A DNA stretch of 64,000 nucleotides from assembly GCA_950097015.1 (NCBI GenBank), contig CATNEN010000024.1, positions 4,712,001 to 4,776,000 on the forward strand. The letters are read 5' to 3'. Every line of letters starts with the position of its first letter. Positions within the stretch are counted from its first letter, which is position 1. Below the pieces are notes generated by a model. It worked only from the letters and a program-made list of their open reading frames with translations, was not told the DNA's origin and did not search any database. This document shows positions 1-64,000 of this stretch, piece after piece. Position numbers and translations under genes: made by a program. This DNA is from Macrostomum hystrix (Eukaryota; Animalia; Platyhelminthes).

Positions 1-2642
1 AAATTTATATTTCTAATTTACCATTAGAACAGTGCTCTCATTTTTGTGATTAAGCACTCATGAAACTTTTTAATGAGTTGTAATTTAAGTAGCGATGTTC
101 TCATGTTCTAGTTTATAGTTTCTAGTTTACAACAGTTTCTAGTTTATTTAAATTTTTTAGAATAGTTAGTAAAGGAGAGATGGTATGGTATGCAGCCTAC
201 AGGGCTTGGCCCAGCTGGCCCTGGGCCCTGGACCTGGGCTATAAGACATAGATTATATCATATTGTATTCGCTAACTCTAGTGGCAAATTATGTTTCATT
301 TCTCCTAAAGCCTCACCAGTTTGCATAAACCTTAAGCTTAAGCTTTATCTCTAGATTATATACAATAAATATGTTACATGAGGCATTATTACCTTACTAT
401 AGGATCATATGTAGCAATTCCCAATTGCGACTTAGTTTTCCCTCACCTTATCTGTGCATAACTTACCTATCCCTCCTCTGCAACTTAGTTTTCCCTCAGT
501 TGCAACTTAGTTCTCCCTCATACTTGTCACTTAGTTTTCCTATTAACTGCAACTTTGTTTTTTGCCTATCTGCAATTTGGTATTTCTTTGCTTCATGTAC
601 AACTTCAAACTTGTTTCTTTATCCCAATTTTAATATCTTTGTCATCTATTTTTTCTCTTATTCTATCTCCTCTTCTCTCTCTGCTTTCTCTATTTACTAT
701 CTTTTCTTTGTGCTTTCTTCTTTCCCTCTTTGTCCCTTTGTGCCCCCTTAGATTTTTTGCCTTTTTTCAGTTCATTTTTGCCACTTACTTTGCTTGGCCC
801 TCATTTTACCTAGCTGATTCAGTCGGGTATTGCACACCAATATATAGGAATATTGCTATACAAAAATTATATTCACTAAAGTCCTACATTCTCTGGGATC
901 ATGATATTTAATCATGTATTTTATATTTTAGACCCTATCAGAATATTTAGGCCCCTATTAAAAAACCTATAGATTCAAGCTTTAGAACTGAGATAGATAA
1001 ATTGAGATAAATGTGCTGTTGCCTAGTGCGTAGCATTTAGAACACAACACAAAGTGTTTATTTGTTTGTGCTAATCTTTGGGGGTAGTCCATGCCATTGT
1101 TAAATGTTTATGATTGTTTTTTTCAAGCAACAGTTTAGTAGGAAAATTTCATGCTACTCTTTAGAATGGCTTTATAAAATCCTAGCTTTAGAATAATATT
1201 TCTAAGCTTTAGAAAATCCCATTTGTAACATAAAATTGTGCCAGACACAATCTATAGCTTGTCAACTTTTTCTGATATGAAAGTTCTTAATTAAGCAAGT
1301 GCTCAATTTAAATTTCTAGGTGCTAGGAAAATTCTAGCACCTAGCAAATAGCAAAGTGAAAAATTGGACTTTTTTGAAGAAGAACTTCAAAGAACTTACT
1401 TTGAAGTTATAAAACACACCCCTATTGGAATAAATGTTGAAACCCATGGACATGCACTTTAGAATTAAGAAAGATTGGTCAAGAACCATTGGTCAAGAAG
1501 GTGTGCCATTTGTACAAAATAAACTTAAAAAAAATTCCCTCATGCACTGTTACTTATTTTATGCATTTTCAATTGTGTTCAACTGTTTTTCCATGTCTCT
1601 TTCTGTTGGCTGCTCAAGTCTTTTTGAAGAACAGTCAAGTAAGAAAAGTGTGTGCAGTGCACTTTAGAAAAATCCAAAAAGTGCACCAGCTGCTGTCTGC
1701 CAATTGTCAACTTTTTCCAATCAGGAAATGCACAAATAGATAATATATTTTCTGTAAGTTCTTTGACATAGAGAAATTTAGAACTATTCCTTATCAAATG
1801 GTTATTTTATTGAGTTTAAATTTAAAGGCTTAATAGGAATGTAATGGTCTACTTATGTAGTTGCAAAATCAATATTGTTATCTATTAGGTTGGCTCTATA
1901 CTGATAATAATGAGGCTCTAATATATAAACAGTTTAGACCTGTTGGCTATAATACAAAAATAACCCCTGGTCTGACTAGATTGACCAGCTACTTAGATTT
2001 CAATGAGTTTGGTTCAATGATTGACTTTAGGCTCTATCATAGAGCCCCATTCTATCAATTTATTCTGGGGTACCATGGGATGGACTTGGGTGATAGGCCT
2101 ACCGGCCTACCGGCCTCGATGCTAAGGCAGTTGTGTGTGAAGCGTGACCTCTCGATAGTGGAATTGTGTCTATTTTCGTCCAAAAGCCAATTCAAAACGG
2201 CTAGGACACAACTTTCCAGATGGGAATAGTTCACTAAGTGATTTTAGGGATTTGTGTCATAGGCATTTTCCACATGGCGCAAGCCAAATCTGGCCATTGA
2301 CTAAACGTTTGGAGCGAAAAATGCGAATTGAAAATGGAATTGAGATATCAGCTGAAGATCACAGGGGTAATTCAAATGCTCACTTCCTATTTCACAATTT
2401 CCGTCGATGCAATCGTTTGTGGCCCAAACGAAACTAGACACAATTTCTTACTACCACAAATTTATATACCTTTTTACGTTCTATTTGATAAAAACTGCAA
2501 CCAATTTGGCCACGGCTCAGCCTGACGCAGCCGCAGCAATTTTCCATAGACAGCCGCCGCTAGCAGCAACCAATTAGGTAAAAACTGCGAGCTATTTTGC
2601 CAGCTTGAAGATTTCATTCTTATCATTCTTATCATCACTCTG

Positions 2643-2710
2643 ATGGCGAATCGTGGGCCGTACCAAAAGATAAGTCAGCTGGATCGAGAGCGAATCGTGA
2701 GAGCGAGGCA
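2643..2710 (+). pseudogene. Possible N-terminal remnant of an IS630/Tc1-like transposase
   Basis: ATG at 2643 gives MANRGPYQKISQLDRERIVRA, resembling the helix-turn-helix start of Tc1/IS630 transposases; the resemblance is then lost. Recognised by eye only. Confidence 0.3.
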
Positions 2711-3169
2711 TCCCTTATTGAGAAAGAATAAATATCCCTCACAATTTATTCTAAATTTTTTTTCTGTCTCTAGTATAGTTCCAATAAAGCCACTAATATT
2801 TTAAAGTAAGTGTGTTGCCTCAAGTTAAAAATTAAACTATATGTATTTTTGTTTTAGGTGTAAATTTTTTTTTAATATGCTGAAATAGCAAAATTTTGCA
2901 TTTCAATTATGACATTACAGTGAAGTTTCGACATCATATGCCGATGTATGTCGTCAGACTCTAGAAGTCAGTTCTCCTGCTTTGAGCCAATCAATTGATC
3001 CAGTTTGCGCGTCCCTGAGGAGGGCGCGGCCATTTTAGAGCGAAGGACACCGCATTTTTGTCGATGGGGGCCTGACTAGCCTATTCGTTACATTCCAATT
3101 ATTTGACAAAATCAAGATCAGCTTTCTCAGATCTGAGCCTAAAACATCCGTGCACCTCCGTGCAAAGCA

Positions 3170-6100
3170 ATGGACGACGAGGTTAATGTCGCGCTGCGCG
3201 GCCTCGAGCAGGATTTTGAGCGCAATATGCGCCTAAATGAACAGCAGCAGTCCGGCATGCGCGTGAAATGCGAATACAATGGCGAGAAGCGAGTACTGCG
3301 CAATTTTCCTAGGCCTCTGCGATTGGCCGAATTGAGAGAAGAACTATTGTCTAAGTACAAACGTCAGTTAGATATCTACTTCACTATGCCCAATGGTGAA
3401 ATCGATGTGCCAGTGCTGTCCCAAGAAGATCTTGACCTGGTTGTGCGCATTATAGATCATCACCAAAAGCTTAACAGTTTGCGACTGCTGCTTCGGGTGC
3501 CACCAAATGCATCGGAGGAGAGCGGGGAAGGTGAGAGGGAGCGAAATGCTCTTTCTGGGTCTTTGAATAGAATGCCGGAGTCGTATTTAGAATACCAATT
3601 CATAGAAATATTATTCTAATTCCTGGACTACCAATCCTTAAATATCATACAATTCCCAGAATCTCGTTCCCGGAAATCTCATTCTGATTCCAAGAATCCC
3701 AATATTGAGCATTCTGATTCCAAGAATCCCAATATTGAGCATTCTGATTCCAATAATCCCAATATTGAGCATTCTGATTCCAAGAATCCCAATATTGAGC
3801 ATTCTGATTCCAAGAATCCCAATATTGAGCATTCTGATTCCAAGAATCCCAATATTGAGCATTCTGATTCCAAGAATCCCAATATTGAGCATTCTGATTC
3901 CAAGAATCCCAATATTGAGCATTCTGATTCCCAGAATCCCAATATTGAGCATTCTGATTCCAAGAATCCCAATATTGAGCATTCTGATTCCAAGAATCCC
4001 AATATTGAGCATTCTGATTCCCAGAATCCCAATATTGAGCATTCTGATTCCAAGAATCCCAATATTGAGCATTCTGATTCCAAGAATCCCAATATTGAGC
4101 ATTCTGATTCCCAGAATCCCAATATTGAGCATTCTGATTCCAAGAATCCCAATATTGAGCATTCTGATTCCAAGAATCCCAACATTGAGCATTCTGATTC
4201 CAAGAATCCCAATATTGAGCATTCTGATTCCAAGAATCCCAATATTGAGCATTCTGATTCCAAGAATCCCAATATTGAGCATTCTGATTCCAAGAATCCC
4301 AATATTGAGCATTCTGATTCCAAGAATCCCAATATTGAGCATTCTGATTCCCAGAATCCCAATATTGAGCATTCTGATTCCAAGAATCCCAATATTGAGC
4401 ATTCTGATTCCAAGAATCCCAATATTGAGCATTCTGATTCCCAGAATCCCAATATTGAGCATTCTGATTCCAAGAATCCCAATATTGAGCATTCTGATTC
4501 CCAGAATCCCTATATTAAACTCTCATTCTGATTCCCAGAATCCCAATATTAAACTCTCATTCTGATTCCTAAAATCCCAATATTAAACTCTCATTCTGAT
4601 TACCCTAATCCCAATATTAAACTCTCATTCTGATTCCAAGAATCCCAATATTGAGCATTCTGATTCCCAGAATCCCAATATTGAGCATTCTGATTCCAAG
4701 AATCCCAATATTGAGCATTCTGATTCCAAGAATCCCAATATTGAGCATTCTGATTCCCAGAATCCCAATATTGAGCATTCTGATTCCAAGAATCCCAATA
4801 TTGAGCATTCTGATTCCCAGAATCCCTATATTAAACTCTCATTCTGATTCCCAGAATCCCAATATTAAACTCTCATTCTGATTCCTAAAATCCCAATATT
4901 AAACTCTCATTCTGATTACCCTAATCCCAATATTAAACTCTCATTCTGATTCCAAGAATCCCAATATTGAGCATTCTGATTCCAAGAATCCCAATATTGA
5001 GCATTCTGATTCCAAGAATCCCAATATTGAGCATTCTGATTCCCAGAATCCCAATATTGAGCATTCTGATTCCAAGAATCCCAATATTGAGCATTCTGAT
5101 TCCAAGAATCCCAATATTGAGCATTCTGATTCCAAGAATCCCAATATTGAGCATTCTGATTCCAAGAATCCCAATATTGAGCATTCTGATTCCAAGAATC
5201 CCAATATTGAGCATTCTGATTCCAAGAATCCCAATATTGAGCATTCTGATTCCAAGAATCCCAATATTGAGCATTCTGATTCCCAGAATCCCAATATTGA
5301 GCATTCTGATTCCAAGAATCCCAATATTGAGCATTCTGATTCCAAGAATCCCAACATTGAGCATTCTGATTCCAAGAATCCCAATATTGAGCATTCTGAT
5401 TCCAAGAATCCCAATATTGAGCATTCTGATTCCCAGAATCCCTATATTAAACTCTCATTCTGATTCCCAGAATCCCAATATTAAACTCTCATTCTGATTC
5501 CTAAAATCCCAATATTAAACTCTCATTCTGATTACCCTAATCCCAATATTAAACTCTCATTCTGATTCCCAGAATCCCAAAATCATCCCATCTATCTGCC
5601 AGTTGTTGGTCGCGGTTCGCCTCCGCCCGGCACTCTTCCGCCTGGCGCCGAGTCGTTTCTGGAGAGCGCGAGCCAGATGACGGCGAGCACCTGCTCCGAG
5701 GGCGAGTTCATACCGGAGCCGGACATGGACACGGACAGTCTCTCCAGTGTGTCCGAGTCCCGCCAGTCGTTGGACACCTTCCAGATTCGCGCCCGCCTAG
5801 GCTCAAAGGCCAGCGTGTATTCAGACTCGGCAGTTGCTATGGAGGATATTTACAGTAAGCGCGGCGGCGCCGGCGGCACATTTCCTAAGCGCAGCGCAAT
5901 GCGCATCGAGGACGGCAAGTCGTCCGTGCCGAGAACCTTTCCCCGGACTAGAGCGCCTGCCTGCGGCAATCACGCTACGGTTGAGGAGGCTTACGCCGCG
6001 GCTACCGCAGTCGGGCGTCGGGATTTTCCGCGCGCTGATAGTCTCGGGTCGTCTTCGCAACGATGTAAGTTCGTGCGAAATTTTTACGTTAATAATTTGT

Positions 6101-8615
6101 TGACTGCTTATTCATTTTTATATTATATTTTCCCTATTTGTTGAATTCAATGATCGACTCAGTTCGTTTGTTCGATTCCACTGTTCTAAGAATTCTAATT
6201 CTAAGTATTAGTTCGATTCCACTGTCGATTTTAAGTATTCGCTCGATTCCATTGACATCGATTCTAAGTATTAGTTTAATTTCACTGGCGTTTATAAACA
6301 TAGGTAATGTTAGAATGAATTATTTGAGTAGATATTGATCAGTGTACACTGCATTTATAAAGTAGTGGTGCTAATGTTTGTAAAGCTTGTCAGTGTACAA
6401 GGATGTTTGAAGCAGGCTAGAAATACTCTGAATGAAGCGCTTGCTTAAATCGCGTGGCTCGACACGTGAACAAAATTTTGGAGTAGTTTCGATAAAGTGC
6501 TTTCGTGAGTGGTTGTCCCTACACCCACTCACTAGCCGACGCCTAAGTGCCAATGCCCTACCTTCGTCGTTCACTTAGTTCGGTTGGGCTGTAAGCGGCT
6601 ATTAAAATAAGAAGAGAATTATTAATTACTTTTTTGCAACAACGAATGGCAGTTGCCTAGTTCCAGTCAGGGCTCTCTCTCTTTCTCTCTCTGTCTCTGT
6701 GGTGAGCTGCCGCCTTTGTGTATGTAGAGACCTAAGCATACGCTTGAACTGCTAGAGTAGCCGCCTCATAAATGCCCAACTACTATTTAGAGACGACGAG
6801 AAGTAGAAATGTAATTGAGACATTTTAAGTGGATATTACAGATTGAGAATGCTAGGTGTGAATTATTTGTAGGATGCCATTGTCCATTCGGCTTTTTTGA
6901 CTGATGTACTGCTAATTACAGCATTTTTGCATGGTTATGATCATATTATTTTTACTATTAAAACTGAAGCTCGCATTCTTAATAGTACTTCAAAGAAGAG
7001 ATTTTGAAAGTACATTCTCCTGCGCTGACACCCGCAGCTCCCGCGGCGCCAGTCAACTGGATCCAGGGTGACCTACTGGGCCAGGGCGCATTCGGCAAGG
7101 TGTACAAATGCCACGATCAGGACTCCGGGCGACTGTGCGCTATGAAGGTTGTCCAGCTGGACGTTAGCCAGGATCCCGCTACTAGTCGGGAAGTGAAAGC
7201 GTTGGAAGTTGAAATTCAACTGCTTAAGAATTTATCGCACGAGAGAATAGTGCAATACCTGGGCTGTCATCAAGACTCGCACCGGCTCTGCATCTTCATG
7301 GAGTACATGGACTGCGGCAGCGTACGCGATGAGATCAAGAAATACGGCCCGGTCAAAGAGATCTTAGCGAGAAAGTACACCAGAATGGTGCTGGAGGGCC
7401 TTCGCTTTCTACACAGCAATATTATTGTGCACAGGGATATTAAAGGTAAGACTTGCTTCAGCTTTAGTTCTTGATCCCTATTTTATAACTGGCTGCAGTC
7501 CTAGTTAACTTCCAGTTTCTTCCAAATTATTTGCTTGAGTCAGACCGCGCTTCTAAACCCTCAACTAAGGTGATGCAACCCTTCAGTCCTACCACCTTCG
7601 AAATCCAAACACAAGTAATTTTTTCGCCTCTAAATCTTCATTTGAGTCATTTCTTCCCTCCAAATCCTCATCGGAGTCATATCTTCCCTCCAAATCCTCA
7701 TCGGAGTCATATCTTCCCTCCAAATCCTCATCCGAGTCATATCTTCCCTCCAAACCCCTTTTGAGTAATTTCTCCCCTTCAAACCCTTTTTGAGTAATTT
7801 CTCCACTCAAAATTCTTATTTGAGTCTAATCTTCCCTGAAAAGTCCTTATCCCTAGATCTTTAGTGTCTCGCAAATGAAATGCAGTGCGCGAGAAAGCGT
7901 AAATTTATTTATTAGTCAAACAGATCTTAAATAGCGCTTCAGAGCGTGGGGAGGTGCGCGTAAGGTGGCGAGAGTCCGTAACCCCCCGGCTTAGCGAGCC
8001 GGTGGGTCGGGTGCACCCACCCCCCCCAGCCAGGCAGCCCGGGGTTTGAGTGCATATGCACCCAGAGTCGCGCCGCGTGCAGACCTGGCCGCCACAGATC
8101 CTTAAATCAGACCATTCTTCTAAATACTCGCTCGAGTCTATCCCCATAAATAGCTTCCTTTGTTTCATTGCCCAGACTTCCAAACGCACTCCAACCGAAT
8201 TCCAGGCGCCAACATCCTGAAGGACAGTCAAGGCAACGTCAAGCTATCCGACTTTGGCGCAGCGAAGCGCCTTAAAACCCTGCAATCTGCCGTGTCCACC
8301 ACCTTCGCTGGCACCGCGCCCTACATCGCTCCGGAGGTGATTCGCGGCAAGAAATTCGAACGCAAAGCGGATATCTGGTCGTTGGGATCAACCGTGGTTG
8401 AATTTCTCACTGGCAATCCGCCCTACTATCACCTGGAAAATGCCGCCTGCGTGATCTACAGGATAGTCAGCGATCAACAGGTTGACTACAGCCTGCCAGC
8501 TGGCGTTACTGAAACTGCCAAACAGTTCATTGACGCCTGCTTCACTCACATTGTGGAACAGAGGCCGGAAGCTGAAAACCTGTTGCGTCATCGCTTCTGC
8601 ACCGAAGCACTTTAG
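3170..8615 (+). CDS. MAP3K2/MAP3K3: MAP kinase kinase kinase MEKK2/3-like (PB1 + Ser/Thr kinase), 4 coding exons, 546 aa
   Basis: Exons 3170-3530, 5603-6064, 7038-7445 and 8206-8615 join in frame through GT-AG introns (all phase 1; 1641 nt). PB1 domain ([11 protein letters not shown]...SQEDLD...SLRLLL) and MEKK2/3 linker motifs ([26 protein letters not shown]). Kinase motifs: [38 protein letters not shown]. Confidence 0.93.
3678..5580. repeat. 30-bp minisatellite with 32-bp variants, about 60 units, MAP3K intron 1
   Basis: Unit attctgattccaagaatcccaatattgagc; ends about 22 nt before the exon-2 acceptor. Confidence 0.97.
7620..7850. repeat. 30-bp minisatellite, MAP3K intron 3
   Basis: Unit gagtcatatcttccctccaaatcctcatcg with degenerate flanking units. 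Confidence 0.85.
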
Positions 8616-9012
8616 CTGCCCCCAAATCGATTTGCGAGCTCTTGGTGTCTCGCGGCCCTTGATTCATGATCCCCCTGTTCCTAAATTGCTTCTCCCATCT
8701 TTCGTGCTTGTTTATTCTATTTATTACCTATTGTTAGTCATCCTTTGCAGCCCGTCACTTGTTGTTTAAAATTTGCTGTGTACAATTGTTTATCCATGTT
8801 TCTCACTACCTCCACCAGAGTGAGTCAGAACTAATCAAGTGTTTAATATAGCTTTATTTGCTTTGTGATATTAAGCCAATGTGATGGTTCTTGTGGTAAC
8901 CTTTCATTGTGCCCTGTGTGCGCGATGCTTTTTGCATTAATTTATTCGTTTTTTTCTGTCATTTTTTTACAAGTATTTCTCTGCCTTTGCCCTCAGTTTT
9001 AATACAAATATT

Positions 9013-9261
9013 CACTGGCCTAAGACCAGCCGACCCTCACTCTCTTACCCCAATGTACACTGGCCTAAGACCAGCCGACCCTCACTCTCTTACCCCAATG
9101 TACACTGGCCTAAGACCAGCCGACCCTCACTCTCTTACCCCAATGTACGCTGGCCTGAGACCAACCGACCCTCACTCTCTTACCCCAATGTACACTGGCC
9201 TGAGACCAGCCGACCCTCACTCTCTTACCCCAATGTACACTGGCCTAAGACCAACCGACCC
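9013..9261. repeat. 45-bp minisatellite, about 5.5 units
   Basis: Unit cactggcctaagaccagccgaccctcactctcttaccccaatgta. Confidence 0.95.
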
Positions 9262-9973
9262 TTAGCCAACAAGCCAATGGATAACCTGCCAACCATTACC
9301 ATCACTCTCTTACCCCACAGTACACACTGGCTTAGGAACAGCCAAGTCTAAATGAACAAACAGGAAATTAGTTTATTTTCGATCTCGTTTTGACAAGTAT
9401 TGTTTGATTAATGTACATAAGTGTTTAATATGCTCATATTAGAGTTGTACTGCACCAGGTTCTTATTAATGTTAATAGCTTTAATCTATTAAATTTATTA
9501 TTTATTCAAATTTTGTAAATAGGAATTCCACGCTGTTTCAGAACTGCCTGTAGCATTCTGTCTCGCCTTATTGAAATTGAAGCTTTAAACTAAATTGCAA
9601 ATTTTCCACCACAGGCGCCCTTGGTTTTTTGCAGCCACCCACCCAATTGGCCAAGTTGACATTGCGTAGCTGGCTGCTTTGTTTATTCTTTAATACTTCT
9701 TTGTGGGTTTGTCGCCCATCGTTTAAATGCTAACCGAATGCAATGTAATGAGTTAGCTCTCGCTCTCTGCTTAGCCGCTCTATATTTCTAACTGTTCTCA
9801 GTTGTCAAGTGCGGTTTCTGATTTAAATGGGATCTGCCACGTGACTTTTTTCGGGTCTTTAATAATGCCTTTTCGTTCTGTGTTTGATGCCAGCTCAAAT
9901 ATTATCATTTTGGTTGTTGTCAGTTGACTGTTGTCAGTCAAGTCTGAGTCGCGTTCCTGTTAACCCCACCAAT

Positions 9974-10533
9974 CTCACCCGAATGTACATTCTCTCTCTC
10001 TCAATCAGGCTTCACCCACCTCACCCGAATGTACATTCTCTCTCTCTCAATCAGGCTTCACCCACCTCACGCGAATGTACATTCTCTCTCTCTCTCAATC
10101 AGGCTTCACCCACCTCACCCGAATGTACATTCTCTCTCTAAATCAGGCTTCACCCACCTCACGCGAATGTACATTCTCTCTCTCAATCAGGCTTCACTCA
10201 CCTCACCCGAATGTACATTCTCTCTCTAAATCAGGCTTCACCCACTCACCCGAATGTACATTCTCTCTCTAAATCAGGCTGCACCCACTCACCCGAATGT
10301 ACATTCTCTCTCTCAATCAGGCTGCACCCACTCACCCGAATGTACATTCTCTCTCTAAATCAGGCTTCACCCACCTCACGCGAATGTACATTCTCTCTCT
10401 CAATCAGGCTTCACTCACCTCACCCGAATGTACATTCTCTCTCTCAATCAGGCTTCACCCGCCTCACCCGAATGTACATTCTCTCTCTCTCAATCAGCCT
10501 TCACCCACCTCACCCGAATGTACATTCTCTCTC
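9974..10533. repeat. 40-46-bp minisatellite with a variable internal (TC)n tract
   Basis: Unit cccgaatgtacattc(tc)n-aatcaggcttcacccacctca. Confidence 0.95.
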
Positions 10534-11486
10534 AGAAAATAACATCCACCCCACCCAGTGGGTAAATCAACTCATCAAGTATCTAAGTACGTTCTAGTAT
10601 GTGTGTGAGATATTAAAAAGAATAGATAACTTGTGCTTTGAAATTATTTATTTATGAGTTTTTGCAACACTACTATTCAATTTCCTGGCGTGCCTTTAAA
10701 TGTCGACCATGAAAGGTTTTTAGTATGCGACAGTGCTTCAAACCCTGTTAAATTTTGTTGTGACAGTAGATTTCACTCGTCAGCACTACTGCTAGTAACT
10801 CGGCTGTGCAGCGCTGTTCTCGAGGCCTCGCAACCTCGCCAGTTTTTTATTTAGACTTCCCTGTCTAATTGGCCTGTCACTTTATAAATAGGCAGACATT
10901 CCCAGTTTTTTTCTATAACATTTTTATTTACTGTATTCCAATATGGCTGTGGTTAGCTTTGGTTTACCCGGCGCTGCCCAAATCTAGCAATTGTTTATCT
11001 GTTCTCTATTAAAATTTCATCAATTCCATTTTAGAAAGCTGCTCAGAATATTTCTCTGCACTGTTTTGTTAGCCTTTTGTACTTTTAGCGTACAAATGAA
11101 ACGATTTTCTACAGTTCGTACTTTACTATTTGCTGTGACGAGTTGACAGTTTTGTTTGCCTCGAAATAACTAATGTTTGTATGCAGCCCGTATATTCAAA
11201 GCCTTACTAATTGTGTGCCTATTTAATTACTACTAATTATCACCTAATAACTAAACATTTTTATACCAATCGTGAAATTATTTCTTCTTTTTCTAAGAAG
11301 CCAATTGCACGTTTCTCCCCTTACTGTTCTCACAGTGCTATGTTGTTTGCCTTTTTCAGTTTTTTAACTGTTTGTTCTGACTTTCATATTTACGCCATTA
11401 CAGCTTCACGTCCGTGACCTTTGTGTAGTTGCTGCTGTGTTCAGCTTCCTCGAAATAGTTAATTTAGAATCTTGTCTACTCGTCCA

Positions 11487-12266
11487 CTCACCCTAGAGCT
11501 TACGCACAGCAATCCAGACCAACCCACAACCCCCTCACCCTAGAGCGTACGCACAGCAATCCAGACCAACCCCCAACCCCCTCACCCTAGAGCGTACGCA
11601 CAGCGATCCAGACCAACCCCCAACCCCCTCACCCTAGAGCGTACGCACAGCGATCCAGACCAACCCCCAACCCCCTCACCCTAGAGCGTACACACAGCGA
11701 TCCAGGCCAACCCCCTCACACTAGAGCGTACGCACAGCGATCCAGACCAACCCCCAACCCCCTCACCCTAGAGCGTACGCACAGCGATCCAGACCAACCC
11801 CCAACCCCCTCACCCTAGAGCGTACGCACAGCGATCCAGACCAACCCCCAACCCCCTCACCCTAGAGCGTACACACAGCGATCCAGGCCAACCCCCTCAC
11901 ACTAGAGCGTACGCACAGCGATCCAGACCAACCCCCAACCCCCTCACCCTAGAGCGTACGCACAGCGATCCAGACCCACCCCCAACCCCCTCACCCTAGA
12001 GCGTACGCACAGCGATCCAGACCAACCCCCAACCCCCTCACCCTAGAGCGTACACACAGCGATCCAGGCCAACCCCCTCACACTAGAGCGTACGCACAGC
12101 GATCCAGACCAACCCCCAACCCCCTCACCCTAGAGCGTACGCACAGCAATCCAGACCAACCCCCAACCCCCTCACCCTAGAGCGTACGCACAGCGATCCA
12201 GACCAACCCCCAACCCCCTCACCCTAGAGCGTACGCACAGCGATCCAGATCAACCCACAACCACCT
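11487..12266. repeat. 47-bp minisatellite with a 181-bp higher-order period
   Basis: Unit accctagagcgtacgcacagcgatccagaccaacccccaaccccctc; a 40-bp variant (tccaggcc) occurs at 11701, 11882 and 12063. Confidence 0.95.
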
Positions 12267-12994
12267 CGCCACAAGGATAAATTTCAATCGAGATAGATCT
12301 TTTATCAGCTGACACAGCTGCAGCTGGACTAATGTATTTATGCACTTAGTAGTAACTACATAAGACCGTAGTTACCTGGCTTATCTATCAAGCAATCTTT
12401 CATGCTCCGTCGTCCTTCTTTTTGCTTGGGTTAAACAAAAACCTCGCACAATATTGAAAAGGCGTCTTCGGACTAACTGAATGACCCTGGCGTTAGTCCA
12501 TCTGTCATATCATATTTCCCCCATTCTTTGAGCTGCCATTGCCATTCATAACTCCATCGCTGCTGTGTTCATTTGATATCCCAATGCGAGATGCGCCCAT
12601 TGTATTGTGATTGATTTTCTATCAGCGCAGTGCGTGGCTTTTCTTAAGCTAGTTTTTGTTTTTTTTCACTGCCGCTCACTCTGTGATCTCTATCTCCTGA
12701 TAGAAAATTTTTTGTTGCTGCATGCGCCCGTGTACCTGCAAGTACAATTACTATTTGTTCTGCATGGCAATGTTTAGTTAAAAATATTATTTTTGTAGGC
12801 TAAAGAGAGATTTTCGTTGCTACTATATGTGATATTGTTTAATGTCTTAGGATAAAAATCTGCGTATGCACTTTTACTTGGCCTCTTTACTGTCACACGC
12901 TTCTAATAAGATTTTTTATAAATCAAAATTTCACTCTACTGGAAGCACAGAACCAAAATGTGCTTCTTTTTCACGATCACTATCAACAGGTGCA

Positions 12995-13780
12995 TGCACA
13001 CGGCACTAACGATCAACAACCCCACGCCAATGTACACACGGCACTCCCGATCAACAACCCCACGCCAATGTACACACGGCACTCCCGATCAACAACCCTA
13101 CGCCAATGTAGACACGCACTCCCGATCAACAACCCCACGCCAATGTACACACGGCACTCCCGATCAACAACCCTACGCCAATGTACACACGGCACTCCCG
13201 ATCAACAACCCCACGCCAATGTACACACGGCACTCCCGATCAACAACCCTACGCCAATGTAGACACGCACTCCCGATCAACAACCCCACGCCAATGTACA
13301 CACGGCACTCCCGATCAACAATCCCACGCCAATGTACACACGGCACTCCCGATCAACAACCCTACGCCAATGTAGACACGCACTCCCGATCAACAATCCC
13401 ACGCCAATGTACACACGGCACTCCCGATCAACAACCCCACGCCAATGTACACACGGCACTCCCGATCAACAACCCTACGCCAATGTAGACACGCACTCCC
13501 GATCAACAACCCTACGCCAATGTAGACACGCACTCCCGATCAACAACCCCACGCCAATGTACACACGGCACTAACGATCAACAACCCCACGCCAATGTAC
13601 ACACGGCACTAACGATCAACAACCCCACACCAATGTAGACTTGAAACTCCCGATCAACAACCCCACGCCAATGTACACACGGCACTCCCGGTCAACAACC
13701 CCACGCCAATGTACACACGGCACTCCCGATCAACAACCCCACGCCAATGTAGACATGGAACTCCCGATCAACAACCCCAA
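12995..13780. repeat. 38/36-bp minisatellite
   Basis: Unit cccacgccaatgtacacacggcactcccgatcaacaac. Confidence 0.95.
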
Positions 13781-14785
13781 TGTAATGCAATCCTGAATCA
13801 ATCTTTACTACAGTACTATTAACGCAGCTAAAATAGTGCACAGCGCTCTGGCAGAGTAAAATTTCGTTGATACTTGTAAATTCTAGAAACAAAGTTTTTA
13901 TTTTAAAACTACTCTTTATCGATCAGCTCATCCCTAGGGAGATCAGTTTAGTATACTGCGAAACTTCTGATAATTGTTGGTATTACACTGCAAGTCGTTT
14001 ATAGCTCTTACGTAGACATGCCTCCTTTAATATACTATGCCCTGACAATATTTTTTCTGCATCTGTTATGGCCGGGCCTAGCAAAATGTGTGAGGATTTA
14101 TTTCCATATTTTCATATCTGATGTTAGGAAGATAAGCAGCTATCTGCGTTTTCTCCAGTCTCGTTTCAATGTTCCCCATTAATACCTTAATGCTTTTGTA
14201 ACGAGGTACATATTGATTACCACACGTACAGTACTGTAAGTGCAATATCAAAAACATGTTCACTGCCTGCGCCTGTGTCTAAAAAGATTCTCTTCGCTCC
14301 TCGCCGCTCGCCCTTCCTCCTTCGCCTATGGGTCCATCGCGCTGTTAGATTGCATTGCCACTGTGTGGACTGCGTCAAAATGATTAACATTTAAAGGTAT
14401 GCACCACCGTGCCCACTCTACCGTGTTAGCAGATATTCATCATTGATTATTAGAACTTTTTAGCAGAACTCGCATATTTAAGTTTGAAATATTCTGTGGA
14501 TTTTTTAATGTAAAGTTGCATATCTCTCTATATTTGTTTATTTATTTATTCAACCTTTGCGTGCCCATTCATTTGTTTGCAATCGCATATAGCTGCTCAT
14601 GAAGATTAAACACTAAATACTAAATATATTATTAACGAAAATATCACTTTCAAGCATCAGTTTTTCTGTCTGGAATCTAAAAGTGTCTAGTGCCCAGTTT
14701 TAATTTTATTATTTGCTTTCCTGCTTTTAGAAAAAAAATGTGTTCATATTCTTAGTACGAAGCGGCCTTTTTTCAAGGTATTTTA

Positions 14786-15815
14786 AGCCTGAGTTTCACA
14801 TCAAAGATGCCGCCTCCCTTCACTAGTCTAGACTATTATAAACCTGAGTTTCACATCAAAGATGCCGCCTCCCTTCACTAGTCTAGACTATTATAAACCT
14901 GAGTTTCACATCAAAGATGCCGCCTCCCTACACTAGTCTAGACTATTATAAACCTGAATTTCGCATCAAAGATGCCGCCTCCCTTCACTAGTCTAGACTA
15001 TTATAAACCTGAGTTTCACATCAAAGATGCCGCCTCCCTTCACTAGTCTAGACTATTATAAACCTGAATTTCACATCAAAGATGCCGCCTGCCTCACTAA
15101 ACTAGACTATTATAAACCTGAATTTCACATCAAAGATGCCGCCTCCCTTCACTAGTCTAGACTATTATAAACCTGAATTTCACATCAAAGATGCCGCCTG
15201 CCTCACTAGACTAGACTATTATAAACCTGAATTTCACATCAAAGATGCCGCCTCCCTTCACTAGTCTAGACTATTATAAACCTGAATTTCACATCAAAGA
15301 TGCCGCCTGCCTCACTAGACTAGACTATTATAAACCTGAATTTCGCATCAAAGATGCCGCCTCCCTTCACTATAGTCTGAACTTTTTAAAGCCAGAATTC
15401 CACATCAAAGATGCCGCCTGTCTTCATTAGTCTAGACTTTTATAAGCCAGAATTCCACATCAAAGATTCCGCCTCCCATCACTAGACTGGACTTTTATAA
15501 GCCTGTATTTGACATCAAAGATGCCGCCTCCCTCCACTAGTCTAGACTATTATAAACCTGAATTTCACATCAAAGATGCCGCCTCCCTCCACTAGTCTAG
15601 ACTATTATAAACCTGAATTTCACATCAAAGATGCCGCATGCCTCACTAGACTAGACTATTATAAACCTGAATTTCGCATCAAAGATGCCGCCTCCCTTCA
15701 CTAGTCTGAACTTTTTAAAGCCAGAATTTCACACCAAAGATGCCGCCTCCCTCCACTAGTCTAGACTATTATAAACCTGAATTTCACATCATAGATGCCG
15801 CCTGCCTTTACTAGA
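14786..15815. repeat. 55/54-bp minisatellite ending about 90 nt upstream of the LTV1 acceptor
   Basis: Unit cactagtctagactattataaacctgagtttcacatcaaagatgccgcctccctt, about 18 copies. Confidence 0.95.
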
Positions 15816-15887
15816 CCGAACCATCTCAAAGCCTTCGTAGCCATTACAAAACCAAGTTTTGTCAGTAACTAACAAGAGCATAGTTCA

Positions 15888-15904
15888 TTGTTTAATATTT
15901 TCAG
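15888..15904 (+). promoter_or_regulatory. 3' splice acceptor opening the LTV1 ORF (candidate SL trans-splice site)
   Basis: tgtttaatattttcag is followed immediately by CCG AAG CGC AAG in the LTV1 frame. Confidence 0.7.
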
Positions 15905-17800
15905 CCGAAGCGCAAGGCAAAGTACATAGATAAGAAGAGCGCGGTGACTTGGCATCTATTCGACCGCGCTCAGGATGACGTCATGTGCGGCGACGCCGCC
16001 ATGCCCCAGGTGGTCATGGTGGAAGTGGAACAAGGTCGCCGACTGAAGGAGCGGCGAAAGTACGGCATCTATTATGAGGACGACTACGACTATTTGCAGC
16101 ATCTGAAGCCTAGAAGCGGCGCGGCGATTGTTGTCGAGAAAGGCGACGACGACGACGAGGATGAGGAGGACGACGATGACGAAGACTCATTCTGGCAGGA
16201 TCAGGACGACGGCGAGAAGTCGATTTCATCAAAGGCGACAGCCAACGCAGCGAAATCTAGTTTCACCCTTCCGGTTGACTTGCTTCCAAATGAACCACCA
16301 ACGCTGGCCGAAGTTCTTGACGATGGCGACGGTGATGCTAACGGCGACTTCTATGACGCTGAAATCGCCGAAGCGATTGCCGCAGCTGAAGCCGGAGATG
16401 CCGATGACGATGATTCGGAGGGTGAAGGCGAAATCGAAAGCGACATCGGCGAAGTGGTCGAAGAAGGCGACATTGAGGACGACTTTGTGGCATTGGCCAA
16501 CGCTCCGGACGAAAGCGGCAGCCGCAGGCGACCTCTTGTCGGTGCCGGCGCCGCCGCCGCATCGAAGCGCGACATTTTTAGTCGATTCTTTGACGAAGCC
16601 GACGACGAGGATGAAGCCGATGAAGCAGCGTCCGATGAGGAGGAGGAGGTGGTGGTTGCGAAGCCGACCGCCTCTGTGACCACCAGCCGGCGAGGTCGGC
16701 CGCTCACCTACCACGAGGAGGTCATCGAAGACCAGTTCGACCGATTGCTGCGCGAATTTCAACGCGACTCCGCCAACGCGGCCGCGGCAGATTGCGAAAA
16801 TCCGGACAATGACGATCCCGGCGCGGTTGACGACGACTGTGGCTCCGTCATGACCAAGTCGCTCTACCAGGTGCGTGCCTGTTGATACTCATAGATGGTC
16901 ATTGATGGTTGATCCGTATGGTAGATAAATAGATAGAAATTGCACAGCCACGACTATGCGCTGCGCTTCCAAAGGTTGTGTACAAATTTTCAGTCCATGG
17001 ACTGGAAGGCACACCAATCTAACTTTCTACCCTCGCTAGTTCTGCTACCCAAGTTACAGCTGGGGGGGACTTCGTACTAGGAATTTTTGTACTTTTTATC
17101 AGACGATAATACGATAATTCGGCGCGAATTCAAATTAACTAATGTTAGAACTAAAATTTTTCCAATCGCTTTCGCCCAGGTTCTTGAGCGGCACGACAAA
17201 GAACTGGCCTCAGCTGCCGTCACCAAGGAGACGCTTGACGCCGGCCGTTTGCCAGCAAGTGAGACGCTGCGCATTCTGGCCGCCAGTGGCAGCTATGGCA
17301 ACGAAGAGGACGACGAAGACGCTTCCTCATTGGACACCGACGACGAGCTGAGCCTCTGGGGTCCGATGGCGGCGGGGGCGGCGGCTCCAAAGCTGGTGGT
17401 GCCGTTGACGTCAGCCGGCGGCGACGGTGTCCGCAGTGGACGAAACGTCCCAGTTCTGTTGGACATTAGAGATCGCCGGAAAGCAGTTGGCAAGGAAGAG
17501 GGCGAGGACATTGCTGAAGAAGACGAGGAGGACGAGGAGGAGGAAGACAACGCTGATAGCAATGAAGCAGACAGTGTCGCGACTAAAGACTGCCATTCAG
17601 CTGCGGCGGCGGCAGCTCTGGCAGCCCGTCTGGCCGGAGTGACCGACAAGCGAGAACGCAAGCGCATTGTGAAGGAGTACCAGCGTGCAAGGCGGCAGCA
17701 GAAGAAGCAGACTCGACTGTGCTTCGGCCGGGCCAAGCAGGAGCTCAATGTTGCAACACGCAATGATCCGTTTCAGCAGGGTCGGGTCTTAAAACTCTGA
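15905..17800 (+). CDS. LTV1: LTV1 pre-40S ribosome biogenesis factor; 2 coding exons, initiator Met not found in the genomic sequence
   Basis: Exons 15905-16870 and 17180-17800 (phase 0 intron). N-terminus PKRKAKYIDKKSAVTWHLFDRAQDD and ERRKYGIYYEDDYDYLQHLK match the LTV1 family. Basic C-terminus KRERKRIVKEYQRARRQQKK...LKL. The ORF opens directly after the acceptor ttttcag (AG at 15903-15904). Confidence 0.9.
16942..17067 (-). mobile_element. SINE family 1, degenerate 3' fragment in the LTV1 intron
   Basis: gcacagcc...tgcg...ttcagtccatggactgg...cagctgg aligns with the body of the 23659-23967 copy. Confidence 0.55.
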
Positions 17801-18213
17801 CTATGCTGCTAGTAGTAGCGGTTCTGGGCAATAAGATATTTTCTTAAAAAATTACTCCAGCTGTCCCGCTTGTTTTTTGTCCTTAATTGTTCTGCGCGCA
17901 CAATTCATTTTTTAACAATTTGGAGCTGAGGCAAATTAATGAGTGCAGATTAGAAATAAATTTCAATTTGGCGCTTCGAGTCTCTCTGTTAGAGTTGAAC
18001 GCATTTTTTCTGTGTGAGATCAGTGGAAAATTTCTGCTATCTCTTCTCCGCTTTGTCTTTATTATTTTTTGACGGCAAAAATTTAATTCCTTAATTGGGG
18101 TTATTTTTTAAGTTATTTTGTTATACACAAAGCAGAGACATTAATTTTGGGTGTTTTAACTGACAAGCCAAACAATCAGTTTATTTAATGATATACTCGC
18201 AATCATGATGATC

Positions 18214-18360
18214 TAGCCTACTGGTCAAGGCGTCGGACTCGCGACTTGGAGGTCGAAGGTTCGATTCCTTACTCGACTGGAACAATTTCTGTACTTTAGC
18301 AAGACACTTAACTCCGCATTAATTCAGTTCACCGAGCTGTTAAATGGGTTACCAGCATCA
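18214..18360 (+). mobile_element. SINE family 1, 3'-truncated copy
   Basis: TAGCCTACTGG...GGTTCGATTCC head plus gcaagacacttaactccgcatt...cagttcaccgagctgttaaatgggttaccagcatca, homologous to the 23659-23967 copy. Confidence 0.8.
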
Positions 18361-18722
18361 TTTTTTCACAAAAAAAATTGAAACATTCCTATCTCGCTTG
18401 TGCATTTTCCTGAAAATCTGCCTTTAATTTATTTTCCAAGAAACGGAGTGTCCTGTCCTTCTTCTAGTAGTCATTGTGACACAGTTCCATATAACCTAGA
18501 TACGCGTAAAATTATTGAGATAGAAAATCTGTGGTCATTGATGTAAAAATTATCAAATGTTTAAATTTTATTTATATACTCGTAGCTTCAATGTCGCTTT
18601 CAATTCAACTTTTACAATTGTCTGGCGTTTGGACCACAAACGATTCATGCAATACAAGGCGCATTAAAAACCGCCAGATACAAAAGCGGTAAATAGCGAA
18701 GTAAAGCTTAAGCCAAGAAAAA

Positions 18723-19991
18723 ATGATCCAACGGAAGGTCAGCCGGCAAAACGACCGAGTTGTGTTCTCTGAAATCCTGTCCCGCGGCCTGCAGGTTCTG
18801 GTTGACTCGCCGTGCAACAAGGTGCTCGACCGGCTATACATTGGCAGCATCGATACACTGTCGCCCTACAACCTGACGCTGTACAACATCCGCCAGATTG
18901 TCAGCGTCAGCGACTGCGGCGAAGGCTTGGAAGAGTTGGTGCACACCAGCATCCACAATCCGGTCACAGGAGAGGACCTGCCGGTGCTGCAGTACTATGT
19001 CGGCGATTATGCCAAGTCGCAGATCAGTCTGCACTTTGATAGCTGCGCCCTATTCATTCACTATGGCCGGGTGCACGATAAGAATGTGTTGATTCACTGC
19101 AACCAGGTGCGTCGCATTTCTACTATGCACGCTAAAACTTATAAGTCAAGTCAATAAGCCTAGTTCATACACCCCTATACACTAATTAACGCTGCGCCTG
19201 AGGGCCGCTTGCCACTTCGTCTCCGTAGGTGACCACCGAAGACGGAGATGATGCAGGCACATTCGGGTGACTTGGTGATAAAGTTTGAAGGTCTGGCAAG
19301 GTCTTTAAAGAAAAATCTGACCTTCAGCCAGAGCAGTTGAATATCTCGACGGTCTGAAGTGCTGGCGATTTGATTCTTGTTTAAGATTAAGATGCGCAGC
19401 AAAAATTTGGCCCGTGTTCTTGAGTTTCGTGTGCTCTGTTCGTTGTTGCTGTCAATCGTCATCATAGCCATGTGGTGTCAGATTCCTATGTATTGGGTAC
19501 TCACAAAAGCCCTTTAGCCAATCCTATTCTGCCACAATTAAAATAGCCCCTAATAGTTTTATAGTTCAGCAGAAGTCAATGTTTTGCATTTCTTCAGGGT
19601 GTCTCACGATCGCCGGCCATAGCCACAGCTTACCTGATGTGCATAGCTGACAAAATGAATCTAATCGAGTGAGTTGGCGTCACTTTTTCCCAATGAGAAA
19701 TATTGACAACTGGTTCTGGTGTTTTGATGCGCGAAAATGAATTAGAATTGTTACACTATAAAACTTGACAGAATTATTCAAGCGCTAAAGGTGATGCGCA
19801 ATAAAGTCAACATCAACACAGCATTTGTGAGTCAATTATTGGACTTCAAAAGCAATTGGGCCAGTAAGGTTTGGTCCAATATCAAATACGAGTTGGGCGA
19901 CTGGTGGAAGGTCGGCCTGGACTGCAACCGGCTCGAGCGTTACTCGCGGAGATTCACAGAGCGCGGCATGCAGCTGCAGGAGTTGATTTGA
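18723..19991 (+). CDS. Atypical dual-specificity phosphatase, DUSP22/DUSP15-like, 3 exons, 224 aa
   Basis: Exons 18723-19106, 19598-19668 and 19772-19991 join in frame (675 nt). The catalytic loop HCNQ|GVSRS is rebuilt across intron 1. Also KVLDRLYIG, the general-acid Asp (VGDYAKSQISLHFD), AYLM and NINTAFVSQL. Confidence 0.85.
19160..19445. mobile_element. Third, partial and rearranged copy of the MITE in DUSP intron 1
   Basis: gtaggtgaccaccgaagacggagatgatgcaggcacatt...gaatatctcgacggtctgaag...ttggcccgtgttcttgagtttcgtgtgc is shared with the other two copies; termini are absent. Confidence 0.75.
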
Positions 19992-20502
19992 TTGCAGGGG
20001 AGCAATCGCGTGAACCGATCGGCACTGATCAAAAATTGTCAACGATCGATAAATATGTGACTATTAGCAGTAGAAAGAGCACGCTATTTTTCCTCTGGAG
20101 AAAAACCACGAGGGATATTTCAGTGCCGTCCGAGTCAGCATTTTTTGTCGAAGACCCCTGGTGACAAGGACAACTGACATTGCTCTGTATTCACCTTTAG
20201 AGAATAGTTGAATATCTGGACGATGCCAATGTCTTGTGATTCTGGAAACTGTTTCATTGGATAGAGCGGAACATTTTAGCCCGTGTCCTGCATTTTCATG
20301 GTGATTGGCAAAATATTTTTGGAGATGCAGGAAAAAATGTGGTATTTGAATACCCCCGTGGATTACTCTATTGTTAATAAATCGATTCGATCGATAAATC
20401 GGTAACGATAGATAAATATTCGCCAAATAATGAACCCATATTTATGACGATCGAATAATCAACAACGATCAATAAATCAGCGAGGATAAAAAATCGATAA
20501 AT

Positions 20503-20933
20503 ATCGATAAATCGATAAGTCGATATCTATAACGATCGATAAATCGATAAGTCGATATCTATAACGATCGATAAATCGATAAGTCGATATCTATAACGAT
20601 CGATAAATCGATAAGTCGATATCTATAACGATCGATAAATCGATAAGTCGATATCTATAACGATCGATAAATCGATAAGTCGATATCTATAACGATCGAT
20701 AAATCGATAAGTCGATATCTATAACGATCGATAAATCGATAAGTCGATATCTATAACGATCGATAAATCGATAAGTCGATATCTATAACGATCGATAAAT
20801 CGATAAGTCGATATCTATAACGATCGATAAATCGATAAGTCGATATCTATAACGATCGATAAATCGATAAGTCGATATCTATAACGATCGATAAATCGAT
20901 AAGTCGATATCTATAACGATCGATAAATCGATA
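20503..20933. repeat. 32-bp CpG-rich minisatellite built from palindromes, about 13.5 identical units
   Basis: Unit cgatatctataacgatcgataaatcgataagt. Confidence 0.97.
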
Positions 20934-22696
20934 GAGAATGAAAAAATTATAGTTAGTCGATTAATATAATGCCGGACATCGAACATAGTAACATCGAAAA
21001 GCCTATAAATATTGATTGGCGGGGAATGCCTTTTGGTGCATCGTTGACGAAACAATTTTTTATAGTCTTTGTTTTTGCAAACTTTCATTTGTCTTCTGCG
21101 ACCACAATTCATGCCCAACATTTCTGTGTTTAATAAATAAGAAACACACGCTCTCGCTTTACCTTTTGTGTCTTCCAAACGGGAACGACAATACAAAAAG
21201 ATGGCAGGGAAAAAGCACAAACGCGACTTTGAAAGTGAAAATTTCAATTTCATATAGATATCAATGGACACGAACAATGTTAAAAGTTTGAAACAGACAT
21301 ATTTGAGATGAAGTAAAATCGATAGAAAAGCAAAGAAACTGCATAAAATTGCAGCCATTCTTACTTCATGCGTTCGTTTTAAAATGATCCCAATTTGATC
21401 CAAAATTGCCGTGTGTTTAGTTGGTATATTTTGCTGAATTCGCGAAATACAATTACATGAATTCACAATCACAACAAACTGACGGCAACTAAAAGATTAT
21501 GCTAAACCAAGTATGAATTTATGAGCAGTGAATAGCTCTACAGAAACAATCACTATTCGTGTTCTTTATATAAAATATTTTTCATTGGCAAAGATATGGA
21601 CGCGAAGCGGCTGTTAAACATGAGCGATGAGAGTAAAGAGAAAAACTACCAAAAATGAGCTAATAAACTGCACGGATTTGAGGCCACTGCAACCTATCAT
21701 AAATAACATGTTTGCAAGATCAAGAAGATAAGGACAGGAAACTGTTTTGTCCACAGGATAACGAGCAAGAACTGATTAGAAACATGTAGAACTTTTATTT
21801 GACAGAAGTCTTAAAAATCTTACTAGTCAGTAATAATGAACTGTTGCTATTTTTAGAAAAAAGTTTTGGGACGCAATCACGTGACGAGCGTCAGCCAATG
21901 AAATAAAAAAACGGTATTTTACCCCAATTGAAAGTTGTTTCAATTTTGTTGAAAAGAGAGAAAGAGGATGAGCTGATTTCGATAATTTTAAGATTAAAGC
22001 ATTAGATTATTCTTGGCACAAAAATTCTAATCGTCAGCCATGAAAAAATTATGTGAAAATTAAAAGCTTGAAAAAACAGCAAACGCAGCTTAGTAGATGA
22101 CAAACTAGAGAGAGCACTTGATATTCAGCTATAAGCGAGCCGTGACTAGCTAAGGATGCGGCGATATTGGCTCACAATAAATCAAATTAGGCACAAGCGA
22201 AAGAATCAGTACTGTACAGATTGGGCGGTCTAGCTATAAAGTACAATCTAGCTAATAATCTATTGGATTTGCTAGACGGGGTAGGGGAAATGCCAACTTT
22301 AGCGATACAAGTAAAGTACATTAGTTAGACCATCGAGTTAAATCAATAATTGAGCTAGTGGTTTGTTGAAAATCATATAGAAGCATTTTTGGATGGAAAA
22401 TCTAATTCTCACTTAATCGTTAGCTCGCGCCTTTGGTGAACTCAACTATAGCCAAGATTGAATTTTAAAAAATCACTGGAGTCTGATGTGATTGAAATGA
22501 AGCGTTACAACCGTGGACATACTGAACAATGCTAAGTTCTATTTCAACTGGCTCTATACAAAGTCTATTGATGTTGGAGAACATCAAGTGTATTGACCAA
22601 CGGAGCTCACATCACATGCCGTATTCTAATAATACATGCAGTTGAGTCCTTTAATGATTAGTGCTCAGTAGATCGCAGAGCTCAATTCGGCCACTG

Positions 22697-23593
22697 CTAG
22701 GTGCGCGGCCGCACGGAATTGTAGTGCTCACCGGAGCGCATCAGGTGCCGATGAAAGGTCACTGTCAGAGCGGCCTCTTCGCCGCCGTCGTCAACAAATT
22801 CTTCGCCAACGAGAAGGTCCGGGGGGCCGGCCTGCAGGACACGAATCGGCAGTCGGAGGGCCTCGCTGAGTGCCCGCAGCTCCATCTGGCCGCCCCATTC
22901 AGACGAAGACTCGACCAGATCAGCATAGGCCTCGAGTTCGACGCCTTCGTCTAGGAAGGGCGCGTAGTGGCCGGGACTGGCCCGAATGGCTTCAGCGGCC
23001 AGCCGGCGCAGTCCGGAAACAGATTCGTGCCGGCCGCGCCGCTGTCCGAGCTGGTGCTGCACAGCGGCGTACAGGCAGCTTCCATCGGCCGGGACCTCCT
23101 GCAAATCGAGGCCCAGTGAGGCCAGGCGCTCGCGAATGCGAGCCAATTCAACGGCGCCTTCGCTGGGCCGTTCAGCTTCGTCGATAGCTCGACGCTCCGC
23201 CTCCTGGCGTTGCCTGGCTGCGGCTTCTGCTTTCTTCTCGCGTCGCTTGGCAGCTTTGGACTTCTTCTGATGCTGCTGCTGCGGCAGCGCGTCAGATTCC
23301 TCGTCAGATTTGCCCGCGGCGTCATCCTCAGCTTCGGGCTCAATCGTCGTTTCCTCGCTCTTCTTCTTTTCGGCATTGTCGCCCAGACGCAGACAGCCGG
23401 CGCGGAGTTCGGCCGCCTCCACAGCCTGGCGCTCGTCAAGCTCGGCCTGGAAGCGGGCAGACTCGGCCTGCACCTCTCTGGCGCGCCGTTTGTCACCCTT
23501 CGGCACGGTCTTTTTTAATCGCTGAAGCTCGGCCTGCAGAGCCTTCTGCTCCAGCTTGTGCCTGGCTAGCAGCTCCTCCTCCTCCGGCAGAGA
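22697..23593 (-). CDS. OTUD6B: OTU-domain deubiquitinase OTUD6B-like; single coding exon, initiator Met not found in the genomic sequence
   Basis: N-terminal EEELLARHKLEQKALQ...KKTVPKGDKRR matches the OTUD6 family. OTU catalytic motifs VPADGSCLYAAVQHQL, WGGQMELRALS and HYNSV. The frame opens after the acceptor ctcttcag (minus strand, exon starts 23593); there is an in-frame stop at 23621-23623 and no in-frame ATG. Confidence 0.88.
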   Translation of the reverse strand, partial: SLPEEEELLARHKLEQKALQAELQRLKKTVPKGDKRRAREVQAESARFQAELDERQAVEAAELRAGCLRLGDNAEKKKSEETTIEPEAEDDAAGKSDEESDALPQQQHQKKSKAAKRREKKAEAAARQRQEAERRAIDEAERPSEGAVELARIRERLASLGLDLQEVPADGSCLYAAVQHQLGQRRGRHESVSGLRRLAAEAIRASPGHYAPFLDEGVELEAYADLVESSSEWGGQMELRALSEALRLPIRVLQAGPPDLLVGEEFVDDGGEEAALTVTFHRHLMRSGEHYNSVRPRT

Positions 23594-23612
23594 CTGAAGA
23601 GTCACGCAAAAA
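23594..23612 (-). promoter_or_regulatory. 3' splice acceptor opening the OTUD6B ORF (candidate SL trans-splice site)
   Basis: Minus-strand tttttgcgtgactcttcag is followed by TCT CTG CCG GAG in the OTUD6B frame. Confidence 0.6.
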
Positions 23613-23658
23613 TTACATGCTCAATAGCTACTACAAGTAGAATTTTTCTAATAGAACT

Positions 23659-23967
23659 TAATAATAATAATAATTGATTACACCTGCCCCAACTGGGTCA
23701 GATGTGCAGCCGACAGCACAGCCGCAGCTAATGCGTGGCGCATCTGAAGGCAGCGTACAGCTGTTCAGTCCATGGTCTGGGGAGATGCCACACCCACCTT
23801 CAATTATCCCAGCTGATGCTGGTACCCATTTAACAGCTGGGTGAACTGAAGCAATGCAGAGCTAAGCGTCTTGCTAAAGGACACACATTTTTTCAGTGGA
23901 GTCGGGAATCGAACCCCCGACCTTCAAGCCGTGAGTTCGACGCCCTAACCGCTAGGCTACAACCTCC
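23659..23967 (-). mobile_element. tRNA-derived SINE, family 1, apparently full length
   Basis: Minus strand: tRNA-like head with A box TAGCCTAGCGG and B box GGTTCGATTCC; a central block GCAAGACGCTTAGC...CAGTTCACCCAGCTGTTAAATGGG reminiscent of the CORE domain; a 3' body shared with other copies; an (ATT)n tail. Confidence 0.85.
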
Positions 23968-24189
23968 TTAAATAACCACATTTTATAAATAGAACTTGCT
24001 ATATACGAGCGTATTTATAAAATGTGAGCAATTCCTCACTATGCTGCCCTTAACCGCAGATAATATATTTTACTATCCTCTGATGAAGAATATACAGAAC
24101 ATAGAACATATCAGGGGTTAGTAGTAAATAAATATCGTATCCGTGCCCTTAACTAAAGCACGAGGGATGTTCGGGAAATAATGTTGCTT

Positions 24190-24510
24190 TTAGTTGTTGT
24201 GGACGGTTGGCAAGTCGCAATGTGCTATGCACTTTTGGTGACATTAGAACGGACGTAGGATGCGCGTTGAGCGAGAAGGCAATCCTGCCCACTTCGTTGA
24301 ACACACAGATACTGTACGCACGCACACGCTCACGCAGGTGTGTACACCTGTCTTGACTTTATCATCGTCAAGCCTTGGAGGTTGGCCCTCAAGGGCGCAA
24401 ATTGCACGACAAGCCCCCAAGCCTTCTCTCCGCGGCTGCGCCCCAATTGAATGTGGCCTCGCCGCGGAATCGAGCTCAGGGGCATTGCTGCGAGAGGCAA
24501 ACGCGTTAAA
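24190..24510 (-). mobile_element. tRNA-derived SINE, family 2, second copy between RPS23 and OTUD6B
   Basis: Shares actttatcatcgtca, aagggcg.aaattgcacgacaagccc, aatgtggcctc.ccgcggaatcgagctca and ggcaaacgcgttaa with the 29041-29330 copy. Confidence 0.7.
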
Positions 24511-24913
24511 GTTAGTGTATAGCCGATCTCTCTACTTACGAGATACAGGCATCTTTTGAAAAACACATCCAAATCGATCGCAGTTTGTCATTTCAAAAAA
24601 GAGACTTTCCACTTTCAAAGGGCACAAAACTTGTGCCAATGCGACAGACCAAAAGTCTGCAACAAGAGAAAGTAACAAGCTACTTTCCGGACTACCCTAG
24701 TATTTACGCGTAGATCGAAATATTTTAAAGGCAGGTTATAACTCAACCAGCTCAGATTTTTAAGGAACTCCCTTTAATCACGATGGACTTATAAGTATAC
24801 CAGTCTACCTATCTGTTCACACCTAAAAATATATATATAAAAAACTGAAGACAAAGTGTCAAAAGACTTTGATCCAGAACAGAAGCCGACATCAAAAGGC
24901 CTGCAAAGTTTCA

Positions 24914-24977
24914 TTTATTCTTTATTAGCACAGAATCAAACAGCCCCGGATCCAATAGCCAGCAAGAACTGTTTATT
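24914..24977 (-). promoter_or_regulatory. RPS23 polyadenylation signals (3x AATAAA)
   Basis: TTTATT on the + strand at 24972-24977, 24921-24926 and 24914-24919, downstream of the RPS23 stop. Confidence 0.6.
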
Positions 24978-24993
24978 CATCAAGAATTATCTC

Positions 24994-25425
24994 TCAGCTT
25001 CTCGGCCTCTCCTTCTTGCCGCGGAACAGCGCCCACAGCGACACGTTGGCCACCTTGACAATCTTAAATCGGACACCGGGGATGTCGCCGACGGCGTGAC
25101 CGGCCCGACCGAAGCCGGAAACCAGGACTTCGTCGTTCTCCTCGATGAAGTTCAAGCAGCCGTCGTTGGGCACAAAGGCTGTGATCTTTTTGCCGTTTTT
25201 AATCAGTTGGACGCGAACGCACTTGCGGATGGCGCTGTTAGGCTGCTTGGCTTCGACTCCGATCTTCTCAACTACGATGCCTTTGGCGTGCGACGCGCCA
25301 CCGAAAGGATTGGCCTTCCAGCGCGTGCCCAGATGCGACTTCTTGTAGTCTTTGTCTGCCCAGCGCTGCTCGCGCCTGTGATTGCGCAGCTTGCGAGCGG
25401 TGCGAATACCAGCCGGCTTGCCCAT
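24994..25425 (-). CDS. RPS23: 40S ribosomal protein S23 (uS12), 143 aa, uninterrupted CDS
   Basis: Full-length [24 protein letters not shown]...[43 protein letters not shown]...KKERPRS. An acceptor-like cattgcag lies 5 nt upstream of the ATG, and there are three AATAAA downstream. Confidence 0.97.
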
Positions 25426-25499
25426 TGCTGCTGCAATGCGGGGTGCGTTGGCTTCTTGATTAGAACTTTGACTTAGGCTTAAGATTTCAAACAGAGCCG

Positions 25500-26600
25500 T
25501 AGGCTATAGCTGCAACCATGGACCATAGCCTATTGTTGCAACCATGGACCATAGCCTATTGTTGCAACCATGGACCATAGCCTATTGTTGCAACCATGGA
25601 CCATAGCCTATTGTTGCAACCATGGACCATAGCCTATTGTTGCAACCATGAACCATAGCCTATTGTTGCAACAGTGAACCATAGACTATTGTTGCGACAG
25701 TGAACCATAGGCTATTGTTGCAACCATGAACCATAGACTATTGTTGCAACCATGGACCATAGCCTATTGTTGCAACCATGGACCATAGCCTATTGTTGCA
25801 ACCATGGACCATAGCCTATTGTTGCAACCATGGACCATAGCCTATTGTTGCAACAGTGAACCATAGCCTATTGTTGCGACAGTGAACCATAGACTATTGC
25901 TGCAACAGTGAACCATAGACTATTGCTGCGACCATGGACCATAGACTATTGCTGCAACAGTGAACCATAGACTATTGCTGCAACAGTGAACCATAGACTA
26001 TTGCTGCGACCATGAACCATAGACTATTGCTGCAACAGTGAACCATAGACTATTGCTGCAACAGTGAACCATAGACTATTGCTGCAACCATGGACCATAG
26101 ACCATTGTTGCAATAGTGAACCATAGACTATTGTTGAAACAGTGAACCATAGACTATTGTTGCAACAGTGAACCATAGACTATTGTTGCAACAGTGAACC
26201 ATAGACTATTGCTGCAACTATGAACCATAGACTATTGTTGCAACCATGAACCATAGACTATTGCTGCAACAGTGAACCATAGACTATTGCTGCAACCATG
26301 AACCATAGGCTATTGTTGCAACCATGAACCATAGACTATTGCTGCAACAGTGAACCATAGACTATTGCTGCAACAGTGAACCATAGACTATTGCTGCAAC
26401 AGTGAACCATAGACTATTGCTGCAACAGTGAACCATAGACTATTGCTGCAACCATGAACCATAGGCTATTGTTGCAACCATGAACCATAGACTATTGCTG
26501 CAACAGTAAACCATAGACTATTGCTGCAACAGTGAACCATAGACTATTGTTTCAACAGTGAACCATAGACTATTGCTGCAACCATGAACCATAGGCCATA
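25500..26600. repeat. 26-bp minisatellite upstream of the RPS23 CDS, about 42 units
   Basis: Unit gcaaccatggaccatagcctattgtt grading into gcaacagtgaaccatagactattgct. Confidence 0.97.
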
Positions 26601-27367
26601 GTTGTCACGCTCCAACTATAGACTGTATATTTTAATGTCGCGATCAGGAACTATAGGCTTGGATTTTGTAGCCCTAAATAATTATTTGGTTAATTTCCCT
26701 TAAAATGATAAGAAAGAAAACATGTTTAAAGTTTTACCTTAAATTTTTTATTAAAAAATTTAAAATGTAGTTACACTTATGTAACATATTATGACCTAAC
26801 GATTATCGACAATCAGACTGAAAAAATGTAATAGACAATAAGTAGATTATGAAGTAATGGAAAACAACTTACTAGGCTGAGCCTGCTAAATTTGGCAGGC
26901 TAATTCTAAATAGGCTTCGTAAATGGTTACAGGCACAGATTATTGGCTTTTCATTGGCCCTGCATAACATCGCAATGTCGGAGGCAGGTGTTTAGGATAG
27001 GTGGAAGGCATCTGACATTGTCGATTTGTGCGACAAAAATGCTACAAAAGACTGGCTGTTATACAGATACAGAGAGTCGTTAAAACATTAAGAATGAATG
27101 TTAAAAAGCCATAATGATGTTTGAGTATGCCTGTTTAGATTTACAATCAGTAAAATGCTCATAAATCTTCGTAGAATAGACAATGTTTCTACAAAATAAT
27201 CAAATTTGGCCGAGTTATTGATACCATATAGATTAATAATTGAACTTAGTATTGGACAACTTCTTTTTGTCGCAACCTATCTTGTGCCTTGAAGAGATGC
27301 TTTATGGATGAGAGGCGTTGAGATAATTGTACTAGTACTTTCAGAGGATTGTATTTGTAGGTTAGTG

Positions 27368-28440
27368 TAGAGATAGAAGGGATGGGTGTACTTTTGGAGT
27401 AGTGTGTTGGGCACTGAATGTACAATACGGGGTAGAGATAAAAGGGATGGGTGTACTTTTGGAGTAGTGTGTTGGGCACTGAATGTACATTAAGGGGTAG
27501 AGATAAAAGGGATGGGTGTACTTTTGGAGTAGTGTGTTGGGCACTGAATGTACAATAAGGGGTAGAGATAAAAGGGATGGGTGTACTTTTGGATTAGTGT
27601 GTTAGGCACTGAATGTACATTAAGGGGTAGAGATAAAAGGGATGGGTGTACTTTTGGAGTGTGTTGGGCACTGAATGTACAATAACAGTAGGACTACCAA
27701 GCCATTTTGCCGCCCGTTTTTATACCAAGGGGGGAATTTCCCCCCACCCCTGAGAACATTTTTTGGCAGCGCCTGAAAGCTAACCGCGTAGGGTGGTGAC
27801 TGATAGGTTGACAGACTAGGCGATGGTGTACTGTAGTTGAGCTGCGCCTAATATTTAGGCTTCAGCAGTGAAATTTTAGAAATTCGCGTCAGCGTGTCCA
27901 TAGTGGCCTATTTTCCCCTGTTGTAGCCTTTAAAGGTCCAGAAAATCCGTCTAGATAAAGGTAGGTGACCACCGAAGACGGAGATGATGCAGGCACATTC
28001 AGGTGACATGCTGATAAAGTTTGAAGGTCTGGAAAGGCCGCACTGAGGCGCAGTGCAAATTCGTGTATAGGGGTGTATGTAATACACTAGCTCTTACGGG
28101 AAAAATCGGACCTTCGGCCAGAAACATTGAATATCTCGACGGTCTGAAGAGCTGGCGAGTTGTTTCTTGTTTCAGAAGATGCGCAACAAAAAGTTGGCCC
28201 GTGTTCTTGAGTTTCGTGTGCTTGCATTGTTCCGTTCGGGTGCAGCAAAAAAAATTGTCAGGGGGGGGAAATTCCCCCCCCCCTTGGTAGTTCTACTGTT
28301 AAGGGGTAGAGATTAAAGGGATTGGTGTACATTTGGAGTAGTGTGTTGGGCACTAAATGTACATTAAGGGGTAGAGATAAAAGGGATGGGTGTATTTTTG
28401 GAGGAGTGTGTTTGGTAACCGAATGTACAATCCGGGGTAG
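27368..28440. repeat. 65-bp minisatellite interrupted by a MITE
   Basis: Unit gggtagagataaaagggatgggtgtacttttggagtagtgtgttgggcactgaatgtacattaag occurs on both sides of 27685-28299. Confidence 0.92.
27685..28299. mobile_element. MITE (615 bp) with terminal inverted repeats and a TA target-site duplication
   Basis: Ends ACAGTAGGACTACCAAG / CTTGGTAGTTCTACTGT, flanked by TA on both sides. Removing the element and one TA restores the host minisatellite unit gtacaaTAagggg. An inner IR accaaggggggg-aattt-ccccc...tga is also present. Confidence 0.85.
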
Positions 28441-28769
28441 AAATTAAGGGAGCGGTTGTGTGTTAAAGTGTTATTGACAATGTACATAAGATAGATAGCA
28501 CTTTTATGCGCCGGGTACAAGTGATTTTTCAAGCAGATCGTACATTTGTGTGCTACTACTTTCTGATTTGGCCTGGGTAAAAAAACTTGGGGAAAATCGC
28601 GTTACTATGATCAACGATAGCAGAAAAAACATGGGTGAATATGAATGTGAATACAAAAATTCGAATTCAGACCTTTAACTAAAGCTCAAACGAATAGATA
28701 TTTTAATCATCTATCGCAACATTGATTATACGAAAAAAATAAGTCACAAATTATATTTAGAATTATCAA

Positions 28770-31700
28770 CTAATTTCGCTTCTTAGCGCCTTTGCCGCCA
28801 TCGCCAGCGGCGACAGCTGCGGCCGCGTCGCTGTCCACCCTGCGCTGCTGAATGCCGTAGTATTCGCTGTTTAAATAATAATCAGTAAGCGAGACGCCGC
28901 GATGCCTGTTGCTGCGCTTCTTGGCGAAGAATACGCACAGGAATACGATGAAGAATGAGGATAGCACCTGCCAGGGTTTCATTGGTTGTTAAGAATACTT
29001 TTTACAACGGGTTTTCTATACTTGCTAAGTTTAGTATTGCAATAATAATAATAGCAACTGCAGGTGGGGAAATGCTACATTATTTGGTGACACTAGACCC
29101 GTAGCCAGCGAGGAGGCACTTCGTTTCATCTGTCCAGACTTTATCATCGTCAGGCAGTCTACACCTTCATTGCGCTTTGCAGATTGGCTTTGAAGGGCGT
29201 AAATTGCACGACAAGCCCCAAGCCTTCTCTCTGCGGCTGCGGCCCAAATAAATGTGGCCTCACCGCGGAATCGAGCTCAAGGACCTTGGTGCAGGAGGCA
29301 AACGCGTTAACTGGCACTCTGCTCTGCACAGTAGTGCAATACTTACTGAATAGATGACCCAGAGGACTATGTACAGAGTGACGGTGCGTTCAAAAAAGTG
29401 TCGACCAAATTTTAAGCACACAATAGCCTCGGTGACAACAATGGCCCTGAAAAAAGAACGACAGTGGTTCATTCTTTTTAAGATAAAGTGTGCCTAACAG
29501 ACAAAATTAGAGAAACCGATATTTGGCAGCTTACACAAATATCCATAACTGAGTGCCGACTCGAGTAACCAAAGGATCTGTCACATAGAGATAGTACTGC
29601 CTGAAAGTATGAGAAAAGTGCTTTAAACAAAAGAACACAACCTATTGACTGTAGGACTACCAAGCCATTTAAAATTTTTGTCAGCGCCCGAATGCTAACA
29701 GCGTTGGGTGGTGACTGATTGGTTGACAGACTAGGCGATGGTGTCCTGTGGTTGAACTTCGCCTAGTATTTAGGCTTGATCAGTTAAATTCCCGCCAGCG
29801 TGTCCATATTGGCCTATTTTCCCCTGTTGTAGCCTTTAAAGGTCCAGAAAATCCGTCTAGATATAGGTAGGTCAACACCGAAGACGGAGATGATGCAGGC
29901 ACATTCAGGTGACATGCTGAGAAACTTTGAAGGCCTGGCAAGGCCGCACTGAGGCGCAGTGCTAATTCGTGTATAGGGGTGTATGTAATACACTATCGCT
30001 TTTGGGAAAAAATCTGACCTTCGGCCAGAAACATTGAATATCTCGACGGTCTGTAGAGCCGGCGACTTGATTCTTGTTTCAGAAGATGCGCAACAAAAAT
30101 TTGACCCTTTGTTCTTGAGTTTCGTGTGCTTGCGTTGCTCCGTTCGGGTGCAGCACAAAAATTTGTCATTTCCCCACCCCGTAGTAGTTCTACTGTTAAG
30201 GGTGAAAATATATATTATAAAGCACGATTAAAGAAGTCGAAAATTCACTGACCGAATTCCGGGAGCGCTAATAGCCGATAATAAGGCCAGCCTAGCTAGG
30301 GTGGTCTGATGGCCGGGTCGGACAATGAAAATGTGCTTTAAAAAGAAGCAATTTAGTTCGGCCACCTGCCAGAGCACCACCAGTATGGAGACGGCGATGA
30401 CGCGCATGAACGAACTCTCCGGGTCCAGCCAGCGGGTTGGAGTCCAGCTAAATATTATTAGCAAGTGTTTAATGCGTTAATTAATACTGCTGTGCTTGTG
30501 ATAGTATTAAATCAAAGACATGCAAATGGATTGACGATAATGACTTAAAATGGGACATTGGTAACGATTGACTATTTATAGAAGTGAGTGACTTTGACTG
30601 GAGTTGGGTAACGAACGAGAGGCTAGATGACAGGGATCATAGGGTAATGAGAGGCTAGATGACAGGGACAGGGATCATAGGGTAATGAGAGGCTAGATGA
30701 CAGGGACAGGGATCATAGGGTAATGAGAGACTAGATGACAGGGACAGGGATCATAGGGTAATGAGAGGCTAGATGACAGGGACAGGGATCATAGGGTAAT
30801 GAGAGGCTAGATGACAGGGATCATAGGGTAATTAGATGCTAGATGACAGGGTGACAGGGATCATAGGGTAATGAGAGGCTAGATGACAGGGACAGGGATC
30901 ATAGGGTAATGAGAGGCTAGATGACAGGGACAGGGATCATAGGGTAATGAGAGGCTTAACGCTTAATTCTGCATTGCTTCAGTTCACCCAGCTGTTTTAA
31001 ATGGGTACCAGCATGAGCTGGGGTAATTAAGGGGTTGGTGTGGCGTCCCCCCAGTCCATGGACTGAACAGCCGTACACAGCCTTCAGATGCGCCGCGCAA
31101 TAGCTGCGGCTGTGCTGACGGCTGCACATCTGGCCAATCGGGGCAGGTGTACACAACTTACCTGCCGGGAGTGAACTGGAAGAAGGCCCGCTTGATCTTA
31201 TCGGATGCGGAGCTTAGCGATCTGAAAAACAGTAGTAGCAATAGCAGCTTGATTAGATATTTTATCTAATAATTATTTCAGTTGCAAATGAAGTACAGGT
31301 GATTGAAGAATTTCAGGTTAGTAATCTCTCACCTGATACTCTCCCAGTGATAGCTGCGCATCTCAAGCCAGCGGCAGAGCTGCATGCCAATAAAAATGCC
31401 GACACCGTTGCACACGAACACATCCAGAATGACAATGTCCCACCAGCACTCTTGAAAATTTGGCAGTATATGTGAGAACGCCATCTCGGTAATCTCCCAG
31501 TTAACAGACAGCAGCCAGGTTAATCCGTAGTGCCTCAATAATACGGCTTTCATTACCCAGCCAAATAGGTGGGCTACGGCGAACACGTCCAGGTGAGAAT
31601 AGAGCCTGGCTACTGTAATCTCGGAACAATTAGCAGCGTATTCCTGGAATTGTGAAAAACATTTTAATAATTTAATGATATCAGTCTAGAATTTAGCATA

Positions 31701-34700
31701 ATGAATAATTATTAAATACTACTTCTAGTACTCATTGTACCTTGTCCAAAATGTCATCGTAAGTCATATTAGCCAGATCTGGGTACATCCAAACCAAAGC
31801 TCGTCTGGCATCTTCGTAGCTAAGAAAGCAGACGAAAACCATGACTAGAAAGTAGAGAACACTCACGCCTGCAATGTTTATTTATAGTTCCGATATATTC
31901 GATCAATTTAAGCTTGCCATTTAATTACAAACAAGAGTTAAACAGCTCTGAAATTTCTAATAAAACTGACCGAAAACAATTCTCCAGACAGCTGGATGTG
32001 GCCGAATGAATGGACCTAGAGTATCATTCAGAGTAGAGTAGAGTAGAGATGAAATACAATGCTTTACTTATTTTGTTTAACTTAAGCAATATAAAAGTTT
32101 CTAACAAGTAAGGACTTACCATTTGGCATAACCAGTATGGAAATGATAAGAAAGATAATGCAAACAGCAATGCTGCCATGCCAAACATCATCTTTCAGAG
32201 TAGTCTCAGTTCTAAAATTATAAAGTTTATTTATTGACTTGACTATAAATAATAGATTGTATGCTAATTGTTCACCAATAATTGTTGTGAGCCATTTTAT
32301 TCTGATGGGTTGTATTAAGAATAGCAATTTGAATATCTAAGTAGCTGGTTGAATTGTTCTGTTAGGCTAATAATAGGAAGGAAAGAGGGCTAGTAGAGTA
32401 CTTAGATAGCTAACCACTAAATGAACCAAAAATGTTTTACTCATTGATCTTTCTATACTTGGATTTATTACACATTTTTAATATTAACTTTTGGTCCCTT
32501 ACATTTTGGATGCTAAAACAAAATTTACTTATTTTTGTATATATTAGCTCAAACTATAGTAATATTTTTCTGACAATAATTCAAACACATTAAATGCTTA
32601 TTTTTGCTATTCTAAGCTAAGGTTCATCAGTACTATGAAAACTTACTGGCTTTTCAGTAAACTAACAAAACTTACTTATGACTATTGTTACTGTTATAAG
32701 AATATAGCCATATTCTAATCAATATTTACATGCATCATATAAAAATATGCTTCTAAACCCTTTTCCTACAGAAACCTCATGTATTTTTCTATTTCAGTGA
32801 TTATGGCTTCTCAAAGATAATCAAAATTGAAAAAAATTGGCTTACTTGTTATACTGTCATTTTGTGTTCAACAAAAAATGCCTATATATCCATTTTGGTT
32901 TACAATTATTTAAATAGCAGAAATACATGAAAGAGATTTTGCACTGAAGTTATGGCATTTACTAGAGTAATGGCAGTTATGGAATATAATCACTATCTAA
33001 ATACACATTACCTTCAGTTTACAATAATTTAAATGGAAAATATACATGTAAACAATTGTGAACTGAAGCCAAGGTGGGCTACTGGGACATGCAACAATAT
33101 ACTGACTGATTTGTCTCATCCATCCACAGGTCTCTGTAGCAGTTTCTGACAGCTGACTGGACTTGTTGGCAATTGACAAGTGTTCAATTGATTTGTCTTA
33201 AATTTTGATTTGTCAAAACTAATGGCCATTACACACCTAAGCTTTGATTTAAAATCATTTGTGCCATTTAATGATTGCAAACAATAGTGGATGAATATGC
33301 TGCTTTTCAGAAGACTTTAGGAATGTTAATTGTAAGACCTCCTAACATTTTCTTAGTGATCATTAATATATATTTCTGTTTTAACAACTTTTTGTATTGC
33401 TTTATACTGATGTATCACATGTGATCATTTGATGACAAAGAAAAAATGAGCAAAGTGACTTTTGACGACTGGTTAGACATATGATTAATTCATTATTTTT
33501 TATGTTTTGTTTCTTTCTATGAGTATTATTAGCAATTAAATTCCAAGGATTGTAAACCAAAAGAATGCCAAATAATTGCAATTACTATTTTGTAGCTAAC
33601 TATCTAAAATACAGGTAGCTTTCTATTTTCTTAAGTCTTTGGCAAATTTAAGTTCTTTGGCAAAAGAGACATTTTTTAAGTCAAGTAAAATCTAGTTTAC
33701 TAATAAAATAATATTTTGAATTTCTATTTGAGAGAAAATATATCACTGAAAGTTATTTACATGGTTAGGCTATTTTTAACTTTTTAAAAATCTATCACTT
33801 TTTAGGCCTAACCCTAACTCCTCTAAGACTATCATTTTTTCGTTTTAAACAATTATTAATCAGAAAAAAATGTTTACTTGTTTGTTCAACTATTTTAGAT
33901 CAAATTTGCACCGAAACTATTTTTCATACAAGAGATATGAACCAACCAACCCCTTAATTACCCCAGCTCATGCTGGTACCCATTTAAAACAGCTGAACAT
34001 CTGTTATTCATTGTAACACTTTAAACTATTGTCCTCTCTAAAACAGGCCTTTGTGGTTCTCAAAATTCATGTTAAAACAGTTATACAATAATTCCTAAAT
34101 TATTTTTAACAATTTTAAAACAAAACAAGGTAGTGTTTTGATGAAAATTACTTTTTTTCATACACTTTAAACTATTGTCCTCTCTAAAACAGGCCTTTGT
34201 GGTTCTCAAAATTCATGTTAAAACAGTTATAGAAAAATCCTAAACTATTTTTAACAATTTTAAAACAAAACAAAGTAGTGTTTTGATGAAAATTTGAACT
34301 AAAAATAAACAAACTAAATAATTTATTGCCTTTTCAGTTTTTTAGCCAAATCATTTGAAAAGCAGAAAATTTAATGCTTGCAACACAAAACAAAAAGCAA
34401 AAAAGAAGTGAAACATTCCTGAAACTATGTTGTTTAGTAAGCAGTAGCTAAGACATGAAAAATTATAAAATGTGAAAAATCATACTATTTAGCACACAAT
34501 TCATAAACTTTATTTGAGCAGATTTTTTTAATAATGTCATGTTCATACAAAACAAGTTATACTTATAAAAACAACACTAATATTACATACAATAACATAC
34601 CTACTAAATGCCAGATAGATAAGTCCACATATAATACAGAAAAGAAGGCTTAAGGTATGTGGCTTGTAAAAGAACTCAATTGTAATATTATCTACTTTGT

Positions 34701-34809
34701 GGTTTTCAATTAGCTTTGCAAAATGACATTGCTCAACTTCTGCTTTGCTTGTCCTGGTTTCGAGTGTATCTTCTTTCTGTAAAAGGTTATTTTTTCCTTC
34801 ATCAGTCAT
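28770..34809 (-). CDS. PTDSS1: Phosphatidylserine synthase (base-exchange, PTDSS1/2 family), 10 exons, 467 aa
   Basis: Exons (minus) 34601-34809, 32120-32211, 31971-32015, 31741-31868, 31333-31643, 31162-31221, 30253-30447, 29535-29600, 29347-29446 and 28770-28967 join in frame (1404 nt) through GT-AG introns. Motifs FFYKPHT, NGPFIRPHPAVWR, ILPNFQECWWDIVILDV, EMRSYHW, WQVAELNCFFLKHIF, TRVGTQLW and EAIVCLKFG. Confidence 0.93.
29041..29330 (-). mobile_element. tRNA-derived SINE, family 2, in PTDSS intron 9
   Basis: Minus strand: tRNA-like head (gcgtttgcctcc...gagctcgattcc, a degenerate B box), a body, and an (ATT)n tail at 29041-29052. Homologous to 24190-24510. Confidence 0.7.
29648..30196. 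mobile_element. Second copy of the same MITE (549 bp), filling most of PTDSS intron 7
   Basis: Ends actgtaggactaccaag / gtagttctactgt-TA; the interior is collinear with 27685-28299. Confidence 0.85.
30620..30955. repeat. 38/32-bp minisatellite, PTDSS intron 6
   Basis: Unit gaggctagatgacagggacagggatcatagggtaatga. Confidence 0.95.
30958..31152 (+). mobile_element. SINE family 1, 5'-truncated copy in PTDSS intron 6
   Basis: cgcttaattctgcattgcttcagttcacccagctg...tgggtaccagcat...ccatggactgaacagc...ggggcaggtgta is collinear with the full-length copy. Confidence 0.8.
33945..33999 (-). mobile_element. SINE family 1, short internal fragment
   Basis: accaaccccttaattaccccagctcatgctggtacccatttaaaacagctg is the reverse complement of part of the 30958-31152 copy. 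Confidence 0.65.
34016..34295. repeat. Tandem duplication, period about 146 bp, in PTDSS intron 1
   Basis: acactttaaactattgtcctctctaaaacaggcc...gtagtgttttgatgaaaatt starts at 34016 and again at 34162. Confidence 0.85.
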
Positions 34810-34991
34810 ATTTAACTACTTATGAAAATAGTTCTTAAATAAAAATAGAAAATTTTCCCAAAATGTAATTGACTTGGTCTAATAGCTATGGACTGAAATA
34901 AAAAACTAGCAAGGCAAACTTTTGGCGAAGCACGAAACGAAGCACGAAAAGGATTTTCAATTTTCGAAGAGTGCCGGTGATATTTTAAACA

Positions 34992-37153
34992 AAAATTCTA
35001 CACATTATTATGTACTAATTGATATTGCTTATCAAAAAGTCGATACGTGCTTCATGATTCTGGAAAGAAGTACAAGAATCCTGAAAACTACGTAAATAAT
35101 TTGTTTCGCTTCGTCAAGCTTTTTAATTTTAAGAAGTCACTTAAAATTCATATAGGACATTAAAGTTCATATATTTTCTTAACTATATACTTTACTATAA
35201 GTAGGAAGCGTTGCGAAAAAATGCTACACACTGCGAATTCACCATAGACGAGAAGGGCGTTAGTTTATGTGGCAAAGGTTGCATACAGTGTACGACAGCG
35301 GCTTAACAGCAGCAGCCGAGCGCGCTCACTTACAAACCCGTGTAAAATTTCTTCTCTTACGAGAAGAAATGAATAAACAACGAAACGGACGTAGGTCCAT
35401 GCAGTCTGTAAATAAAGCCTCGATTCGGAAGAAGAATGACACAAAATTGAAATCCTTTTTTTATTTCTAGTTTCTAAATTGAAATTTCTATTTGAAATTT
35501 CTAAAAGGAGAAATATCCGACTACTGACGAATGAACGAGCGCGCGTACCGCGGCTTCTACAATCTACAATGCCACAGTTTCTTAAAATGTGTACTGACGC
35601 TTGGCCAAGCAGCAAGTCAATCTGATAGTCAAAGGATGCTTTGAAACGTTTTGCCACACTCACCACTAGATCAGCGACATCCAGCTGACTAACCATCATT
35701 CGTTCCGCCTGCAGCGTAGATCTATAGATGCTACAATTTCATTGACTGCATTATTTCCGGTTGATGACAGTGTGATGCTTCAATATCAACGCAAAACGAC
35801 GCACTTAACGGTCCTCAACTGTAAATCAGCGTCTAATTCCACCAGAAGCTACCCTGGATGTCGACTGCATCAATACAGGGAACCATGCACTGCGGTGAAC
35901 AGCAGCCCATCGCAGACTATAGCGCTTCAAGTTTTTGTCGTCTCTCTCGTGTCAATGTAGTCTAGCGGTCTGTTGCAGTCTATTGTCTTGAAGGCTATAC
36001 TTCCTAACGACTATCGTTCTCAGTATTAAGGCTGATCGATCTCTCGGATTCCTCTCTCTGAAGTCAATGAAGATAGAACTCAAACGCAGTAAGTTTGTAT
36101 TAAATTGCTAGCTTAATAGAACGTAGAGATGACTCTCTAACAAAAATCAGCGGCGGACCTTTTTCCCGCGCTCCGCTTCGATTTATATATTGTTTGAAAA
36201 TCACTCACTTGGGAGGGTGATACAACTTTATCAATCAGAGCGCTTGGTGATAATGGGTCGAGTGGGGTCGCAGCCCCGATTCCAAATCAGCACAAAACAT
36301 TCGAATACTTGGTTGGCAGGCACGCCAACCCCTGTCCTATGGAGGGCGGGTCAAAGGCCTAAAGCGTTAGTTGAGTTAGAAGATTGCCCGTTTCTATGGA
36401 ATCCCCTTTATCTAGTGTTTGTTTGTCACTGTCCCTCCGTCGCTCCAGGTCTTCTTGGGCGGTCCCGGCCTCTTCCAGGTCTCATCTCCAGATAGGGCTC
36501 AGGCAGGCTCCGATGTTGTAGGCATGGCCGGGCCAGGTCGCGTCAGGCCGTGCCAGGTCGGGTGAGTCCGGTCGGGTCCATGTCACGTTGGACCTACGTC
36601 GGGCAGGATCGGGTCAGATTAGGCCGGGCCGTGTCATATCGGACCATACCAGGTTGAGTTGGACCGGGCCGTGTTGCGCTGAAATGCAAGTGAAAACTCG
36701 GGGCGAGTATTTATCTAATCTATCTATTCTTAGTTGCTTGACCTCTAGGCGAAAGTTTTCTCTCGAGTTCTTTTCAGATTTCTAAGTCTTATACAGACGG
36801 ACACCGAGTCAACGAAGCCAGTTGCAACCAGTCGGCAAACCCATCGCAAATCTCGTCAGCATCAGGTGCAGCCTCAGTCAGCCGATGGCAGAAACAATAG
36901 GACGATGAAGGCTATGATCAGGTCATCACTCATCAATGAAGACGACGCTAGTGCAGATTCTGTGCTAGTCGTAGTTCGGCGAACGGCCTACAGGGCATGA
37001 TCTGGGCGCCAGCGAGCAGTTCACGAGACTTGGCATCTGACTATACTCATCTGTTAGATGATGATCATCTATTTCTTCTTTCCAGAATCATGAAGCACGT
37101 ATCGACTTTTTGATAAGCAATATCAATTAGTACATAATAATGTGTAGAATTTT
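34992..37153. repeat. Perfect 79-bp inverted repeat (34992-35070 / 37075-37153) enclosing about 2.0 kb
   Basis: aaaattctacacattattatgtac...ctggaaagaag is the exact reverse complement of cttctttccag...gtgtagaatttt. Confidence 0.9.
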
Positions 37154-38125
37154 GCGTCTTTGAACCGACTGCACTAACGACTTACTCACTGCATGGCTTG
37201 TTGAACGATAGACTATATTTAACGACGCATGTGAAATCCACGATGCTCGTCGTCCCAATCACACATGACACTTGTGTTCATAGTAGTTGTTTTTTATTCT
37301 GCTATTTTGCGTGTTGATGGTTAAGTTGTGTCGGTGGTTCTTCTGCCCTTCTCGATTGCAGACTGGACAGACATTCGCAATTGCCTGGCGGACGTTAGCA
37401 TCGTCGAGATATTCAGCGATTATTGTCGAAGACCCTGATGATAAGGACAACTAAATTGCTTTGAAGAACCTCTAGGGTGAATCCATATTGGTTCAATTAC
37501 GTTATAATTAAGTTTTTAAATGAATGTAACAACTCGATTGGTGAATCGCTATCCCAACTCGATATTATACTCATCGCTTTTCTAGTTATAGTGACTTAGC
37601 CTTAAATCAAAAGATTATATTGAGTAAAAATACTACGCCAACTTTTAACTTGTTTTCATAAACTTGTATTAAAAATAATTGCTTTGTTTTATATAGTACT
37701 AGCCGGCAAATTTTATAGATAATAAATTTTGAACGGCTTAAATGTACATATATTTACAGACCGCTGATTGAGCTTTACAGGAAAGCCGTTTTAGTAGGAA
37801 CTATAACAGCTATTCTATATAAAGATATCTAGGTTTTTCAGGCTTATATTAACCATATTAAAGTTATTTCGGTATTGGCTAGTTGAGATTGAGTTATACT
37901 ACTTTGTTCTGCAAAAAAACATGTCTAGTTCTAGGAGCTGTAAATACCAGTGTTTAATATAGCTAGTTTTATATAATTGGCCTTATGCCCCTGCCCCTTT
38001 ATTACAGCGAAATTTGATTTTGCTGTCTTAAACCAAAATCAAGTTGCTGAAAGTTTCAGTAAGACATTTTTATTGAAACAATCTTTCATTTTATTGTCTT
38101 TCTTTTCAAGAACTAATAACCACAC

Positions 38126-41100
38126 ATGCAATTCTTCTGTTTAAGGATGGTAAGTTATAAAAACAAATTTGCTCTTTTAAATTAATTTATAAGGGGTCCA
38201 TGTAAATTTTTAAACACCAAACAGACCACTGTGGTCTGCAATGGACCGCAATAGGCTCCATTATGACTGAGGCAGTATTCTTTATAGTATGGCTTTCAGA
38301 AATTACTGACATTTTACCACGTAAAAATAGAGCTAACCTCACCACATGGTTATGTGCCAGCCATTACCATGCAGTAAAATTAGCAGTTTCTGCTCTACTG
38401 TCTACCACACTAGGCCCTATTAGAAAATAGACAATTTGGAATATACAATCACCCTTTAACTACCTACATTTCAAGCCTGAACTATGTGGCTGAGGGCTGA
38501 CTATGGTGGACTGTGTGGTGAACAATGTGGAATTTACCACACTATTCCTAATTATTATAATGGTTCTTATATAAATTTTGTATTGAATTTCAACCATTTT
38601 ATTTCTTGCCTTTTTTTGTTATAGTTAACAAACTACCTATAGCCCTAAAGTCAGGAAGGTGGCAGTGTGTGGTAGAAAATATTTGACCAGTAAAAAAACT
38701 CTGCATTTGTTGTGTTTTATTGACCACTGAAAAAACAACATTTGTGTGCCATGTGCTCACCTGAAACCAGTAAACCACTTTGTATGCCATGCAACAATGA
38801 AACACATTTTTTATCTAAATTATTTGAAAATAACTAATTGACAAAATAAGCTCTCTCTTTAAAAAGTTGAGTTATTTCTACAAAAAAGCAGACAATTTTT
38901 TATCAAACTATCCATTTTGTTTTTATATTTATTAAAAATTAGAGCCCAAATTTTAGCCATTTTTATATACAACAAAAGCCTCATTAGAAAGATGATCTGT
39001 TTATTTTTGCCTTATAATATTTAATTTTTAAGACTTTTTAATGACAAGCTTCATTTTAGCTTATGAGTATACTTACACCAACAGTAAAGTAAAATGAAAC
39101 ACAAGAATTTTGGCTAATTTTGTAGGAGTGTGTGCAGTTTGCTCATTGTATGAGCTTGTTCTGACCTTTGCGCCATTGTGCGCCACAAAAAAGGCAGTCT
39201 ACAAGTCTAAACAAAAATTATCAAATAAACTGCACCCTTCCTGAATATGGCTGTAGCCATTGGCCGTCAGTAGGCCTCTTTGTTATTGACATTTAAACTC
39301 ATTTTGATTATTAGAACTACAAATTTATAAAATGACTTAATTTAGAAATTTTATTTTTTGCTTCTTAAAAAAAGTTTATCTAACTAGCTATTTACAAGGG
39401 GTGTTGCAAAGTTTCCAGACTAATGCTTGTCATGGTGATAATTTTAGTCTGATTCAGCAAAAAAATTTAACAGACAAACAGGCAACTGTATTTTATAATG
39501 TTATAAAGTTTCAGAAAGTTTGGAGTTGTATGTCCAAAGTAATAAGCGATTGTACACTAGATTATTATAGTCATGAAATACGATTTCCAAGTTACAGCTA
39601 CCAATCACTGTCACTGTCGCTTCTATCGCCGGATGCGTCCACAGATTGATTGCTGGCTCACTCCATGTATTTGCCATTTTCGGAGATGCATTTTTGGTAG
39701 CACTCAATCAGCTTGTCAAAGCCAGACTCCCAGAAGCTGGCATCGAACTAATGTAGAGACTTGTTGGCTGCTTCAATAACCTCCTCACGCATTGTGAAGA
39801 TCTCGCCCTGCATTGCCATCTTCATTGGGCCAAAGAGGTGGAAATCGGTGATAGTGAGATTGGGACTGTAGACTGGGTGGTTCAGCAGTCGTTGGAAGCT
39901 GGCTTCCTTAGACCCGAACTCCAATGGATTCTTCAGTCAACTCATTTTCACTCACTTTTGGTTTGTGAAAAAATTGTGTCAACAGCTTCATAGGGTTGCA
40001 ACCTATTTTGGCCCTCAAGTATGCTGTGGTTGACTGAGCTGCATAAAATTTTAGGAAAAGTCTTTTCTACGGCTGAATACCATACATCAATTTTCAGCGA
40101 AATCAAACACAAATTGTCACCAGGATTAGCATTAGTCTGGAAACTTTTGCAACACCCCTTGTACATTAAAATTAATGTAAAACTAAAATACAGATTTCAG
40201 AATTTGACCCTAAGTTGTAACAAAGCACTTTGGTGACAGCTAGATTTTTTCTGAGAAACACTACACCATTCAACCATTTTAGTATCTTTGATAGATAGAC
40301 TGAAAAAAAATATATGAGATATTTCAATATCTAACAAAACATTATAAGAAATAGACATCTTTTTGTTACCTCATCTACCAAAAAGGTTATAACTTGTTTA
40401 AAAAATGCAACAATTGAACCATTTTTACATCTCATTGTGTTACATTCACTGTCAGTCCTGTTCTATTATTAAATTTAGGTTTGTGTTTTATTTTCTAGAA
40501 TTAAAATGTCCTTGATCAGTTTTTTCATTTTTCAATTTTAATTAAAAAAACTCCTTCTAATTTAATTTTAGGGTCAAAGTGGTTCACAATTAGAAAAGGA
40601 GCTGGCATCATCACTTAATGAGCACTATTTTGGATTGGTAAATGTAAGTTGCATTATTGGACTTGTACTTTTGTTGCTTGGGGCAGTGGTTTGTGTAAGT
40701 GGTTCCTCTCTCGATAGTAATTCTCCTATCTGGCTTGACATGTTAATGGGAGGTGATGATAAAACCTAGTTAAACATAAGACCTTGTTAGACCCTAAAGA
40801 ATCTGAGACTATTCAGATTCTCCCAGTTACCAAGCGAATGCCAACCCTCAAGGTATCGGAATTCGGATATGTTAAATTGGCTGATTTCAAATTTTTTGTC
40901 ATTCTGAAGACACTTTGTCTACTCATAGTAGTATTATTAAACAGCAGCCGCATTCTCCCCTTCGGTCCTGCAGTTTGGCAATACTTGCTATTGCAACTCT
41001 GTGCTGCAAGCTCTGTACTATACTATGTTCCGGGAGCGCGTACTAGTGTACAAGCAGCAGACTAAAGGCGGCAAGCGGGACTCGCTTCTCACAGCCCTGG

Positions 41101-43591
41101 CGGACCTATTTCACAGCATAGCATCGCAGAAACGCAAAGTTGGCACGCTGGCGCCAAAGAAATTCATTCAAAAGTTGAAACGCGAAAATGAAGCGTTTGA
41201 CAATTTTCAACAGCAAGACGCGCACGAGTTCTTCAACTATCTCATTAATCATATAGCGGACATACTAATTGAGGAGCGAAAGTCCCAGGTTCATTCCGGT
41301 CTTGGCTCCGGCGGCGGTCGCGGCACGCATTCCAAATCGGCGGCGGCAGCAGCAGCAGCAGCAGCCGCAGCAGCGACTGGCGCAGGCGAAGGTGCGCCTA
41401 ACGATGTCGCAGATCAGCCGTCGACTTTTGTCCACGAAATCTTTCAGGGCACGCTAACCAATGAGACACGCTGTCTGAACTGCGAAAATGTGAGTCTAAC
41501 AGGCTGAGTTCTTTAATTTGTGAAATTCGGAATTTAAAAGTTAGAATTATGGCTTTTTTAGAATTTTGATCCATAAGGGACACAGAGTGAGGCGTTTGAT
41601 TTTTTTATTAAGGTCCTAAAGGAATCCGAGTGGGACGTGTAATTTCGGGATTAAGATCCTAAGGGATTCAGAGAATGGTGTGGGATTTTTTTGGATTCAG
41701 ATAATGGTGAGGGATTTTTTTGGATTCAGAGAATGGTGTGGGATTTTTTTGGATTCAGATAATGGTGAGGGATTTTTTGGGATTCAGAGAATGGTGTGGG
41801 ATTTTTTTGGATTCAGAAAATGGTGAGGGATTTTTTGGGATTCAGAGAATGGTGTGGGATTTTTTTGAATTCAGAGAATGGTGAGGAATTTTTTGGGATT
41901 CAGAGAAGGGCGTGGGATTTTTGGGATTCAGAGAGGAGTGTGGGCTTTTGGAGATTCAGTGAAGGTGTGGGATTTTTTGGATTTAGAGAAGGGTGTGTGA
42001 TTTTTGGGTGTGGGCTTTTGGAGATTCAGTGAAGGGTGTGGGATTTTTGGGGATTTAGAGAAGGGTGTGGGATTTTTCGGGATTTAGAGAAGAGTGTGGG
42101 ATTTTTCGGGATTTAGAGAAGAGTGTGGGATTTTTCGGGATTTAGAGAAGGGTGTGGGATTTTTGGGATTCAGAGAAGGAGATTCACTTGTTTCTTTCAT
42201 ACAACGAGACCAGTTTTCATGTCGAGAGCGTAATTTCACTCTTCGCAAAAATTTGTTCAGGTGCGTCAAAAAGACGAGAATTTCCTTGACCTGTCAGTCG
42301 ACATTGAGCAGAACTCCAGCCTACTCAGCTGCCTAAAATGCTTCTCCAATCTGGAGACAATGCAGCACGAGAATAAATACTTCTGCGAGTTCTGCTCCTC
42401 AAAGCAAGAGGCTACAAAGCGGATGAAGCTGAAGAAGCTGCCCCTGGTCCTGGCGCTGCACCTGAAGCGTTTCAAATTCATCGAGCAAATGTCCCGCCAC
42501 GTGAAGGTGAATTCTCGAGTTGTGTTCCCATTGGAGCTCAGCCTGTCCTCCACCTTCGATGAGAGCAATCCTGAGCGCATCTACGACCTCGTCTCCGTGG
42601 TGGTCCACTGCGGCTGTGGCCCCAACCGTGGCCACTACATCACCATTGTGAAGTCACACGGCCTCTGGCTCTTGTTCGACGATGACATCGTTGAGGTGAG
42701 TTTAATAACAGCTTTACCGTTACACAATTTAGTTAAGTTCCAGATTAGGTTCTGGTCCACCTTCTCACTCTGATTAGGTTCTGGTCCACCTTCTGACCCC
42801 CAGATCAGGTTCTGGTCCACCTTCTCACTCAGATTAGGTTCTGGTCCACCTTCTCACTCAGATCAGGTTCTGGTCCACCTTCTCTCTTAGATCAGGTTCT
42901 GTTCCACCTTCTCAATCAGATTAGGTTCTGGTCCACCTTCTCAATCAGATTAGGTTCTGGTCCACCTTCTCACTCAGATTAGGTTCTGGTCCACCTTCTC
43001 ACTCAGATTAGGTTCTGGTCCACCTTCTCAATCAGATTAGGTTCTGGTCCACCTTCTCAATCAGATTAGGTTCTGGTCCACCTTCTCACTCAGATTAGGT
43101 TCTGGTCCACCTTCTCACTCAGATTAGGTTCTGGTCCACCTTCTCAATCAGATTAGGTTCTGGTCCACCTTCTCAATCAGATTAGGTTCTGGTCCACCTT
43201 CTCAATCAGATTAGGTTCTGGTCCACCTTCTCAATCAGATTAGGTTCTGGTCCACCTTCTCAATCAGATTAGGTTCTGGTCCACCTTCTCAATCAGATTA
43301 GGTTCTGGCTCATCCTTATAATGTGGTTCCTTATCTGCAGTAGAGTGGCCTCCATAAGCGAAGCTGGTTACAAATCAATTGCAGAAAATCGACCCGTCGC
43401 ACATCGAAGAGTTCTATGGCCTGGGCTCGGACTCACCGCGTAGTAACGACAGCGGCTACCTGTTGTTCTACCAGGCTAGGGACCCGGCCGCGGCCGCGGC
43501 GGCAGCAACAGCAGCTTCGGCAGCGGGTGCTGGCACAGCGGCCGCGGGTAGCGCTGGTCAATCTGCCCAATCTCAGCCTAGGCCCGAATAG
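38126..43591 (+). CDS. USP46/USP12: Ubiquitin-specific protease USP12/USP46-like, 5 coding exons (417 aa from ATG 38126; 410 aa from ATG 38147)
   Basis: Exons 38126-38149 (ends ATG|GTAAGT), 40572-40643, 40974-41489, 42261-42695 and 43385-43591, all phase 0. Cys box NEHYFGLVN|[21 protein letters not shown], His box [19 protein letters not shown] and GYLLFYQ. The first exon is less certain than the rest. Confidence 0.92.
39395..40161 (-). mobile_element. Internally deleted, decayed mariner (DD34D-type) DNA transposon in USP12/46 intron 1
   Basis: TA-CAAGGGGTGTTGCAAA...TTTGCAACACCCCTTG-TA, with TIR similarity over about 50 bp. Minus-strand 39658-39908 translates [20 protein letters not shown]...[31 protein letters not shown], the mariner C-terminus (YSPDL motif) with an internal stop. 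Confidence 0.9.
41660..42178. repeat. Degenerate minisatellite of about 29 bp, USP intron 3
   Basis: Unit gggattttttggattcagagaatggtgt drifting to gggatttttcgggatttagagaagagtgt. Confidence 0.85.
42740..43310. repeat. 29-bp minisatellite, USP intron 4
   Basis: Unit cagattaggttctggtccaccttctca(ct/at). Confidence 0.95.
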
Positions 43592-43657
43592 TATGAAAAG
43601 TTTTTAAATATGAATATTATGCCTCACATTTAGATATTCCTACTTATATTTATTCAT

Positions 43658-43663
43658 AATAAA
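43658..43663 (+). promoter_or_regulatory. Candidate polyadenylation signal of the USP12/46 gene
   Basis: AATAAA about 67 nt after the stop codon. Confidence 0.45.
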
Positions 43664-44329
43664 TATTACTCATGCACAATATTTTCAAGCGAGTGTCCAA
43701 GATTTAGTTTGAATTAGCATGTTTTATCTTTTAGCCTTTCAAAACTGAACCTACAATTACCAGTTGGATTTTTCTTCGGTGTTTTTTGTTTAATAAAAGT
43801 GCAGACGGCGACTATAGCCTTTCATTGATTATCACTTTGGCATCTGGCATGGCCATGATAATGTTTAAGTTAACTTGTAACGCATAGGACATTCATCTCA
43901 TCCTTTTTAGGCACTTGTCTGAGATGTAGAAAAGCGGTCAGAGAAAGGTGTTGACCCTGATTCTCTGGGACCAGAAGCTAGGAATCGAACGTCAATTCTA
44001 AGATTTTGTGCACATGTTGTTTTTAATCATAATATTTCTAAGAATATTTTTTATAATATGTTTAAAAAGGTTATGCACTACTCGCGGTAGAATATATACC
44101 GGTCGCTTGGCAACCAAAGTGCGAGAAATTACATTCGAGTTTAATGTAATCTTTGCTGCGCTTTGTTTGAAAAGTAATGGTGTGTAACTGTCAGTTTTTT
44201 AACAGTTAGCTTAGTCTATTTATATCAAATCGTTTTGTGCATTGTGCATTCTTTTCAAAATAAACTGATATATTATTTAATCAGATCGCTTAACTTGCTA
44301 GGTAACCTGGTATGATATTGTTCATCCAA

Positions 44330-45705
44330 TACATCCAATCAAAGCCGAGTATTCCTCATCCAATCAAAGCCGAGTATTCCTCATCCAATCAAAGCCAGAG
44401 TATCCCGTCATCCAATCAAAGCCAGAGTATCCCGTCATCCAATCAAAGCCAGAGTATCCCTCATCCAATCAAAGCCAGAGTATCCTTCATCCAATCAAAG
44501 CCAGAGTATCCCTCATCCAATCAAAGCCAGAGTATCCTTCATCCAATCAAAGCCAGAGTATCCCTCATCCAATCGAAGCCAGAGTATCCCGTCATCCAAT
44601 CAAAGCCAGAGTATCCCTCATCCAATCAAAGCCGAGTATTCCTCATCCTATCAAAGCCAGAGTATCCCGTCATCCAATCAAAGCCAGAGTATCCCGTCAT
44701 CCAATCAAAGCCAGAGTATCCCTCATCCAATCAAAGCCAGAGTATCCCTCATCCAATCAAAGCCAGAGTATCCTTCATCCAATCAAAGCCAGAGTATCCC
44801 TCATCCAATCGAAGCCAGAGTATCCCGTCATCCAATCAAAGCCAGAGTATCCCTCATCCAATCGAAGCCAGAGTATCCCGTCATCCAATCAAAGCCAGAG
44901 TATCCCGTCATCCAATCAAAGCCAGAGTATCCCTCATCCAATCAAAGCCAGAGTATCCCGTCATCCAATCAAAGCCAGAGTATCCCTCATCCAATCAAAG
45001 CCAGAGTATCCCTCATCCAATCAAAGCCAGAGTATCCTTCATCCAATCAAAGCCAGAGTATCCCTCATCCAATCAAAGCCAGAGTATCCCGTCATCCAAT
45101 CAAAGCCAGAGTATCCCTCATCCAATCAAAGCCAGAGTATCCCTCATCCAATCAAAGCCAGAGTATCCTTCATCCAATCAAAGCCAGAGTATCCCTCATC
45201 CAATCGAAGCCAGAGTATCCCGTCATCCAATCAAAGCCAGAGTATCCCGTCATCCAATCAAAGCCAGAGTATCCCTCATCCAATCAAAGCCAGAGTATCC
45301 CGTCATCCAATCAAAGCCAGAGTATCCCTCATCCAATCAAAGCCAGAGTATCCCTCATCCAATCAAAGCCAGAGTATCCTTCATCCAATCAAAGCCAGAG
45401 TATCCCTCATCCAATCGAAGCCAGAGTATCCCGTCATCCAATCAAAGCCAGAGTATCCCTCATCCAATCGAAGCCAGAGTATCCCGTCATCCAATCAAAG
45501 CCAGAGTATCCCGTCATCCAATCAAAGCCAGAGTATCCCTCATCCAATCAAAGCCAGAGTATCCCTCATCCAATCAAAGCCAGAGTATCCCGTCATCCAA
45601 TCAAAGCCAGAGTATCCCTCATCCAATCGAAGCCAGAGTATCCCTCATCCAATCGAAGCCAGAGTATCACTCATCCAATCAAAGCCAGAGTATCCCGTCA
45701 TCCAA
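44330..45705. repeat. 26/27-bp minisatellite, about 52 units
   Basis: Unit catccaatcaaagccagagtatcc(ct/cgt/tt). Confidence 0.97.
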
Positions 45706-46667
45706 TCAGAGCGAGGTTTCATTTATCCAGTCGAAGCCTAGCGTGCAAGTCAAGTTTTAGCCATTTAATATGTATTATTCGGTAATTTTGTGATAATTCT
45801 CTGAGATACAAATTTTGTAACACTCACCGCGTGTCTCTTTCTGTTTTCTAATTTAGATTTTGAATTGTTAAGCTAATCTTTGTATTTAATCACTTTTTGA
45901 GATATGTTTTCGCTTTTTTATTTGATAATTTTAATTTTAAGTACCAAGCGTTACTTTGATTGATCATTGTGTAAAGTACTCGTAAACTACTTTTACTAGC
46001 GCAAGTTAGTAGTAAATTCGTGTGACATGGCGCTGTGCACATGTATTAGCCCGGTTTATTAATATAGAGAAACCGTTTCTTTTTGTTAAACGAAGAAAAC
46101 AACTTGGATAACCAAATTGTTCATCTAGAAATTTAGGCAGTTTTTTAATGCGATTCCAATATCACTAAACACCGCTAGTAGGTTTCTGAGGTGAATTACT
46201 TTCATTTATGCATTGGTTGAACATCAGAAGAAAACATTTTTGTTATTATGAACTACAATCCTGAAACATCTCCTGTTTTCTTATTTGTCGGTTTGACTTT
46301 TTGTGCTAATGCTGAACGTATGCGTTAGTTTTGTGTCTTTTTATTGCGCTATCAGTTTGTGCTCTATTATTGTTTTAAATTTCCGTATGAGTAATTGAAC
46401 TGTTATAGTTGAAACAAATTTGCTTAGTTTAATTGATTGGTATATAAATGTGTTTGTGTATGTACTTGTGTGTCTGTGTTTCCGTGTTTGTGCACTGTGA
46501 CATTGTCAGACAGATTTAACTAAGAGTACACTCTAATATATAGCATATATATTTTGATGCCTTAGATTATAAAATTGTCAATAATACACGTGAGTTTGTG
46601 ATTGTTCCTTTTTATGTAGTTTGACATTTAAATGACTGCTGTATTTAAACATATCATTCGAAGGAAT

Positions 46668-47310
46668 TGGTGGGCTGCCTCACATATCAGTGAGAGGGGT
46701 TAGTGGGCTGCCTCACAGATCAGTGGTAGGGGTTGGTGGGCTACCTCACAGATCAGTGGTAGGGGTTGGTGGGCTGCCTCACAGATCAGTGGTAGGGGTT
46801 GGTGGGCTGCCTCACAGATCAGTGGTAGGGGTTGGTGGGCTGCCTCACAGATCAGTGGTTGGGGTTGGTGGGCTGCCTCTCATATCAGTGAGAGGGGTTA
46901 GTGGGCTGCCTCACATATCAGTGAGAGGGGTTAGTGGGCTGCCTCACATATCAGTGAGAGGGGTTAGTGGGCTGCCTCACAGATCAGTGGTAGGGGTTGG
47001 TGGGCTGCCTCACAGATCAGTGGTAGGGGTTGGTGGGCTGCCTCTCATATCAGTGAGAGGGGTTGGTGGGCTGCCTCACATATCAGTGAGAGGGGTTAGT
47101 GGGCTGCCTCACATATCAGTGAGAGGGGTTGGTGGGCTGCCTCACATATCAGTGAGAGGGGTTGGTGGGCTGCCTCACAGATCAGTGGTAGGGGTTGGTG
47201 GGCTGCCTCACATATCAGTGGGATGGGTTGATTGGCTGCCTCACATATCAGTGGGATGGGTTGATTGGCTGCCTCACATATCAGTGGGATGGGTTGATTG
47301 GCTGCCTCAT
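46668..47310. repeat. 33-bp G-rich minisatellite just upstream of caspase exon 1
   Basis: Unit gtgggctgcctcacagatcagtggtaggggttg. Confidence 0.95.
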
Positions 47311-47459
47311 CGTTTTTGTAGACCGGTGTCATGGTTATTAAGTTCATTAAATTTTATAGAATTTTTTTGTTTAATTGCAGCTGCTTGTCTGTTTATTAAG
47401 GTTCTACACGAAAAAGGACTTAAAAACAAACAAAGACAAAAAGAGGCAGCATCTAGAAC

Positions 47460-50413
47460 ATGTCGGATCCTGCCAGAACCGAGGCTGGCGCGGACGAAGA
47501 GGACGGCAGCAAGAAGCTATTCGGAGGAAAACGCGGCGAGGCAGCCCCAGCCGCTAGTCGGGAATCGGGGGATGCCGGCCTACTAGAGTACTCTATGAAC
47601 AATGTCAAGCGGGGCACCTGCATTGTCTTCAATCAGGTTGTTGCTATGCAGTGCTATTATTTTCGTATCTGTGTGCTTAACAGTAGAAAGACCACGGTAG
47701 GGTGTGTCACTGTAGCCTGAATACATTGCTTTTGCCTGCCTCAGCGCCGCTTGTGTTTTTATATATTTATTTATTTTTAGTATTGAAAAGCACTGACGAT
47801 AGATATTTTGCAAACAGACTATATTTAGAAAAACTGCACGTTCAAACTAGTCTACTAGCAGGGGACTTACCCAGGGCAGGGGGATATAGCGTGGTCTTTC
47901 TTACCCAGGGGGATATGGCGTGGTCTTTCTTACCCAGGGGGATATGGCGTGGTCTTTCTTACCCGGGGGGATATAGCGTGGTCTTTCTTACCCAGGGGGA
48001 TATAGCGTGGTCTTTCTTACCCAGGGGGATATAGCGTGGTCTTTCTTACCCAGGGGGATATAGCGTGGTCTTTCTTACCCAGGGGGATATAGCGTGGTCT
48101 TTCTTACCCAGGGGGATATAGCGTGGTCTTTCTTACCCAGGCGGATATAGCGTGGTCTTTCTTACCCAGGGGGATATAGCGTGGTCTTTCTACAGTTAAA
48201 AGTCCATATATAATCCGCTTTAAGTTTCTCTAGGATAAAACCACGGATTGAATAGATGGAATAAAAATGAAACTTTACTCAGTTGGAACAGATGTACGAG
48301 CTTACCAAAGACTGCTGGTGTAGTCTATGGACTAAGAGGGGCCACTACAACAACCAGAATTTCTGAACTAGCTACCCATTTTAAAGTCTAATTACCCTAC
48401 CTGATCCTCTGTTAATTATCCTACCTGATCCTCAGTTAATTACCCTACCAGATCATCTGTTAATTATCCGACCTGATCCTCTGTTAATTATCCGACCTGA
48501 TCCTCAGTTAATTACCCTACCTGATCCTCTGTTAATTACCCTACCTGATCCTCAGTTAATTATCCTACCTGATCCTCTGTTAATTACCCTACCTGATCCT
48601 CAGTTAATTATCCTACCTGATCCTCAGTTAATTATCCTTCCTGATCCTCAGGTAATTACCCTACCTGATCCTCAGTTAATTATCCTTCCTGATCCTCAGG
48701 TAATTACCCTACCTGATCCTCAGTTAATTATCCTACCTGATCCTCAGGTAATTACCCTACCTGATCCTCGGTTAATTACCCTACCTGATCCTCAGTTAAT
48801 TATCCTACCTTGTCCTCAGGTAAATACCCTACCTGATCCTCGGTTAATTATCCTACCTGATCCTCAGTTAATTATCCTACCTTGTCCTCAGGTAATTACC
48901 CTACCTGATCCTCTGTTAATTATCCTACCTGATCCTCAGTTAATTGTCCTACGTTCTGAACCGAAATTTCTAAACCAGCTGCCCATTTTACAGTTAGTTG
49001 AACTAAAGAACTATACTATATTGAGTATAAAACCTGCTTTCGTATTTGCACCTGGCCTTAAAGGTGGAATTCCATCAGCGCACCGGCCAGTCGAAACGCG
49101 CCGGCTCAGACGTCGACGCTGATAATCTAGAGCGCAGCTTCAAGAATCTCGGCTTCACCGTGAAAACCTTTCGCAACCTGACCTGCAAAAACATTCTCTC
49201 CGTCATGGAGGAGACCGCCTCCGCCGATCATTCTAAAAGCGACTGCCTGGCCGTGGCAATGCTGTCGCACGGCGAAGACGGCTGCGTGTACGGCTTCGAC
49301 GGTCGGCTGCGGCTGGAACTGCTGGCCCGCGCGGTTCGGCCTGACAAATGCCCCGGACTGGCTGGCAAACCTAAGCTGTTCTTTTTTCAGGTGCGCCTGG
49401 GGCCTCCAATTCAGGCTGGCAATCTACCCCTTGGTATTCCCCTGTTAGCGTTGGCATTCTAACCCCTTTGGGATTCCCCTGTTAGCGTTGGCATTCTAAC
49501 CCCTTGGGATTCCCCTGTTAGCGTTGGCATTCTAGCCCCTTGGGATTCCCCTGTTAGCGTTGGCATTCTAGCCCCTTGGGATTCCCCTGTTAGCGTTGGC
49601 ATTCTAGCCCCTTTGGGATTCCCCAGTTTGGGCTGGCATTTTACCTATTGGGATTTCCGAGTTCCCGAGTCTGGCAGTTTACCCCTTAGGGTTCCTCTGT
49701 TTGGGCTGCCTATCCTTTAGATCCATTGGGATTCCCCTGTTTTGGCTGGCAATCTACCTTTTGGGATTCCCCAGTTCTGGCGCCATTCTACCAATTTAAG
49801 ATTTATCAGATTGGGTGAATATTATATTCCTATTATATCCTATTATTTTTACTACTAGTTTACCCACTTTAATGAAATATTTTTCCCTGGTATTTCTTGT
49901 TGGTGTGGCCATTCTTCTCTTGGAATTCCCCATTTTATCCACCATTATCCCAATAGACATTTTCCAGTGAAAGTCGCCATTACTACGCCTTGATATACAA
50001 AATTCGTTATTTTGTCATTTTGCTTCTAATTACAGGCCTGCCGCGGCAGCGAATACGACAAGGGTGTCCTGGTGCACGAAGTTGCCGACGGCGACGCCGA
50101 TGACAAGCTGGACGCGGCTAGCAGGCTGACCCGAATTCCGCTCGAGTCGGACTTCCTGTTCTTCTATTCCACTCCGCCCGGTTACTACAGCTGGCGCAAC
50201 GATGTGGACGGCAGCTGGTTTGTCCAGCAGCTCTGCCGGGCGCTGAACCAGTACGGCGACAGTGTCGAGCTGACCCACCTGTTGCTCATTGTGCAACGCC
50301 TAGTTGCGGCTGATTTTCAAAGCCGCACCAACGAGGAGAAGACCAGCGGAATGAAGCAGATTCCAGTGTCTGTTAGCACCTTGCGCAAGCTGGTATATTT
50401 CAAGAGAAAGTAA
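47460..50413 (+). CDS. CASP3/CASP7: Effector caspase, caspase-3/7-like, 3 exons, 293 aa
   Basis: Exons 47460-47636, 49064-49390 and 50036-50413, all phase 0 (882 nt). Short prodomain, RGTCIVFNQ, RAGSDVDA, catalytic His in MLSHG, KPKLFFFQ|ACRG (QACRG split by intron 2), small subunit IPLESDFLFFYSTPPGYYSWRN...GSWFVQ and SVSTLRK. Confidence 0.94.
47868..48191. repeat. 29-bp minisatellite, caspase intron 1
   Basis: Unit cagggggatatagcgtggtctttcttacc. Confidence 0.95.
48392..48950. repeat. 24-bp minisatellite, caspase intron 1
   Basis: Unit ttaattaccctacctgatcctcag. Confidence 0.95.
49420..49790. repeat. 36-bp minisatellite with a decaying 3' side, caspase intron 2
   Basis: Unit cccttgggattcccctgttagcgttggcattctagc. 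Confidence 0.88.
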
Positions 50414-50609
50414 CTCCACGGCCGTCTGTGATACAAACATTTTTTGCTGGATTTTTACCTGGCTTTTTTCTACACTTTTATCCCTGTTCTGTGTACTAAT
50501 CTTTTTCTGGTGTCTAACCATTCATTGACCTAGCGCCATTGCACTTTTTTAAATGAAATAAGTACAACATATCTAAACTGATATTCCCTTATAAAGACTC
50601 ACCGTGATC

Positions 50610-51445
50610 TGATTCCTAATTATTCTACCTGATTCTCAGTTAATTACCTTAACTGATCCTCTGTTAATTACCCTTCCTGATCCTCAGTTAATTATCCTAC
50701 CTGATCCTCAGTTAATTACCCTTCCTGATCCTGGTAAATTGCCTTAACTGATCCTCAGTTAATTACCCTACCTGATCTTCAGTTAATTATCCTACCTGAT
50801 CCTCATTTAATTAACCTACCTGATCCTCAGTTAATTACCCTACCTGATCTTCAGTTAATTACCCTACCTGATCCTCAGTTAATTATCCTACCTGATCCTC
50901 ATTTAATTAACCTACCTGATCCTCAGTTAATTAACCTACCTGATCCTCAGTTAATTACCCTACCTGATCTTCAGTTAATTATCCTACCTGATCCTCATTG
51001 AATTAACCTACCTGATCCTCAGTTAATTACCCTAACTGATCCTCAGTTAATTACCCTTCCTGATCCTGGTTAATTACCTTAAATGATCCTCTGTTAATTG
51101 CCCTTCCTGATCCTCAGTTAATTATCCTACCTGATCCTCACTTAATTACCCTAACTGATATCCAAAGTTAATTACCCTACCTGATATCCAAAGTTAATTA
51201 CCCTACCTGATATCCAATGTTAATTACCCTACCTGATATCCAAAGTTAATTACCGTACCTGATATCCAAAGTTAATTACCCTACCTGATATCCAATGTTA
51301 ATTACCCTACCTGATATCCAAAGTTAATTACCCTACCTGATATCCAATGTTAATTACCCTACCTGATATCCAAAGTTAATTACCCTACCTGATATCCAAA
51401 GTTAATTACCCTACCTGATATCCAAAGTTAAAAACACTACCTGGT
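50610..51445. repeat. 24-bp minisatellite (same family as 48392-48950) switching to a 25-bp variant
   Basis: ttaattaccctacctgatcctcag, then ttaattaccctacctgatatccaa(a/t)g from about 51150. Confidence 0.93.
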
Positions 51446-52054
51446 CCTCAGATAAGCACTTTGTGTGATCCCCATCATAAGCAATTTACCGATGCCAAAC
51501 ACCTGATCAGTTTTTTACAGCAGTTTTTTTTTTTTTTAACTAAAAGGCGATGATCTACGCTCGTGATGTTGTTCTTTCTTTGTGTAAACTTCTTTTTTAG
51601 TTTTTTGGTTTTTAGACTTTACTTGTTTATTTATTCAATTCATTTCTATTCAGGTGCTTTTCTCCTTACAAACAGTCAAGCCGCCACGTGAAATGCGTTT
51701 TCCGTCCTACCAACTTGACTTAAATTTTATTTCCTAAAAGCAGTTTCCAATTGTTTCTTTTGGTAAAATTTATCGAAAAATGTTTCACTTTTTGTTATTT
51801 TTATCTGAGCTTCTGCCAAAATTGTTTTGCTATGAAAACAGACTTAATACAGCTAATATTTATATTGAGATAATTGTTCAATATGTTAGCTTAACAGGTT
51901 TTAATTAGAAATTAAAACATTTACATCGACATTTTTACTGATTGCTTTGATGTGCTCTGATGTTTAACTCCAATAGCACAAACTAAATACAGAACAATTA
52001 TTTTCTCATTTCTTTTGTAAACAGTTTTGCCTGCAAACAGGTTTTTCCACCCTG

Positions 52055-53218
52055 TCCACCTGCTCACAGTTCAGGTTCTGGTCCACCTGCACACAGTTCA
52101 GGTTCTGGTCCACCTGCTCATAGTTCAGGTTCTGGTCCACCTGCACACAGTTGAGGTTCTGGTCCACCTGCTCACAGTTCAGGTTCTGGTCCACCTGCTC
52201 ACAGTTCAGGTTCTGGTCCACCTGCTCACAGTTCAGGTTCTGGTCCTCCTGCACACAGTTCAGGTTCTGGTCCACCTGCACACAGTTCAGGTTCTGGTCC
52301 ACCTGCTCATAGTTCAGGTTCTGGTCCACCTGCACACAGTTGAGGTTCTGGTCCTTCTGCACACAGTTCAGGTTCTGGTCCACCTGTACTGCACACAGTT
52401 GAGGTTCCGGTCCTCCTGCACACAGTTCAGGTTCTGGTCCACCTGCACACAGTTCAGGTTCTGGTCCACCTGCACACAGTTCAGGTTCCGGTCCTCCTGC
52501 ACACAGTTCAGGTTCTGGTCCTCCTGCACACAGTTCAGGTTCTGGTCCTCCTGCACACAGTTCAGGTTCTGGTCCTCCTGCACACAGTTCAGGTTCTGGT
52601 CCTCCTGCACACAGTTCAGCTTCTGGTCCTCCTGCACACAGATCAGGTTCTGGTCCTCCTGCACACAGTTCAGCTTCTGGTCCTCCTGCACACAGATCAG
52701 GTTCTGGTCCTCCTGCACACAGTTCAGCTTCTGGTCCTCCTGCACACAGATCAGGTTCTGGTCCTCCTGCACACAGTTCAGGTTCTGGTCCACCTGCACT
52801 GCACACAGTTCAGGTTTTGGTCCTCCTGCACACAGTTCAGGTTCTGGTCCTCCTGCACACAGTTCAGCTTCTGGTCCTCCTGCACACAGTTCAGGTTCTG
52901 GTCCTCCTGCACACAGTTCAGGTTCTGGTCCTCCTGCACACAGTTCAGGTTCTGGTCCTCCTGCACACAGTTCAGGTTCTGGTCCTCCTGCACACTGTTC
53001 AGGTTCTGGTCCACCTGCACACAGTTCAGGTTCTGGTCCTCCTGCACACAGTTCAGCTTCTGGTCCTCCTGCACACAGTTCAGCTTCTGGTCCTCCTGCA
53101 CACAGTTCAGGTTCTGGTCCTCCTGCACACAGTTCAGGTTCTGGTCCTCCTGCACACAGTTCAGGTTCTGGTCCTCCTGCACACAGTTCAGGTTCTGGTC
53201 CTCCTGCACACAGTTCAG
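52055..53218. repeat. 27-bp minisatellite, about 42 units
   Basis: Unit cagttcaggttctggtcc(a/t)cctgcaca, with two 5-nt insertions near 52387 and 52797. Confidence 0.97.
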
Positions 53219-53974
53219 GAATTTTCGGAAGCAAAAGCCGATATATTCCGCTATGAGTAGTCATATCGGATCCTATTCGGTGTGTGGCGCGATCCTTATT
53301 GGAGAATCCGGCTGCGAGACGATACGCAAGTTTCATTTTCTAACTCCACTTAGGCTTCTGCTCGCTTCTCAGCTGGGTCACATCGACTCAAGCCGCTCGA
53401 TATGGGGGTGTCTGCTCTTTGCGTGTTTTTGAGTTCGGCCTTTTTGAGTTGCGCCTCAGAAGTAGCCGCCGTATCCAAATAGCCGAGTGGGTCACTTGTC
53501 AGCAGCGTCGAGTGTCATCCACCCCATCTCCCAGCACTGGAGTCTAATGCCACCTATTTAGATCCTTTGTCCCTCTTTCTTTCCTGCTCAAGTAATTGAG
53601 CCGTGCGAGTATATTAAGTCGCCCTCTCCATTGATTACGCAATCACTCGCCGCCGCCACCGCCGCCGCTTCAACCAATTTTTCGACTTATATACTGTATA
53701 TGCATATTTACCCATACTGGCTGAATTTTCTTGCCATTTTCTAGAATGCCGGCCCTTCTAAAGAGCCGGGTCTGTCTCAACTGGAAGCGTGGCGTCTGGC
53801 GATCTGGCTGTTGTTGGTTTCCGAAGAATTTCATTTCGTCCATTCATCTTCAGATGGCTAGCAATTCGGATAGATTTGACTGCCGGGAACTATAAGAAAT
53901 TGTGACATTTAGTGCATTTTACATGATAACTTAAGATTTGATGGTAGTATTGTATATGAAATGATATATGAGAT

Positions 53975-55020
53975 CATGGTCATAGTTATATCAGATCATT
54001 CTCATAGCCATATGAGATCATGGTCATAGTCATATCAGATCATTCTCATAGCCATATGAGATCATGGTCATAGTCATATCAGATCATTCTCATAGCCATA
54101 TGAGATCATGGTCATAGTCATATGAGATCATTCTCATAGCCATATGAGATCATGGTCATAGTCATATGAGATCATGGTCATAGTCATATCAGATCATTCT
54201 CATAGCCATATGAGATCATGGTCATAGCCATATGAGATCATGGTCATAGCCATATGAGATCATGGTCATAGCCATATGAGATCATGGTCATAGTCATATC
54301 AGATCATTCTCATAGCCATATGAGATCATGGTCATAGCCATATGAGATCATTGTCATAGTCATATCAGATCATTCTCATAGCCATATGCATGGTCATAGC
54401 CATATCAGATCATTCTCATAGTCATATCAGATCATTCTCATAGTCATATCAGATCATTCTCATAGTCATATCAGATCATTCTCATAACCAAATGAGATCA
54501 TTCTCATAGCCAAATGATATCATTCTCATAGCCAAATGATATCATTCTCATAGCCAAATGAGATCATTCTCATAGCCAAATGATATCATTCTCATAGCCA
54601 AATGATATCATTCTCATAGCCAAATGATATCATTCTCATAGCCAAATGAGATCATTCTCATAGCCAAATGATATCATTCTCATAGTCATATGAGATCATT
54701 CTCATAGCCAAATGAGATCATTCTCATAGCCAAATGAGATCATTCTCATAGCCAAATGAGATCATTCTCATAGCCAAATGAGATCATTCTCATAGCCAAA
54801 TGATATCATTCTCATAGCCAAATGATATCATTCTCATAGCCAAATGAGATCATTCTCATAGCCAAATGAGATCATTCTCATAGCCAAATGATATCATTCT
54901 CATAGTCATATGAGATCATTCTCATAGCCAAATGATATCATTCTCATGGTCATATGAGATCATTCTCATAGCCAAATGAGATCATTCTCATAGTCATATG
55001 AGATCATTCTCATAGCCATA
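53975..55020. repeat. 22-bp minisatellite with polarised variants
   Basis: Units agatcatggtcatagtcatat(c/g) grading to agatcattctcatagccaaatg. Confidence 0.96.
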
Positions 55021-56239
55021 TTAGCAAGCTTTTGTCTTTTAGCGGTACATCAAAAGGCTTTCTAGGATTCAGTTTTGTTTCACAGCAACAGTAGCTACAT
55101 TAGTTACAGTATGCTTATGACGTGTAGAAGGTGGAATAAACAGCATTGCCGAATATAAGCGCGACGAAAATAGGTAAGCAATCTGTTGACTAATAAAGAC
55201 TATAATAAAGGCATTATCTTCTTTAATCTCTTCCGGAAAGAACAATTTTTTGCAGGCGGCAAACATTAAACGCGAATAAAATAGCGGCGGAGAAGTGGGA
55301 GTTCTAAAGGGGAGGGGAAATAGGGGTGTGGTTGTTGGCCGCTGCATCGGCGACCCGATGGCCCGCCTGTCTGCCGCGACGGCGTCGGCGGCTGTGGCCG
55401 CAGCATCAAATCTGTCTCTCAACCCTCCGGACAATTTTTCCCTTTTCCCTTTTCTTGCCTGCACCTTCGCCGCCTCTCGGATTAGCGACTTGAGCCCACG
55501 AAACACACGTGCGGGCTGGACGGCGGTGCGACTCACAAAATAAAGAAAAAATCTGAGACTATGGGGGTGCATGGAAGTTTGCGCTGTCTGGCATGGCCCA
55601 TAAAAAACTGGAGCCTTCCTTTGAGGATTTGAGCTGGCGGCGGCAACGGGGTGGCGGCGGCGGCGGCGGCTCTGGCGGCGGTCGGAGTACAAAAAGGCAA
55701 GTTGAGGAGGGCGGATGAGGCGAGCAACGGAAAAAGAAGAAGGTAGTGTTCCCCCCTCCTCCACAGCCACCTCAAAAAAAGAAAAAAGTCGTCTATAAAA
55801 TCTCTCCCCGCCTCTCCTTCTCATTCTTGCGGCGCTGCTCAAATCGCTCAAACTGGGCTGAGTAAATCTCTCTTCGCCTGCATCATCAAAGCCGGCTCCG
55901 CTGTGTTTGCGGCCGGCGGATGCCATTTTGTGAGGCCACAGGATGGGGTGGCGTGGGGGATGGTTGGGACAACAAAGGCGGGGATTTCGGGCTGGGAAGC
56001 CAGTTGACAGACTAGAGGCCGATTCAGAATGAATGATGGGGCAGGGAGGCGGAGACTGGCATTTGATGAGCAAATCAAATACACCGAGATGCAACAGGCC
56101 CTGCAGGCTCGGAGAGCACTTTTGAAAATTTTGAGTCAGCTCGTGGGACAGGGGTCCGCCATCTTAGCCCCTGGTGCTAGGAACAAAAAACAAAGCAAAG
56201 CATCCGCCATGTGTAATCCTTCCGACTGCTAACAGCTCC

Positions 56240-56560
56240 TCTCATCTCATATCTCTACTCATCTCATATCTCTACTCATCTCATATCTCTACTCATCTCA
56301 TATCTCTACTCATCTCATATCTCTACTCATCTCATATCTCTACTCATCTCATATCTCTACTCATCTCATATCTCTACTCATCTCATATCTCTACTCATCT
56401 CATATCTCTACTCATCTCATATCTCTACTCATCTCATATCTCTACTCATCTCATATCTCTACTCATCTCATATCTCTACTCATCTCATATCTCTACTCAT
56501 CTCATATCTCTACTCATCTCATATATCTACTCATCTCATATCTTTACTGTCTCATATTAT
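56240..56560. repeat. 17-bp minisatellite
   Basis: Unit tctactcatctcatatc. Confidence 0.96.
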
Positions 56561-56629
56561 ATCTATACTCTCTTATCATACTTCTGTCCCATGTCTGTCA
56601 CTTCTTATCTCTCTAGCATATAATCCGTC

Positions 56630-56880
56630 TCATGTCTCCTCACTCCCCTGTCTAATCTCTCCCGTGTCTCCTCACTCCCCTGTCTAATCTCTCCCGTGTC
56701 TCCTCACTCCCCTGTCTAATCTCCCCCGTGTCTCCTCACTCCCCTGTCTAATCTCCCCCGTGTCTCCTCACTCCCCTGTCTAATCTCTCCCGTGTCTCCT
56801 CACTCCCCTGTCTAATCTCTCCCATGTCTCCTCACTCCCCTGTCTAATCTCTCCCGTGTCTCCTCACTCCCCTGTTTAAT
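56630..56880. repeat. 32-bp minisatellite
   Basis: Unit tgtctcctcactcccctgtctaatctctcccg. Confidence 0.95.
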
Positions 56881-57603
56881 ATTCCCCTATATCATTTCTC
56901 CCATATCTCATCTCTCCTATCTCACGTCTCTCCACTGTCAATAATCCGACCCGCTCTTGTATTTTAGACTCAATCGTTAGAGCAGGGGAAGTGCATAACA
57001 ATGACCCCAACCCGGAACCCGGATATTGAACTCTCCCTGCCGACTTCAATCATTTTTTAATAGATTTTTTATTACGATACTAAATAAATTTTATGACGGC
57101 CAATTGTAGGCAAACAATCATTTTTCTTCAGACACTTCTGATTAGGATATGCTTATTTTGTGTTTAGCTTTTTGGCTTTTCATAGCTTTAATATAAAGTA
57201 ATATAGCTACCTTGCATTAAAATTCTAAATGGATTACATTATTACCCAGTAGTCCATTGTAAAATGGCGAAAATGGAGCCATAAACTGTGCACTTTAATC
57301 GATCGTGTGCTATAGTACATTCACACACGCAAGTTAATTAAACATCGTAACTGAATTGATTAGAAAAAAATTTTGATTATAATGAGCTCAAAACTGTGAG
57401 CTACGAGTATTTTTACTCAAGAATTTTTAGCATTTTCTGATTCTGATTTAGCAGGAAGAACTAGCTAGAGAGTCAGATCAAGAGAATAAATGAGCAATTT
57501 TGGATGACTCATTGCAGACAAGTACAATGGCCTTTCTTGTCGGCTTGACACTTTGCTAGTGTCAAAAGAACTGTACCGTTAAGGCTTTGGGACGCGTTCT
57601 TTG

Positions 57604-58660
57604 CTCAGTCACAGATCATTCAGTCACAGATCATTCAGTCACAGACCATTCAGTCACAGACCATTCAGTCACAGACCATTCAGTCTTCATTCAGTCATCA
57701 TTCAGTTACAGATCATTCAGTCATCATTCAGTCTCAGATCATTCAGTCTTCATTCAGTCATCATTCAGTTACAGATCATTCAGTCACAGACCATTCAGTC
57801 ATCATTCAGTCATCATTCAGTCATCATTCAGTCATCATTCAGTCACAGATCATTCAGTCACAGATCATTCAGTCACAGACCATTCAGTCTTCATTCAGTC
57901 ATCATTCAGTCACAGATCATTCAGTCACAGATCATTCAGTCACAGACCATTCAGTCACAGACCATTCAGTCTTCATTCAGTCATCATTCAGTCACAGATC
58001 ATTCAGTCACAGACCATTCAGTCACAGACCATTCAGTCTTCATTCAGTCATCATTCAGTCACAGATCATTCAGTCACAGACCATTCAGTCACAGACCATT
58101 CAGTCTTCATTCAGTCATCATTCAGTCACAGATCATTCAGTCACAGACCATTCAGTCACAGATCATTTAGTCACAGACCATTCAGTCTTCATTCAGTCAT
58201 CATTCAGTTACAGATCATTCAGTCACAGATCATTTAGTCACAGATCATTCAGTCACAGATCATTTAGTCACAGACCATTCAGTCATCATTCAGTCACAGA
58301 TCATTCAGTCACAGACCATTCAGTCACAGACCATTCAGTCTTCATTCAGTCATCATTCAGTCACAGATCATTCAGTCACAGACCATTCAGTCACAGACCA
58401 TTCAGTCTTCATTCAGTCATCATTCAGTCACAGATCATTCAGTCACAGACCATTCAGTCACAGATCATTTAGTCACAGACCATTCAGTCTTCATTCAGTC
58501 ATCATTCAGTTACAGATCATTCAGTCACAGATCATTTAGTCACAGATCATTCAGTCACAGACCATTCAGTCACAGACCATTCAGTCTTCATTCAGTCATC
58601 ATTCAGTTACAGATCATTCAGTCATCATTCAGTCTCAGATCATTCAGTCATCATTCAGTC
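57604..58660. repeat. Compound 15/11/10-bp minisatellite
   Basis: Modules cagtcacagatcatt, cagtcatcatt and cagtcttcatt are interleaved. Confidence 0.96.
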
Positions 58661-59475
58661 TTTAAATTAAGCTGAATTAATAAGTGATTTAAATTTCCTA
58701 AAAATTAATCGATGGAATTCCATATACGAGCTCTCTGCGTCACAGAATTAAAAATGTTGAACTTTTTGAAGGTCTATAACGTTTTTTCTTTTTTTTAGAG
58801 CCGCCTGACGTCAGTATTGGTCGCACTGTGTGTCACACACACACTCACACACACACCAGTGCTAATATTTTTTCACCTTTTTAACGGTTAGCCACCGCCA
58901 CTTTAGCCGCAAACTGGAGAACCCCCATCCACAGCAACCCCATACCTGCCAAAACCCAGACTTCAAAACCTCCACGTGGGTTTGGAGGAGTGGGTCATTG
59001 GGGTGAATAGTACTGTCGGCGTCTCTCTTTATTCTTTTATAATATATATTCTCTCTATCCTTCTCTCTTCTCTGCTTCTTCTAAGCGGACGGAGCGATGC
59101 CGCCTTAGCGGTTAAAACTGCACCGCGCCGGCCACCCACCCCACTCCGCTTGGCTGTCAGCGTTTAGTCTCCGCCCCACCGACCCCATCAGCCTCTATAA
59201 GTTCTGCTTCTCTTATGAGCTGAAATGAGCAGTTATAGATAGACACAGACGCTGTGGTAGCTCACTAGCTAGTATTATATTAAAATGAAATGAAACCAGT
59301 GGGCGGGTCATAGCTCTTATCAATAGTATAGACATTTTCAATGCAAAGCCTTGTTTGCTTTTTATATTCTACCAGCAGATCAGCACTGTGATGAGTTTGT
59401 GCCACACCAGAGCGCAGGTTGAAGCTAGGAGCGAAACCAACGATATCTGCCCGTGGCCGATTTTGCAAAAGCAGG

Positions 59476-59660
59476 GCATGAAATTTCGTTTCATTTCAGC
59501 CTGGTAATTGCCAAGGCGTTTTTGCCATAGACAAAAGTTGTCTTTGGCAAATGAAACTAAATTGTCTTGTCTGCAGCATGAAATTTCGTTTTATTTCAGC
59601 CCGGTTATTGCCGAGGCGTTTTTGCCATAGACAAACGTTCCAGGCATGAAATTTCTTTTT
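59476..59660. repeat. Triplicated block (periods about 100 and 68 bp)
   Basis: gcatgaaatttc starts at 59476, 59576 and 59644; the first two continue ...catttcagcc.ggt.attgcc.aggcgtttttgccatagacaaa. Confidence 0.75.
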
Positions 59661-60443
59661 TTTTTCAACGAAGGTTCTACGTCGACAGCTCGCGCAATTT
59701 GATTGGGTTATAAGCGGGCGTCATCGCCGTCATCCTCCAATTCCCAATTGGGGAGAATTCTACTGGCTTCAAGCATTTTTTCATTTTTCCAACGGAGAGA
59801 AAGAAGGAGAGAGCGGCAAACATCAAAGGAAGGGTGGGTTATATGGGTGGCAGGGGGGACAATGGCTCCAACGACACGCACGCACACACACACGCGCATC
59901 GCAGGTTTGTCCAATAGCAGGCGTTGACACACCCCAATAAGATTTCTGAGCCCAAAAACTCTAACAAAACAGAGTTTTGCATGCCTGCCACACACACCGT
60001 ACTGACGCCCTGGAGTCCGCCATCGCGTCAACCTCAAGCCCAGTGTTTCTCTTCAAAATCTCCGTATTTTTCTCCAACCCGATACCGACGGACAGATTTT
60101 CTAGGAAATATTCGGCGGCTCATTTTGCCCACTAACAAAAATCTTCAATCCGATTAGTTTGAAAGACGGCTTGGCTGTGGTGAGTAGCGATTGTTTCTAT
60201 GCTGTTTATTAGAATAAATCTGGCTTTTTACATCGACAATATTTTCGACACACTTCAACTTAAATATATTTAAAGTAAAATGAGAAACTTTTAAATTATA
60301 TAAAAAATATTAATTTATTCACTCCATCACAAAGAGAGACTAGATAAAAGAGAGAGAGAAGAGATCAGAAACAGAATATATCAAAGAGAAACTAGACCAG
60401 AGCGAGAGAGAACTAGCATAGTTCAGAGACGAAATCGATAATA

Positions 60444-61850
60444 GAGAGACTAGATATCAGAGAGAGACTAGATATCAGAGAGAGACTAGATATCAGAGAG
60501 AGACTAGATATCAGAGAGAGACTAGATATCAGTGAGAGATTAGATTTCATAGATAGACTTGATCAGAGAGAGACTAGATATCAGTGAGAGATTAGATTTC
60601 ATAGATAGGCTTGATCAGAGAGAGACTAGATATCAGTGAGAGACTAGATATCAGTGAGAGACTAGATCAGATCAGAGAGAGACTAGATATCAGTGAGAGA
60701 CTAGATCAGAGAGAGAGACTAGATATCAGTGAGAGACTAGATATCAGAGAGAGACTAGATATCAGTGAGAGATTAGATTTCATAGATAGACTTGATCAGA
60801 GAGAGACTAGATATCAGTGAGAGACTAGATATCAGTGAGAGATTAGATTTCATAGATAGACTTGATCAGAGAGAGACTAGATATCAGTGAGAGACTAGAT
60901 ATCAGTGAGAGACTAGATCAGATCAGAGAGAGACTAGATATCAGTGAGAGACTAGATCAGAGAGAGAGACTAGATATCAGTGAGAGACTAGATCAGATCA
61001 GAGAGAGACTAGATATCAGTGAGAGACTAGATCAGATCAGAGAGAGACTAGATATCAGTGAGAGACTAGATCAGATCAGAGAGAGACTAGATATCAGTGA
61101 GAGACTAGATCAGATCAGAGAGAGACTAGATATCAGTGAGAGACTAGATCAGATCACAGAGAGACTAGATATCAGTGAGAGACTAGATCAGAGAGAGACT
61201 AGATCAGAGAGAGACTAGATCAGAGAGAGACTAGATCATAGAGAGACTAGATCGTAGAGAGACTAGATCATAGAGAGACTAGATCAGAGAGAGACTAGAT
61301 CAGAGAGAGACTAGATCAGAGAGAGACTAGATCAGAGAGAGACTAGATCAGAGAGAGACTAGATCAGAGAGAGACTAGATCAGAGAGAGACTAGATCAGA
61401 GAGAGACTAGATCAGAGAGAGACTAGATCAGAGAGAGACTAGATCAGAGAGAGACTAGATCAGAGAGAGACTAGATATCAGTGAGAGACTAGATCAGATC
61501 AGAGAGAGACTAAATCAGAGAGAGACTAGATCAGAGAGTGACTAGATCAGAGAGAGACTAGATCAGAGAGAGACTAGATCAGATCAGAGAGAGACTAGAT
61601 ATCAGTGAGAGACTAGATCAGAGAGAGACTAGATCAGAGAGAGACTAGATCAGAGAGAGACTAGATCATAGAGAGACTAGATCGTAGAGAGACTAGATCA
61701 TAGAGAGACTAGATCAGAGAGAGACTAGATCAGAGAGAGACTAGATCAGAGAGAGACTAGATCAGAGAGAGACTAGATCAGAGAGAGACTAGATCAGAGA
61801 GAGACTAGATCAGAGAGAGACTAGATCAGAGAGAGACTAGATATCAGAGA
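60444..61850. repeat. Purine-rich compound 16/18/21-bp minisatellite
   Basis: Units gagagactagatcaga, gagagactagatatcaga and related variants. Confidence 0.96.
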
Positions 61851-62416
61851 GTCTTGTCAGAAAGACTTGTATTAAGATTGTCTTTTAGGGTCAAGGATTT
61901 CTCCCAGAAGTTTAAGTATATGCAATCTTGCGCGGCAGAACTTAAACAAGTAGAAGAAGAGCATTGTAAAAAATTCTATAACTCGGGCATATCTGAAAAT
62001 CTGAAAGAAACAGTCTGTGAGCCGGGCAAATTTGGACTGTCAGGCGGTCATGCAGAGTAGCAGCGGTTGCTGGGGCTCCACCCGCCCAGCCTCCCAACTG
62101 AAGGCGGTGCTATTCATCGCCTGTGCATTTGGTTTACAACGCTAGGCGTTTCGCCACTTTATTGATGTTTTGCGATGCCAGGAAAAGGTGCATTATATAC
62201 AGCCGTTTCTCCTCCCTAACACCCACCTCCTATAGATCCCCAGCCGTTACATATCTATAATTCTGTATGTTTCTAGTTTAAACTTAACCTGTCAAACTGG
62301 CACCTAATATCTACCTGCCCGGATAAGAATTGCTGCAGATAATGCTGTGAATGTGGCTCTTGCAGGCTTAGCCTTTTGCCCCCAACACAGCATGGCCTGA
62401 TTGAGGCAGTGAAAGA

Positions 62417-63032
62417 GTGACTGATTGAGTGAATGAGTGCCTGATTGAGTGAATGAGTGACTGATTGAGTGAATGAGTGACTGATTGAGTGAATGAGTGA
62501 CTGATTGAGTGAATGAGTACCTGATTGAGTGAATGAGTGCCTGATTGAGTGAATGAGTGACTGATTGAGTGAATGAGTACCTGATTGAGTGAATGAGTAC
62601 CTGATTGAGTGAATGAGTGACTGATTGAGGTAGTGAATGAGTGACTGATTGAGGTAGTGAATGAGTGACTGATTGAGGTAGTGAATGAGTGACTGATTGA
62701 GGTAGTGAATGAGTGACTGATTAAGTGACTGAGTGACTGATTGAGTGAATGCGTGACTGATTAAGTGAATGCGTGACTGATTGAGTGAATGCGTGACTGA
62801 TTGAGTGAATGAGTGCCTGATTGAGTGAATGAGTGACTGATTGAGTGAATGAGTGACTGATTGAGTGAATGAGTGACTGATTAAGTAAATGAGTGACTGA
62901 TTGAGTGAATGAGTGACTGATTGAGGTAGTGAATGAGTGCCTGATTGAGTGAATGAGTGACTGATTGAGTGAATGAGTGACTGATTAAGGTGATGAATGA
63001 GTGAGCGATGGAGTAAATGAGTGACTGATTAA
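62417..63032. repeat. 20-bp minisatellite with 23-bp variants
   Basis: Unit gagtgactgattgagtgaat, with a variant carrying gaggtagtgaat. Confidence 0.96.
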
Positions 63033-64000
63033 GAGAAGGAACACGACACCTACGGGTTCCTGTGAGCATACCGCACATTGTCTCACAATAGATGAGATAG
63101 CGCATGTGCATATCAAATTGCAATGGCCAGTTGAATTCCTAATAGAATGAAGAAGTGTTGGGAAATCTGATTTCAACCCAGGATCCGCCCATTCCCACGT
63201 CGCTAAGATAACGAAATCTGTGGCCGAATTGGAAAAGTCAAGGAAGCGAAAGGAAATCCGACCTTTGACTTTGGTTGTCACGAGTGGTCAAGACTGCGTT
63301 GCTATCTGCTATTGGTTGTTGTCCTGTCGATTGTTGCGAGTGGCAAGGCATTGTTGTGGATGGCGGGGTAATACGAGAGACATACAGGGCCTGTTGCATC
63401 ACCACGAGGACGTCTTGTATGTATATATGTATATATTAGGCAAACACAAGCTTGGACACAAAGCCAAAAGTATAGTTGCTCTCTTATCAGTGTGACAGGA
63501 CTGGGATGGACATCAAGGTGTTGCGTTCTCCCACAGCGCCTTGGTTGCTGGGCTGGTTGACGGGCAAATTTCCCATGTCTTCTGTCGCACCACACCGTGG
63601 TTCGCATCCGATTCGCTCCGTGTGTGGTCTAGCATTTGTGCGGCGTGTGAGTGCTTGTGTTTACACTATTGCACCCAGTTTAGTTTGTTTCAGTTTGTTG
63701 CTATGCAAAAATCTGTCGCTTTTATAGCCTTGATTTCCGCCTTTGACTATGCTTTGCTTAGAAGAGTCTTAGTTCCCATCGCGAGGATTTTATAAAGTGT
63801 AAATTTTTCCTAGATTCCCACTAGAAAAAGCTTGTAGCTAAATTTCCCGTCTCGAGCCATTGTGTCATAAACATTGTAACTAAAATTGACTGTTGCTGAG
63901 CTTGTCGTAAAAATACTTGCCAGAAAAAATGAAGTTTTACGATAAGAGAAATATAGATGGAGAAAGGTGAGATGGAGAGAGAAGTAGATAAGAGAGGCAA

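What the first reader, a model, noticed from the sequence alone, without database searches (positions are those of the whole stretch)
15888..15960. LTV1 lacks a genomic start codon: candidate for an SL-donated initiator AUG
Seen: the acceptor ttttcag is followed by codons P-K-R-K-A-K-Y-I-D-K-K in phase 0. I found no credible ATG|GT exon upstream; the strong donors at 14236, 14397 and 14778 have no in-frame ATG, and the only ATG|GT is a weak one at 8884. Established: LTV1 orthologues start MP+basic residues (human MPHRKKK), and flatworm spliced leaders end in AUG, which can act as the initiator Met. Inference: SL trans-splicing supplies Met1, making translation of this 40S assembly factor dependent on trans-splicing; 14.2-15.9 kb, including the 55-bp array, would be the outron.
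Basis: partly seen in the sequence, partly recalled or inferred. Interest (0 to 1): 0.75.

Follow-up and report, generated by a model that had tools for sequence, protein, structure and literature searches.

The report
Spliced leader supplies LTV1 start codon
In this Macrostomum flatworm the ribosome-assembly gene LTV1 has no start codon in its own DNA, and RNA data show a trans-spliced leader ending in AUG joined in frame before its first codon, a mechanism already known in flatworms.

Summary

- **Gene:** the LTV1 reading frame (Pfam LTV, E 2.6e-13) opens at 15905, right after the acceptor ttttcag. An in-frame TAA lies three codons upstream and there is no genomic ATG.
- **RNA evidence:** in two public runs, contigs identical to the window lack the 309-nt GT..AG intron. 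They carry GCGAAGACTCAATTTATTGCAT+G directly in front of CCGAAGCGC. These 23 letters equal the last 23 of the published 35-nt Macrostomum lignano spliced leader, which ends in ATG.
- **Reading frame:** the mRNA reads ...TTGCATG|CCG AAG, giving M-P-K-R-K-A-K. This aligns residue for residue with vertebrate LTV1 (MPHRKKK).
- **Use of the leader AUG:** the next AUG in the mRNA is out of frame. The first 27 codons differ from M. lignano by 8 synonymous and 2 non-synonymous changes, so this segment is translated.
- **Conservation:** M. lignano LTV1 is deposited as "partial" and starts at the same PKRK.

Use of the leader AUG by ribosomes is inferred, not shown. The proposed outron extent (14.2-15.9 kb) is untested.

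The mechanism was shown in schistosomes (Cheng et al. 2006). This scan already confirmed it for CHMP6 and other genes elsewhere in this genome. LTV1 is therefore a well-documented new example, not a new kind.

The parts
15893..15895 (+). In-frame TAA stop three codons upstream of the first LTV1 codon. It closes the frame in genomic DNA.
15898..15904 (+). Trans-splice acceptor ttttcag (YTNCAG type). The final G coincides with the G of the leader's ATG in the contig alignment.
   Evidence: The loose end lies before 15904. The motif is as reported for M. lignano trans-splice sites (PMC8629364).
15905..16870 (+). LTV1 exon 1, codons 2-323 of the mature ORF (PKRKAKYIDKK...SLYQ). It has no ATG of its own at the 5' end.
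15975..15977 (+). First AUG after the leader AUG in the mRNA. It is out of frame (+1) and opens a 23-codon ORF, 8 nt ahead of the first internal in-frame AUG (15983).
16871..17179 (+). Single cis intron, GT..AG, 309 nt, phase 0. It is removed in contigs of all four runs.
   Evidence: joint 16866->17176 with cut +4. Sequence. The junction SLYQ|VLERH is the same in M. lignano P0001.
17180..17800 (+). LTV1 exon 2 coding part, with stop TGA at 17798-17800. The full ORF with the SL Met is 529 aa.
17801..17981 (+). 3' UTR with AATAAA at 17955-17960. The RNA contigs end at 17981 (X5) and 18027 (X6).
14779..15814 (+). 55-bp tandem array (18.9 copies) ending 90 nt before the acceptor. It is a candidate part of the outron, which was not tested.
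   Evidence: RNA contig depth is 0 at 15815-15901.

Best explanation
LTV1 of this Macrostomum species (not M. lignano) is transcribed as a pre-mRNA whose 5' part (the outron) is discarded. The roughly 35-nt spliced leader, which ends in AUG, is trans-spliced onto the acceptor at 15904/15905. The mature mRNA then reads SL...UUGCAUG|CCG AAG CGC. The leader's terminal AUG is the only in-frame start upstream of the conserved LTV1 N-terminus, and it yields a 529-aa protein MPKRKAKYIDKK.... Without trans-splicing no full-length LTV1 can be made. Shown here: the SL-exon junction, the frame, the lack of a genomic ATG, and the intron. Inferred: that ribosomes initiate at the SL AUG, by analogy with Schistosoma (Cheng et al. 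2006) and from sequence conservation.
For:: contigs of 1791 nt (X5, depth 102) and 1837 nt (X6, depth 91) match the window with 0 differences over 15904-16866 and 17176-17981/18027. They lack the intron. They carry the 22-letter loose end GCGAAGACTCAATTTATTGCAT before 15904. With the shared G, this equals the last 23 nt of the M. lignano SL CGGTCTCTTACTGCGAAGACTCAATTTATTGCATG (PMC8629364). No contig covers 15815-15901; an in-frame TAA lies just upstream; the SL AUG is the first AUG of the mRNA and opens a 529-aa ORF. The next AUG (15975) is out of frame with a 23-codon ORF. The first 27 codons differ from M. lignano by 8 synonymous and 2 non-synonymous changes. Pro at 15905 aligns with Pro2 of vertebrate LTV1 (MPHRKKK), so exactly one residue, Met1, is missing from the genome; three M. 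lignano paralogues are deposited as 'partial'; two start at PKRK and one three residues later at KAKF. That annotation set transcript 5' ends from SL-containing reads (PMC5730564). Literature: all reported flatworm SLs end in ATG (PMC12582326). In S. mansoni more than 40 cDNAs need the SL AUG (PMC9851317, citing Cheng et al. 2006).
Against: There is no protein-level or ribosome-profiling evidence. The SL AUG has a weak Kozak context (U at -3, C at +4), so some leaky scanning is possible. The 5' end is seen in two runs of a single study. Both are held as assembled contigs, which drop rare isoforms, so a minor cis-spliced or differently trans-spliced form cannot be excluded. The library type of those runs is not on record; RNA origin is deduced from intron removal and the SL. 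The contigs show only the last 23 nt of the SL.
Confidence: 0.85

Rival explanations
1. A small upstream cis-spliced exon, ending in or containing an in-frame ATG, provides Met1. The SL-bearing form would then be a minor or artefactual species.
For:: theoretical candidates exist. These are ATG|GT at 8884 and a phase-0 ATG-ORF at 14018-14089 ahead of a GTRAG donor. An earlier follow-up in this genome (s1-316733) found one claimed SL case that really had a tiny ATG exon.
Against:: the only contigs reaching the 5' end, in both runs and at depth about 90-100, carry the SL. No joint into 15905 from elsewhere was seen. Position 8884 lies just behind the upstream kinase gene's stop. The 14018-14089 peptide is hydrophobic and unlike any LTV1 N-terminus. 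Orthologues need exactly M before P.
Confidence: 0.04
2. Trans-splicing occurs, but the SL AUG is skipped. Translation would start at the internal Met at 15983 (or 16001/16016), giving LTV1 without its first 26 residues.
For: The SL AUG context is weak. GCCGCCATGC at 16001 is a strong Kozak site.
Against:: an out-of-frame AUG at 15975 precedes the internal ones. The 27 N-terminal codons show 8 synonymous against 2 non-synonymous differences from M. lignano; they align with the conserved N-terminus of animal LTV1, so they are under coding selection. The SL AUG was shown to initiate in Schistosoma (Cheng et al. 2006).
Confidence: 0.08
3. The SL-exon junction is an assembly chimera in the Logan contigs.
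For: The SL is shared by thousands of transcripts, and de Bruijn graphs can join repeats.
Against:: the same junction appears in two separately assembled runs. The contig stops 23 nt into the SL, where the k-mers become non-unique, as expected for a true junction. The junction falls exactly at a canonical YTNCAG acceptor and in frame. The M. lignano orthologue has its SL-read-defined 5' boundary at the same codon.
Confidence: 0.02

Closest known systems
Flatworm SL 3'-terminal AUG used as initiator methionine (Schistosoma mansoni; Cheng, Cohen, Ndegwa & Davis, J Biol Chem 2006; 'slORFs', PMC9851317)
   Same: The SL ends in ...UUGCAUG. It is trans-spliced directly in front of an ATG-less ORF, in frame, and supplies Met1 of a conserved protein.
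   Different: The species is different: a free-living macrostomorph rather than a parasitic trematode. The gene is LTV1. Initiation at the SL AUG is not shown experimentally here.
Macrostomum lignano SL trans-splicing (35-nt SL; Wasik 2015, Wudarski 2017, Ustyantsev & Berezikov 2021; M. cliftonense and M. hystrix, Wiberg 2023, PMC10468722)
   Same: The SL 3' 23 nt are identical. The acceptor is of the YTNCAG type. The target is a conserved housekeeping gene. Wiberg et al. already note that the SL probably contains the final ATG as a translation start codon.
   Different: Those papers do not list LTV1 or analyse SL-AUG dependence gene by gene. The M. lignano LTV1 entries are simply labelled 'partial'.
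Other SL-AUG candidates in this same genome found by this scan (CHMP6 confirmed; mt-TyrRS and thimet peptidase likely; OTUD6B in this window)
   Same: The same anatomy: an acceptor immediately before codon 2, with no genomic ATG.
   Different: The genes are different. I did not re-test those cases, except for a partial look at OTUD6B.

Membership tests
SL-donated initiator AUG (flatworm type) | The species has a spliced leader whose last three bases are AUG | tested here: met
   the loose end ...TTGCAT+G sits on RNA contigs identical to the window. It equals the 3' 23 nt of the M. lignano SL.
SL-donated initiator AUG (flatworm type) | The SL is joined at an AG acceptor so that its AUG is in frame with the ORF | tested here: met
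   ...GCATG|CCG AAG is in frame 0 and opens a 529-aa ORF.
SL-donated initiator AUG (flatworm type) | No genomic in-frame ATG is available to the mature mRNA upstream of the conserved N-terminus | tested here: met
   TAA at 15893-15895, three codons before the acceptor. The exon starts at the Pro codon. Pro aligns with Pro2 of orthologues.
SL-donated initiator AUG (flatworm type) | Ribosomes initiate at the SL AUG (protein or ribosome-footprint evidence) | not testable with these tools
   Indirect evidence only: 8 synonymous against 2 non-synonymous changes in codons 1-27 versus M. lignano, and the next AUG is out of frame.
LTV1 (Pfam PF04180, 40S assembly factor) | A significant match to the LTV profile above the curated cut-off | tested here: met
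   51 bits against a cut-off of 28, E 2.6e-13, profile positions 1-264 of 378.
LTV1 (Pfam PF04180, 40S assembly factor) | Sequence similarity to an experimentally characterised LTV1 | tested here: met
   human LTV1 in pre-40S structures (6g18_t and others), E 1.1e-11, covering the N-terminal 200 residues.
LTV1 (Pfam PF04180, 40S assembly factor) | A role in 40S subunit maturation | not tested
   Inferred from homology only.

The most novel reading that the evidence does not exclude
Dependence of LTV1 (and of neighbouring OTUD6B) on the leader's AUG is an evolutionarily fixed state. It would be kept at the very same codon in Macrostomum species whose proteins are only 71-77% identical. Production of a 40S-assembly factor would then be obligatorily gated by trans-splicing and by the SL/TMG-cap translation pathway, a possible regulatory coupling of ribosome biogenesis to SL supply.
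Probability: 0.25. Interest if true: 0.5.

Novelty: new member of a known kind. Interest (0 to 1): 0.3.

Why it matters
It gives a clean, RNA-backed example for gene annotation. In Macrostomum genomes, ORFs that open right after an acceptor without an ATG are complete genes whose Met1 comes from the leader. They should not be labelled "partial" or truncated to an internal Met. It also shows that the arrangement is conserved between two Macrostomum species for an essential ribosome-assembly factor. It does not reveal a new mechanism.

Tried and rejected
- **SL gene in the window:** I searched the window for the SL 3' 23-mer with up to 3 mismatches and found 0 hits. There is no SL gene or SL fossil here.
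- **Rfam:** the scan of 13800-18800 at E<=0.1 found nothing.
- **tRNA:** ARAGORN on 17800-18800 found none.
- **Older M. lignano contig:** I tried to fetch the ML2 contig behind UniProt A0A1I8I448 to read the true M. lignano acceptor. It is not on record.
- **Upstream laying of reads:** The transcription start and the outron therefore remain open.
- **Joined protein:** the exon 1 + exon 2 protein was not sent to any search tool. The exons were searched separately by reference, and the join was made only inside a script for ORF bookkeeping.
- **Big HMMER search and structure prediction:** neither was used. The family assignment was already clear.
- **Upstream ATG exon:** considered and rejected, see the rival explanations.

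Full report
**Observation**

The window reads ...gtttaatattttcag|CCG AAG CGC AAG GCA AAG TAC ATA GAT AAG AAG at 15898-15904|15905 onwards. Translating the same frame upstream gives ...FIV*YFQ|PKRKAKYIDKK, with a TAA at 15893-15895. The frame therefore cannot be opened by any contiguous genomic ATG.

Exon 1 (15905-16870, 322 codons) matches Pfam LTV PF04180 (51 bits, cut-off 28, E 2.6e-13). It also matches human LTV1 from pre-40S structures (6g18_t, E 1.1e-11).

The gene has one intron (16871-17179, GT..AG, phase 0). A second exon runs to the TGA at 17798-17800.

- ATGGT occurs once between 8600 and 15904, at 8884.
- The donors at 14236, 14397 and 14778 are as described.
It does not resemble any LTV1 N-terminus.

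**RNA evidence**

The run search returned eight runs from two studies. I laid four of them on 15815-18400.

In X5 and X6 (study P2) a single contig covers 15904-16866 and 17176-17981/18027 with zero differences. It is 1791 nt at depth 102 in X5 and 1837 nt at depth 91 in X6. It comes from the window's own species, and it is RNA because the 309-nt intron is cleanly removed (joint reported with cut +4, that is 16870->17180, GT..AG).

Both contigs carry a 22-letter loose end, GCGAAGACTCAATTTATTGCAT, immediately before 15904. The G at 15904 is shared between the genomic cag and the leader's ATG. The RNA therefore reads GCGAAGACTCAATTTATTGCATG|CCGAAGCGC.

These 23 letters are identical to the 3' end of the published 35-nt M. 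lignano spliced leader, CGGTCTCTTACTGCGAAGACTCAATTTATTGCATG (PMC8629364). SL sequences are reported as highly conserved in M. cliftonense and M. hystrix (PMC10468722).

No contig covers 15815-15901 in any run. Runs X1 and X2 (study P1) confirm the intron but do not reach the 5' end.

The window itself holds no copy of the leader.

**Does the leader AUG start the protein?**

In the mature mRNA (SL + exon 1 + exon 2) the SL AUG is the first AUG. It opens a 529-aa ORF, MPKRKAKYIDKK....

The next AUG (15975) is out of frame and opens a 23-codon ORF. It lies 8 nt ahead of the first internal in-frame AUG (15983).

The segment between the SL AUG and Met27 is conserved:
- Against the M. lignano orthologue, the first 27 codons carry 8 synonymous and 2 non-synonymous differences.
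- The segment aligns with the N-terminus of vertebrate LTV1, Pro at 15905 against Pro2 of MPHRKKK.

Exactly one residue, Met1, is missing from the genome, and the leader supplies it.

Initiation at the SL AUG itself is inferred. It rests on this conservation and on the schistosome precedent (Cheng et al. 2006, cited in PMC12582326 and PMC9851317). In S. mansoni the SL AUG is in frame in 28% of trans-spliced transcripts and is required by more than 40 cDNAs. The Kozak context of the SL AUG is weak (U at -3, C at +4), so some leaky scanning cannot be excluded.

**Comparison with M. lignano**

The best database relative is M. lignano BOX15_Mlig011660g4, which is 71% identical over exon 1. The window is therefore from another Macrostomum species.

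Three M. lignano paralogues are deposited as "partial". Two begin at PKRK and the third three residues later at KAKF. In that annotation, transcript 5' ends were set from SL-containing reads after trimming the leader (PMC5730564). The trans-splice site is thus at the same codon.

The intron position (SLYQ|VLERH) is also shared. So is the gene order PB1-kinase -> tandem arrays -> LTV1 -> dual-specificity phosphatase.

One oddity remains. In the Mlig_3_7 assembly all three copies read ...ctctttcTGCATG|CCGAAG. That gives no AG acceptor, and the last six bases equal the leader's last six.

A UniProt model of M. lignano LTV1, which I take to come from the older ML2 assembly, reads KFSFFQ|PKRK. This implies ...TTY CAR|CCG, a normal acceptor.

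Mlig_3_7 was polished with Pilon using RNA-seq mapped by STAR. I think leader bases were most likely written into the reference at this site. I could not fetch the ML2 contig to prove it. This does not touch the conclusion for the window, whose acceptor is canonical.

**Surroundings**

The upstream PB1-kinase gene, on the same strand, ends at 8615. The 7.3 kb up to LTV1 holds five C-rich tandem arrays totalling about 3.4 kb.

The M. lignano spacer also holds arrays. Their units differ but share a similar CCAATGTACA-like core.

Under the operon criterion of Ustyantsev & Berezikov (repeat-adjusted distance under 1 kb), the remaining ~3.9 kb argues against an operon, but only weakly.

**Second gene in the window**

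OTUD6B (23593..22700, minus strand; Pfam OTU E 8e-23) opens at cttcag|TCT CTG CCG without an ATG.

Its M. lignano orthologue is 77% identical and also "partial". It begins SPPEEE right after attgcag. This is the same pattern at the same codon.

**Known or new**

The mechanism is established in flatworms. Wiberg et al. 2023 remark that the Macrostomum leader probably contains the translation start codon.

This scan has already confirmed the same thing for CHMP6 and judged it likely for two other genes elsewhere in this genome. LTV1 is a new, well-supported member of a known kind.

**Verdict**

Confidence is about 0.95 for the RNA junction and about 0.85 for the full statement including initiation. 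Interest is modest.

Noticed in passing
L001:5990-6003, L002 and L003 at the same place (M. lignano GCA_002269645.1): All three M. lignano LTV1 copies read ...ctctttcTGCATG|CCGAAG. There is no AG acceptor, and the last 6 nt equal the SL's last 6. A UniProt model, apparently from the older ML2 assembly (A0A1I8I448), implies ...TTYCAR|CCG. Mlig_3_7 was Pilon-polished with RNA-seq, so leader bases may have been written into the reference at trans-splice sites. This might also bear on why only 9551 of 21754 SL sites showed the YTNCAG motif in PMC8629364.
   Followed up: partly
window 22700-23593 (- strand): OTUD6B-like gene (Pfam OTU) opens at cttcag|TCT CTG CCG with no genomic ATG. The M. lignano orthologue (77% identical, 'partial') starts at the same codon after attgcag. 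This is probably a second SL-AUG gene. No reads were laid on it.
   Followed up: partly
window 9013-15814; L001:402-5897: The spacer between the PB1-kinase gene and LTV1 is filled with C-rich tandem arrays in both species. Units are 38-55 bp here and 30-40 bp in M. lignano. The unit sequences differ but share a CCAATGTACA-like core. Synteny kinase -> arrays -> LTV1 -> DSP phosphatase is conserved.
   Followed up: partly
window 18200-18350: A short tRNA-like or SINE-like stretch (…ggtcaaggcgtcggactcgcgacttggaggtcgaaggttcgattcc…) has very high summed RNA contig depth (900-1400) from many short, 90-95% alike contigs. It is probably a dispersed repeat. ARAGORN and Rfam find nothing.
   Followed up: partly
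window 14779-15814: Each 55-bp unit of the array upstream of LTV1 contains ATGCCGCC, and the array carries 42-61-aa ORFs (MPPPFTSLDYYKPEFHIKDAA...). There is no sign that they are expressed or spliced.
   Followed up: no

What the first reader, a model, noticed from the sequence alone, without database searches (positions are those of the whole stretch)
23580..23625. OTUD6B lacks a genomic start codon: second candidate for an SL-donated AUG
Seen: an intact 298-codon ORF with catalytic Cys and His begins right after ctcttcag in phase 0. There is an in-frame TGA 9 codons upstream, and the first in-frame ATG lies deep inside the OTU domain. No ATG|GT occurs between here and RPS23, and the strong donor GTAAGT at 24539 has ATGs only in phases 1 and 2. 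Established: flatworm SLs end in AUG usable as the initiator. Inference: the mRNA is SL-AUG + SLPEEEELLARHK, which restores a normal-length OTUD6 N-terminus.
Basis: partly seen in the sequence, partly recalled or inferred. Interest (0 to 1): 0.75.

Follow-up and report, generated by a model that had tools for sequence, protein, structure and literature searches.

The report
OTUD6 start codon from spliced leader
In this Macrostomum flatworm the gene for the ribosome-associated deubiquitinase OTUD6/Otu2 has no usable start codon of its own, and transcript contigs end at its splice acceptor with a short foreign 5' tag, so the AUG at the end of the trans-spliced leader most likely starts the protein, a flatworm habit known since 2006.

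Summary
A 298-codon OTU deubiquitinase ORF on the minus strand (first codon TCT at 23593-23591, stop at 22697) begins in phase 0 right after the acceptor ctcttcAG (AG = 23595-23594). An in-frame TGA lies nine codons further up. The first in-frame ATG is residue 237, downstream of the catalytic Cys.

Transcript contigs from three runs (two studies, two organisms) stop matching the genome at 23594 and carry only 23-24 more letters. Contigs of the neighbouring RPS23 end the same way, and there the extra letters are printed and match the 3' part of the published Macrostomum lignano leader, which ends in ATG. The unique sequence upstream has no RNA cover, and no cis joint reaches the acceptor.

All three M. 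lignano orthologues are annotated "partial" and start at the same codon. DNA similarity between the species begins exactly at cag|TCTC.

Two things are not shown. The tool did not print the loose letters at 23594, and translation from the leader AUG was not tested.

This is a new example of a known mechanism. Other follow-ups in this scan reached the same verdict for other genes of this genome (NF-YB, ZC3H13, TOP3A and others).

Side results: RPS23 and OTUD6 are neighbours in both species in an operon-like arrangement, and M. lignano keeps an in-frame genomic ATG 15 nt upstream of the acceptor.

The parts
22697..23593 (-). Single-exon coding sequence of an OTUD6/Otu2-type OTU deubiquitinase. 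It has 298 codons plus TAG, starts with TCT (Ser) and has no ATG of its own before residue 237.
   Evidence: Pfam OTU E 8e-23. Full-length match to yeast Otu2 chain 8c83_x (query 3-295 against chain 11-305, E 3e-21). Catalytic D/C/H are invariant in A2.
23594..23612 (-). 3' splice acceptor (tttttgcgtgactcttcAG; AG = 23595-23594), proposed site of leader addition.
   Evidence: contigs of X4, X5 and X1 match up to 23594 and then carry 23, 23 and 24 unmatched letters. Depth in bin 23540-23653 is half that of the exon; similarity to M. lignano starts at cag|TCTC.
23596..23623 (-). Outron segment with the in-frame GTG (23605-23603) and in-frame TGA (23623-23621). It is absent from the RNA contigs.
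21371..22696 (-). AT-rich sequence downstream of the stop that sits on the same RNA contigs as the ORF. It is probably a long 3' UTR. The far end comes from contig lengths only.
   Evidence: table 8: records 17 and 25 extend 817 and 1029 letters beyond 22400. GC 0.32-0.37; no convincing ORF.
24994..25425 (-). RPS23 (uS12), the upstream same-strand neighbour with its own ATG. It serves as the positive control for leader detection.
   Evidence: PF00164 E 1e-48; loose ends behind 25431 and 25425 are the reverse complement of ...GCGAAGACTCAATTTATTGCAT(G).
25426..25432 (-). RPS23 leader acceptors (ttgcAG|cAG|ca), 5 and 2 nt upstream of the RPS23 ATG. The leader AUG falls out of frame here.
23654..23995 (-). 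Dispersed repeat with a tRNA-like head (23894-23944) in the RPS23-OTUD6 spacer.
   Evidence: depth in the thousands from contigs 5-10% divergent; sub-threshold match to the tRNA/tmRNA clan, E 9e-5; no intact tRNA.
24224..24565 (.). Second dispersed repeat in the spacer.
   Evidence: depth in the thousands, contigs 8-10% divergent, many internal joints typical of a repeat family.

Best explanation
The OTUD6/Otu2 gene of this Macrostomum species is an intronless exon that begins at a 3' splice acceptor. Its pre-mRNA is trans-spliced there to the genus-wide spliced leader, which ends in ...UUGCAUG. The leader supplies the cap, the whole 5' UTR and the initiator AUG, in phase 0, so the protein is M-SLPEEEELLARHK... 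(299 residues).

The pre-mRNA may be a polycistron that starts at RPS23. The upstream outron, with its GTG and in-frame TGA, is discarded. The leader AUG sits in a weak context (U at -3, U at +4) and is probably leaky. On this mRNA it is still the only start that yields a protein with the 40S-binding N-terminal domain and the catalytic Cys.

Shown: the ORF anatomy; expression; contigs leaving the genome exactly at the acceptor; the leader sequence in these same runs; conservation of the exon boundary in M. lignano.

Inferred: that the 23-24 loose letters are the leader; that ribosomes start at its AUG.
For:: contigs X4 (2035 nt), X5 (2247 nt) and X1 (392 nt, another organism and study) match to 23594, the G of the AG, which the leader's last G would also match. 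They then carry 23, 23 and 24 unmatched letters. On RPS23 the same runs carry 21-22 unmatched letters after the G of its AG, printed as the reverse complement of GCGAAGACTCAATTTATTGCAT.

PMC8629364 gives the M. lignano leader as CGGTCTCTTACTGCGAAGACTCAATTTATTGCATG. PMC10468722 reports conserved leaders with the final ATG in M. cliftonense and M. hystrix.

depth is zero over 23595-23653 and over the unique spacer bins in all four runs, and no listed joint reaches 23594.

after the junction the first AUG in any frame is +217, out of frame. The first in-frame AUG, at codon 237, would give 62 residues without the Cys.

three M. lignano copies are annotated 'partial' and start at S/PPEEE; interspecies identity is about 93% from TCTC onward and nil upstream; the alignment to Otu2 begins at residue 11 of 307, so M+SLPEE gives a normal-length N-terminus.

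PMC12582326 and PMC9851317 cite Cheng et al. 2006: the flatworm leader AUG is used as initiator, and more than 40 S. mansoni cDNAs require it.
Against: The loose letters at 23594 were not printed (table 7 was cut), and read laying allows one call. The leader at this gene is therefore identified by position and length, not by sequence.

All runs were Logan contigs, not raw reads, and their record does not say RNA. I infer RNA from the depth profile and the leader tags.

On RPS23 the leader AUG lies 8 nt (5 nt in a variant) upstream of the gene's own ATG and out of frame. It opens a 53-codon overlapping ORF. Ribosomes must often skip the leader AUG there, which leaves its efficiency on OTUD6 open.

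An in-frame CUG is the second codon after the junction and could also start translation.
Confidence: 0.8

Rival explanations
1. A short cis-spliced 5' exon carrying an in-frame ATG, from somewhere upstream, is joined to the acceptor at 23594. The 23-24 loose letters are that exon.
For: The loose letters were not printed, so their identity is not directly known. One search lists some theoretical ATG...|GT phase-0 combinations in the spacer, for example ATG 24109 with donor GTAAAA at 24073.
Against: One search lists no joint from 23594 (five further, less supported joints were not shown). Bins 23996-24223 and 24566-24793 have depth of zero or nearly zero in all four runs. None of the candidate donors has a good consensus, and the only strong donor (24539) is out of phase. 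A unique exon should let contigs run on. Instead three assemblies from two organisms all stop after 23-24 letters, as they do on the shared leader of RPS23. The M. lignano models are also 5'-partial at the same codon.
Confidence: 0.07
2. The mRNA is trans-spliced as proposed, but translation starts at a near-cognate codon (the CUG at codon 2 after the junction) or mostly fails at the weak leader AUG. The leader AUG would then not be the functional initiator.
For:: on RPS23 the leader AUG must be bypassed by most ribosomes. The leader AUG context is weak (U at -3), read directly from the sequence. CUG lies three nucleotides after the AUG.
Against: A scanning ribosome meets the AUG first. Near-cognate starts are normally far weaker than even a poor-context AUG (general knowledge). 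Use of the leader AUG is documented in flatworms (Cheng 2006, cited in PMC9851317 and PMC12582326). The products would differ by only two residues.
Confidence: 0.08
3. The locus is a transcribed but untranslated retrocopy or pseudogene that lost its start codon.
For: The gene is intronless and has no genomic ATG.
Against: The ORF is intact over 298 codons, with the catalytic triad and the Otu2-type N-terminal domain. The M. lignano orthologues are also intronless and intact at 77% amino-acid identity, in conserved synteny with RPS23. The exon start is the best conserved part. No other OTUD6 copy was seen among the hits.
Confidence: 0.03

Closest known systems
[quoted passage not shown]
   Same: The leader ends in AUG. 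The recipient ORF begins in phase 0 at the trans-splice acceptor and has no usable AUG of its own. The protein N-terminus is completed by the leader.
   Different: This is a free-living macrostomorph, not a schistosome. The gene (OTUD6/Otu2) was not among cases I could find described. Translation was not tested here.
Macrostomum SL trans-splicing and operons (Ustyantsev and Berezikov 2021, PMC8629364; Wiberg et al. 2023, PMC10468722)
   Same: The same 35-nt leader family. Its 3' 22-23 nt were read here on RPS23. The acceptor is preceded by a pyrimidine tract. Two same-strand trans-spliced genes are separated by repeat-rich spacer.
   Different: Those papers treat the final ATG as a likely start codon in general and give no per-gene account. 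The annotation pipelines leave such genes 5'-partial (M. lignano PAA83857.1, PAA76236.1, PAA83842.1).
Yeast Otu2 / Drosophila OTUD6 / human OTUD6B, deubiquitinases of eS7 on free 40S subunits (PMC10175282, PMC11316749)
   Same: Full-length similarity: a helical N-terminal domain plus a C-terminal OTU domain with Asp/Cys/His (E 3e-21 over 293 residues).
   Different: Identity to non-flatworm homologues is only about 35-40%. Activity and substrate are untested. The central acidic/basic linker is divergent.

Membership tests
Genes whose initiator AUG is donated by the flatworm spliced leader | The organism's spliced leader ends in AUG | tested here: met
   the loose ends on RPS23 in four runs are the reverse complement of GCGAAGACTCAATTTATTGCAT, followed by a matched G. 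This is identical to the 3' end of the published leader (PMC8629364).
Genes whose initiator AUG is donated by the flatworm spliced leader | The leader is joined at the acceptor directly before the ORF | tested here: inconclusive
   three contigs leave the genome at 23594 with 23-24 further letters, the same geometry as the RPS23 leader junction. The letters themselves were not printed.
Genes whose initiator AUG is donated by the flatworm spliced leader | The leader AUG is in frame with the conserved ORF, with no stop between them | tested here: met
   AG|TCT in phase 0. The conserved protein sequence starts at that codon.
Genes whose initiator AUG is donated by the flatworm spliced leader | No genomic AUG in the mature mRNA can give a functional protein | tested here: met
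   the first AUG is at +217, out of frame. The first in-frame AUG is codon 237, after the catalytic Cys.
Genes whose initiator AUG is donated by the flatworm spliced leader | Ribosomes initiate at the leader AUG | not testable with these tools
   This needs Ribo-seq, N-terminal proteomics or a reporter.
OTUD6/Otu2 deubiquitinases | OTU domain with catalytic Asp, Cys and His | tested here: met
   PF02338 E 8e-23. D170, C173 and H290 are invariant.
OTUD6/Otu2 deubiquitinases | Helical N-terminal domain homologous to the 40S-binding domain of Otu2 | tested here: met
   the phmmer alignment covers query 3-295 against Otu2 11-305. The role of the domain is described in PMC10175282.
OTUD6/Otu2 deubiquitinases | Removes mono-ubiquitin from eS7 on free 40S | not testable with these tools
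   Biochemical assay needed.
SL-resolved operon (criterion of PMC8629364) | Adjacent same-strand genes with the downstream one trans-spliced, and a repeat-adjusted spacer under 1 kb | tested here: met
   RPS23 contigs end near 24873, and the acceptor is at 23594, a spacer of 1279 nt. About 490-680 nt of that is dispersed repeat. In M. lignano the spacer is 2584 nt, of which 2236 nt is a 19-nt tandem repeat.
SL-resolved operon (criterion of PMC8629364) | A polycistronic precursor spans both genes | tested here: inconclusive
   no contig bridges the spacer, and the unique spacer bins have zero depth. Contigs drop rare precursors, so this does not exclude one. Depths differ about 100-fold between the two genes.

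The most novel reading that the evidence does not exclude
RPS23 and OTUD6 form a conserved Macrostomum operon that pairs a 40S ribosomal protein gene with the 40S-specific deubiquitinase. The downstream cistron has handed its start codon over to the spliced leader. M. lignano would preserve the intermediate state: an in-frame genomic ATG 15 nt upstream of the acceptor (MAELQ|SPPEEE...), now in the outron. In the window species that ATG has decayed to a stop-containing outron. This would be a caught-in-the-act case of start-codon replacement by a leader AUG.
Probability: 0.3. Interest if true: 0.5.

Novelty: new member of a known kind. Interest (0 to 1): 0.3.

Why it matters
For annotation, genes like this are left "partial" or mis-started by standard pipelines. 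The three M. lignano OTUD6 copies show this. Adding the leader AUG gives the correct full-length protein.

For biology, the case is another example in a free-living flatworm of a conserved housekeeping enzyme that depends on trans-splicing for its start codon. Its expression would then be tied to leader addition.

Two comparisons could help in studying how leader AUGs are selected or skipped and how genomic start codons are lost. On RPS23 the same AUG has to be skipped. In M. lignano a genomic ATG survives in the outron.

The mechanism itself has been known since 2006, and this scan has already verified it for other genes of this genome.

Tried and rejected
(1) I tried to reach the junction letters another way. 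The search for homologous proteins was meant to find a Logan-derived protein starting MSLPEEE and then fetch its contig.

(2) I searched the window for a leader RNA gene or relic using the 23-nt leader tail with up to 3 mismatches. There were no matches.

(3) I enumerated every ATG...|GT phase-0 combination upstream. Within the spacer none has a good donor, and all lie either in RNA-silent sequence or in dispersed repeats. Upstream of RPS23 the many hits are artefacts of a 26-nt minisatellite.

(4) Initiation at GTG 23605 is rejected, because it lies upstream of where all contigs leave the genome.

(5) An intact tRNA in the spacer is rejected. ARAGORN found none and Rfam gave only a sub-threshold tRNA-clan match, so the element is a tRNA-derived repeat.

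(6) A findings search for 'OTUD6B' found nothing.

Full report
**Anatomy**

The feature lies on the minus strand. The sequence reads ...gagcATGtaatttttgcGTGactcttcAG|TCT CTG CCG GAG GAG GAG GAG CTG.... The acceptor AG is at 23595-23594 and the first codon TCT at 23593-23591. The ORF runs 298 codons to TAG at 22699-22697.

Going upstream in frame there are nine codons, one of them GTG at 23605-23603, and then TGA at 23623-23621. The nearest ATG (23618) is out of frame and is followed directly by TAA. The first in-frame ATG of the ORF is residue 237, and only two Met codons exist in all.

This includes the absence of any ATG followed by GT between here and RPS23, and the phases of the ATGs upstream of the GTAAGT at 24539.

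**What the protein is**

- Pfam gives OTU (PF02338, E 8e-23) over residues about 169-292.
- Against solved structures the best match is yeast Otu2 in its 40S complexes (8c83 chain x, E 3e-21). The alignment covers query 3-295 and chain 11-305 of 307, so both the helical N-terminal domain and the OTU domain are present.
- The catalytic Asp, Cys and His are invariant in an alignment with five homologues.
- Otu2, Drosophila OTUD6 and human OTUD6B remove mono-ubiquitin from eS7 on free 40S subunits. The N-terminal domain gives 40S specificity (PMC10175282, PMC11316749).
- A protein started at Met237 would lack that domain and the catalytic Cys. A start at or very near the acceptor is therefore required for function.

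**RNA evidence**

The look-up of sequencing runs found seven runs in two studies. None is on record as RNA. Four were laid on 22400-25800.

Three observations mark them as transcriptomes:
- The unique intergenic bins have zero or nearly zero depth.
- RPS23 is about 100 times deeper than OTUD6.
- Contigs over RPS23 end in leader sequence.

For RPS23 the contigs match up to 25431, the G of ttgcAG, and then carry 21-22 loose letters. These are printed as ATGCAATAAATTGAGTCTTCGC on the plus strand. The reverse complement is GCGAAGACTCAATTTATTGCAT, which together with the matched G is the 3' end of the published M. lignano leader CGGTCTCTTACTGCGAAGACTCAATTTATTGCATG (PMC8629364). Wiberg et al. (PMC10468722) report conserved leaders, with the final ATG as a likely start codon, in M. 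cliftonense and M. hystrix.

For OTUD6 the picture is parallel:
- X4 has a 2035-nt contig and X5 a 2247-nt contig. Both match 22400-23594 with one or two differences and have 23 further letters.
- X1, a different organism and study at about 98% identity, has a 392-nt contig that matches 23227-23594 with 24 further letters.
- Depth in bin 23540-23653 is exactly half that of the exon bins, so nothing covers 23595-23653.
- No listed joint reaches 23594.

The match ends on the G of the AG, as expected when the joined sequence ends in G.

A contig that ran into a gene-specific cis exon should continue through it. Stopping after 23-24 letters in three assemblies is what happens at a sequence shared by thousands of transcripts.

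The weakness is that table 7 was truncated and did not print these particular loose letters.

**Comparative evidence**

The closest protein in the 5.8-billion collection is M. lignano PAA83857.1 (77% identity), annotated "partial" and starting SPPEEEALLARHK. Two further M. lignano copies are also "partial" and start PPEEE.

Their loci (L001-L003) align with the window at about 93% identity from TCTC onward. There is no similarity upstream of cag. The exon boundary is therefore conserved, and the authors' SL-trimmed transcript models begin there.

The window is thus a Macrostomum species other than M. lignano. OTUD6 coding DNA is 78% identical and RPS23 87%.

In M. lignano the outron holds an in-frame ATG 15 nt upstream of the acceptor (ATG GCT GAA TTG CAG|TCT), which the window species lacks. 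It may be a remnant of an ancestral start made dispensable by the leader AUG. It may also be chance, at roughly a one-in-twelve prior (my own rough estimate, about 5 x 1/64, not a computed result).

**Mechanism**

The most likely reading is that the leader is joined at 23594 and its terminal AUG opens the frame, giving M-SLPEEEELLARHK...

After the junction the first AUG in any frame is at +217 and out of frame, so no other AUG gives a useful product.

There is one caveat. On RPS23 the leader AUG lies 8 nt (5 nt in a variant) upstream of the gene's own ATG and out of frame. It opens a 53-codon overlapping ORF in both species. RPS23's own ATG has a strong context (A or G at -3, G at +4; GCCGCCATGG in M. 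lignano), while the leader AUG has U at -3. Leaky scanning past the leader AUG must therefore be common. On OTUD6 it may be used inefficiently, which would fit a low-abundance enzyme. That last point is inference.

**Context**

RPS23 lies upstream on the same strand in the window and in all three M. lignano loci.

In the window the spacer is 1279 nt, from the RPS23 contig end near 24873 to the acceptor at 23594. It holds two dispersed repeats, one with a tRNA-like head. In M. lignano L001 the spacer is 2584 nt, of which 2236 nt is a 19-nt tandem repeat.

By the repeat-adjusted criterion of under 1 kb in PMC8629364, the pair would be classed as an operon. No bridging RNA was seen, and the depths differ about 100-fold, so this stays open.

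**Verdict**

The mechanism has been known since Cheng et al. 2006 (cited in PMC12582326 and PMC9851317). Notes from this scan report the same verdict for other genes of this genome, so this is a new member of a known kind. My confidence is 0.8 for the whole reading. I put trans-splicing at this acceptor somewhat higher.

Noticed in passing
window 25426-25432 (-), and L001 975-990: On RPS23 mRNAs the leader AUG lies 8 nt (5 nt in a variant contig) upstream of the gene's own Kozak-strong ATG and out of frame. It opens a 53-codon overlapping ORF in both the window species and M. lignano. Ribosomes must skip the leader AUG on this very abundant mRNA.
   Followed up: partly
L001 3985-4000 (same in L002, L003): All three M. 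lignano OTUD6 copies keep an in-frame ATG 15 nt upstream of the conserved acceptor (MAELQ|SPPEEE), with the frame open for at least 30 codons upstream. The window species has a TGA there instead.
   Followed up: partly
window 22697-25425 (-); L001 985-4936; L002 1526-4933; L003 900-4933: RPS23 followed by OTUD6 on the same strand is conserved between species, with spacers made mostly of repeats. This is operon-like by the criterion of PMC8629364.
   Followed up: partly
window 25500-26594: A minisatellite of 42 copies of a 26-nt unit (92% matches) lies directly upstream of the RPS23 acceptor.
   Followed up: no
window 23654-23995 and 24224-24565: Two dispersed repeats have RNA-contig depth in the thousands, from copies 5-10% divergent. 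The first has a tRNA-like head (23894-23944, tRNA/tmRNA clan, E 9e-5) and looks like a tRNA-derived SINE.
   Followed up: partly
window about 21371-22696 (-): RNA contigs that carry the OTUD6 ORF run on for 1.1-1.3 kb of AT-rich sequence past the stop codon. This is either an unusually long 3' UTR or an overlap with a convergent transcript.
   Followed up: no
window 25369 and 25426: RPS23 contigs show a second variant (C>T at 25369, and CC instead of CA before the ATG). This suggests a second RPS23 copy or allele that uses the cAG acceptor 3 nt downstream.
   Followed up: no
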